Source: Octopus vulgaris
Lineage: Eukaryota
Assembly (NCBI GenBank): GCA_951406725.2
Contig: OX597824.1
Span: forward strand, 5,580,001 to 5,644,000
Length of the DNA: 64,000 bases
Direction: 5' to 3'
The first letter of the stretch is position 1; every line of letters starts with the position of its first letter. The notes beneath the pieces are model-generated. The model was not told the DNA's origin, did not search any database, and saw nothing but the letters and a program-made list of their open reading frames with translations. Position numbers and translations under genes: made by a program. Positions 1 to 64,000 of the stretch are shown one piece after another.

Positions 1-31
1 TGGTTACTTTTCAATTAGGCTTGAATAAAAA

Positions 32-93
<62 letters not shown>

Positions 94-216
94 ATATTAT
101 ATTAAATTAATAGTGGTTTTGTCTCTAATTTAATATAACATAATATTTTACTATAAAATTGGATTCAATCCTAAATCTGATTTTTCCCTGTAAGTTTGGA
201 TTTATTCCCAAATATT

Positions 217-259
<43 letters not shown>

Positions 260-264
<5 letters not shown>

Positions 265-328
265 TTCGCCATACTAATATGGCATTCTTATAAAAATAAG
301 AATGCCATATTAGTATGGCGATAACTAT
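260..328. repeat. Short near-perfect hairpin in a (TA)n-flanked insert
   Basis: gttttcgccatactaatatggcattcttat-aaaa-ataagaatgccatattagtatggcgataac. (TA)n tracts lie at ~220-261 and ~390-451. Confidence 0.85.
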
Positions 329-388
329 TATTTTCCGGGAACGCTGCCGCTGTTCTCTTTTAGAGAGACTTAGTTATTTTAATATTTC

Positions 389-454
<66 letters not shown>

Positions 455-2199
455 TACATACATACGTGTGTGTGTAATGAAAGCATCGTCTGCATCTTGA
501 AAAATATAAAATCTCAAAGATTTATAAGAATGCTTCATGGATCTAATTGCAGTGTTCCAAGATCAAATGACATTGGAAGCCTTTTCATTTTTAAACGCTT
601 TCCAAATCCCCCGATTCAATAATCTACCGACTTCACGTCTCATTGAATCTGTTCTCCGATCATAATATGCAGGATATAATAATTTCTATTTGTGGATATA
701 ATATTGATTACTCTCTAGATCGATATGAGACCTAATTTAGTACCATACGTGTATATCAGAATAAGATAACGAAATTATATTACTGGTACAGATCTTATTT
801 ATCTTAGATTGATAAAAAGCAAAATGTGCCGTAAATATGCAGGTTCTGTCATTGAATTCTGATATTGGTTTATTTGATTCGAGCAGCAGTTTATATTACT
901 GGTCTTTTACATATTCATGAAAGGGGTGAGATAGTATTTTCAGATCACAGACAATATGGATAAAAGTAGATATTATAGAAACAAGCATTTCTTAGGAGGA
1001 GGATGCTACTGTACCTCTGGGATAATTATGTATATGTATGCACGACAGAGCAAAAGGCTTGACCAAAACCGCTGGACCTATACACATAAACAGCATACAG
1101 ATAACAAACAAGCTAGACATAAACGAAATATTAAGCAGAATATTTCGAACATTATAGAAAGCCAAAACTAAAACAGACTAAAGCTCCAGGAGCACCGAGC
1201 TATGCTTAGTTGTGCAGAGCAATCTTTTGTTGATCAAAAGGTTCGAAATTATTGAAGATAGTGCACGGTAGAAATGCGAAATTGGGAACGTGTACACGGA
1301 ATAAAACTGGAAAAATGAATGAAAAAAATGGAAATAACAGTAAATTGTAACCTCCAGTTTCATTTCACTTCTCACAGCTTTAGTCTTTACAATGCAGAGC
1401 TGCATCTGTTCGATGGTCAAATTAAACCATGTTTTAGAAGAGGTTCACCTCCAGCAAATAACGTCGTCTCTCTTGTTATTAGTATGTATTGACACTGGTG
1501 TCATTGCTGAAGAAGTTATTTCTATTGACTGCAATCCCGCTGTGTAAAGAATGTGCAATGTAAGTTGTATTAGTCTGATGGGTGATGAATATATTTGTTA
1601 GGTGCTATATGATTGACATTATGCATTTCACGTATAGTAAGTAGTGTACGGTTTGTCTAGCATTAAGTATTAGAAACTGTGCAAAATGTGCGCTGTGTGG
1701 CTTATTGGTGTTAATGTGATATGACAGGATATGGATTAATTTACTTTTAATGTGTTACTTGTATAAATCACTGATTACACGCTGTACACCCAAGAGTTTA
1801 GAGGATATAACTCAAAGCTTTAGAAAGTCTAAATTACTTAACAATATTTCAAACCTGCTGCTCATAAGTTTCTGGAACACATCTATGCTTAATAATACAA
1901 CGCAAGCAATTTATTTTTCTATGTTTTGCAAATTCAAACAAACCCTTTTTAAACTTTCCCTTCGAAATATGCCATATATTATTTTATTTCATCTCCACGC
2001 TACCATACTTTTATACTGCATCTCCTGTAGGCCATATTTCTTTTTACTTTACCTTTTGTACGTCATACTTTTTACTTCATACGCAGGATGCCATATTTTT
2101 TATACCTTATCTCCCGTTACGACCTATTTTTTACTTCATTTTCCAGTTCACCATATATTTACTTCACCTCCAGAACACCTTATAATTTATCCTTCAACT

Positions 2200-3300
2200 C
2201 TAGTACGTCGTATATGAACTTCTGCTGTATGCAATATGTTGCTATATCATCGCCAGGACACCTTATTTTTTTATTTAATTCCTTACCAGTGCACGACGAG
2301 GTAGAGAAAAAGGACTGCACCAGTAGAGTATAGTTTTAGATTCCCGAAACCAGACTGTTTTTATAATTACGTTGGATTTATTTGATCCAGATTTCTGCCC
2401 AGAGTTTTCTTGCTGCTTCTGAATCTAGCATATCATTTCTCTGATGTTCCCATTCATTGATTAGTTTGTTTTTTATAAATTTTTCTTTCGTTGTTCTTAA
2501 AGACTCTATTCTGCTTATTCTGGTTTGAGATATTTGTTTTTTTTTTCTACCTGAACTGCTTTGATTCTTTGTATTAGTTCGTCTTTATTTGCAGTGCTTT
2601 GCGTCTCATGTTGTACTTCTTTTGACAGTTCGTTCTTGCGTCTTATCCCTCACAGTTGTCTTTACAATGATTACATGTATCCATCCAAGGCCTTTCTGGA
2701 GCTGTTTTAATTTGGTTCTAAAGCATTCGTTCCTACCATGGAGATTTGTCTTTTGTTTTACTTTCGCTTTTAACCCATAGAATTTCTACAGCGACTGACG
2801 GTGCATAGCATATGAAGTCGTTTACATCTATTATGTTCCCGATGTAGATTTTCGGTAGCAGCTCGTCTATCTATTTCACTACTTTATAATAAGGTTTCCC
2901 CTTTCGATTCCCCGTGGAGCTTGTAGCATCTTTCTTTTGTTACTTCGTGCCTCGTTCAGGTGTAGTAATAAGTTACTTTCTTCTCTGTCAATAGTCTTTT
3001 CCACCACAAACTAGAATTTTCCACCATCCAAGCAGATCTTATTTTTTATTGGTGGTTACAGGTCCCTTCGTTAATCCCTGTTCTTATTCTGTTTTTGTTT
3101 CGCTCTTCGTGTTCAGAGTGGTTACGTTCACACGCTTTCAATATTGTCGACATCTTATCCAGCGCCAATTGGGATAACCACTACCTTTTTACGATTACGT
3201 TATTTTGGCCTAGAAGTCTACTCTGAGATAGGAAACCAGTCATTCCATGTTCTAATTTTGTTCATTCTTTTCCGTTACCCTATTTTGGTTGGCTCGCTTC
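2200..3300 (-). pseudogene. Highly decayed non-LTR retrotransposon ORF relic, R4/Dong-like pre-RT region
   Basis: Minus-strand peptide fragments across frameshifts (KQNRVFKNNERK.., RKLWAEIWIK, RCPGDDI) recall the QNxxF..FY, FWxxIW and KAPGxD motifs upstream of RT in RLE LINEs. Boundaries are vague. Confidence 0.35.
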
Positions 3301-5229
3301 TGCAATAGAATTCCATTATAGTGCTATCGTTTAAGTCCATTTTCTCCTACGCTTTGTAGCAGCTCTTCGATAATTGCCAGATCCAACATGCTGCGCAGTG
3401 GAGCACTTGCTGTACAAGAGACTTGTACTCACGTTTGTTTAGATGATTCTAGATTGATGCAAGAGTATATAAGGAGGACCTGGTCTCCGTGTGGAGGCAA
3501 GTAGTAAGCAGAAGTCGGTCAGTGTGAAACTATATAACAAAGACCTACATTCTGCGAGACGCGTGTTTTGAAGACACCTGGCTGTGTACAAATTCTTCTC
3601 CGGGTATGTTAGTTTGCTGGGCTGCGATTTCCCTGCTGCTAACATTTTCTCTTGGAGCCGTGTTGGTATATAAGGGAGGCCGAGTTTGGCAACAATATAC
3701 AAATCCAACCACTACCGTTTTGCCAGGAAGTCAAGATCGGCTGAGTTGGCTTTCAAACCTACATATACAAGTCTACGTTACTATTTTACACACCACAAAT
3801 CAACGGATTATAGAGATCTGTTAAGGGTATATTACAAAAAGAAAATAGTAACGACACCAAGAGCACCAGCCTGTATTTCAAAATTTACGGATACTTATAC
3901 AGTTCTGTGAAACAGAAAGGAAAACCAAATTAAAACAATAAACAAAAATAGCAATAATCTCACGGAACACAAAACCAAAGGTTAGATATCCGTTACAATA
4001 TAATTGCGTTATTTACTTCCCATTAAATGCAATGAATACGTGTTTAGTCTTCCTTATATTGTTCAGGTCTTTGCTGTTTATAATAACAAAGTGCATGAAA
4101 CCATAAGAGCAAGAACGAAGCAAAACAATTTAAAAAAAGAAAACGCAAAGACCCAATTTAGAAGAGCGCAAAAATATAGAAGTGATTCTTTGTGGATATT
4201 AATATAAATATCAATAAAAACATGTTACACTTACGTTTGTGAGAAACAGCAATGTTGTGTGAATTACAGTATGAAATGCGAGTAATTAAATCTATTGAAG
4301 CGAAATCTTCTCGAAATATTAATCTTAAATAAAAACGTCATTCAGAACAGCAGAAACAGATAGACCAATGGATATGACGTACTTTTATATGAATGCTTCA
4401 CAGGAAAACAGTTTTGAGCAAGAACTATCACCACAGAACATCACAAGCGAAATGGTCTTTCCGGACACAAAGGAAAAAGAAACCAACGTCTATGAAGAAG
4501 TTTTACATGAATACGTTTCAGGCAAACAAGTTTAAGCAAGAGGTAGCATCGCAGCATTGCACATGCAAAATCTAGCACATATAGAATACCAAATAGAATC
4601 TAGAGGAAATAATATGGATAATATGAATTAAAACAAACTAAAATAAAACAAAAATATATAGACGTCTACAGTTATATTTAACACGTTCGTGTACATTGAA
4701 ACATAGTAAGACTCCACTACAAAAATTATCTGTGGTGAGAAATTCTTTCTTATAGACAACGTGTGTGACAAAAACACATCCCTGGGCTACGAATGATATC
4801 GTGGGAGCGAAACATTTGTGTTTCTACATCGTTGTGCTTCATCACCTATGGGCATCGGATCTGTCGATCATGTGTGCAAGGTTTTGTGAAACTGGAGTTA
4901 AAGGCACGCTAATTCAAATATATATAACTACAATTATATTTGATGTATTAATTGCTGTTTCAATATAAGAGCAGCCAATTTTTAGTGGGCCGTGAGCGAT
5001 GAATTTCCGTGTTCATAGCTGATGAAATGTAACCATGCCGAAACACGTGCCTTCTGGTTCGATTATGTCATTCATAACTTAGTGGTGAGCTTTCCACACA
5101 CATTTCCTGACCAGAGGCAGTTTTCCCAGTAGACGTTTTTCTACCTCTGACATTCAATACACGTGTTAAATAAAATTGTACACACCTTTATTGCAATCAT
5201 TACTGCTAACTGTGCCTATAATAGAAGCA

Positions 5230-8200
5230 AATGAAGAATATCCACCGAGGAAACTGATATGAATCGTGCAAGAGAAAGCGTCGCATGCCAAATGTACGAC
5301 TTGCACGACGTCAAATGTTCTTCTGCTTATCAGTCACGCATACAGCAGTCGACAACTCTACTTACGAACATATTGGTTGAACTGATAAAATGGAAGAGTA
5401 GCAGAAAGGCTGCGAAGTAGGTGCGTATGTAATGAACAGCTATTGTTAAGGCGAAAAGTTGTCGAATTCAAAGGTAACAAAAATCTTATTACACAGCGCA
5501 ATTCCCGACAACGATGTATGCTATACCATACGTTAATTCAATTTGAATCCTAGGTCACGGGCAAACAGGCCTAAGCCAAAGCAGTATATCAACAACTGCA
5601 ATGTAAATGAAATTTTCTACCACGTTTCAAGATGAAGGAAATATAATCAAGCAAGCTCTATATCCGAAAGATAAGGTATTTTTAGTTATTTATAGCCATT
5701 ATTGGACTAGTTTTGAATTTATAAGCATACCTGCTTTATGGAAAAGACAGCATTGGGAAGAAAAATCTGTAAGGAATTGTAATTGTGGATTCAGCAGTGA
5801 TATTAAAAGTTTGAGATCAACACTATGTGATAAACGTACATAAACATAACGATAAATTTAAATTATATAAAATTAGATTTGATGCGGAATCACCGAATCA
5901 GATTCTTGAACTTTATTGCAACTGATATGACGAATCGTTCACAAACAAAAGTACATAATATTCAAAACTGAACGCGACATGAGAAGAAATACGATTATCT
6001 ATTCCAATGCATTAGACCAATCAATTAGATAAACAACTACTTGAATATAATTAATTAGAACGTAAAATTATTAATATACCTAGAAAAGTAAATTAAGAAA
6101 ATTAAACAATCTATTGCGACCACCTTATAACCAGTTACATAGAATATGGTCAACATGTAAACAAGGCGGCAAGAACGGGACAGAAATAGAAGGTCATTAT
6201 ACTGCATCCGCCTTATATATTTTACACGCGCGAGCGCACATACACATACACCATTATATGACATCTATGTGTGTGTATGTGTGTTCATGTGAGACTAGAA
6301 TGAGTAGAAATCTACATGATAAAGCAAAAATTAAGAGAAAACAAATTCATCATCAAATTAGATTAATGAAGCTGTAATCAAGCTAACCAAATGACAATTA
6401 AACATTGCATGTCCAGCCCCGACCCATTCCTAAGTACTGAATATGTATATGAGTGAAGGTAACTGGAAGTATTTAGTAGTAAGATACGCCTCTTTCAAAG
6501 AGGATAATATTGGTAAAGGTACCGGACGCAATGACCCAGGTAAATTAATGCTATGCTTGCAACAGAACCTGCCAAAGCAAACTAGCAAGTACATTTAGGC
6601 GGCGAGCTGGCAGAAACGTTAGCACACCGGGCGAAATGCGTAGCCGTAGTTCGTCTGCCATCACCTTCTGAGTTCAAATTCCGCCGAGGTCGACTTTGGC
6701 TTTTATCCTTTCAGGGTCGATAAATTAATTACCAGTTACGCAATGGGGTCGATGTAATCGAGTTAATCCGTTTGTCTGTCCTTGTTTGTTCCCTCTGTGT
6801 TTAGCCCCTTGTGGGTGGTAAAAAAATTACATTTAGGTGATATTTTCATTAAAGGCGGAAAGGAAAACATGCGTCCTATTTCATATTTTCAACTGTCCAA
6901 CGAAAACACCTACATATGAATATCTCAAAAAGCTCACGTTCATTCTCACGAATATCTCCAAAAATAGCGGAAGAGGAAAAACGAGACAAAAAATGACGTC
7001 ATCGATAAATCGTGCACGGCGTTCCAACAAGAATAATAATTTTACTAAAATTTTAAGAACATGCTAGAACTCCTGACGTTGTGTAGAAAAGCAACAAATA
7101 GCTGTTATAGTATAGAACAGACGTTCTATGTAGGCACAGTTAATAACACACTTTACATAATAAACTCGATGCATTGTAAAAGCTTTTATAACAATATCGA
7201 TAAAATGCAGCGAATTGCATAACATTTTAATGGCCTCTCACTCCCGCAAAAGGTGTAATAGGAATTTTACGGTCAGTAATATCAAACTAAGGACGTGTAT
7301 GCATTACTGTATCAACTCCGCTATGGAACACATTTGTAGCCCATTCATTACGAGGTTAGATTTCAGAACGTAATTGCTCATCGGAAGGTATATTTATGGA
7401 CGCGGCATATATCTCACTGTCAATGATATTGAATGGTCTCCCTGTTAAGAGCGAGATAATATATTTTAGAGCTACATTATCGTGATCTGAATGAAAATTT
7501 TATTATATATACTAAACCTTGCATATTTAGATATTTTGAAGAGTTGATAATGACATAGTGAAATCCAGGCCGAATCTAAGAGGGTTTCAAAATAAGTAAC
7601 ATTAGGGAGTTCACTAAATATCGTATGAATCCCCTAAACACATTTCTTTGTGCTGTCAGCTTCAGGGTAACTGTAAACAGCGCCGTTCTGTATTTATTCC
7701 GCCCGCTTTGTTTTTTCTTTCCTCGATTGTATTTCAAAGTTTGGAGCTAGATTCTCAAGAAAGTTTCACATTCATACGATGATATATCGTTCCATTCGAG
7801 ACAGAAATATTAATTTCATGCTGCTTTCTAAACGCTATTAAAAGTGTATTTTCTCTCCTATGTCTCGGTGATAATGTTTTAGAATGAACGTCTGATAACA
7901 AGATTCAGTACCGCCATTCCAATTATTTGAATATTTCAGTTCTACGTCTAAACTCTTTTAGGTCTAGCTTTAAGAATTATATCAAAGTAACTTCAAATAA
8001 ATATTCGCGATATTGGCATAAGCATTCAATTTATTTTATTGAAAAAAAAAATATCTATACGTAATCAATATTGAAACGAATCTAAGAAAGAATTCCTTTC
8101 TTGTATTTATATCATTTTGTTTTACCGTTGAAAAATTTAACTTGAGAAATTTATCGGAATGGAATCTAATTTCCTCACATGGAATGGCTCGTTTAAATAT

Positions 8201-8600
8201 CTGTACATTCCTAAAGAGGAAATGAAATTGATACAGATCTTATTACCATACGTACAAAGTCTAATATATTCTTTTGAGCAATTATTATATAGATTTTCTG
8301 AAGAGATTCATCGTTTCTTGAATACTTTCATAACGAGTTGAAACATAATGAAACTCATTATTGATTAGAAAATGATTAACAGCAATTTCTATTGGGAGAT
8401 GATCAATACGTGATGTATTTAAGCTAATAAGGTGTGTTATAACTAGAATATCGGCTAGAATAGTTATGTTCAATCATACATTCGCGAGGAAATGTATCCA
8501 GAATGGACAGAGAAAATTATTGCAAATAATTTTCAATGGTTATTGAACAGACTCTAGCATCATTAATAATTTGTTATTGAAATAGCATGTTCAGCAGCTA
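5230..8600 (+). pseudogene. Very old fragmented LINE relic (RTE-like), interrupted by a SINE and microsatellites
   Basis: Scattered degenerate motifs occur in the expected order: APE-like pieces ~5250-5530, RT-like ~7260-7400, and FKYL plus C-terminal-like pieces ~8170-8460. There is no open frame. Confidence 0.3.
6597..6826 (+). mobile_element. tRNA-derived SINE family B (Nin/Deu-like central domain)
   Basis: Head ggcggcgagctggcagaaacgttagc..gagttcaaattcc (Pol III box B) and body tcctttc.gggtcgataaattaa.tacc. Candidate TSD tacatttagg at 6590-6599 and 6828-6837. Confidence 0.85.
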
Positions 8601-8749
8601 TTATTATCGGGATCATTATGATTTACAGGATATTATTGTGTATCAATGGAGACGTGGAATTAGATATCCATAGAATCTGTCTGTGGATCACATATCTATG
8701 ACAGAAATATAATTTCTCTCGATTTATCAACGCACATACAAGCACACGC

Positions 8750-8825
<76 letters not shown>

Positions 8826-9119
8826 GTGCATTATATATATATATATAAAGTCAGAAGAAAGAAACGCAAGACGGCTTCTCCAAACCGAGTTAAAAGGCAA
8901 GGGACCTTGTGATAGAGGGGTAGAATCAAGAATGAGATCCACCCGCCATGCTCTCAGTTGAAGAAGATCCATAGTCTCAGTTATTCATCCTTGGGAATCC
9001 AATTGCGAAGTGTAATGAGGGTTCCTTATGATATGAAGAATATAACTGAGGTTTCTAATCCCACTACTCCTCCACGGACTAGGGGCAAAGAAGATGGATG
9101 TATAGATGCTTGGATTTAA

Positions 9120-9152
<33 letters not shown>

Positions 9153-9217
9153 CACACATATATAATACAGGCACACGCATACACACATACACATGCACAT
9201 ATATATATTCTGTTATT

Positions 9218-9420
9218 ATTTTTCTTGTTTCAGTCATTTGACTGCGACCATGCTGGATCACCGCCTTTAATCGAACAAATCGAGCCCAGGACTTATTCTC
9301 TGCAAGCCCAACACGTATTCAAGCGGTATTTTGCCGAAACGCCAAGTCCCGGGGACACAAACACACCAACATCGGTTGTCAAACTATGGTGGGGGAACAA
9401 ACATAAACACACAAACACAT
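9218..9420 (-). mobile_element. SINE family A, 3' half
   Basis: cttgtttcagtcatttgactgcg.ccatgctgga..accgcctt is the reverse complement of the family A tail seen at 22650-22716. Confidence 0.75.
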
Positions 9421-9511
9421 AAAAAAACACACACACAAACACATACAAATACACACACACACAAACACACACGCACTCACATAAAAAATCTTGCACAACA
9501 AATATTTAAAC

Positions 9512-9553
<42 letters not shown>

Positions 9554-9705
9554 ATATATAAAATTTAAAAAGTTCGTTATACGTATAATCATACCATAAA
9601 CAATTATAAAAGAAGTTAAAACATCAAAATTAGATTTAATAAGCATATGTGAACGTTTCAAAGGGTAATACAAATATGTCAGAAAAAATTATAGTAATAA
9701 TACCA

Positions 9706-9768
9706 TAATAAAACTCCGAGTTTTGGATGTCGAGACGAAAATCTGCTCCGGCATCTCATCAGTTATTA
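9706..9768 (-). ncRNA. Degenerate type I hammerhead ribozyme (G12 to A)
   Basis: Minus strand: UAAUAA-CUGAUGA-GAUG..CAUC-C-AAAA-C-UCGGA-GUU-UUAUUA. Stem I is a perfect 6 bp, but GAAA reads AAAA. Confidence 0.55.
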
Positions 9769-10199
9769 AGACAATCAAAAAATGCTATTAAAATGACCGT
9801 TAAATAACGGGAAAAAACACAGGGGAGAGAGTAATAAGGTAAAAATACACATAGAATTCGCAAATGCGCGAATATACATACACATGCGCGCACGCACATA
9901 TATATTTTTTTATAGTTATATAAGATTCATTAGAGTCAAGGCACATCAACAGGCCGGACGCCAGAAATGGCTAAGTGTAATAGTATAGGGCAAAGAAACC
10001 ATGAAGGTATAATGTGTTTGTAGGTAGCGTAGATATGTCAGTACCAGATCCAATATAAAGCGTAGATCTGGCTCAAGACTGGTTCTAGGTGCGGCGTTGA
10101 TATAAAGAAGTATACAATGGGGTTTCGATTTTACTACACCTGTTTCTATAAAACTTTACTGATGTATTCATGGATTATATTGTAACAAAATTCCACCCG

Positions 10200-10455
10200 A
10201 TTCAGGTAAAAATTTAAACAGGTATAAAAGTGATGAATTAAAAATCTCCGTGATGACATATCCAATAACATATTGAATAGGTGGTACTTTAGAAAAGAAT
10301 ATTCGAATTTATAGAGAAATTCGAAGTGTGAAAGGCATGCTGGAGGCAAAAACATCGAACGAATCTATTATTTCAAACAATTATGCTAATTAGTTGACAA
10401 ACTGCAGCCAAGATATGTAAGTCATGAAAACCAGGACGATATCTTGTCAGGCCTT
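10200..10455. repeat. Dispersed repeat, diverged inverted copy at ~14930-15200
   Basis: Shared blocks include aactaatta..ataattgtttgaaataatagattcg and caatatgttattggatatgtcatca, in opposite orientation. Confidence 0.7.
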
Positions 10456-10758
10456 GGGGTAGAAGAAACTCACGGAACCAACGTTGCTTTTTCGCACTCT
10501 TACACGCACACAGATACACACACACACACACACTTGTACATAGGTATACATACACACGTACCCATATATGCACACATACACACGTACACACACAATCAAA
10601 CACACACGTATATATATATATATATATATAATATATAGAGGGTACTAAAATTCATAGGTACCGCACGCTAGGAGGGACTCTTGCAGTCAAAACTACTAAA
10701 ATAAACAAATTGTACCGAAGGCAAAACTTCTAAGCAAGTAATTTAAAAACAGAATTTA

Positions 10759-10822
10759 GTTACATATCACCTGTAATTTCGCAATCAATGCAGAATATGC
10801 ATTCTATGCTCTTCAGTGCAAC
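10759..10822 (-). ncRNA. Type I hammerhead ribozyme
   Basis: Minus strand: GUUGCA-CUGAAGA-GCA..UGC-GAAA-UUAC-AG-GUGA-UA-UGUAAC, the mirror copy of 11152-11215. Confidence 0.75.
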
Positions 10823-11151
10823 GAACTCAAGACATGTAAGGAAAAAACACAATATAGCATACCTGACAGTGGAAAAATTTACAGATTTTTTCTCTTACGA
10901 GGTTTTTCACGCTAACTACTGATAATTTCTTTTAAAGATTTTATCCTTAATTTTAAATTTATATTTTTCACCGGAATAGTTCAATACTGAATTTTTGTTC
11001 CGAATAGGCAAATTGTCACCGGAATGCATTGCGAATAAGCCCGCCATTTTCATAGATATGTAAAGATAAACATTCGTACATGCTACGACGAATTCTACGG
11101 TTGGCTATCGGGTATGCTATATTGTGTTTTTTCCTTACATGTCTTGAGTTC

Positions 11152-11215
11152 GTTGCACTGAAGAGCATAGAATGCATATTCAGCATTGATTGCGAAATCA
11201 CAGGTGATATGTAAC
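11152..11215 (+). ncRNA. Type I hammerhead ribozyme
   Basis: Stem I GUUGCA/UGUAAC; core CUGAAGA at 11158-11164; stem II GCA..AAUGC..GCAUU..UGC; GAAA at 11194-11197; stem III AUCAC/GUGAU; AUA cleavage triplet with predicted cut after 11209. Confidence 0.8.
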
Positions 11216-11477
11216 TAAATTCTGTTTTTAAATGACTTGCTTTGAAGTTTTGCATTCGGTACAATTTGTTTATTTTAGTAGTTTTGACTGCTAGAGTCCC
11301 TCCTAGTGTGCGGTACCTATGAATAATAGTACCCTCTATACAATATAAATAAATATGTTCTAAGTGGAAAAATTTACAGGTTTTTCTCTTACGTAGTTTT
11401 TCACGCTAACTACTGATAATTTCTTATAAAGATTTTATCCTTAATTTTAAATTTATATATATATATGTATATATATA

Positions 11478-11559
11478 TAAAGTATTGAAGCCATCTTATC
11501 ATGGCTAACCACATTGGGAAGGGGGTGGTTAGCCATGATAAGATGGCTTCTATACTTTA
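11478..11559. repeat. Hairpin foldback between (TA)n tracts
   Basis: Arms 11478-11512 / 11525-11559 (taaagta.tgaagccatcttatcatggctaaccac). A related sequence lies inside the Helitron-like element at ~29495-29575. Confidence 0.8.
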
Positions 11560-11607
11560 CATTATCGAGCGATTACTGTTTCAATCTCATTCTGAGATTT
11601 AATTATG

Positions 11608-12047
<440 letters not shown>

Positions 12048-12527
12048 ACATGTTTATATACACATACATTCAGGCACACATACATGTATACATACATATA
12101 TGTGAGCACACACACAGACACACGCACATAATGTATTAAAATCAATAATAATTAGAGTTTCAAGTAGCATATCACACCTCTCTATTACTGAGAATGTGTT
12201 TGACGCCTATGCTCTGCTCTAACGAGGCCTTAATAAAAGCAGATATTTCGACAAAGCATTAGCTACTCCTCCGCGACTGGAAAATTGCGAGATCATACAA
12301 CGGATGGCTGCAAGAGCAAAAACACCCACAGAAATACAATTACGTGCAATACTAAAAATAACTAGAAAAATATAAGAAACCCAACACTTCTGAATCGAAA
12401 GAATAAGAATGTAAATGATAAATATCATGCGCTTCCCATAATATCAACTCGCACAATGTAGATTCTACTGATAATAGTAAAACTCATCACAACAGTCGTT
12501 ATCATAATTATAATAATAATAATAATC

Positions 12528-12558
<31 letters not shown>

Positions 12559-12571
12559 GAAGAAGAAGAAG

Positions 12572-13040
12572 AAAGCAACCATACTCTGGGATATGCCGAT
12601 ACACACAGATAGAGAAATTAAGGCCAACAGACCAGATATAGTTGTCAGAGATCATGAAGAAAAAAAATGCTTTCTAATTGATGTATCAATACCGGCAGAT
12701 GACAACGTGTCTCTAAAAGAAATGGAGAAACTCTCAAAATACAAAGACCTGGAAATAGAGGTAACTAGAATGTGGAACCTGAAAACAGAAACAATTCCTA
12801 TCATAGTAGGTGCATTAGGCATGATAAAAAAATATTCAGACAAATACATAACAAAATCACCAGGACTTACAAACACATATAACATACAGAAAATTGCACT
12901 ACTAGGCACTGCACACATCCTACGCAGAACACTTTCCATACAATAACCATCAGAGCATCACAACAAATCACAGCACATACCCAAGGCACACAGAGCTGCG
13001 CTCGGTAGTGAAGTGAAAGCACGCTATAAAAATAAAACTA

Positions 13041-13043
<3 letters not shown>
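12572..13043 (+). mobile_element. 5'-truncated R4/Dong-clade non-LTR retrotransposon (RLE endonuclease C-terminus plus 3' UTR) in (TAA)n
   Basis: ORF 12593-12946 reads (WD)MPIHTDREIKANRPDIVV..FLIDVSIP..EKLSKYKDL..IPIIVGALG, a PD-(D/E)xK RLE. AATAAA is at 13031, and (TAA)n lies on both sides. Confidence 0.9.
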
Positions 13044-13110
<67 letters not shown>

Positions 13111-13329
13111 TCGATATAATGAAGTTATTTAGGAAAGATTAAACGAACGTTAGTAGTCGTACTAATATTAGAACTGACACTAATAGTTCTGGAATTGATA
13201 TTCGTAATAAAGATAGACATGTATCGAACATTAAGAATGACAATGAATGTACTGTAAAATTTCCTGACGCTAATGTTAATTATACTAATGGTTATAATAG
13301 CGCTAGCGGTCTTAAAACAATTAATAACA

Positions 13330-13556
13330 CTATGACTAAGTATAGCTGTTCGAATAATCTTGATGGTACCATTAAAGCACACAAGTGCAAATGCTGCAAG
13401 TCCAAAAGCCAACCGAGCTGGCGCAATATTGGCATAGTCTGGTTTAATCCACCATGGAACGCCAATATTATTACGAAACTATCTAATAGGTGATTTGCTT
13501 CTTTAGAGAGAAAAAAGTCCCTATCCAATAAATATTCCCACATCTTTAATAAGTCG
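13330..13556 (+). pseudogene. Penelope-like element ORF relic (RT-endonuclease linker region)
   Basis: A single frame reads MTKYSCSNNLDGTIKAH..WRNIGIVWFNPPWNANIITKLSNR*FASLERKKSLSNKYSHIFNK, matching the PLE IWFNPP..F..IFN and SYSCxxN motifs. A SINE cuts it at 13558. Confidence 0.7.
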
Positions 13557-13557
13557 A

Positions 13558-13868
13558 GGCGCAATGGCCCAGTGGTTAAGGCAGTGGACTCGCGGTCGGA
13601 GGATCGCGGTTTCGATTCCCAGACCGGTTTTTGTGTGTGTTTATTTAGCGAAAAACACTTGAAGCTCCACGATGCTGCGGCATTGGCTGGTGGTGACCCT
13701 TGTTGTACTCTTTCGTCCCAACTTTCTCTTACTCTTTCTTCCTGTTTCTTGAGTAACGCTGCGATGGACTGGCGTCCCGTCCAGCTGGGAAAACACATAC
13801 GCCACAGAAACCGGGAAACCGGGCCCATGAGACTGGCTAGGCTTGAAAAGGTCATATAAATAAAATAA
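13558..13868 (+). mobile_element. tRNA-derived SINE family C (V/Meta-like 3' domain)
   Basis: Head ggcgcaatggcccagtggttaaggcag..ggtttcgattccc; 3' domain gcgatggactggcgtcccgtccag..cagaaaccggg; TSD acatctttaataa at 13540-13552 and 13869-13881. Confidence 0.9.
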
Positions 13869-15426
13869 ACATCTTTAATAAATGTAAGATAAGAATTACA
13901 TTTTTCATCGTTACTTAATCTAGGTATCCGTTCCACTCCTTACAAATTCACGAAGTGATTATATAATCAATTTTCCTCTTTCAGTTATCGTAGTAGGGGC
14001 TAAGGTTACATCACTCTCAGAAAAAATATGGAAATTAAATTAAATTACAAATTATCTGGAGCGCAATAAATCATGCATTATCCTACACAAACAATACGTA
14101 CGAGTGTACCCTATTCCTGAGCTGAATTATAAGTTTAATGTACGTTGGGTAAAACGCATTTGAATCTTTAAACCAGTTACCTCAAATAATACTTCTCGGC
14201 TTCTATTTTGCAAACTCATCAACATAGTTAAGTACATCATTTAAATCTTTCAGTATTGTTTGAATCGTATGTTACATAATGCATTCGGCCTCCTGATTAC
14301 TCATTCTCATATTTTTTGGAACCTGTATATTTTATGAATAATGAAATATTTGATTATCTGCTGTGTGAGCTCCGAGCTCTCTATTATTCGCCCACGACTT
14401 CTTATACATAATGCTTATATTTCTTTATTTTTATACCCTTTGGTTTCTATCTCTATACTTACACAAGTATATAAATGTTTGGCTCTGTGTGAGGGTATAT
14501 ATATATATATATATATATGCGTGTATACAAGGGCCTGTATATGTGTTCGCGCATTTGTATACATGTGTGCATGTATGTATATATATGTATATATGTGTGT
14601 AAGCGTATGTGTGCATATATGCATGTACATATATATGTATGTATATATGTATGTGTGTAAGTGTGTGTGTACATATAAAAAAATATATATATTGCGTGTA
14701 CGTTTGTAAACATACATATTTGTGTGTATGTGTATGTATGTGTATATACATATATTTGTTAATATGTGTGTATGTATATATGTGAATGTGTCTATATATA
14801 TATATAGACATGCGTATAAGTGTGTATGAGTGCATGTGTCTCAGCGTGTGTGCGTGTACGAGCGTGAAAAGCACTTAAAGTTTTATGAGTTTCTGCTGCC
14901 CTGAGGTCTGCTTCCTTTTATGTCACTTAACCGACAAGGTGTCATCCTAGTCTTAATGACTCACCTGTCCTGGCTACAGCTTGTCTACGTTCCTTGCATT
15001 TCTTCATAACAAAATATCGCTATCAACTAATTAAGATAATTGTTTGAAATAATAGATTCGTTTGATCTCCTTGCCTCTCGCATGCCCATTAAATTTCTAA
15101 TATCTCTATTCATGCGAATGCTCTTTTCTAAACTACCACTTATCCAATATGTTATTGGATATGTCATCATCAAGGTTTTTACTTCATCTCTTTATGCTTT
15201 ATGAAAAAGCAATGTTTTGGACTTACGACACATAGTGATATCGAACGCTGCAAATAGCAAATAACGAGACAAGAAAAAGACGCACACGGAATATTAGCTT
15301 GACGTTCAGTAAAGGTGACAAAAAAAAAAGAGCGGGTTTTTACGATTCTTCGTCAGAGAGAGAGGAGAAAGAAAAGGTCCGAAAAAGTCCTGAAAAAGCA
15401 CGTGTTTCGTTACATGGTTATGTATA

Positions 15427-15833
15427 TTCTACAGAAAATAAAGGAATTTTCGAAAACAGGATGACTGTAAATGCATCCTGAAAATCGGGGGATACTTCTT
15501 TAGAAGACGTAAAATTGGAACAAGTGACCAGAAATTTCCTACAGAGAATCGAACGTGTACCTCTTTAATTCTGGCTATCGCGCTTTATTATGAGCTAAAG
15601 AGGTCTCTGACAACACTTATCTTCTTTGTATAATGCTACATAGTAGCTTTTCTGAATGTGAGCATATTTTGTAAAGCAACTAATAAGCGCTGAGTTAATC
15701 CGTCTTCTAGGGTTCGATTCTCTGTAGAGTCTTGCTGGCCGTTTTTTCCCCCTCTTCTAAGTGTTTTCCACCCGATTTTCTAAGGTCGCTTCACGGCCTT
15801 CCTGCGTTCCAGAATTCCTTTATTGTCTGTAGA
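15427..15833. repeat. Old diverged foldback element with tRNA-box-like arms
   Basis: Nested complementary blocks: ttctacagaaaataaaggaatt / aattcctttattgtctgtagaa, gaaaatcggg / cccgattttc, and ctacagagaatcgaac / gttcgattctctgtag. Confidence 0.65.
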
Positions 15834-16219
15834 AAAATAAAGCACTCGCGACATGTCTCAACTTCTGAAAATCAGAGAAACATGTGAAACCGAATTCTCT
15901 AATTTAAATCTTAAAATTCAGAAACAAAATATCTAAAGGTAACCCAATGCATTTTGAATTCATTTTTTCTGTATCTCTACTCGTGTGGAATAAAATAATT
16001 TTCTTTCGTACACGCATACATACATATGTACATACATACATACATGCGTACGTGTGTGTGCGCGTGATTGTGTATGTGTGTGTTATTTTATTTCACTCGA
16101 GCAGAGATATCGAAGAAGAGATGAAGATGCACTGGGATTCGTTTAGATTTTATACACCCCCCCACCGCACACACACATAGATAAGTAGAGGAAAAGAAAT
16201 TGTGTTGTAGTGAAATTAT

Positions 16220-16514
16220 GGAATCTTTACCTTTTGACTGACAGATTTAAAAAATAATTTTTGTAACTAAACACTTTCAAACTTCGTATACTGGTAGAAT
16301 GTGTCATCTTTTACTCTTGGCGTTGTTGAGAAAATTCTGTATTTTGGAAGTTATTTTTTGTTAAAGTGGCCGTATATCGGTAATTTCAACCAATCAATGA
16401 CGTGTATTCAGCTGAATAAATTTACTGTGACACATTCTACCAGTATACGAAGTTTGAAAGTGTTTAGTTACAAAGATTTATTTTTTAAATCTGTCGGTCA
16501 AAAGGTAAAGATCC
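16220..16514. mobile_element. MITE-like element with ~85-bp inverted repeats
   Basis: Arms 16223-16306 / 16428-16512 (atctttaccttttgac..ctggtagaatgtgtca). Confidence 0.8.
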
Positions 16515-16905
16515 AAGTTATGCTTTATGAGCCTGAATTCTGCAGGTGGCGTATGGTATGTGATCCCATCGATGGATGAATTCTGAATCTTACGTTAAGG
16601 TCGTCTGGGCGATTCTGGTTGTACATTCTCACCATTGTGCAAATAATGCAACGCTTTCCGTAATAGAAGCAATGAAAATTCCAGTCTCGGATCCTTTCTC
16701 TACAGCGCGGGCGGAGTCTGGATTCATTTGTGCTTCTATTACTGGTTTCATATTCTGTTGAACTACTTCTAAAAATATAATTGATGTCCGAGACGCCAGA
16801 AATTGATGTCGGACTTGTAACACCATAATTCTCCACTTCAATTTCCTCTGTCAATTGTACTCCGTGTAAGTTTGCCCTGTTAATATATAAAAATAACTAT
16901 ATATA

Positions 16906-17875
16906 TTGGATCATCTCATAAATAATGCGGTTTTTTATACTTGTTTTATTTTTCAAAAGTAAGATAAACAAAGTTCTTTTTTAATCTAAAATATGGTCTC
17001 CTTCATTTTCTGCAATTTTCTACATCTTCTAGACTTGCAAGGCCCCTCTTCCAAAGATCACTTGTCCGTGACGAAATCTACTCCTCCAATACTATTCTGA
17101 CCTCGTCTACAGAATTCATATTTTTTCCGGCCAAATGATTTTGAAGACTGTGGAATAAATAATAATCAGTTGGGGCATTGTCCGGCGAATATGGTGGGTG
17201 GGGCATCGTTTCCCATTCAAACTGCCCCAGCCTTTGGAATGTCATCCTGGCTGTATGTAGCCGGGCATTATCCGGATCGAAGAATACCTTTCGCCTTGAA
17301 AGCAAAGATGGTCGTTTTACTTCTGTCGCAGACTTAAGCTGCCCAACTGCTCGCAGTAGATCTCCTTTGCTATCGTTTGGTTTGGGTTTAAAAGTTCAAA
17401 GCGGACTAAACCTTTCACATCCCACCAAACAGGTAACAACACCTTACGTTGGTGAAGAAATTCTTTAGCCTGGAGTGTCCGTGTTTCTCCTTTCTTTAAC
17501 CAGTCTTCTCGTCACCACCCACTCTTCGGTCCAAAACAAAAAAATGGTTCATTCATGAGACGTGACTGCAAAGAAGAGTAGACATTCATTCTCTACTCGC
17601 GATTAGACTCGGCAAGTTTGTAAGCAACACATTGACCCAATTTGCTGACTTTTCCGATGGTACGTAGGTATCGGTGAATGGTTGAATGACCAAAACAAAG
17701 CTCCTCTGCTAGTTCCTCAACAGTCACAATGAAATTTTTGTCCACCAGGGTTTACAGGTAGTCCTCGTTGAGCTCTACAGATCTTCCAGGATGAGGCTCG
17801 TCTTCTATGTTGTAGTTTCCGGCTTGGAATTTCTGGAAATACCAGTGACACTGGCTTACACTTATTATCCGATCA
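16906..17875 (-). mobile_element. Decayed mariner transposon (transposase body plus right TIR)
   Basis: ORF 17078-17305 reads DNARLH..PHPPYSPDNAPTDYYLF (the YSPDLAPxD motif). Upstream is QKFQAGNYNIEDEPHPGR, and a TIR-like end follows TA at ~16906. Confidence 0.85.
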
Positions 17876-17879
17876 CTAG

Positions 17880-18320
17880 CAAGTTGATGCAGGTAGTTTA
17901 TCCCGTTCCCCTCTGACTTTTAGTTCATGCAATTTAAAAAAAAACCTGTATTAGCTTTGGGATGATCCATCATAATTTCGGCCTACCCCTTGGTTTATTT
18001 TCGAGACTATCATCTCCTGAACGAAAGCTTTGAAACCAATTCTGGATAGTTCTGTTGTCAACAAAGCCATTACCAAAGGCCCGCTTGATATTCCGTAGAG
18101 CTTCTTCCCCCAGAGTGACCCAGTTTGTACTCATACGAGAAAATCACTCAACATAGTTTGGTTGTTATCATCTTCATAAGGTATGTGGTTACGAAGTTTG
18201 TATATCAATGCTGTTGGGAAAAAAGAGTCAAGATTAAATGCAAGGTATACATAATTGAGTTTTTAATTGACTGAAATAACAAGTAATTAAAAATGCAACA
18301 TTTCACGTGAAACAACCTAA
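17880..18320 (-). mobile_element. Second mariner, 5' TIR and N-terminal HTH region
   Basis: Minus strand gives VIFSYEYKLGHS..EALRNIKRAFG..NRTIQNWFQSFRSGDDSLENKPRGRP. The end ta-ttaggttg is a typical mariner TIR. Confidence 0.75.
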
Positions 18321-18819
18321 TAAAATCGATTTTCATATTTCTATATCTAAACTAATATTTCCTTGAAACGTATCATTGATTAGCATAATGAGTGAGAGTG
18401 AGGACAGTTTTACTGTCGAATGATGATAGAACGATTTCAGTAAATAACACAAAATAAATATCAAGACTTTTTGAAAACTTGTTTTGTTGAAAGTAGGTTT
18501 ATTCCTTAAGGGGAGCATGTATTTATGCGCTAGCAAACTGTGAAGATTTTTCTGTCTGCAAGCAAGTATATGCGACAAAATAAGCTCGAGGCGAACCAAT
18601 CGCGTGACTCGAATTACGATTATTGATACTTCGCTTCCCTTGAATTACAAATAGCATTTAAAAAGCAACGATATCACTTTATGCTAAAGTTCTTCCCACC
18701 AACACCACCACCACCACATCCACCTCATAGAAAAATAATAATTTGTGTGGAATTTACCAATCTATGAATTTTCGCAGATCAAATAACTGAAGTAACATTA
18801 TGAAAAAGTAGTTTATCTC

Positions 18820-19246
18820 TTACTTGTTTCACTGTGGCCATGCTGGATGGTTTTAGGGGAATATAGCGACCCCAATACATATTTATAATCGGGAACTAAT
18901 TCTATCGGTCACGTTTGTCAAACAGCTAAGTTATAGTCGATGAAATACTCCCCCCCCAGTACATAACTGGTACTTAATTTAGCCTTGAATAGTTTTACTG
19001 GAATGAAGCGACCCCAATACTTATATATAATCAGGAACTAATTCTATCGGTCACGCTTGTCAAACAGCTAAGTTACAGTAGATGAAATGCCTTTCCCCAG
19101 TACGTAACTGGTACTTAATTTAGCCACTCCGAAAGGATGAAAGGCAAAATCAACCTCGGCGGAATTTGAACTCAGACTGTAAAAACAGATGAAATTCCGC
19201 TAAGCATTTCGCCTGGGTGCTAACGTTTCTGCCGGCTTGCCGCCTT
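18820..19246 (-). mobile_element. Nested SINE debris: family A tail plus family B head, with a local tandem duplication
   Basis: The family B head ends at cgcctt 19246. Segment 18866-18984 is repeated at 19007-19124. Confidence 0.7.
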
Positions 19247-19296
19247 ACGGCGTGTAAATATTGGATTAAAAGGCAATTTGGATAGGAAAAATCCAA

Positions 19297-19366
19297 GGCT
19301 GCTATGGGACTCGAACCCATATCTCCTGTATACTTAGCAGGCGCTTTACCATTGGAACAAAGTAAC
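19297..19366 (-). pseudogene. tRNA-like relic (tRNA-derived repeat head)
   Basis: Minus strand tggtaaagcgcctg..atgggttcgagtcccat has a perfect T-arm and box A/B, but a poor acceptor stem. Confidence 0.5.
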
Positions 19367-19908
19367 GATTCGAATTTCTTTATCCACTTTAAAGACTTTA
19401 TTCATGTTAGCGAGAACTGTATGTTTTGGAAGACACAAAGGAACTTGAAATACGGAATATAAATATTTATGCAGAATTATTAATGCATTAAGCGATACAT
19501 AATACAGACACTGTTTCTTTGAATATGGAGTGACTTATGAATTAAACAGGCTCGTAAATTATTGAATGCCGGTAAGGATGAAGACGTTCGTGTCAATTCC
19601 GACGTTGGTGCGAAGTTTATATTAATCATCAATATATTTGATTCTGAGAAGGAGCTTCCGCAGCTGTAAGTTGGCACCATGCAGCAGTATAGAAAGCAGA
19701 AGAAACGCTGCTGAGTTTACGAGCGTATTTCTTTAATTTACGGTGGTAGAATTAACCTTTGAGAAGAGGAAAGAATGATGTAGTACCCAGATTATCTAAA
19801 AGAAAGAACGAAACATATTCAACAAATTTCTTCAAGGATAATTACATTTCGGAAAATTACTATTTTAAAATATCACAACGAGAGATATTCAGCAACAGTA
19901 CTTTGGAG

Positions 19909-20202
19909 TAAAGGTTGTTTGCCAACATAACATGGCGGTCCTGGTTTAGGACGAATGTTGCTGTAATTTAGCCCCAGGAGACATCGTCTCCAGCTGGCTA
20001 TACGACACGATCTGTGTCCTTATATTTTTCGAACAAGGGAATTTGTTTTGAGTTGAGTGGGGTGCTAGATTACCTTGTTCGAAAAATGTAAGGACACAGA
20101 TTGTGTCGTATAACCAGCTGGACACGATGTCTCCTGGGGCTAAATTACAGCAACATTTGTCCTAAACCAGGATTGCCATTTTATACTGGCAAACAACCTT
20201 TA
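19909..20202. mobile_element. Foldback element, ~130-bp arms
   Basis: Arms 19909-20038 / 20073-20202 with a 34-nt spacer and few mismatches. Confidence 0.85.
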
Positions 20203-20944
20203 AACCTAATTACTTTCCATCTATTATAACTACTTCGCTTCATAAGGTATTTAATTAATATATCTCAGATTATATCATGCTGATGATTTCTAAGATAACT
20301 GAAATAGTGCTATGCATGATTATTACTGATTAGAAATATTGAGGAGAATATAATAACAAAAAGAAAAAGATAAAGGGATTTCTAATGTCTTTACTCTATG
20401 CGTCGCCTTTTCTTACTCCACAATTTCCAATACAAAATTCTAATCTCACCAAAAGTTTCGAAAAATACCTGCTTCGTATTAACTGTTCAGAAGGTGACAA
20501 CACTTCTCTGTATATTGTAGCCATCGATATCTAAATTAGAATTTAGTCATCGATTTTGACTTTGAATTATCGAAGAGCGTGCAGGGTCTCTTGACTGAGG
20601 GCGCTTCACCCCAAGCTGCATTTTCTTTCACCACACTGCCCTTAGTTTTATCTTCTCTACTCCTCTCTCTCTCTCTCTCCCAGCTTATTTTATTCTACCT
20701 TTATTTATTTGACCTATATCAAATAAATCATTCTCTTTCTCTCTGACTTTCACTTCTTCTTTTCATCGTCTCTCCCTCCTGCTTAGGTCATAAATATCCT
20801 CCTTCTCCCTAACCTTTGTTCTTTTTCTATCTCCTCTTTCCCTTCAACCGTTTCAATCTCTGGTACAAATATATGAACCATTTCTGCCAATCTTCTCTTG
20901 ATGAGGAGAGCCTAACATATTGCAGTATTTTTCATACATATATG

Positions 20945-21042
<98 letters not shown>

Positions 21043-21047
21043 GATAG

Positions 21048-21276
21048 ATAGGCTTCCACATAGTTTCCATCTACTAAATCGTTCATAAAGTATTTGTCAA
21101 CCCGGCGATAGAAGATGAGACACTTGCTCCAAGTGCTGCGCAGGAGGATTGAACCAGAATCCTCGTGTTTACAAAGCGAGCTTCTTCACCACTTTTTTGA
21201 CTTGCCCCTTCATTCTCTCGTTTTTACTCTATACACCCACATGTACACACGCACATACACAGATACACACACATGC

Positions 21277-21320
<44 letters not shown>

Positions 21321-21455
21321 ATACGACGAGCTTCTTTCCGTTTTCGTTTACCAAATCCGGAGCTGTAGTAGCAGACACCTTTCTAAGATGCTGCAAAGTG
21401 GAACCGAACTTGGAGCAATGTGGTTGGGTCTAAAACTTCTTACCACACAACCACA
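21048..21455 (-). mobile_element. Two degenerate family A SINE 5' halves
   Basis: Pieces gtttcc.tctac.aaatc..gacacttg..caag and gaac..accacaca match the family A head on the minus strand at ~21048-21195 and ~21323-21455. Confidence 0.55.
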
Positions 21456-22325
21456 GACGAACACATGCATATATAACGAGCAAGTGAGAGAGAGAGAGAG
21501 AGAGAAAGAGAAAGAGGGAGGGAGAAAGGGGGAGGAAGAGGGAGAGAGAGATTTATACAGATTTGAATAACGTGTTTTGTCGTAATGAGCTTATTCTGTG
21601 TATTGAGATCAAACCCGGCCAAAGAGAATACACAGTGCGTTGATGTAGCATAGATGGAACAAGTAGATTGAAATTCAGAGAAACAGATTTTGTAGCAGCT
21701 GTGAGATGGCTATTGGCAGTCATTTTATTTCTAACTTCGCAACTTATTCGTCTATATGCAATTGCTTCTGCTGCATACAGTGAGGCGTCTAATCTCGATT
21801 ATATTGGTACCATATTCCAAAATATAATACAAATGTGGCAAGTGCTGTCGGCAGATGACAAATTGTTCTCTACAGAGATATGAGCGTTGATTAAAAATTG
21901 TGAATTTTATAGAGACATTCACGTGTTGGCTGCTAATGGAATACAGAGCAAGACTTGGGAATGAATGTAGCAACAGTGCGAAAAATTATAAGAAATGTGT
22001 GGTTATAAAGAAAGCGGTAAACTACGTGAACTTCAGTTATGCAAACTTCATGAACATAGAAGCAGTATTATTCTTGAAATGAGAAGACTCTTTGTCTCTG
22101 CGTTGAAATGTTTGAATCACAAAACAAATTCTGTACGGCAATATTATTACTAAAATGATAAGATTTAAGCATCTGTGAAATTATAGAATACTTAACAAAT
22201 GAAAATAACTTAATAGTCTAAAGAAGGAACTGAACAAATGTTTACGAGAATTGTCTTAATTCAAACCACAAACATGAATTAACATTGTTCGTATAAAGGA
22301 GGAGGTTATAGGTACAGACAGGTGT

Positions 22326-22716
22326 GGCGCAGGAGTGGCTGTGTGGTAGTAGCTTGCTAACCAACCACATCGTTCCGGGTGGCATCTTGGGCAAGTGTCT
22401 TCTGCTATAGCCCCGGACCGACCAATGCCTTGTGAGTGGATTTGATAGACGGAAACTGAAAGAAGCCTGTCGTATATATGTATATGTATATAGGTGTGTG
22501 TGTGTGTGTGTGTGTTTTGTCTCCCTAGCATTGCTTGACAACCGATGCTGGTGTGTTTACGTCCCCGTCACTTAGCGGTTCGGCAAAAGAGACCGATAGA
22601 ATAAGTACTGGGCTTACAAATAATAAGTCTCGGGGTCGATTTGATTGACTAAAGGCGGTTCTCCAGCATGGCCACATTCAAATGACTGAAACAAGTAAAA
22701 GAGTAAAAGAGAGTAA
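22326..22716 (+). mobile_element. tRNA-derived SINE family A (CORE-like cttgggcaagtg block, internal microsatellite, gtaaaaga tail)
   Basis: ggcgcaggagtggctgtgtggta..cttgggcaagtgtctt..(TG)n..ccagcatggcc..aaatgactgaaacaagtaaaagagtaaaagag. Confidence 0.9.
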
Positions 22717-23167
22717 GACAAAAATGCATTAAAGAAATACTTTTGAATGGTATTGAGAAGAATTAAGCGGTCACGACTGTCTTAATATATATTGTATCAA
22801 AAGGTGCAAACGCAGAAATGGACAATGAATAAGTCAATAAAAATCAATGACATTTCAAGGAAATTACCGTAAAAAAAATGTAATACGATGTTTCGTGAAT
22901 TTGAAATGACCAAGAAATTAATAATGAATAGAGAATTTGACATCGAATAATTCACGCGGAGATTTATTATATATAATGTAGTTATTCCAAAAGTTAGTTA
23001 TGTATTATTTCAATTCTGACTTTTTAATTTGCTCTTATACATTGTATAAGTGTTATAAGTATGACTTCAAAATTTTTGATTGAGTTCCTTGATAAATCTT
23101 TTGCACTTGACGAAACTTTTCGTTCTAGTTGCAATTTGGCTATTGTAATTTATATTTCATACGCCAT

Positions 23168-23228
23168 GATGCAACTCCGAGTTTCGGATGTCGGGGCGCA
23201 AACCCACGCCGCCATCTCTTCAGTTATC
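23168..23228 (-). ncRNA. Hammerhead-like motif, paralog of 9706-9768
   Basis: Minus strand GAUAA-CUGAAGA-GAUG..CAUC-C-GAAA-C-UCGGA-GUU-GCAUC. The core is intact but stem I is partly broken. Flanks are homologous to 9712-9850. Confidence 0.55.
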
Positions 23229-24654
23229 CGGCTATCGAAAAAAATGCTATGAAAATGACCGTTATACAAAGGGATATTACTGTGTGATTGACAGTTATTA
23301 AGACAAAAGAGCTATTAGAATGACCGCTAAGTGAGGGGAGTGAGTAAGGTAAGGGGGGAAAAATTTTCATAGTATTCGCGTAAGCCCGTCTGTCCATACA
23401 TACACATGCGCGTCCGCACACCCTTGTACATGCACCGAAAAGTATATACTCATCCACTCTCATTTGAAACACACACATGCTTACCCACACATTCGCCAAA
23501 AAATATATACATATCCACATACACACTCGCACACACACACACGCACACAAAAAATGGTTCTTGCACACGTCTATATACGCACATGGACAAGAAAAAAAAA
23601 ACAGGGCTAAAAGCAAAATACAGAAAAATGTGTAAAAAAAGTGTAAAAAAATAAGCAATAAGAGTAAAACACATCTATATACGCGAATACCCGCACACGT
23701 ATATATACGCACACACATGCACACGCACAAGAAAGGTTCATACACACGCCTATATACGCACATGCACACGAAATATAAAAAGATGAGAAGATAAGACGAT
23801 ATACATTCACACAGACGTACACACTCACATACACACATGCACACACATATATACACACAACCACACACAAACACAAACACACACTCACAAGAATACTATA
23901 CATGCATGTGTATGTGCAATTGTCTTTAGAATTAATGAGAAAAGAAAATAGAAATAGTTGAAGTTAAATTAAAATTCCCTTTTCTCGAAGTATAAAACTG
24001 GAGGATACAAGAAACGTATGTATTTGTAAGATGTGGGTAACAAAACAATGGTATTGTAAAGAGAGTTATTCTGGTTTGATACACAAAATGTGTTATTGCA
24101 TAGGATTCAATAAGGTGTGAAACTGAAAGAGTAAATATATGCGTCATATTCAGAACACCGTATATGTTGGCTGAAGGTTCGCACTTCCTAGGTAATCACT
24201 TCGTCTATGTATCTACGCCGTACCTAACTCTTATTTAAATTATTCCGTCTATCTAATGAAAACTCTACCAAAACCTATACAAATAACCAAAGTAATTCAC
24301 AGTCTGGTGACTGTGAATAAGTCGATAGATTAATGAGTATGTAATCTCCGAAAATACATTGTGTAATCCTTTAATTTCATGTTAGATTGCTCTCATCTAT
24401 AACTTCACATATAGGCAAACATTATTCTATGTGTATATGTTTATATATACATTCATACATACACGGACATGTATATCTACACGCACATACATATATACAT
24501 ACACACCTATATATATACATATACATACACACTCATATACATAGATAAATACATACATACTAACTTCAACTTATTTCTAATTTCTTCTTTCATTAATTCT
24601 AATGACAATTGCACGCACATATACATGCATATATATGTATTCTTGCGTGTGTGT

Positions 24655-25132
24655 GTGTGGATGCGTGGTTCTATCACTATGATCCAGAGACCAAAGCCCA
24701 GTCAATGCAGTGGAAGAACCGTGACTCACCTCCTCCAAAGAAGGCAAGGGTGCAGCCCTCCGCTGGCAAGGTCATGCTCACAGTCTTCTGGGACCAGGAC
24801 GGAGTAGTGATGACAGATTTCCTGGCAAAGGGTACCACAATTACAGGAGCCTATTATGCTTCACTTTTGAGGAAATTAAGAGAAGCTATCAAAATCAAGA
24901 GCGGGGCAAGATCAGCAAAGGCATCCTCCTCCTGCAGGACAACGCTCCGGTCCACAACTCGCGTGTCGCCAGATCAGAAGCACAGGCGTGAGGCTATGAA
25001 CTCCTCCCCCATCCTCCTTGCACCCTCTGATTTTCACCTCTTCCCAGCCATGAAGTTGTTTTTGAAAGGAAAGCGTTTCCCAGATGATGCAGCCTTGATT
25101 TCTGAAGTCACGTCGTGGTTGGAGGACCAAGC
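24655..25132 (+). mobile_element. Mariner transposase fragment, frameshifted, running into an assembly gap
   Basis: WFYHYDPETKAQSMQW..SAGKVMLTVFWD..TITGAYY; then, in a shifted frame, LLQDNAPVH; then LAPSDFHLF. Confidence 0.9.
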
Positions 25133-25232
25133 NNNNNNNNNNNNNNNNNNNNNNNNNNNNNNNNNNNNNNNNNNNNNNNNNNNNNNNNNNNNNNNNNNNN
25201 NNNNNNNNNNNNNNNNNNNNNNNNNNNNNNNN
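25133..25232. other. Assembly gap (100 N)
   Basis: Run of n characters. Confidence 1.
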
Positions 25233-25396
25233 AAATTTCTTACCACATTTATGTATGCGCTTATCGGACACACAGACATATGCATACGTGTGAGTGTTTT
25301 TGCGCGTGCGCATGTTTGTGTACCTCTTTTAATTTACTTAAGATACCCTGAGGCTGTTGTAATACTGTTGTATTATAAAAGCATACGCTTATGTGC

Positions 25397-25451
<55 letters not shown>

Positions 25452-25579
25452 AAGCTTTATGAAAATAAACAAAAGACGAAGGCAGGTGGAAAACAAACAA
25501 ACAATTGTATTAGTATGGCGCTCAGGAAATATAAATAAAACAAGTCTTTAACGTTATATACATATATATATGTATATAT

Positions 25580-25923
25580 AATTTAAATAATGAGGGAGAT
25601 AAATTGAATATTAATTTAATTAATATCAATTTAAAACCAGTAGCCTAGCATACAAAAATCTGAAAAATCAGAGAAAATTCTAATACATGTGTATATTTGA
25701 AGAGCAATACCACTAGGTGGTCGGCCGTATGCTAGAAGTAGATCACCTACGATCAAACTACAAAGAAAGGAATGTTCTCTAGAGGAAAATTCATCTCTAT
25801 TGCCCGCATTTCGTTCTGGTGTCCGCTGAATTTTCCTCTAGAGAACATTCCTTTCTTTGTAGTTTGATCGTAGGTGATCTACTTCTAGCATACGGCCGAC
25901 CACCTAGTGGTATTGCCCTTCAA

Positions 25924-25930
<7 letters not shown>
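25580..25930. mobile_element. Foldback element in (TA)n with a one-sided tail
   Basis: Arms 25690-25793 / 25827-25930. The tail 25580-25689 is homologous, in reverse orientation, to 63440-63545. Confidence 0.85.
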
Positions 25931-25986
<56 letters not shown>

Positions 25987-26182
25987 GAGAGTGAGTGAGA
26001 GAGAGAGAGAGAGAGAGAGTAGTTGTATACTGTCAACTTAATGTGACAGTCCCATGAAGGGAATCACACCACTGCTATTTAGGGCTAGGATGGATCAACG
26101 CTTCCTGTCGGCCTTCACACATTTCCTGTGTCCTTATGTTTACAAAGGGGAGAGAAGCACCCCCACCCAGCTAAGCCTGCAC

Positions 26183-26222
26183 CCAGAGACTAGTTTCTGA
26201 GTCTTGCTCGTCATCAGTCTGG
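26183..26222 (-). ncRNA. Minimal type I hammerhead ribozyme
   Basis: Minus strand CCAGA-CUGAUGA-cGAG caaga CUCa-GAAA-CUA-GUC-UCUGG: 5-bp stem I, palindromic ACUAGU stem III and a GUC cleavage triplet. Confidence 0.8.
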
Positions 26223-26349
26223 AGTAGCATGGCCTGCTAGCCGGAGATGCTTGTCTAGGCCCTGTAAACATATAAGAATTCTAGTGAAATAAATCCACTG
26301 ATTACACATTCTTAATATATCATATATAATATATAATATGTAATATACC

Positions 26350-26749
26350 CTTTACTCTTTTACTCTTTTACTTGTTTCAGTCATTTGACAGCGGCCATGC
26401 TGGAGCACTGCTTTTAATCGAGCAACTCGACCCCGGGACTTATTCTTTGTAAGCCCAGTACTTATTCTATCGGTCTCTTTTGTCGAACCGCTAGGTGACG
26501 GGGACATAAACACACCAGCATCGATTGTCAAGCAATGCTAGGGGGACAAACACAAACATACACGCACGCATATATATACATATATATGACGGGCTTCTTT
26601 CAGTTTCCGTCTACCAGATCCACTCACAAGGCTTTGGTCGGCCCGAGGCCATAGTAGAAGACACTTGCCCAAGGTGCCACGCAGTGGGACTGAACCCGGA
26701 ACCATGTGGCTGGTAAACAAGCTACTTACCACACAACCACTCCTACGCC
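26350..26749 (-). mobile_element. SINE family A, full length
   Basis: Reverse complement of the 22326 copy, with an intact head (ggttccgggttcagtccc). Confidence 0.9.
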
Positions 26750-26774
26750 TATATATATACATATATAATATCTA

Positions 26775-26838
<64 letters not shown>

Positions 26839-27091
26839 TTTACACACAAACATCATTATCATCATTGTCGTCATCATTTGTGTGGTTGCTCTTACGTCAT
26901 GAAGCAGCTGACGTTTCATGAGTTAACACGCTTATCAAGCTTAAGCTGGATTTAGCTAGTTTATCTTGTTTTTCATCCTTTCGGTATCGATAAAAATAAA
27001 ATAATAAATCAATTACTGGATGTAATCAACTTATCCATCCCCTAATAAACTTTGCTGGTTTTGTGCCAACATTAGACAGAATAATAATAGC

Positions 27092-27150
<59 letters not shown>

Positions 27151-27177
27151 TGATGATACGGACAAAAAAGAAGCCAA

Positions 27178-27960
27178 CTCCTGTACGTGGATGACTTTAC
27201 GCTAAAAGCACTATAGAAAGAGAAAGCTTATCAAAATTGTTCAGAATGTGAGCAATGACATCGGAATGATCATGGGTCTGGACAAATGTGTCGAAGTCAC
27301 ACTAAGGAGAGGCAAATTATTCAGCACTGAAAACACTGCACTCGATATAAAGACAGTGATTAGATAATTACACCACAAACACCCATACAAATATCCAGGA
27401 AGAGAAGAAACAGCTAAAATACAACACGCAGAAATGAAAGCGAAAATTAGGAGAGGGTATTAGAGAAGAGTTAGACTAATATTAAATGCTGAACTTAATG
27501 TTAAAAATAAGATAATTGGGATAAACATGCTAAGCATACCAGTCATGAATTACAGCTTTAACATAATAAACTGGAAGATCAGTGGATTGAGAAACCTAGA
27601 TAGGAAAACCAGAAAACTACTAACAGTGTCCCGAAGTCATCACCCCGAAGCAGGCGCAGACAGAATGTATCTACCCCACTCAGAGGGAGGCCATAGCCAG
27701 ATACAGATAGAAAACTACTATAAAATAACAACAGTTGGCTTCGACTTTCACTCTGTTAGACGAATGTATCTACCCCACTCAGAGGGAGGCCATAGCCAGA
27801 TACAGATAGAAAACTACTATAAAATAACAACAGTTGGCTTCGACTTTCACTCTGATTGCTTTTAAAGGAGAGTGAAAATAGGAATTCTTCTCGTGTTACA
27901 AACAAATGCTTGAATATCGGGAACAGCTTCCACTTGAAGCCAATGAAGATGAATATATAC
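27178..27960 (+). pseudogene. Decayed R4/Dong-type RT fragment following (TAA)n
   Basis: LLYVDD.., DIGM..GLDKC, ELNVKNKI, YSFNIINW..LDRKTRKLLT..HHP..DRMYLPHSEGG. (TAA)n lies at 27080-27150. Confidence 0.8.
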
Positions 27961-29428
27961 ACTGTGAGGCTCTATAGTGGTAATATTTCTTCAAATCTTA
28001 CACTATTAGAAAACGTCAGTCACACTGCGTAATGCAAATACAAATATACAAAGATAGCGAGACGACCATGGCTGGTAATCGCTTAATCAAAGGAGTGCAC
28101 AATCTAGCTTCACCTCTGACTACACAAGTATAACAACAAGAGAAACAACACAAACAACAACCACAACGAGAATAACAATAACGGGAATAACAATAATAAC
28201 AACCAATAATAACAACATTAGCGACAACAATTACAGGAATGATAATAAACAAAATACGAATAAAAAAGCATTATAATAAAATAGACAAATAAGATACTAA
28301 GAATGACATTGACGATGATGATGATGATGATGTTTGAGGCAATAAGAAAAGTAGTGATGGCAAAAAACGGAAGCGAAAACGTATATCTGCAGGAGCTCTA
28401 AGTGCGCGGATATTCTTGGGAGTTGAATATCATAGTCGAAATATAAATCGAATTACGATCATATATCTCTAGGGATTCAAAAGAAATATACAAAAAAGTA
28501 AATATGGCGACATCTCCAATACGAAAATCTTCTAGACATCTTCGCAACAAGATTTTGAAAATAGAATAATCTACTGGTTTTGTACAGAACCTGAAATTGT
28601 TACAACATGAAGGAGAAATTTTAGTAATCCAAAGACACACACGGAAACATTAAATTCATATCTTCTCTTATTTCATTTGTTTGTGTCGGATATGTCAGCC
28701 TTTTTCGCTACACAGTTGCTGCAGCCTGGCTGTAAATAATGTTCCCCTGTATCAATGTAGTTCTATTGAATGTTTCCGGTAACGGATAAACTACGTGAAG
28801 AACGCACTTTTTTTATTAATAAATTGGACTTTCAAGGCCCGAGCATTAAAAAACTTTAAGGCATTCATTCTCTATGAAGGCAAGTAATTTCGTGAAGGCA
28901 GTAGCTATGTTACTACCAGCTATGACCTCTTCAGTGAGATTTTCCTAAAACTTTGTAGAATGTATTTGATATAACTATTGACAGATGTGAAGAATAGATT
29001 TAGTTATGCTTGGACTGTGAGACGATCTTGCTGTTAGATACGTACAGGCCTAACCCAAATAGATTTCCTGCAAAACGGTCACAGCCCAAGTGTTTCCGAC
29101 AGTTAATAAAATGTATCTATAGTGATGAACGATATTTAAAATTTCACTGCCTCAAAATAGCAAGGACAAAAGTAACGCCAGCAAAACCAATCCTAGTAAT
29201 CAATATCGATACGTAACTTGTTGAAAACAGATACCAACAAACATTGCATCGAAAGAAATGATAGAAATTATTGAAGAGCCATTCTATAGAAATATAAATG
29301 TTTTCTGTTCTTTCATTTTATTTAGCAAGATCTAAATTACTACCCGTTTCTTTATTTATGTTACTCCTGTTTCACTTATATGTTTTCATTTACAGTTCAT
29401 TTAAATTAATCTATCATTTTATACCTAA

Positions 29429-29822
29429 CAAGCAGTATCGCCCGGCGTTGCTCGGGTTTGTAAGGGAAATAACTATATAAGCATTTTTAGAGATGTAAAG
29501 TATAATAGCCATCTCAATATGGCTGACCACAAAGGGAGGTGTTACTGTAGCTTTTTACGTTCTGAGATTTAATAATACATTTTTAGAGAGTTACTTCCCT
29601 TATATAATAGCAAAACATGCATTAAGAATGGAAAAAATTGATGGTAATTTTTTTTTTAAATCGTAGACTCATCCTAGACTCGCGCTAATACCCAGAGGGG
29701 CTCGATATGAATCACGACTATAAGATACCCGCTTTTGGTTACACTGCACTGCAAAATGTGGGAGTAGTTACGAATCTAAATCGTAGGAGACAGACACACA
29801 ACTTCACTTTTATATATAAAGA
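29429..29822 (-). mobile_element. Non-autonomous Helitron-like element
   Basis: The minus strand starts A|TCtttatatataaaagtgaagttgtgtgtctgtc and ends with hairpin cccgagcaacgccggg, then CTTG|T (one base from CTAG). The target is A|T with no TSD. Confidence 0.7.
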
Positions 29823-30392
29823 TGAACCATTTTTTTCTATATCACCAGTATTTCCCTGTCCCTATGAATCGCTTCTTTCACAAAGCACAATTTTTAAAGA
29901 AGAATCATATTTTGAAACAGTCCTTCCTAGTTTTAGTTATAATTTCATCAACCGAAAAAAGAATCTACTTCATTTGATTGGCAACTTTCTGCAGAATAAA
30001 ACATGGTATCCTGCCTCGTTTTATAGAAAGTCACTTATATCCAACTGACTATTCTTAATGTCTTATTTCCGCCCTGGGGAAAAGGGAAACATGATAATAT
30101 TTATGACCATACTTAGCCTTAAGCTGTCAACTCACTCTTGCTCTTTATTAATCAAAGACACACTCTTCTAGTTTTAGATTTTGTAGTTGATGAGCGATAA
30201 ATGAATTGGAAATGAATTACAAATCTTACGACCCTATGACCCCACTGTGTTCCATGCGATTCTTAGAAATTGTAGTCTATTCTTAGCTACAATAGCACAA
30301 CATGAATTTCTTCCATCTTCTTGCTCTGTTAAAATATTTAAGAAAAATTATATTAATGTGTCCTACTTCTAAAATTCCATTTATTTATTTGT

Positions 30393-30465
30393 GCAGCTGA
30401 AGATGTCACTGATGTAATGATTGCACTGTTCAATTAAATGGAGCCGCTTGAAACGGTCGTACTGT
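30393..30465 (+). ncRNA. Degenerate hammerhead-like motif
   Basis: GCAG-CUGAAGA-(long, poorly paired stem II)-GAAA-CGGUC-GUA-CUGU. Confidence 0.4.
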
Positions 30466-30511
30466 GTTAGTACTTGATATCCTGTTGCTTATTTTGATTA
30501 TATATATATTA

Positions 30512-30669
30512 TATAGAGGGTACTATTGTTCATAGGTGCCGCACGCTAGGAGGGTCTCTTGCAGTCAAAACTACTATAATAAACAAATTGTACCGAATGC
30601 AAAACTTCAAAGCGAGTCATTTAAAAACAGAATTTAGTTACATATCACCTGTGATTTCGCAATCAATGC

Positions 30670-30672
<3 letters not shown>
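30512..30672. mobile_element. Truncated single-arm copy of the 10634 foldback family in (TA)n
   Basis: tatagagggtacta..cgcacgctaggaggg..gttacatatcacctgtgatttcgcaatcaatgcaga. It breaks inside HHR stem II into (TA)n. Confidence 0.9.
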
Positions 30673-30761
<89 letters not shown>

Positions 30762-31229
30762 ATATATGTATGAATGTGTATGTGTGTGTGTGTGTGTATG
30801 AGAAATGTGAATTTATGATCGGGATAGCATGTTTTGTTTGCGTACGTGCATGTCTCTGTGTGAGAAAGAAAGAAACATTATTATCACTATTTCTGTAATA
30901 TATTTGTTGTGATTGTTTTGCATTTATATTTCTTCAGGAATAATTATATAGTTATTTTAATCGACTCTAATACGATAACGGTTCGATAAGATAATAATCA
31001 TTATCATACAAAAATATCGATTCATTCAGTTCACTATACGCGTCCGATAAATGCTTTATCTTGTATTAATATAAGAAATCGGTATCATTAATAATACAAG
31101 CAATGGAAGATTGTGCGTCGAACAAAATTCCATACAGTTATCCGGTTACGTGACCCCTGTTTCTAATAGCGCAATCTTTTGTAAAATTTAGAATCCCTTA
31201 GAAATTTTATTATCACTAACTCCGTTAAC

Positions 31230-31820
31230 GTGGCGAGCTGGCAGAAACGTTAGCATGCCGGGCGAAATGATTAGCAGTATTTCGTCTGTTGTTACGTTCT
31301 GAGTTCAAATTCCGCCGTGGTCGACTTTGCCTTTCATCCTTTCGGGGTCGATAAATTAAGTACCAGTAACGCACTGGGGTCGATATAATCGACTTAATCC
31401 GTCTGTCTGTCCTTGTTTGTCCTCTGTGTGTTTAGCCCCTTGAGGATAGTAAAGAAATAGGTAGTTCGTCTGCTGTTACGTTCTGAGTTCAAATTCCACC
31501 GAGGTCGACTTTGCCTTTCATCCATTCGGGGTCGATTAAATAAGTACCAGTTACGCACTGGGTCGATATAATCGACTTATTCCGTCTGTCTGTCCTTGTT
31601 TGTCCTCTCTGTGTTTAGTCCCTTGTGGGTAGTAAAGAAACAGGTATTTCGTCTGCCGCTACGTTCTGAGTTCAAATTCCACCGCGGTCGACTTTGCCTT
31701 TCATCCATTCGGGGTCGATTAAATAAGTACCAGTTGCGCACTGAGGTCGATATAATCGACTATAATGACTTAACCCCTTCCCCCAAGTTGCTGCCCTTTT
31801 GGCAAAATTGGAAACCATTA
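31230..31820 (+). mobile_element. SINE family B trimer (one head, three tandem bodies)
   Basis: ttctgagttcaaattcc..tcgactttgcctttcatcc..aagtaccagt repeats at ~31297, ~31482 and ~31664. Confidence 0.9.
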
Positions 31821-32060
31821 TCACTTATGCTATTTATTAGTTCAAAGCAAGATATTTATTAGGCGTTAGTTAATTTAGGAAACAGCCACACGAGACCTTG
31901 GGCCTATTTATCCCATGTATCCAAGTATTAACGAAAACAACATCCAATGGAATCAAGAAGGTTAAACGCTTGAACTAAATTCCGTCAGATATTACTACTT
32001 TATGCTATTTTCTGCATTTTTTGGAATAACCATTTCTATTGTACGATCTTCAAATATATT

Positions 32061-32298
32061 TTTTACTCTTTTACTTGTTTCAGTCGTTTGACTGTGGCCA
32101 GCACCGCCTTTAGTCGAGCAAATCGACCCCAGGACTTATTCTCTGTAAGCCTAGTATTTATTCTATCGGTCTCTTTTGCCGAACCGCTAAGTTACGGGGA
32201 CGTAAACGCAGCAGCATCGGTTGTCAAGCGATATTGCGGGGACAAACGCAGACACGCAAACATACACACGCACACACAAACACATTCCCACACACACT

Positions 32299-32330
<32 letters not shown>

Positions 32331-32491
32331 CGCCGGGCTTCTTTCAGTTTCCGTCTACCAAATCCACTCACAAGACCTTAGTCAGCCCAAGGCTATATTA
32401 GAAGACACTTGCCCAAGGTGTCACGCTGTGGGACTGAACCTGTAACCATGTGGTTGGTAAGCAAGCTACTTACCACACAGCCACTCCTACG
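32061..32491 (-). mobile_element. SINE family A with candidate TSD
   Basis: Flanks are tacgatcttcaaatatattt (32042-32061) and tacgatcttaaaatacattt (32488-32507). Confidence 0.9.
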
Positions 32492-33014
32492 ATCTTAAAA
32501 TACATTTGTAATAACCGCTTTTTATTGTACGATTTCAAAATATTTTTGCCAGTTTATAGTAAAAAAAGTAAATGTTATGATGCGACTATTAGATGGCAGA
32601 ATTGCAAGCTCCGTCAGAATTCCTTTAAGGATTTAGTTATAACTCTTTTAATTTTGAATTGCATTTCCTCTGAGTTGATATTTACCTTTCAACTTTGGTG
32701 TCTATAATTTATGTAGCAGTTATAACTTGAATAGATTAAATCATCTGCACGCACTCGACCAAAATTATTACCCTTTTAGCCAAATTTGAAATCATTTTTA
32801 TATTAGCTGATGATATTGATGTCTATGTTCCATCTTTTTTCATTGTTATCAAGCGAAAATAGTAAATTACGCGAACCTGGATCAATAACAAAGCAATGAT
32901 ATGGCTATTTATCTTTTCTTTCTTATTATAGGCTTTGACTCTTTAATACTATAGAACTTGTACATTTTCTTGGAATCAAATTATATACCATTTCTCATCA
33001 TCAATCCAAACAGA

Positions 33015-33360
33015 GGGAGAGAGAGAGTGAGAAAGGGGAAGAGAGAGAGAGCGAGAGAAAGAGAGAAAGAATGGACGAGAGTGAGAAAGTGGAAAAGAGA
33101 AAGAGCGAGAGAAAGAGAGAAAGAATTGACGAGAGTGAGAAAGAGGGAAAGAGAGAGAGCGAGAGAAAGAGAGAAAGAATGGACGAGAGTGAGAAAGAGG
33201 GAAAAGAGAGAGAGCGAGAGAAAGAGAGAAAGAATGGACGAGAGTGAGAAAGAGGAAAAGAGAGAGAGCGAGAGAAAGAGAGAAAGAATGGACGAGAGTG
33301 AGAAAGAGGAAAAGAGAGAGAGAGCGAGAGAAAGAGAGAAAGAATGGACGAGAGTAAGAG
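33015..33360. repeat. Purine-rich minisatellite, ~54-bp unit, ~6 copies
   Basis: The unit gagagtgagaaagagggaaagagagagagcgagagaaagagagaaagaatggac recurs every 54-56 bp. Confidence 0.9.
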
Positions 33361-33872
33361 GGAGGGGCAGAGGTAAAATAAATACAATCAAAAGGATAAA
33401 GGAGAAAAATAAATATACCCAACCGCAAAATGCCAGGCTATTTTCTGATATAGCTTTACATAGCGTCATCTTTGAAATATCAAAAAAAAAAAATAAATAA
33501 AGAAAAAAAAGGAATACAGAAAAAGAAGACGATAATAAATAGGAACACAAACGCAATACATCTCTTGATCTCGATCCAATCAAAGTCATGAACAGAAGAA
33601 ATAATGTTTGGAAAAGATCTGTTCCCATGTTACGTATTCTTGTGGTTTCTTCGTAAGCCAGTGGAAGTATGCCTTTGTGATACCTACACACGTACACGTG
33701 AATCGAAAGTCAACTCATCAAAATGCCGAATTGTATCATTATTTAACATCAAGACTATAGTAGTGGATTGGTAGAATTCTTAAATCATCGGGCAAATTGT
33801 CCAACAATAGAAAGTTCTTTATGTTCTGATTCCAAATACGACAGAAGTTAATTTTACTTATAATCTTAAAAT

Positions 33873-34026
33873 GGCGTAGGAGTGGCAAGTAGTTTGCTTA
33901 TCAAACACATAGTTCCGGGATCAGTTCCTTTGCGTGGCACCTTGGGCAAGTGTCTTCTACTATAGCCTCGGGCCAACCAAAGCCTTGTGAGTGGATTTTG
34001 TAGGCGGAAACTGAGAGAAACCCGTC

Positions 34027-34092
<66 letters not shown>

Positions 34093-34320
34093 GTGTGTGT
34101 GTGTGTGTATATGCTTTGTGTCAGTGTTTGTTCCCCCAACACCGCTTGACAACCGATGCTGGTGTGTTTACGTCCCCGTGACTTAGCGGTTCAGCAAAAG
34201 AGACCGATATAATAAGTATTAGGCTTACACAAAATAAGTCCTGGGGTCGGTTTGCTCTACTAAAGGTGGTGCTCCAGCATGGCCACAGTCAAATGACTGA
34301 AACGAATAAAATAGTAAAAA
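33873..34320 (+). mobile_element. SINE family A with an expanded internal (TA)n
   Basis: Head ggcgtaggagtggc, block caccttgggcaagtgtctt and tail aaatgactgaaac. Confidence 0.9.
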
Positions 34321-34986
34321 ACTGCTATCATGAATGTAATATGCTCTCTCCTTTCAAAATTGTAGGCCTTGAACCCAAATCAAAATGAATTATTTAGCTT
34401 TATTAACAAAGTAATGTAATTAGAAACAGCAGAAACTCTTGTATAAAAATGAAAAAAAAATCCTTTTAAGGATATTAGGGCTCCGTCAAAAGGCATTTAA
34501 TAAAGATCTTTACACGCACTATTTTCAGGCATAGAAAATGTATATGGCAAATGGAAAGATATTTGTATATTTCTCAGTAAACAGTTCGATCTTGAGAAAA
34601 CATGAAGTATGCTGAGTCGGTAATAAGTGATTATAAACTGGTGAAAAGGTTACTGAAATGTTTTTGCATGAAGACTGAGAAACTACTAATTAATGTTTAA
34701 GAGACAATTCGTCGCCAAAGATGGTTGTTTTCTGATTGTGGTGCATGGAAAGAAGAAAAGTAGCGATGGGAAGAGAAATTGAAGAAGAAAGTAATGAAAA
34801 GCAATGGAAGATTAAATAGAATATAATGAATAACGAGTCACCGGGTGAAATCTGTTGGATGGGAGATAAATTACGAAATCGTCAGCAGTTTAGGAACGAA
34901 TGAGAGAACGGGTTGCTGTTCCCGATTTGGAAAAAGCAAAGTCGGCAGTCTAATAATTAAAACAAGTAAAATATAAAACAGGAAGT

Positions 34987-35043
<57 letters not shown>

Positions 35044-35066
35044 ATCTATCTATCTATCTATCTATA

Positions 35067-35109
<43 letters not shown>

Positions 35110-35174
35110 GGGAGGCAAAAACCTTTCTCTATGTTATCGGGTTGAAAAAGTTTTAAGACACTAAGATGTTAATA

Positions 35175-35519
35175 CGCTGTTTCGATTCTCAGACCGGGCA
35201 TCATGAGTGTTTATTGAGCGAAAACACTTAAAGCACCACGAGGCTCCGGCAGGTGGTAGTGTACTTTTTCACTCACTCTTTCTTCCTGTTTTCTGTTGTA
35301 TTTACGTAATAGTTCCTGTATTTTAAAGGGGCCCTTTAAAATACAGGTACAACAGAAACAGGAAGAAAGAGTGAGTGAAAAAGTACACTACCACCTGCCG
35401 GAGCCTCGCGGTGCTTTAAGTGTTTTCGCTCAATAAACACTCATGATGCCCGGTCTGAGAATCGAAACAGCGATCCTCCGACCGCGAGACCACTGCCCTA
35501 ACCACTGGGCCATTGCACC
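35175..35519. mobile_element. Tail-to-tail palindromic duplication of a family C SINE
   Basis: The minus copy 35332-35519 has a complete tRNA head; the plus copy 35175-35330 is 5'-truncated. The centre is cctgtattttaaaggg-g-ccctttaaaatacagg. Confidence 0.85.
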
Positions 35520-35712
35520 TACACACACATTGGAATGAAGGATAGTAGGATCCCGAAGCAGATATGCATGCATGCATACATACATACATACATATATACA
35601 AACATACATACATACATACATGCATACATACATACACACATACACACACACACACGCACGCACACACACGCACAAACACACAGACATACATATATATATG
35701 TGTGTGTATGTA

Positions 35713-36021
35713 TATAATTTAGAGAAAAACCACCATTAAACAATTCAATAAAGAAAGATGTTATTCACACCATATAGAAAACATATACTATAAAAGCATC
35801 CTTATTTTAAGTCAATAAAGTATAATAAATAATAAATAAAATGACTACTGTTTACTATTTGTATAGTATATGCTTTCTATATGGTGTGAATAACATCCTT
35901 CTTTATTGAATTGCTTAATGGTGGTTTTTCTTTAAATTATACACATATATTATATATTGGGAAATTTAATTTAAAATTGTTAAATTGAATTTTTCCCTGT
36001 AAGTTTTGGAATTATATTCCC
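35713..36021. mobile_element. Foldback element with tail, between microsatellites
   Basis: Arms 35713-35792 / 35862-35941. The tail (ttttccctgtaagttt.gga.t..attccc) is homologous to ~112-210. Confidence 0.8.
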
Positions 36022-36023
36022 TA

Positions 36024-36232
<209 letters not shown>

Positions 36233-38674
36233 ATATAATTTGTAATGTAGCTAGATATTGTATCTCAGTATGATTCGTAGAAGGAAAATAATCCCAAAGC
36301 TGAAATTATCAATTAATTATGAATATTGTTCATTTGAATAATGATAGTTTGAATTAACTATACTAATTTAATAGGTTTTGTGAGGAAACTACAAAGATAA
36401 TCATTGAAAGCATATCACACGTGTGTAATAAATATTAAAAAAATAAAGTGTGTTTACCATTATTTCTATTGGGATTAGATAACAATGATTGTAAGTAATA
36501 CAGGTACTTATTTCTTATATTAAGAAACGATGGATTAAATTCATATCTCTTGAGTGACACAATCACAGGATACGGCACCTGTCATATTATTACTACAAAT
36601 TAAATACGGCAGTGTTCGTCTACTTCTGTTGCAATGTATTGTAAAGCTTTGTCAGGTTAGTAGACAAAATTCCAAACAGTCTTTAATCCCGGCCTTTCCT
36701 GTTCTAAATTCAAACCTCACCGAAGTCGAATTTTGTATCGTTTTGGGGTTGACAAAATATAGTACTACGAAAGTAGTGGCTTGTGTTATATCGACTATCC
36801 GCCCTCTCCATGTTGATAACCTTGTACCGACGTGAAAGATCAACTTTATCCTTCCGAGGTCAGAAAATTATATCAGATAAGAAATGGACGAGATTTAATC
36901 AACTGCCCCCTCTTTCAAAATGTGTCTCGACTTTTACTCTCTCTAAGTGGTCAGTTTCCGTCATCTCGCCAGGGCCGTCATGGACCGCGCAAACACCGGC
37001 TTAGAACATCGCCGTACAACCTGCGGACTCGTCAATCAGTTCTGAGGCTCTAACACACCGTTCAAAGGATGATGTATACAAGTGCAAGAATGTGATCGAC
37101 ATGGACTGATAACCTACGCTGACAAGAAATTCATCGTTCACACCCTCAGTTGTTGGCCCCTTTCACTATTACGGGAGATGAATCAATGTTTTCCCCATCC
37201 TCTCGAGCCGGCAATATTTCCCTATCCTCTCTGACGTGCGTGAAAATATCTACAGTATAGCCTGCGTGCAGTTCCGAACATATCAGATCATTGCAGTCCT
37301 ACCACGAGTAGCTTTTCTGTCGCTCGAGCTTTTAAGATGACCTGAGTTTGCCAACCGACTTGGCCGGAACGCGATGGCGTGTAGCAGCCAGGCTTGCAAA
37401 GGACGAGTATCCCGGTTCGCTGCAGCTGTCCCGCAAATATGGGAGAATATTAAACCAATATATCTCAGTTTTCAAAAATATCAAGGATTGATATTGATAA
37501 GGAAATGGAAATACTGTTCAAGAGAAGGAATAACGTTTGCTGTTGGCGCTAGCAATAGAATATTCAATGCCCAACCCCATGTCATTCCAGAAGATTTTTA
37601 ACCGTTAATCACAGCTTCATATTATATAACCAATTTTGAGCAATTGCCATGGCACTACGGGAATTCCATAATCAACTGGGTAACAAGGTCTCAAAAATAT
37701 ACCCCGTCTCTATAGGATATATCTAAAGCAAATCGACTGGGAGGAAATGCAACTTTTTCAAAGTGCATGTCAAGTTCACTTCAGAAATATATCAGATGAA
37801 ATGCTAATCCTTGTGCGGGTAAGAAACGGTGACGAACTGTTTATCCATCTTAACACCGTATAAAGAGTGGTGGATTTATCCTTTAAGAAACACGAGGGTG
37901 AGTCAGAAAGTAACATAATTTTCATTTGCTTTCCTCTCTGACTTACGTTCGTATATTTCCTCATCATATTAAATATACATTACTAGTAGAGCCATATGCA
38001 TTTGCACAGCTTCCGCTGCCCTATATCGTCTTGGTACGATGCAGTAATGTAAAATCGTCGAGTGACTCTTTGCCACGATATTAGCAATTTTAACGATATG
38101 GCTTGGATAGGCATTCTCTTGAGACCAGATGGACTAATCAATAGTTTAACGAATGTACAGGAAAAGGGAAATAAATGACTTTATTTATTACACTTGTGCG
38201 AGATAAATAAATATCGATCCGTTAAATAAAGTGTGCCATTATGCCTTCTAACATTCATTGGTGGAAACTAACTAGAACTCATAAATACATTCCTTTGCAA
38301 TATTTATTATCAAAGTTTTATTAATTGTATGCGTTCCCAGACATTTCTGTTTTAATATTTACAACCCATAGAAATTTTATGCCGTCTTAATGCATTTGTT
38401 GATAATGTCCATTCAATTTCCTCTTCCCTCATTCGCATTCTCTGTCGCATGAATGGACGCAGAGAGCCACAAAGCCAGGAACTCGCAGATACAACGAAAG
38501 GAATCATCAATTTTCAACGAATAAAAATAATCAATTACTACAAGAATTTAGGACTCTTCTTACTGTTTGTACAGCAAATATAAATATGTTTGTGCATGCG
38601 TTGAGTGTGTTTACATATGTATGTGTATATATGCAGGCATGATTGTGTACGTATGTATGCATGCATGTATGTAT

Positions 38675-38744
<70 letters not shown>

Positions 38745-38852
38745 CATATAAATATATACATATCTATTGTGTATATATGTATGTATTATCTGTAATAAAT
38801 ACGTACATATATAATATATATGTATATATCTATCTATATGCATACATATATA

Positions 38853-38901
<49 letters not shown>

Positions 38902-39099
38902 GTATACACATACATACACGTGTCTGTGTGTGTACTTAACAAATGCATATCAGCATAATTTTTTCTAATAGAATTTTCGTTTTGATATTTTGATATACAA
39001 ACTAAATAACTGAATAAACCAATACAGATAAAGAGCATAATTTAGAAAGCCCACGGGAGTGGGGACCATGCAGTAAGCGATTTACCAAATGATTCGGAG

Positions 39100-40850
39100 C
39101 CGAGTTTGATGAAACAATTTTTATTGAACTATACACTCTTTATTGGTAGCATTCAAAAACAGTGGTGGAGCCACCGATGCCTTGGTTCTAGGTCAGGCAC
39201 CAATGACAATCCACGCTCAGTTCCAGGCATCTTCTTAATATCAGGAGAAAGAGTTGCTAACAGTTCTTTTTGTCTCGTTAGAAATTTCATAATAGTATGC
39301 AAATTTACAGTCCTATTTACAGAGCGTCATCCCTTCCAGCCATGACATCCCAACAGTTTCAAATCATTGCCAGCATCAGCGAGTAAACGTTTGAAAGGGC
39401 TGGCTTTTTACCATCTTCCCAATGCATTCCGTTTCAGCTGCATGTCAGTCTCTTTCTCCTATTTGTATTCAGTTCTACGAAATCTGCTTATTTTTCAGGA
39501 GAAAGTCATTTTACTTTTTTTTCTGGTATCAAGAATCAATTCCAAGACATCACCTTTCCTTACCAGGTTCAATCCAACGTTCTCTGCAAGCTTTGAAAGT
39601 TTTTTTTACAATAATTATATCGGTCGCCTCGGCCGGTCCAAATCTTTCCAAATCGTTTCTTCCTTTGTGTAGAACTTCCTTCAAAACTACACGAAAGCAC
39701 TTTGGAGAGACCCTTGTCGTTGCGTCATCATTAAATGAACGACAAACTAAACGGTAAATAGCCGCATGTAAAATTTTACAGATATAGAAGAATGCGTGTC
39801 TGACAGAGCGATAAGGTTCATATAGGATTTCGTCAAGTTCTTGTTAGGCTTCGGTACATCAGTTGCTTAATAGGAGTTGTGCCTGGAAGTCACGCGATCT
39901 ACGTTAACATTAATCTCCTTTTGAATTTCATCACGAATTTGGAGGATGGCTAGGAATGGTGTCTAACACGAGAATAGCTTTAAGTGACAAATAATTATCA
40001 ATGGAGAAGCTGTATGCTGCAGTACCAAAATGCATGTGCTTCACTAAACGAACAATCCCTGAATGACTCACGCCTTATTTTACGACTGCTAAAAGAACGG
40101 TAATTGCAGCATATGTTAACCCTTCCAATGTTTTGGTTGCTTTCGAGCGTTAGACTGACACAGCTTCAATTTCAGAGTTCTTGAAACAATACCACCCAGC
40201 AGATAATTCCTTGACAGCTTTAAATGACAACACAAGCTTATTTTCTTTAGCAATAAACAATCCTTGAAGGCATTCTCTTTCAATATTATACTGAATATAA
40301 AATGTTCAAGATATTTATCACTATGTATTTATAGAATGGCTTGGTTTTCTGCAGTGAATAAGATGCCTACTTCTATACTTCTATTTGCTTCCTCTCTATA
40401 AACTGAACACTCGGCTCATATCGCCTACCACAAATGCAAACGCATCATTCCCACCTTCCTTTTCCATTTCTTCATTATAGACTTTATCACAGATATTACC
40501 TTGCCTCGTTGAATATTTTTCTGGTTCAACTATTCCACTCACAATTTTTATAACTTCCTTTCTTTCAATAAATTTATTCTGAAAATCCGGTTTTCGTCGA
40601 AAGAAAGACGGTATAATTCGATTCAATTATCGATTGAAGAAATTTCATATCCTTTATGCATGCGATGCTTTCAGAACCGACAAGAAAATTGCAGACTTTT
40701 TTTTTGCTTTGACATTTGCAGATTTGCTATCAAGATAATCTAACTTTTGATTTATGGCATGTGGCTCAGCGTAAACATTTTCAAATTCTTCTCTGACCCC
40801 GAAAAGCTGGTTTATAAATGGGATTTTGATTGTGTTCTTTACCCTGAAAT
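39100..40850 (-). pseudogene. Decayed Tigger/pogo-type DNA transposase relic
   Basis: Minus-strand fragments occur in order: FDE..(DETG-like) ~40590, KAILVLDTIPSHP (LLLDNAPGHP-like) ~39950-39985, and LAENVGLNLVRKGDVLELI ~39535-39590. Confidence 0.55.
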
Positions 40851-40901
40851 TTTGGAGAAATGAAATCGGATGATGATAAGATTATGAGATTTCATGCTTC
40901 A

Positions 40902-41003
<102 letters not shown>

Positions 41004-41010
41004 CATACAT

Positions 41011-41044
<34 letters not shown>

Positions 41045-41056
41045 GTATCTATCTAT

Positions 41057-41091
<35 letters not shown>

Positions 41092-43104
41092 CATATACAT
41101 ATATATGTATATATAATTTTATGTATGTATATACATACATATATATACACACATATACACATACACACGTTTGTATATATTTGCGTATATGTGTGTATGG
41201 GTGTGCATGTATGTATATGTGTGTGTATGTGCATGTATGTATTTATGTGTATATACAGAAACGTATATATTCTATGGCGGCCGATTTAAAGAAGTATTCA
41301 CCGTTAAGACGGTCACACTTTTCTTCATAAGCAATCTTCATCTTCATAATTGTTCTTTTATTTCTTTTATCTTACCTCTTGGTGAATTTTAAATGACATA
41401 TCTAAGTTTTAAATTTTAGTATTTATTTCATCGATTAAGTTCATATAGAATTTCCAAAACGAACCACATTAATATCACAGGCAAAGCGACGATATATTTA
41501 AAAGGAAAGTGACGAAATATACGTTTGTTGTTAAAAGAAAACATAAAACAGAGCATATATTATCAAATATAAAATGTCGAATCGAAATAATTTTCTTCTG
41601 TTTTGCGCTGGAAGCGCAGAAAGCAATTGTTCCTCTGAAAAAATACTTTTGTCTAAAACAGATAAAGATAACATTTCATTGAAAATGTCAATAGAGAAGA
41701 ACAAAATTTGAATTTTCCTCCTCTTATTATTGGTTACCGCTCAGAATATCGGTAGTTTTAAAATTAATTAAGATGTCAGCTGCAGGGGGAGCAAAGGTCT
41801 TAACTTAATCAGAGAGGATATTACAACTTAATCATTTAAGGAGTTAACATCTTGTATACGTGACAGGAACCTGTTTTAAATTAATTAGAGTATAGATAGC
41901 GTATGTTAATTAATCCGTTCAACAAGAATAAAAGAGACTTAAATTAAATCAATCGGTAGCGATAATTTATTTCTTCATGACAAGAAACAAAGACGAAAAC
42001 GGTAGAACAGAGCCAACGTCGCCATCCTTCAGCTTTTGACTCCTCCGTTTCGCCATTTGTCTTTATTTATGTCGCGTATGAATTCGGGGGACGTCGCTTC
42101 ATTTTAAAATTAATTCTCCTTCTGATGTTAATCGTATTAATAAGACATCGATAGATACCACTGAAAACACACAAGAAGCAAATAACATGCTATATGTAAA
42201 CAAATGAATAGTTTCTGAAATAAAGACGTCTACTTTAGATCGGAATTGATTAATAATTAGATTGGATGATGGTTACATTAATCTAGTATATATTGAATGA
42301 ACAAAGCTCGTAAAACTGTGATAAATGATTATTTTCACAGCTAGACATGTTGCTTTTGATTAGCCCACGTCAGTCGTGATGAAATAGATCTCTGATCAAA
42401 GACATTTCTGCCGTGATTATCTCGTTTTATTTTTTGTTTATCTGGAAATAAATATCTTGAATGTGGCATTCGTTTTTATAACGGTAAGACATAATATAAC
42501 AAAGAATTGAACGACATCTGACTGCTATTTCTAAGCGACCACGTAAAGGTTCGTCTTTTGCTCGACTGGACATGTAGAATATCAAACTAAATATTTTACT
42601 GCTCGCATTTCGAAGTCAAATCACTTTCGATCGTCTTTGATCTTTCTCATCCCATAGCAAGTATAATAATTACCAGAACTACTCCAGAATTGGATCAATA
42701 AATGATATTCACCTCTAATTACAAACCAAGCTTCGTATCTACATAAAACGAAACCATATTTCTACAACCATAATTACTTGGTTTCCATTGGAATTAGCGT
42801 GGCCGCTCTATTACATTAATGGCGATGGTCAAACGTACATTGTCGTAATTGATTAAATCGGCAGAGTATTGAACTAACGGTCAGATGTTTGCCTCTCATT
42901 ACATGTTCCACGTTAATAGCTCAATCTAGTTCGCTTGGTTTAAGTAAGCTTCTGAGATTATTAATCCATTTCTGTTTAATAAAAACATTCTGATGGAGTA
43001 CAGTTCTCTAAAAAGTTCACATCAAGTAAAGGACTTTAGGATTTTTCAGATTCATTATTAAAGCAATGATGTTCAGAATACAGATATAGAGATATCACGA
43101 AATG

Positions 43105-43505
43105 AAGGCGGCGAGCACACCGGGCGAAATGCGTAGCGGTATTTCGTCAGCCGGTACGGTCTGAGTTCAAATTCCGCCGAGGTCGACTTTGCCTTTCATC
43201 CTTTCGGGGTCGATAAATTAAGTACCAGTTATGCACTGGGGTCGATGTAATCGTCTTAATACCTATGTCTGTCCTTGTTTGTCCCCTCTGTGTTTAGCCC
43301 CTTGTGGGTAATAAAGGAATAGGTATTTCGTCAGCCGGTACGGTCTGAGTTCAAATTCCGCCGAGGTCGACTTTGCCTTTCATCCTTTCGGGGTCGATAA
43401 ATTAAGTACCAGTTACGCACTGGGGTCGATGGAATCGACTTAATCGCTTTGTCTGTCCTTGTTTGTCCCCTCTGTGTTTAGCCCCTTGTGGGTAGTAACG
43501 AAATA
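43105..43505 (+). mobile_element. SINE family B dimer with candidate TSD
   Basis: The body repeats at 43138 and 43322. Similar flanks ataga..atcacgaaat lie at ~43082-43103 and ~43507-43526. Confidence 0.9.
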
Positions 43506-43671
43506 GATATAGAGAGATCACGAAATACGTAAATAAACCGTTTTTAATGACATCTTTAGGTTGCAAAAGGTCAGTGCTTCGAGTCCCGCAAGAAGCTTTC
43601 TGCTCAAGATATCCTTTAACCTGCTGTATTTTATCCTTTTCTCATGTTGTTATTGATAGGCTATCATATAT

Positions 43672-43734
<63 letters not shown>

Positions 43735-44287
43735 ATTATATAAATGTTAATATAAATATAATGTTATGTAAATGTTATATACAATGTTTATATAAATGCA
43801 ATGTTTATATTAAAAAGATGTTAGTACATAGTTACATATTTCTCGATACTTCTACATTTATCTTCTCAACATAAACAAACTGCTTCACTGACAAGATTTA
43901 AGAGTTTCATTTGGATGGCTGAGAATCGTTTAGTTGCTTGATTGTAATTCGTAGCTCAACTGCCTGGCTTACAGAAGTTGCGTGTTTGAAGACCACAGGC
44001 AGTTTTCTCTTTTTTTCGGTTCAAGGGATTTTTAACCTATATTATAAGATATATTTCAACAATTTTTATATTCCATCATAGTAATCGTCATGCTTTCCCC
44101 TCGAATTATGCTTAGAACATAGTTTCATACTGTTTCCATTCTTATTTATTACGGAGATGTACTTGCATAGCAAGTGACCTGATCTGAGATCGTGTGCCAC
44201 AACGAAAAAAAAAGGGCGGAAGGTGTTTATAAGTCATTTAAGAAACACCCAAAATCCTTTAGATTCACTTCAGCATTTAAATTTAAA

Positions 44288-44338
44288 TTTGTCAAAATAT
44301 TTTCGTCGCTTTGAGACCGTGACCTGTTCACTGACAAA
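44288..44338 (-). ncRNA. Hammerhead ribozyme variant, G3-C8 core (mirror copy)
   Basis: Minus strand UUUGUCA-GUGAACA-G-GUCaC..GCGAC-GAAA-AUAU-UU-UGACAAA. Confidence 0.55.
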
Positions 44339-44358
44339 GTTGTGATGCAGCACGGAAT

Positions 44359-44409
44359 TTTGTCAGTGAACAAGTCGCGGTCTCAAAGCGACGAAAATAT
44401 TTTGACAAA
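44359..44409 (+). ncRNA. Hammerhead ribozyme variant, G3-C8 core
   Basis: Stem I UUUGUCA/UGACAAA; core GUGAACA at 44366-44372; one extra A; stem II GUCGC/GCGAC; GAAA at 44393-44396; palindromic AAUAUU stem III; UUU triplet. Confidence 0.65.
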
Positions 44410-46794
44410 TTTAAATTTAAATGCTGAAGTGAATCTAAAGGATTTTGTGTGTTTCTTAAATGGCTTATAAACACCTTCCGCCTTGCAATTGTATTCTTAT
44501 ATATTCTGCCGTTAATTAAAAGGAACTGAAATGATACTTAAGCAGTAAACATCTTTAACTGGGATGTATTGTTTTACTCCTTTTGACAGTACGATGTGAA
44601 CGCTACAGAAACAGAATCATTATAGAACAAACGATTTTATCGTTTCGTTGACATTTTAATGTTACCTTGAACTCTTAGTTTTTGGCGTGGCTATTGAAAC
44701 TGACAGGAGAAAGAGAAGATTATTTCTGTGTATTCAGAACAAGGATTGTACACGAATATTTTCAACAGAGTAGACACTGCTAAGAAATCCCAATGTCTCG
44801 TAGTGGTGTTAAACCGAACAACAAACGGAGTTTACCAACCAAGAAAAATTACATTTTATCTGACAGGTTTGCGTTTTGCTTCTGTCTTCTTACTTTCATT
44901 CACACTGATTGTGTTGACCAGAAGCTATGGTGAAAATAATTCATTAAGGTCGGTCAGACGCCCATAAGTGACAGAACGGAAATATTTGCTCCAAGTTATA
45001 TATACTGAGGAAACGATCTTCTCCACCTACGTAAACAATTATTGAGGAAAATGTCCTTGAATGTCTAAGCTTGGTAGAAAACGCTTCATTTTCTCTCATT
45101 ATTTAAAATTATTTGGTATCGATAAATAGTTATTGATATTCTTTTCTTTAAAATGTATAGAATAGGTGAGGTCTTTTTTGCTGCATTATTTTTGTGTATG
45201 AGTGGAAAAACGAAATATATCCTAATGAAAGATCTATTAACAACTCAATGAAGCTTATGATACATTCTCTCAAGATATCCAAATGAACTGATAGTGGTCT
45301 TTACGCTATTTAATGCTTTTCTCATTAGCAACAAAACCCTAAGAGGAGGATAGTTCTTCACGGTTAAATAGAAAGAAAATGGTAAATCTCCGTTCTTTAA
45401 ATTCATTTCTCTCCGTTAAATCTCTATAAGTTACTTATGTGAGGTGATGTCAACTAAAGTAGAAAATAATAATTATTTGAAATTTAGGGACAAGGATAGC
45501 AATTTTGAAAGAAAGGGTAAGTCAATAACATCAATTCCAGGTGATACTTCACTAGGTGATACTTATTTTATCGACCCCAAAATGATGAAATGTAACGTCT
45601 ACGATTTGAACTCAGAATACAAGGAACCCGATGACATTCGGTTAAACATTTTGCCAACGCAACATCTTGAAAGCGGAGAATAATAATTGAAAGCTTCAAA
45701 GGATTTCTGGCTTCATTTTTAATACCGCAATGTCTTTCATCTTCCGTATGCATCAGAGGGGATCTCCTTTATTGTATATAAGAACAAATTAACGCACACG
45801 CGAGCAGTTCGCTTCTTCGCTGTGGGTGGCTTCGTACATGATCCCAGCGCATGAAACATTTGGCAAAGTGTCGTTTCTTATAACCTTTGAGAGTGAATCA
45901 ATTTTACTTGATCGAGCGAGAGTCCATCCACCGTATATATATATTCTCTTCATCACCCATACTCTCTTGATGTCATGAACCACAAAGTTATGTGAACGTA
46001 TAGGTAACAACACCTCTTCTCCAAAGACATAAGACATACTCACAATCGTTCACGCACGCACGCAGATATAAACACAGCCACACATATACGCACACATACA
46101 TCAGCGCATAGACATGTGCTTTCCATTTGTGTGTGTGCGTTTGAATATCAGTGCGGGTGTGTATGATGCAGAATACATGCTATAACTTCTTCAAAGTGTG
46201 TGTCATAAAAGCAATAATCCATAATTAGCTTGAAGTCATCCCTTTGATCCTCTCCATAATATAGCAAAAATGTACTTCAGTTTGGCCAATGATAATATTA
46301 CAGATGATCGCTGTAGCATTTCTGCTTCTTTCGTTTTCCCTATTTTATCCTTTATAATTGCGATTCCTTCATTGTTCCACTGGGAGAGCTGTTAAACGGC
46401 CTCTGGGCCTTCTCGGTTTCGCAGCCAAGTCTCCCTCAGATACAAATGGCATTCAAAAACATTCGCTCACTCATAACACGAGCCTGATTAGAATGTAATT
46501 TAAAATAAAATGGGGATATAATGACAGCTTGACCAGGTTTGACCAGGTTTGACCTAGGGCTCAGCAGTTAGAACAACAATGACTTCGACCACTATTTCGA
46601 GTCGGTGAGGAAGCATTTACACGATGTTCCGGCCTCTTACGAAGACTACCGCAATTACAGTCTATAGTAGTGTACAAGTATGACACATTGAACAACACAC
46701 ACGCACAAACACATACACACATATGTATTATGTATGCATATATATATATATACATATATATATATGCATATATATATATACATATATATATATA

Positions 46795-46842
<48 letters not shown>

Positions 46843-46846
<4 letters not shown>

Positions 46847-47432
46847 TAATGCAATACAAAGTATTGCCTTCCAGTAAAAAGTAGCCCGTGAGGGAAAAAT
46901 ACACAAATTAGTAAATAAATGGCACAACTAAGTACCGATATTTACTGGAAATAGCGAATGTAAAAATACGACGCTAATGTGTAGCTTCACCGCGTATGTA
47001 TTAGCAAAAATGCGTGTGTGCAACAAAATTAGAAAAAAAAACCGTCTTACCTCCAGGGAGAACATCTGAAAGATGAAACACCCGGAAAATGGATAATGTG
47101 GTACCTGCAGGTTTCAGGTTTTACAAGATATGTCTCTCACCTATATTTTGTTTTACCTTCATCATCATTGGCTGATGAAGGTAAAACAAAATATAGGTGA
47201 GAGACATATCTTTTAAAACCTGAAACCTGCAGGTACCACATTATCCTTTTCCGGGTGTTTCATCTTTCAGATGTTCTCCCTGGAGGTAAGACGGTTTTTT
47301 TCTCTATTTTGTTGCACACACGCATTTTTGCTAATACATACGCGGTGAAGCTACACATTAGCGTCGTATTTTTACGTTCGCTATTTCCAGTAAATATCGG
47401 TACTTAGTTGTGCCATTTATTTACCAATTTGT
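46843..47432. mobile_element. Foldback element in (TA)n, ~260-bp arms, 8-nt apex
   Basis: Arms 46903-47164 / 47173-47432 with loop tcattggc. (TA)n lies on both sides. Confidence 0.9.
47169..47238 (+). ncRNA. Type I hammerhead ribozyme at the foldback apex
   Basis: UGG-CUGAUGA (47172-47178)-AGGU..ACCU-GAAA-CCUGCAG-GUA-CCA, with palindromic stem III ACCUGCAGGU and a GUA triplet. Stem I is only 3 bp. Confidence 0.7.
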
Positions 47433-47565
47433 ATATATATATATATATATATAACGTTAAGTCCTCTTTCCTTCCTTTTCTGAGCGTTGTGATAATACAG
47501 TGCTTGTACCACATCCTCGCTTTATTGTTTTTTTCTTATTTGCTCTTCTGTGTTTGGATTCATTA

Positions 47566-47637
47566 TATCTATCTATCTATCTATCTAACTACCCATCTGT
47601 CTGTCTGTCTGTCTCTCTCTATCTATTTATCTGTCTG

Positions 47638-47717
<80 letters not shown>

Positions 47718-47737
47718 CCTATCTATATGTCTATCTA

Positions 47738-47768
<31 letters not shown>

Positions 47769-47785
47769 ATCTATCTATCTATTTA

Positions 47786-47833
<48 letters not shown>

Positions 47834-47870
47834 CCTATCTATATGTCTATATATCTGTCTGCCTGTCTGT

Positions 47871-47904
<34 letters not shown>

Positions 47905-47915
47905 TTATCTGTCTG

Positions 47916-47979
<64 letters not shown>

Positions 47980-47999
47980 CCTATCTATGTGTCTATCTA

Positions 48000-48046
<47 letters not shown>

Positions 48047-48063
48047 ATCTATTTATCTGTCTG

Positions 48064-48140
<77 letters not shown>

Positions 48141-48222
48141 TTATCTGTCTGTCTATCTATCTATCTATCTACCTATCTATATGTCTATCTCTCTGTCTGT
48201 CTGTCTGTCTCTCTATCTATCT
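47566..48222. repeat. Compound (TCTA)n/(TCTG)n microsatellite with higher-order repeats
   Basis: Read directly. The interruption acctatctat(a)tgt recurs at ~47717, 47833, 47979 and 48171. Confidence 0.95.
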
Positions 48223-49639
48223 TTACATCTCTCTCCCCATCTTGACACCTTCCCTCACACATATACATATACACTATACGAAGAGGCCTGTTCTTGATCC
48301 ACGGGTACGTTTTGCAGTTCCAATCGTTCAAACAATTGATGATGGTCGCAATGTGAAAATACACAAGCTAACATGCTCGAAAACGCATGAATTCGATGCT
48401 GTGTGCAAATATGCATGTTGGTTCAATTCCCCAAGCGTCATGTAACAAAAAAAAAAAAAAAAAGAATTAAAAAGGATCACGTGAACATGGATTCGAATTT
48501 CGTTAATGAATTGTTTGTATTGTTGAAGAAATGAAGGTTTTCGAAATGTAGACCAGCATTCAGAGTATGGAAAATCCATTATACAGAATATAGAATTTTG
48601 AAGCCCATTGTTAGGATTTTCTTCAATAAACAGCTTTAGAAGAATCTCAAATAAAAGGGGATAATATAAAAATTATGCGACATGCGTATTTTTATATCAG
48701 TTTTTCCATAATGTGTGATCATTGCAAAGTATAATTTTCTATTATAGCCTTTTCCAATTCCGATAGAAAAAGAAATCTGAATTGGTGAATAATACTTGCC
48801 GGCTCTTCTATCACTACCTATTGGAATTTTCCGACTAATAACTGCTTTGCTATTTTGTTTTATTATATTTTATTTCGTGCACAATGGTTTTGGCATCTGT
48901 ATATCTATGTATGCATATTTGTATTTACGCGTGCATGTGTGCGAGTGCGCAGGCACCGGCGTGCACGTGTGTTTATGTGTGATACTGTGTTTGTTTAGAT
49001 AACATGTAATTAATAACATAGAGGTGAAAATATATAATTTGCACTTATGGACAGTATTCGATTAGTGTCAAAAACAAAAATATGTAGAACTGATAATAAT
49101 TTATTGCTATTGAGAAATACATGGGCATTATGGAATACACAAAAGGGGCCAAATTTTAAAGGCTGCGAGAGAAATCTTTGATTGCAGTTCGATGCCAAAA
49201 CGAATTGATTCTACGGAGAACTTCTGAACTTCTAATGCCAGTCTTCGACAACACTCAAGCACTTAGCATCGCATATATTGGAAACCTACATTGGCTGCAA
49301 CAAATACCATTTCCTAATGCTTTTACCATTCTTTACGTCACTGTCTGCAATTTTTCGCACAGTCTGGTGACTAAAATCACTGAAAGTCTTTTAGTGTAGT
49401 CGTAATCTGCTTTATATTAGTATTAGCCATATCTATGTTAATGTACTTGAACATTAGTTCAAAGACGAAGTTTTAGTCATATAAATGTACATTATAGTTA
49501 TTAGCGATATTGATTAAGTTTTCACAGCCAAATACACAGACGTAATTTAAAGTTCTATTCAGTGAATTTTGACATAAGTGATATCTGACAATACATGCAC
49601 GCACATTTACATATACGCACACACACACACACAGCCACG

Positions 49640-49686
<47 letters not shown>

Positions 49687-49894
49687 GTATGTATACATAT
49701 ATATATATATATGCATTAAAAGAAAGGAAGCACATTTTTTTGAACATATTTAAATTCTAACCACAATTTAAAGTGTTACCTGCAGCAACAAAAGAAACAA
49801 CAACAACAACAACAACAACGACAACAGCATCGTTTATTTTGCACATTAACGCAAGCCCGCAGTAGATATGTATCGACTTCTGCTGTAACATCCG

Positions 49895-49982
<88 letters not shown>

Positions 49983-50062
49983 TATATATATATGTATATA
50001 TATGTATATTTATACATATATGTATATATATGTATATATATATATTTATATATATGTATATA

Positions 50063-50099
<37 letters not shown>

Positions 50100-50162
50100 T
50101 TATATATATATACACACACACACACATATATATATATGTGTGTGTATATATATATATATGTA

Positions 50163-50237
<75 letters not shown>

Positions 50238-50387
50238 ATAAAGATGGTATACTTAAATATTGCATGGCATTTAATCAAGTGCTCTGATGTTGCTCAAACT
50301 TAATCACTCAAACAGTAACAACATCCGTAGCAACAACTAGAACAGTAACAAGAACACGAACAAGAACAAGAATAACAATAACAACAA

Positions 50388-50505
<118 letters not shown>

Positions 50506-51020
50506 GTAGTTTCGGGGGTTCGGTGAGCGATCTTAGACAGTGTCTTCTCTTCTGGCAAATAATTGTGCATGCGCGCGCGCGCGCCTGTGTGTATATGTGT
50601 GTGAGTACGTGCGTGTGCGTATGTGTATGAGCCTGTGTATCTTACATACACTTCTTCTAATTCCTTTATTCCATTTCGTTATTCCATAATTAAAATATAC
50701 TTTGATATTTTCATCTTTGCTTCTTCCTGTTTTACATATTCTATATAATTGTACAATAATCGCAAAATATAAATTTCGCCACTAAACAGCAATTGTTAAA
50801 AAATGTCTCTTACATTTACACTATCTACAATGTATTTGGTGGGGCTTCAAAGTTGAACAAGCATTCACACATACATTCACGCGGTCGCACAGAAACCAAC
50901 GTTTAGCCAAACACTTTTAGATCAATGCCTTAAAATACCCAACTCACTTTAAAATCTATTTTGTCAACTTGCTGACCCAACATAAGCTTCCTTCACTATT
51001 TAGCAATATATATCTACCTT

Positions 51021-51838
51021 AAGGCGGCGAGCTGGCAGAAACGTTAGCACGCCGGGGGAAATGCTTAGCCGTATTTCGTCTGCCGCTACGTTTTGAGTTC
51101 AAATTCCGCCGAGGTCGACTTTGTCTTTCATCCTTTCGGAGTCGATAAATTAAGTACCAGTTACGCACTGAGGTCGATATAATCGACTTAATCCCTTTGT
51201 ATGTCTTTCTTTATCCCCTCTATGTTTAGCCCCTTGTGGGCAATAAAGAAATAAGAAATGTTAGCACACCGGACGAAATGCGTAGCAGTATTTCGTCTGT
51301 CTTTACGCTCCGAGTTCAAATTCCACCGATGTCAAGTTTGCCTTTTATCCTTTCGTGGTCTATAAATTAAGTACCAGTTACGCATTGGGTCGATCTAATC
51401 GACTCAATCCCTTTGTCTGTCCTTGTTTAGCCCCTTGTGGGCAATAAAGAAATAAGAAACATTAGCACGCCCGGCGAAATGATTAGCGGTATTTCGTCTA
51501 CCGCGACGTTCTGAGTTCAAATTCCGCAGAGGTCGTCTTTGCATTTCAACCTTTCGGGGTCAAAAAATTAATTACCAGTTACGGACTGGGGTCGATCTAA
51601 TCGACTTAATCCGTTTGTCTGTCCTTGTTTGTCCTCTCAGTGTTTAGCCCCCTGTGGGCAGTAAAGAAGCAGGTATTTCGTATGTCTTTACGTTCTGAGT
51701 TCAAATTCCACCGATGCAGAGTTTGCCTTTCATCATTTTGTGGTTAATAAATTAAGTACCAGTTGCGTTCTGGGGTCGATCTCATCGGCCAGACCCCTCC
51801 TCACCAAAATAATTCGGGCCTTGTGCCTAGAGTAGAGA
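51021..51838 (+). mobile_element. SINE family B tetramer
   Basis: gagttcaaattcc..aaattaa.taccagtt occurs four times (~51096, 51312, 51514, 51697), with a partial head gaaa..ttagcac in internal units. Confidence 0.9.
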
Positions 51839-54097
51839 ATAATGTGCATCTTCCTTCTACTCAGCAATCGTAAGAACTATGTTGCAGAACGTATATTATA
51901 GATAGCACTTAAAACTTTTAGGTAACAGTCTGAATGGGCCGTATCGTTGGTACTTTTAAGTAGCAATAACATTCTTTATAATGCAAACACACGTGCACGA
52001 ACACGAGTATACATACAAGCGCCTATATGTACACATGCGCGTACAAACACACACAACGCGCGCACACACTCACACCCTCACACACATATATATATGCACG
52101 CAACTACGCACGACTCCCATTTAATCTCTATAGGTACGTTTGCTATTAAAACGACTTAACCTTTTGCAGTTGTCCTGAAATAATCTAAATATTTCTCTGC
52201 TGAATATAGATATGAATGTAACTAAAAGCTCCTGGCAATGTTAGAAACAAATAAGCAGTGATTATGGCTAAAAACTTCAGTTTCACAGAATACAGGCAGG
52301 TGTCGGAACAAATATTGATACAGTCGGCGTGACTGTTGACTTTGCAGCCAGCTGTTGATAAAGTCTGGCAAATGAAATAAACTGAACGTCGTGTAACAAG
52401 ACCTGTACTTCAGTAAATAATCAGATATTTGCAGAAATGTCACTTTATGTAATAAATTAATATTATAACGCTGTAATACTGTAATGTTGCGTTGTATTAA
52501 TATGTTTCTGATGGTGTTGCTATATTTTTCTCAATAAACATGAAACTAATTCCGAATCTGGTTATTTCATAGCTTATTCTGAAGTCATTTTTGTTGGTGA
52601 ATTACCAATGAAGCTTGGTGTGTGTGTGTATGTATGCATGCATGTATGTATGAATGTATGTATGTATGTATGTATGTATGTATGTATGTATGTATGTATG
52701 TATGTATGTATGTATGTATGTATGTGTGTACATGTAGAAAACGAGAGAGAAAGAGAGAGGCACAGGCAGAGAGGAACAGAGATAAGAGAGAGAAAAAGTG
52801 ATAGATAATATGCATACATAATATGCATAGATAGTATGCATACATACAAAGACAGACACATACATATACATGCACACATATATATCCATATATCTATATC
52901 TATATCCACATATCTATATCTGTATATCACTTGTTAAAGTGTGTCAAGTTAAATTCCTGGAAATACTTGGAAAAACTGCAACTAGATCGAACTGAACGGA
53001 AATCTAAGTAGTCTCTGGTTAAAATAGATTATTGCCAATATACCATAATTAAAAGTTATTTTTAATTCGACCAGCCGTTACGCAGTTATAAGTTATTTTC
53101 CCGCGTCGAAAGGTGAAGATCTATTCGCCAGGTGGTAGAACTCTACGTTCGACGATATTTGACCCCTCAGAAAAAAGATAAAACGGTCCTGAGATTCTAC
53201 ATTATAACCATACCAACCAAATATTTGTAAGCAATTTTGTAGATTGCAAAAATACCAAATATAGGAAATTCTGGAATATGAGGTTTGTTTACATTTTCGG
53301 CAACAAATTGCGTAACTCGGATCATTGAAGCTACAAGACAGAGCTTTGGAAAATTCTGTTTTGTTCTACTCTGACCAACCTGAAGGTAAGCGAAACAAAG
53401 CTTTATCATTTTCTCCTTTTTCCACCTTCCTCAATCCACGCTGATCATCTTTATTTTAAATAATACGTGTTTAATGTCCGACTGAATTTTTATTGCTATT
53501 TCTGAGTTGTGTCTTTATCTCTGTTTTCATTTACGTTGAGGTATCTTTCTATCCTTCTCCACCTCTTTCTCTTTCTGTCCCTTTATTTACACAACTCCCT
53601 TTATATCTTCATTGTCTTCTATTCATCGACATCAGTCCCTCTATCTCTTCGTTGTTATCTACATCGATTTACCTCTCCGTTTCTCTTATCTATACGTCCT
53701 CCACATTTTATCTCCTCACCTTCATTTACATCGATCTATCTGACAGGAGAGGATTAACTCATGTCACGATTATAGTTCTGCTGTCACACTCAGACGGAGT
53801 TTGTGGCATTCTGATAGCACAGATTAAGCAAACTGGTTATATGTTCCAGATCTCTCAGCCATCCCGTATAGAGTGGGGACCTCAGGCTGTAATGGGTTGA
53901 GGCTCAGAGTCCCACGGCTTTTTAATACCTTGTCAAAAGATCTGAGGGACCTATATCAAAATACCCTCCTTCACAGAAGGTCAATCAAAAAATAGCATTT
54001 GAAAAGCTGATAATACTAGTAGTGCCTCAACATGGCCACAGCCTCTGAGCAGAAACACATAAAAGTAAAAAAGAGTAAACGGATATGTGTGTATATG

Positions 54098-54160
<63 letters not shown>

Positions 54161-54250
54161 CTTCTAGTTCTAGCACCTTCTACGCAGATCAGCGCACTGT
54201 GCGGCATGTATATATCTACATATATAAACATGTGCATATATGCATATATA

Positions 54251-54494
54251 CGACGTACGATCAAAAGGTATTCGACTTTATTTTGGTCCCGCCAAACCGA
54301 ATGCCGCAAAACTTCATGTAAATTACACGTCTATATTCTAGGCATAACATCCCGGGACTAACGCGAACTACTGGTGCGGATATTTTCACGCATGCGCAGA
54401 AAGGGTGGCGGGAACTACCATCCAAAGGATTTTGCCAACGCATCGTCAGTTTTGGTGTCAAAAAATAAAGTCGGTTTCTTTTGAGCGCACCTCG
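54251..54494. mobile_element. Tc1/mariner-type MITE with TA target duplication
   Basis: ta-cgacgtacgatcaaaaggtattcgactttatttt pairs with aaaataaagtcggtttcttttgagcgcacctcg-ta (CGAGG-type TIR). Confidence 0.8.
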
Positions 54495-54593
54495 TACATA
54501 CACGTAGATGTATATATAGATATGCATATATGTATATATATACATATATATGTGCATATATATCTATATGTCTATATATATAAATACACACAC

Positions 54594-54674
<81 letters not shown>

Positions 54675-54686
54675 TATATATATAAT

Positions 54687-54957
54687 AGAAGTTTCAGAGA
54701 CAGAACCACCTTCAACTCAATCAACACTGAAAGATTTTATACCCGACCACTCCATAAAATGTTAAATATTAAATCTTATACTAACTATATCTATTCTGAA
54801 TCCCGTATTTATGGTAAATACGGGAATCATATATATATATAAACTATATATATATATAGTTAGTATAAGATTTAATATTTAACATTTTATGGAGTGGTCG
54901 GGTATAAAATCTTTTAGTGTTGATTGAGTTGAAGGTGGTTCTGTTTCTAAAACTACT
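54687..54957. mobile_element. Foldback element, ~100-bp arms, with an inner hairpin
   Basis: Arms 54687-54790 / 54854-54957. The spacer holds hairpin tcccgtattta-tgg-taaatacggga. Confidence 0.85.
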
Positions 54958-55049
54958 TTTATGTATATGAATTAAACATTGAGAGATATTCATTTTAGTA
55001 CTACTAATGTGAATGTCTTTTTCCTGCGTACTCGGAAGTAATATTCCCC

Positions 55050-55109
<60 letters not shown>

Positions 55110-55113
<4 letters not shown>

Positions 55114-55323
55114 TATTCAGACAAATACATAACAAAAACACCAGGACTTACAAACACATATAACATACAGAAAATTGCACTACTAGGCACTGCACACATC
55201 CTACACAGAACACTTTCCATACAATAACCATCAGAGCATCACAACAAATCACAGCACATACCCAAGGCACACAGAGCTGCGCTCGGTAGTGAAGTGAAAG
55301 CACGCTATAAAAATAAAACTACT
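55110..55323 (+). mobile_element. Short 3' end of the same R4/Dong element in (TAA)n
   Basis: Nearly identical to 12830-13043 (two substitutions seen by eye), with (TAA)n upstream and (TAC)n(TAA)n downstream. Confidence 0.9.
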
Positions 55324-55809
55324 ACTACTACTACTACTACTAATAATAATAATAATAATAATGATATATATATATAGTGTTGTGCAGTAGATTTCAGAAT
55401 GCCAGCAGTTGTTTTAGGGCATACATAGATAGTACGAATTTACATCATTCGCAGCTGTTCCGCAACTAATGAAATCCATATTATTCATATTGTGGTTTGG
55501 TATTTACACATAGATTTCTGCGCAAAAGACGTGGACGAGAAGAAGGAAAAAGATTTTTGACTCGGATCTCTTGTCCGAGAAATTCGTGTAGGAGTGGATA
55601 ACACAGATTAAATTTCAATATATATACATACATACTTTATTGTATTTTTCTAAGTTGAAAAATCAACCGCGGTCGACCTTACCTGTCCATCTTTCGAGGT
55701 CGATAGAATATGAACCATTTAAGCACTGGGATCGATGTAATCGATTTAGCGTCTCCCCCGAATCAAGTTTGCCATGGACGCACTGGCAGAGCCAAAGCTA
55801 CATGTCCTC

Positions 55810-56225
55810 TATGACAGAAGTGCGGATATATCTTCCGTTGTTTATGAAAAACAGATTTCAGCAACTTACAATAATGGTCGTACAGAGATCAAACGTTATA
55901 TCGGAGCCACGAAAAGAACATTTAAATCCAAATACAAGAACCCTCTTTCGAATTTTAGGCACCGTGATAAGAGACATTCTACAAATCTTTCTGCTTAAAT
56001 CTGGAATCTTTAAGTCGATGGGACATGAAACTGAAACTTCTCTCCAAAACCAGTCCCAAAATTTACGGGACGAAAAAATGTTCAGTATATTCTCTTAGAA
56101 AACTATATCTCTTAAAGAACTTGAGAAACTTCAAGGAATGCATAAATTACAGGATGGAGTTCTTTTTTTCTGTATGTCCACATTTCAAGAAATACATTTT
56201 ATTGAAATTTAAAAATAGGACATGA
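55810..56225 (+). pseudogene. Penelope-like element GIY-YIG endonuclease relic
   Basis: SSVVYE..KRYIGATKRTFKSKYKNPLSNFRH..STNLSA*IWNL, then KKCSVYS..CINYRMEFFFSVCPHFKKYIL. This matches the PLE pattern VVY..YIG.T...FK.R..NH..F / L..IW.LK / N.R.E..S.C.H..K. A UTR-like stretch and (TA)n follow. Confidence 0.8.
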
Positions 56226-56492
56226 GACACTTAGGAAACCATTTACTTGCTTACGTCTCCTTGAAATCGAATTATTGAGACGTTGATTATCTCCCTTGTG
56301 TTTTTCTTCTTGTCTTCTTCCTAAAAGCGTCTCTTGTTTAAACGTCAGGTCGAAAGATAACTGATAAACAGTCTTGTTCGCAGCTTCAAAACTGGCGAAG
56401 TTAAATATAATTTCCGCCAAGAAATCCTGGGTAGCTATATTTAACAAGATTTGTGGTTTTATTATAAGATTAAACGCACACACACATGTCTG

Positions 56493-56545
<53 letters not shown>

Positions 56546-56591
56546 ATAGATAGATATATGTATATATATATATATATATATACATATATGA

Positions 56592-56639
<48 letters not shown>

Positions 56640-56655
56640 TGTATATGTATAAGTG

Positions 56656-56712
<57 letters not shown>

Positions 56713-57124
56713 GTTTATGTATGTATTTATGTATGTATTAACATGCACATATATTCATATACGGACACATAAAACCAACTTATTTCGGTAATTGGTTGCA
56801 AGACATGCGACTTAACTCGGAAAATGGCGCAACACGAAAAAAGTAAAATTTAAACAATTTATTAGCTTATATCAATTTTAATAAATGGCTTGTCTATATT
56901 TTCATATTTTATTTCATTTCCCACTTCCAAATTGGATTTTAAACGTTTTCTTTCAATATTTATTTTCATAAATATGTCTGATGTGACAGACGTGAGGTTG
57001 AAGATATCGTCTGGTGTTGGCGTTTATGTTTTTTAACCATTTCTAAGAAAAAGGAATGCGACCTAAAATCATAAAAGACGCAGCACGAAACGATGTAACC
57101 TGAGGTAGGCCTGGATATATTCGT

Positions 57125-57159
57125 ACATATATACATACATTCATACATACATACATACA

Positions 57160-57193
<34 letters not shown>

Positions 57194-57220
57194 CATACAT
57201 ACATACATACATACATACAC

Positions 57221-57253
<33 letters not shown>

Positions 57254-57520
57254 CATACAAACATACATACATACATATTTACATACATACATATATACAT
57301 GCATACATACATATATACATACATACATATTTACATACGTACATACATGCATATATACATACATATATACATACGTACATATATACATACATATATACAT
57401 ACATATATACATACATACATATTTACATACATACATATATACATACATACATACATGCATACATACACACATACATACATATATACATACATACATACAT
57501 ACATATATACATACATGCAT
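57125..57520. repeat. Imperfect (CATA)n microsatellite
   Basis: Read directly. Confidence 0.95.
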
Positions 57521-60500
57521 AATGCGTATGCATATATGTATGTATGAATGTAAGTGTGTATATGTGCATATATTCATATTCTATTAGCTTTACATACAAA
57601 TTCCACTTAAGTTAGTATCGTTACTGTTTCATTTATAACCATTATAAGAAAAATCCTCTAATAGTGATTAATAGTTTCTGTCAATCTTAATCCCCTACAA
57701 AAATTGCTGTTTATTTAGAAAGTAAGCTCAACGAAACTACCAACTATTTTAAAAAGTCATTCAGTTTTTTTTTTTATCATTTCAATGGCCGACGGCAGTG
57801 AACAACCAATGCTAACGCTACACCAGAGTTTTAGACGCTATTATTGGACCGCTGTTGGTTGTTCTCATCTGGTCAATTTTTCAAGTAGAAAACACTTTTT
57901 CTATTTTCATTCCTAATATTTTGTAAGTTCTGTAAATGGTATATTTTCAGAGGTCGGTTTTGATCGCTGGACTTTGACAGATCAATTGTCATGAGGGGTT
58001 TAAAGCCTGTAATAAATATAAGACCAGTCTGTAATCTGTCACTCGAAACGTAAGATCTTCTCTACCTTGATGAAGGGGGCTCGCCTTAGCCAACGTCAAT
58101 TGCATATATACGCCTGCATATAGTCGTGAACTATATCTACCAACATTATTATGGGTCGCTGAGCTTCCAGAAACTGCGGTTGGACTTATGACCCCTTTCT
58201 TCCACCCCTTTAGTTTTCTCTGTCATTTGTACTCTGTGTAAGTTGAACCCATTAATATAAATATCTATATGTTTATACTTAAATATTCATCATCTGAAAG
58301 TCTCCACATTTTGCCTTCTCTCATTTTGCAGGTAATCTTATATACGTATTTTGCATTTCGTATCCAAACTAATATATTTCATATATTTAATATAGTTTAT
58401 GTAGTTGATGTATCTCAATTTGTTTATCTCCTAATTGTCTCTGTACCCGCTCAATTTGATCCCTCTTAGAGCCTCTTTTTACACTGTGGCATCAACCCCT
58501 TGTAAAGACATCGAAGTCTCAAATTTGAATCGTTTGCGCATTACTGTCTTCTATGCGGAGAATCTCTAGATCTCATCTGTGAACTACACACACACACACA
58601 CGCACACACACAACACACATTATACACATATATACGTATACATGTGTCTGCGTCCTACAGAGATGTATGGTTGTACATACAGATCATATTTAATGGGTGT
58701 ACTTCGTTATAAACACGTTTGACAAAGAAAACACTTCAATAAAAACACATCTATAACTGACTCTACCATCTCTTACATTTTCGTCCATAATATATGGCCG
58801 GTTGTCCTTCTCTTCAAATTATATTTTCAGCATCTTCTACTCACGCTTTCATATTATATTACTCGTTCAGTTTTCTTAATTCTTATTTCTCTTCTGTTGC
58901 GATAAAATAATTGAATTATTTACACATTCGGTCTTATTTTATTTCCCACTCTCTACCAATTGTCACCTCGCTTCTATCTACAATGCAGCAAACCAATATT
59001 AGCAAAGGTTAATTTCCTCTAAAATTACAATAAAACCAATTTAAACATTTATAACACTTCAATTTTGCTGCAACTCATTTTATTCAAGAAGTTGCCCCAG
59101 TCGCCACACAGCCACGTACGAAAAACCACTTAAGCGTAGATATATATATATGTTGCTAATTAGCCGTTGTGCCCCCAGACAAAGCCAGAATAAATATAGT
59201 TTAAAATGCAAGGTACATTCATTTATTTATTGACTAATTTATTTATTCATTTATTCACTCTGTTGTTATTTTACACTTACAAATAAAACCCCTTGTGGCA
59301 TAAAATCTGCGAATATTTTCCCGTCGCTAAAGTTTCTTCGACTGCCAAACGAAAACAACTACCAAAATTACAGCTAAACTGATTGCCCATTTGATCATTT
59401 CCATAAGTTCACCCCATGGAGTTTCCTTAAGCATTTTGACAGAAATAAATTTTGCATAGCAATTATTAAACTTTTAGCTATTGATAAGTGATTATAAGAG
59501 TAGCGTAGAACTTCTGGTACTTTCTTTTTCTGTGATAACATTACCAAACAGCTCGTAATCAGCCAAATGAGAATCGAAGGCACGAAACTCTGAGTAAAAC
59601 TTAATATTTCCTCAGTTTTGAAAAACAAAACACAACAATTATATTTAATAGGACAAATTAGTATTTCGACGCACAGATGAAATGACTTTTACAGCGAAAA
59701 TGTCCTAATTTAAGTGTATAGGATATATTTATAATTTGGAGGCAGTTTCCGCTGTTTATGCGATCACAATTTTGAAGGTTTGGTGTTGTGCATTTAGTAA
59801 GTAATTTGGTGCAGATAAGTTAGTTATTAATGATTTTGGCTGTGTTCTTCGTATTCTCAATGCTCTCTTTATTCGTAGGTTTTGTCTCAATAAATGAATA
59901 CTCTCATGATTAGAGTTGTATGCTTTTACATATGTCGAGACACATACAAAAGCATGCAAAATACAAAATTGTTCATATTTCAATTTAAGTCACGTATTTC
60001 TTTAATTGGCAATAGTGTTGCTACCACATCTCTACAGATGCTTCCTATGAAGGTTCCATCAATGCTTCTCTTCAATATTTACCACTCCAATGTTACTGTT
60101 GTTGTTGTTGTTGTCGGCGCCGTCGTCTTTGTTGCTGTTGCTTTTGTTGTTGTTGGTGGTGTTGTTTCTTTTGCTGGGCAGTATTATTGTTGTTACGATT
60201 TGTTGTGCTGCACGTGACACAGAAGATTCGTTTTCGGATTGCATTATTGGGTCATTTAGTGAACTTCTTCATATGTTTGTTAGCAACGAGCGAAGGTTCA
60301 ATGCCATGATAATTAAGTTATTAATTAGATGTCTTTGATCATACCTCAAGTTTGTTTCCGAAGTTTTCCTATTAAATAGTTTTTACGAAGACATCATGCA
60401 TAGGTTGTCTGTGTGTGTGTCTGGAATACAGATATTGCAGGCGTGAGTGACATACATTTACATAGGCACACACACAAATATAATATTTATATATATGTAT

Positions 60501-60551
60501 TTATGCATATATATATATGTGTATATATATATAATTCATGCACACATATAT

Positions 60552-60649
<98 letters not shown>

Positions 60650-60913
60650 AATATATATATATACAAGCACAAAGTTGTTTCAAGTTTTGAGTCTAACAAA
60701 CATAAGGATAACAACAAAATCCTTCTATTATATTTCAGTTTAGCATTATTATTTGAAAACTGACTTTGTATTTAGCAAATTCGCTTTTATCTTCAAACCA
60801 ATTTTCTTGTCTCAACAGACGCCAATTAGATTGAACTATTTGTTTTGCTCGGTCAATTAATATCGTATAACTAAACTCAGTTGTTCTTTAAAGGGGGACT
60901 GTCTGCTTCTCTG

Positions 60914-61010
60914 CGACCTCGGCAGAATTTGAATTCAGAATCTTAAAGCGAACGAAATGCCACTCATCATTTTGTCCAGAATGCTAACGATTCTGCCAGC
61001 TCGCCGCCTT
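60914..61010 (-). mobile_element. SINE family B head fragment
   Basis: cgacctcggcagaatttgaattcag..gctaacgattctgccagctcgccgcctt. Confidence 0.75.
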
Positions 61011-61711
61011 ATTTACATCGAGAATATCAACGATTTTTAACGAGCACATATGCAAATTTTCGATGCAACCCAACATTTTCAATGTGCTCTTTTAAAACTA
61101 TCTACGCGTTGTGTGTTTCATTCCTGACTTTTCACAATCTATCATCTCTATAAAAAACTTCCTGTTATGGCTCTGAACTTTTTATGAATTTCATCTAAAA
61201 TGCAAATTCTAATTAGAACATGAATGTTTTGCCGAAGCTCTAGAACTCATAATTACATAAAGGAGATCCGTGATTTTACTATCAAAATACAGCAATCATA
61301 AAACAAGATTTTCTGGCATGCAGTTTTATGTCTGTCTTTAGCCGTAGTTGATGTATGGCCGTTCTGCGAGTTGAAAGGTTTTTAACAGTAGGTGTTTTGT
61401 GACCAGTATGTATCATGATAATAATTATATTCCCAAAGCATCACTGGATGTATATAAACGAAGAATGTAAAACTAAGAATATTAGCGTATAAAAGTATGC
61501 TTACATGTGGTATATATTTGAAGGGAAAATATAGACGTGCGTATAAAAATACGTGTAAAATTTTACAGCTGCGTTATGTGAGACTGAGATGTTACGACTT
61601 TTCTTATGTTTGCGATCACATTTTCAGTAGACATTTTGTTGTGAAGGTAAATATTATGAACAATAAAAATTAGAACAAGAGATACTTTGATAGCTACTTT
61701 CAACTACTCAT

Positions 61712-61815
<104 letters not shown>

Positions 61816-61823
61816 TTATATAT

Positions 61824-61865
<42 letters not shown>

Positions 61866-62003
61866 TTATATATGTATGTATAAATATATATATGTATATA
61901 TAAATGCATTATACACAAACACACACACACACACACATATATATATATTTACATGTATATGTCAGTGTGTGCGGGTATGCACGTGTGTGTATGTATGCAG
62001 GTG

Positions 62004-62037
<34 letters not shown>

Positions 62038-62092
62038 CTAGCATACAGCCGACTACCTAGCAGTCTTGCCCTGTCAATATACACACACACAT

Positions 62093-62125
<33 letters not shown>

Positions 62126-62800
62126 CATACACATTTACAAACACTAACATGAATATTAAGAGTAATAAAGAAGACCATACAGGTACAGAATAACAAAATG
62201 CACGACCATGATTGTATATATTCTGATAATATTGATCTGGTCAGAGTCGGATTTTCTCCTAACTCTTAATGTAATCATTCCATATAAAGGGGCGGACTTA
62301 GTGCTTTCGAGGCAAACTCATAAGTTATAATATAACTGGGTTTTCAGCCAACGATTAAGGTTATATATAAATACGCCATAACATTGGTTCTTTAACTCAC
62401 AAATGCCAAATTCCACAGACAAAAGTGTTGGCAAATGGTTTTGCTCCTTGGTTTTAGTAATGAGGAAACAAGGGATGGATGCATCCGTTTAAGTCTTGTT
62501 TCTCCAACATGGCACTGGATAAGCTTAAGGTTTAAAATCACTGAAAATGTTATTTAATCTGGCAAGGTGTCACCCCTCTTCTTAATATTCGAAGACATTA
62601 TTCTATATTCTTAATATTTGAATGACTGTAATGAATTGTATGGTGTTCAGTTTACACAGTGAGAGAGAGAGAGAGAGAGGGGAGAGAGAGAGAGAGAGGG
62701 AGAGAGAGAGAGAGAGAAAAAAACACACAGCAACACACACGTAGATACACAAAAACACGCACACACATACACAAGCGCGCACACGACACATACGCCTATA

Positions 62801-62848
<48 letters not shown>

Positions 62849-62851
<3 letters not shown>

Positions 62852-63063
62852 GGCCCAGTGGTTAGGGCAGCGGACTTGCGGTCGGAGGATCGCGGTTTCG
62901 ATTCCCAGACCGGGCGTTGTGTGTGTTTATTGAGCGAAAACACCTAAAAGCTCCACGAGGCTCCGGCAGGGGATGGTGGTGATCCCTGCTGTACTCTTTC
63001 ACCACTCTAAAAGGCGGTGCTCCAGCATGGCCGCAGTCAAATGACTGAAACAAGTACAAAAAA

Positions 63064-63081
<18 letters not shown>
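62849..63081 (+). mobile_element. Chimeric SINE: family C head plus family A tail plus poly(A)
   Basis: 62849-63008 matches family C. 63009-63056 (aaaaggcggtgctccagcatggccgcagtcaaatgactgaaacaagta) matches the family A tail. Confidence 0.8.
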
Positions 63082-63097
<16 letters not shown>

Positions 63098-63135
63098 TAT
63101 ATTAGAAGGTTTGGGGATGATGTACATGTATTTTA

Positions 63136-63255
63136 TATTACAAGAAATGAGGTACTCAGAAATGTGGATGGTTTTATATTTACAGATATTTATTTGTAAA
63201 TGCAAATAAATATCTGTAAATATAAAACCATCCGAATTTCTGAGTACCCCATTTC

Positions 63256-63263
<8 letters not shown>
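63136..63263. repeat. Foldback hairpin in (TA)n
   Basis: Arms 63136-63196 / 63203-63263 with a 6-nt apex. Confidence 0.85.
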
Positions 63264-63293
<30 letters not shown>

Positions 63294-63295
63294 AC

Positions 63296-63540
63296 ATACA
63301 CATAAGAGGGATGACCACTACGTGGACATCCATTATGGTAGAAGTAGATCCGCTATGGTCTTAGCACTAAGAAAGGAATGATCTCAAGAAAATTTAGCAA
63401 ATGGATGTCCACGTACTGGTCATCCCTCTTACGTGTATATAATATAATTTTTCTGAATCTTCAGATTTTAATATGCTAGACTACTGGTTTTGAATTGGTG
63501 TTAATCGAATTAACATTAAAATGTTCACCCTTATTATTTT

Positions 63541-63545
<5 letters not shown>
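63296..63545. mobile_element. Foldback element related to the 25580-25930 family, in (TA)n
   Basis: Arms 63296-63334 / 63400-63438. It shares ccacta.gtgg, tagaagtagatc, aagaaaggaatg and the tail with the 25.7-kb element. Confidence 0.8.
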
Positions 63546-63583
<38 letters not shown>

Positions 63584-64000
63584 CTGAAGCAAGTAAAAGA
63601 GCAAATACATCGGTTCTTGCACATGGCGTTCACACTCAGGACCAAGCATCACCACACATTCGTACATACCAATATCTCTGATGCCAAATCATAGAATGAG
63701 AATTATATTGGTTCAAGCTCACTTCCTCTGCCTTCTCTCTTTTTCTAAATACTTGTTTTCTCCTCCTTAACTCTCTCCCACTTGTTGTTGTTGTTGTTGT
63801 TGTTGTTCTTCTTCTTCTTCTTCTTCTTCTTCTTCTTCTTCTTCTTCTTCTTCTTCTTCTCCCATTCCCTCTCTTACTTTTCCTTGCGTTTTATCTTCCT
63901 CTATTTTCCGTTCAAAACAATGACAACCGCACGAAACGTCAGGGTCTCTCTTCTCCTTCCTTTCATTCAACGCTTAATCTTATCGTAATTTACTCTTTCC

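Follow-up and report, generated by a model that had tools for sequence, protein, structure and literature searches.

In the twin priming of L1 elements, the two ends of a cut target DNA prime on one RNA and an inverted arm results, a layout matched by the insertion at 10634-11458. In the Octopus family to which this insertion belongs, by contrast with L1, the priming sites are fixed and internal, poly(A) is absent and the overlap between arms is often far larger. For Penelope-like elements (PLEs), the accessible text of PMC11167929 reports in vitro insertion in which both DNA strands are cut and extended, and traces the tail to two internal reverse transcription (RT) start sites; the main substrate was uncleaved RNA, and ribozyme mutants still inserted. 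The origin of PLE tails and inverted arms, and the movement of animal retrozymes as circles by means of PLE enzymes, are left open in the available parts of PMC8557442, PMC11167929 and 10.64898/2026.07.22.740005.

The window is the whole 64-kb stretch of Octopus vulgaris DNA analysed here, and 10634-11458 within it is a single insertion belonging to a non-coding family that is dispersed in the genome and has a unit of ~495 nt; it is set between two (TA)n target tracts (10609-10633 and 11459-11480). The foldback with hammerheads on both strands reported in the preliminary description was confirmed: the inverted arms (10618-10869 and 11105-11356) span 252 nt with 94% complementarity, and each strand has an intact core. 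The left arm is TA-rich over its outermost ~16 nt, which places the end of the element at ~10634. The left arm (10634-10869, minus strand) is 5'-truncated, runs from unit position 238 to an end that we call A (~473-489) and has no tail. At the junction it overlaps by 2 nt (10868-10869) with the direct arm (10868-11458, plus strand), which holds 1.2 units: unit positions 1-495 (10868-11362) and a 97-nt repeat reaching a second end, B. The recurrence at 11363 of the segment starting at 10868 was likewise borne out, as 10868-10964 is repeated at 11363-11458 over 97 columns with 94.8% identity and a period of 495. The tail, from end A to end B, occupies 11341-11458 (~105-120 nt, its A border being blurred by TA-rich sequence), and the direct arm stops about 7-20 nt past A, which is the layout of twin priming. 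An assembly artefact was rejected because the arms differ by 6% and dozens of loci have the same layout. A truncated third arm in (TA)n, also described previously, was recovered at 30501-30677 (minus strand, 93.8%); it is a separate solo insertion of the family with an A end, bordered by TA runs, and is truncated inside stem II, so that it lacks the ribozyme core.

No stop-free frame of at least 170 aa overlaps the unit, a tblastn search of the 64-kb window with PLE protein gave no match, and the insertion lacks the ORF with RT and GIY-YIG that marks an autonomous PLE. Elsewhere in the window, open frames at 24606-25535 (+), 12422-12943 (+) and 13295-13939 (-) resemble what we take to be mariner-type transposase and non-LTR retrotransposon fragments. 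Tandem dimers or trimers of a 183-201-nt SINE-like repeat, together with a 99-nt duplication, were seen at 31277-31766, 43138-43510, 51037-51630 and 27658-27854.

The plus-strand ribozyme is a type I hammerhead (11146-11222) with an extended bulged stem I, an extended stem II and a short stem III. Stem I pairs 11152-11157 with 11210-11215, CUGAAGA lies at 11158-11164 and GAAA at 11194-11197, and cleavage is predicted after 11209. The minus-strand type I copy (10759-10822) keeps an intact core, with one U-G wobble in stem III, and its predicted cut, mapped from the plus copy, falls at 10765/10764. Rfam returned no hammerhead among five matches at E<=10 and, for the whole window, mostly microsatellite noise among the matches listed; the hammerhead call is therefore based on the motif and on covariation. 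When 12 copies representing about seven sister families were aligned, 89.4% of cells were paired, with 41 two-sided changes, as compared with 29-39% paired in slid controls; the rows had been chosen on the invariant core and stem III, so that stems I and II alone are informative. A 27-nt core pattern had 176 exact matches in the genome and its reversed control had 0; a second 27-nt pattern had 206. Cores were intact in 128 of 142 hammerhead spans, a sample biased towards intact copies.

The preliminary description had predicted that a self-cleaved RNA of ~495 nt would arise here, which for 10634-11458 itself was not upheld. The insertion has one hammerhead per strand and not two or more in tandem, and in the predicted fold of a read-through transcript the plus copy is wholly paired with the inverted arm, sequestered in the foldback; on these two grounds, no 495-nt monomer would be excised from the insertion in cis. 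The hammerhead fold is predicted to lie 4.1 kcal/mol above the local minimum free energy, and the predicted circular monomer does not form it. As modelled, 10634-11458 is likely to be an inert, dead product and not a source of circles. Two or more hammerhead spans were present in 10 of 243 arms (two being duplicates), and these are possible source loci.

Within the 2.8-Gb genome the unit is dispersed (3081 first-look candidates), and a wider hammerhead pattern, which takes in sister families, gave 660 matches. We mapped 177 loci on the unit, representing 154 unique insertions; they are partly non-independent, including near-duplicates such as L033/L043 and L175/L176, and 30 were picked for length. 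The ~495-nt period claimed for this locus recurs family-wide, with tandem spacings of 492-497 and a longest arm of 2.7 units. The 5' ends of copies are scattered along the unit, and there are two fixed 3' ends, A (~473-489) and B (~97 of the next unit). Among 139 arms at 87 pattern-selected loci, 61 end at A, 57 at B and 21 elsewhere, the last including arms that were broken secondarily as well as a recurrent end near 415; this third end, at unit position ~415, was seen at L051 and L054, outside (TA)n. TA-rich DNA follows 111 of the 118 A or B ends. The unit had been described as circularly permuted; with 118 of 139 arms ending at A or B, random permutation was rejected. The A-to-B extension of the family is a PLE tail of ~105-120 nt, and the apparent permuted unit is this Penelope tail plus a truncation point: the extra 97 nt of 10868-11458 are tail, and hence not random permutation. 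A conserved multi-stem structure is predicted around the A site (11302-11406, plus strand), with a hairpin just 5' of A. Across nine sequences a hairpin is predicted just 5' of each end, and the two-sided change in 3 of 33 pairs gives weak covariation for a conserved structure there.

The two ends are combined in an almost invariant manner. The 154 unique insertions include 60 that have two arms in head-to-head arrangement, each terminating at A or B; of these, 59 were A+B, one was B+B and none was A+A; a further 28 insertions, with an end elsewhere or a complex shape, were left uncounted. The excess of A+B is highly significant under independent choice (p~3e-17, with a few near-duplicate loci included) and was complete (21/21) in the subset found by the second pattern alone. 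Solo copies end at either site (30 at A, 36 at B). In a 459-nt sister family (16 loci examined), 10 of 10 head-to-head pairs were A+B, the tail from the same motif being 129 nt as against 118 nt in the 495-nt family. Copies of a young autonomous PLE in the genome likewise run out into (TA)n, some of them after a ~34-nt tail, and in 10 of 10 distinct head-to-head pairs (58 loci examined) the tail is on one arm; 7 of these pairs had been fetched because both arms were listed.

A second head-to-head foldback in (TA)n, unrelated to the first, is present in the window at 46845-47436. It is a 540-nt palindrome (96%) that carries, at 47172 (+), a type I hammerhead motif whose stem III is palindromic, and one arm is ~54 nt longer than the other. 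Its family is young (1422 first-look candidates), partner arms end at 272 and 326 of the query, and the geometry is one-tailed like that of the 495-nt family. Hammerhead-like motifs were also seen at ~26170-26230 (-) and ~23160-23235 (-), the former looking like a minimal PLE-type ribozyme.

A search for GIY-YIG brought up a young autonomous PLE with RVT_1 and GIY-YIG in its ORF and ORFs of up to 781 aa; its 3' end is unrelated to the unit. The young autonomous PLE at L143:890-4390 and its relatives (613 exact pattern matches) has an upstream 303-aa ORF and a hammerhead-like motif with the non-canonical core UUGAUAA, not CUGANGA. None of 20 GIY-YIG loci contained an autonomous PLE resembling the unit at the DNA level, nor was a PLE similar to the unit seen among the matches listed for 48 GIY-YIG loci; the partner enzyme is assumed from geometry. 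PLE diversity was sampled in part, and the unit might be no independent retrozyme but a solo pLTR, or a 3' fragment, from an autonomous PLE that escaped detection. At L261 a decayed PLE RT/GIY-YIG remnant (1310-3635) is indeed fused directly upstream of a sister retrozyme arm, between TA runs. However, the 3' end present in other copies of that PLE is its own and is dissimilar, which led us to reject L261 as the autonomous parent, and within this partial sampling no homology to the unit was found downstream of the L261-type PLE. Moreover, what lies 5' of the tail is the previous unit (period 492-497) and not an ORF. We regard the fragment explanation as very improbable; L261 is a one-off chimera that may record a template switch.

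We consider it likely that 10634-11458 is an animal non-LTR retrozyme, or non-autonomous PLE, whose insertion was carried out in trans by a Penelope-like RT/GIY-YIG protein. The basis of this reading is the unit, the covarying hammerhead, the (TA)n targets, the two ends, the A+B pairing, the geometry of the autonomous PLE and the sharing of alleles within insertions. In the latter analysis (109 loci), 94 of the 141 sites polymorphic in inverted arms had derived alleles common to both arms, where the null is 14%; for tandem units the count was 81 of 112, with a null of 13%. Rare alleles were shared 29 times between inverted arms (2.1 expected) and 19 times between tandem units (1.5 expected), pairs inside one locus not being independent. 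At L243, two tandem units have 11 variants in common with each other and with the opposite arm, and at young sister-family loci entire private haplotypes recur on the two arms and in the two units. At 10634-11458, 3 of 5 derived sites are shared, none of them rare, and the two arms differ from each other about as much as random copies do (5.7% versus 6.3%). There was no RNA editing footprint (A>G 83, T>C 110; 4.0 per 1000 each).

The ribozyme cut was reached by 63 arms, of which 7 stop at 333-353 (within 10 nt) and 56 pass, which excludes run-off of the RT from the end of a linear cleaved monomer. As arms and units share rare alleles and 5' ends are not piled up at the cut, the likely template is a single RNA of monomer length that was read more than once, either as a circle or by template jumps. 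The earlier attribution of the locus to reverse transcription or PLE activity on circular or multimeric RNA thus stands on allele sharing and read-through of the cut, whereas its permutation detail gives way to the fixed A and B ends. The unit is largely covered by contigs of four presumed-RNA runs. Two of these contigs join 11360 back to 10873, a join given equally by genomic tandems, and the contigs show no ends.

Template jumping, homogeneous multimers or gene conversion after insertion could also be sources of allele sharing. An uncleaved linear multimer could have served as template under the same PLE mobilisation, as could a monomer that was re-read by template jumps; no circle would then be needed, and the hammerhead would act at a different step. 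Ribozyme cleavage is dispensable for PLE insertion in vitro according to the available text of PMC11167929, the 10 arms with at least two hammerhead spans could yield multimer RNA, and just 3 of 88 arms pass the second cut site. Against this, tandem units in one arm share locus-private alleles (the 19 instances given above, and also L243 and L248), and terminal and internal copies have the identical majority base throughout positions 1-88, with five nominal frequency differences, which would not easily come from a fixed linear master. We judge a circle-free template of this kind to be rather unlikely.

The inverted arm might also form by fold-back of the first cDNA, in a self-primed, DNA-templated reaction, with an endonuclease resolving the second end at A. 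This would account directly for the alleles shared between arms, self-priming has been proposed for PLE palindromes (PMC3846280, in the portion available), and both 5' ends lie within 20 nt of each other at 13 of 59 junctions (p~0.001), near-palindromes that fit such a reaction. In 23 of 59 pairs, however, neither arm is contained in the other, so that one cannot have been copied from the other and fold-back is excluded as the general route; nor does fold-back fit the comparable numbers of solo copies with an A end and with a B end. A stop at A of the kind expected from twin priming occurred in only 9 of 59 pairs (p~0.05). Fold-back thus appears improbable as an explanation of the family, and may apply to a minority of insertions.

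For priming at both DNA ends, the following series of events can be envisaged. The rare loci with at least two tandem hammerheads would be transcribed, and their RNA would cleave itself to a monomer that is probably circularized. The PLE protein would cut both strands of (TA)n; RT would be primed at site B by one DNA end and at site A by the other, on a single RNA or on RNAs from the same source. Each cDNA would cross the ribozyme junction and stop at a variable point, and the two would be joined head-to-head. At 10634-11458, the B arm would have run 1.2 units and stopped about site A, as twin priming expects. We tentatively propose, at somewhat less than even chances, that a dimeric Penelope protein on one hammerhead-made circle of ~495 nt primes both ends of the cut (TA)n, with one RT per site and the sites structurally set 105-130 nt apart. 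Each head-to-head insertion would then be a twin-primed rolling-circle copy of a single molecule, and the tail, set by the spacing of the RT active sites on the RNA, could be 3-4 times longer than in the autonomous partner.

The family combines features of two known classes. With retrozymes it has in common a type I hammerhead, a non-coding unit of a few hundred nucleotides devoid of LTR and ORF and, at the family level, tandems with at least two hammerheads. With non-autonomous PLEs it has in common two fixed 3' ends with a tail on one arm, 5' truncation, tandem and inverted arms and AT-rich targets. The animal non-LTR retrozymes of Cervera & de la Pena (2020; PMC7229834, available portion) are also non-coding low-GC units with a type I hammerhead and tandem organization, and co-occurrence with PLEs is common to these, to the retrozymes of Li, Clavereau & Pollet (2026; 10.64898/2026.07.22.740005, likewise in part) and to the Octopus family. 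The 495-nt unit falls within the 51-972 bp range of the latter study and exceeds the 170-400-nt RNAs of the former. In the accessible text of both, however, retrozymes occur as arrays, whereas the Octopus family consists mostly of dispersed copies of <1.5 units; (TA)n targeting, two fixed 3' ends and A+B arms were not met there. A further apparent difference from known retrozymes is that no pLTR homology to an autonomous PLE was found among the loci examined. Within the literature covered, our search yielded no paper on cephalopod retrozymes and no account of an obligate A+B rule. A short element with many copies provides counts for the A+B rule, for shared haplotypes and for read-through of the cut site, and its unit is a small, defined RNA suited to the existing in vitro PLE assay. 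With EN+ PLEs, as described in the available parts of Frangieh 2024 (PMC11167929), Craig 2021 (PMC8557442) and Arkhipova 2013 (PMC3846280), the family shares 5' truncation, partial tandems, an inverted 5'-truncated arm, a tail at one end, AT-rich or (TA)n targets and two internal RT starts. In the same sources the EN+ PLE tail is 30-40 nt and is placed on one arm 'often' or 'optionally', as compared with ~105-130 nt and 59 of 60 insertions in the ORF-less Octopus family. The class itself is known; the long tail and the near-absolute A+B rule were not encountered in the literature covered.
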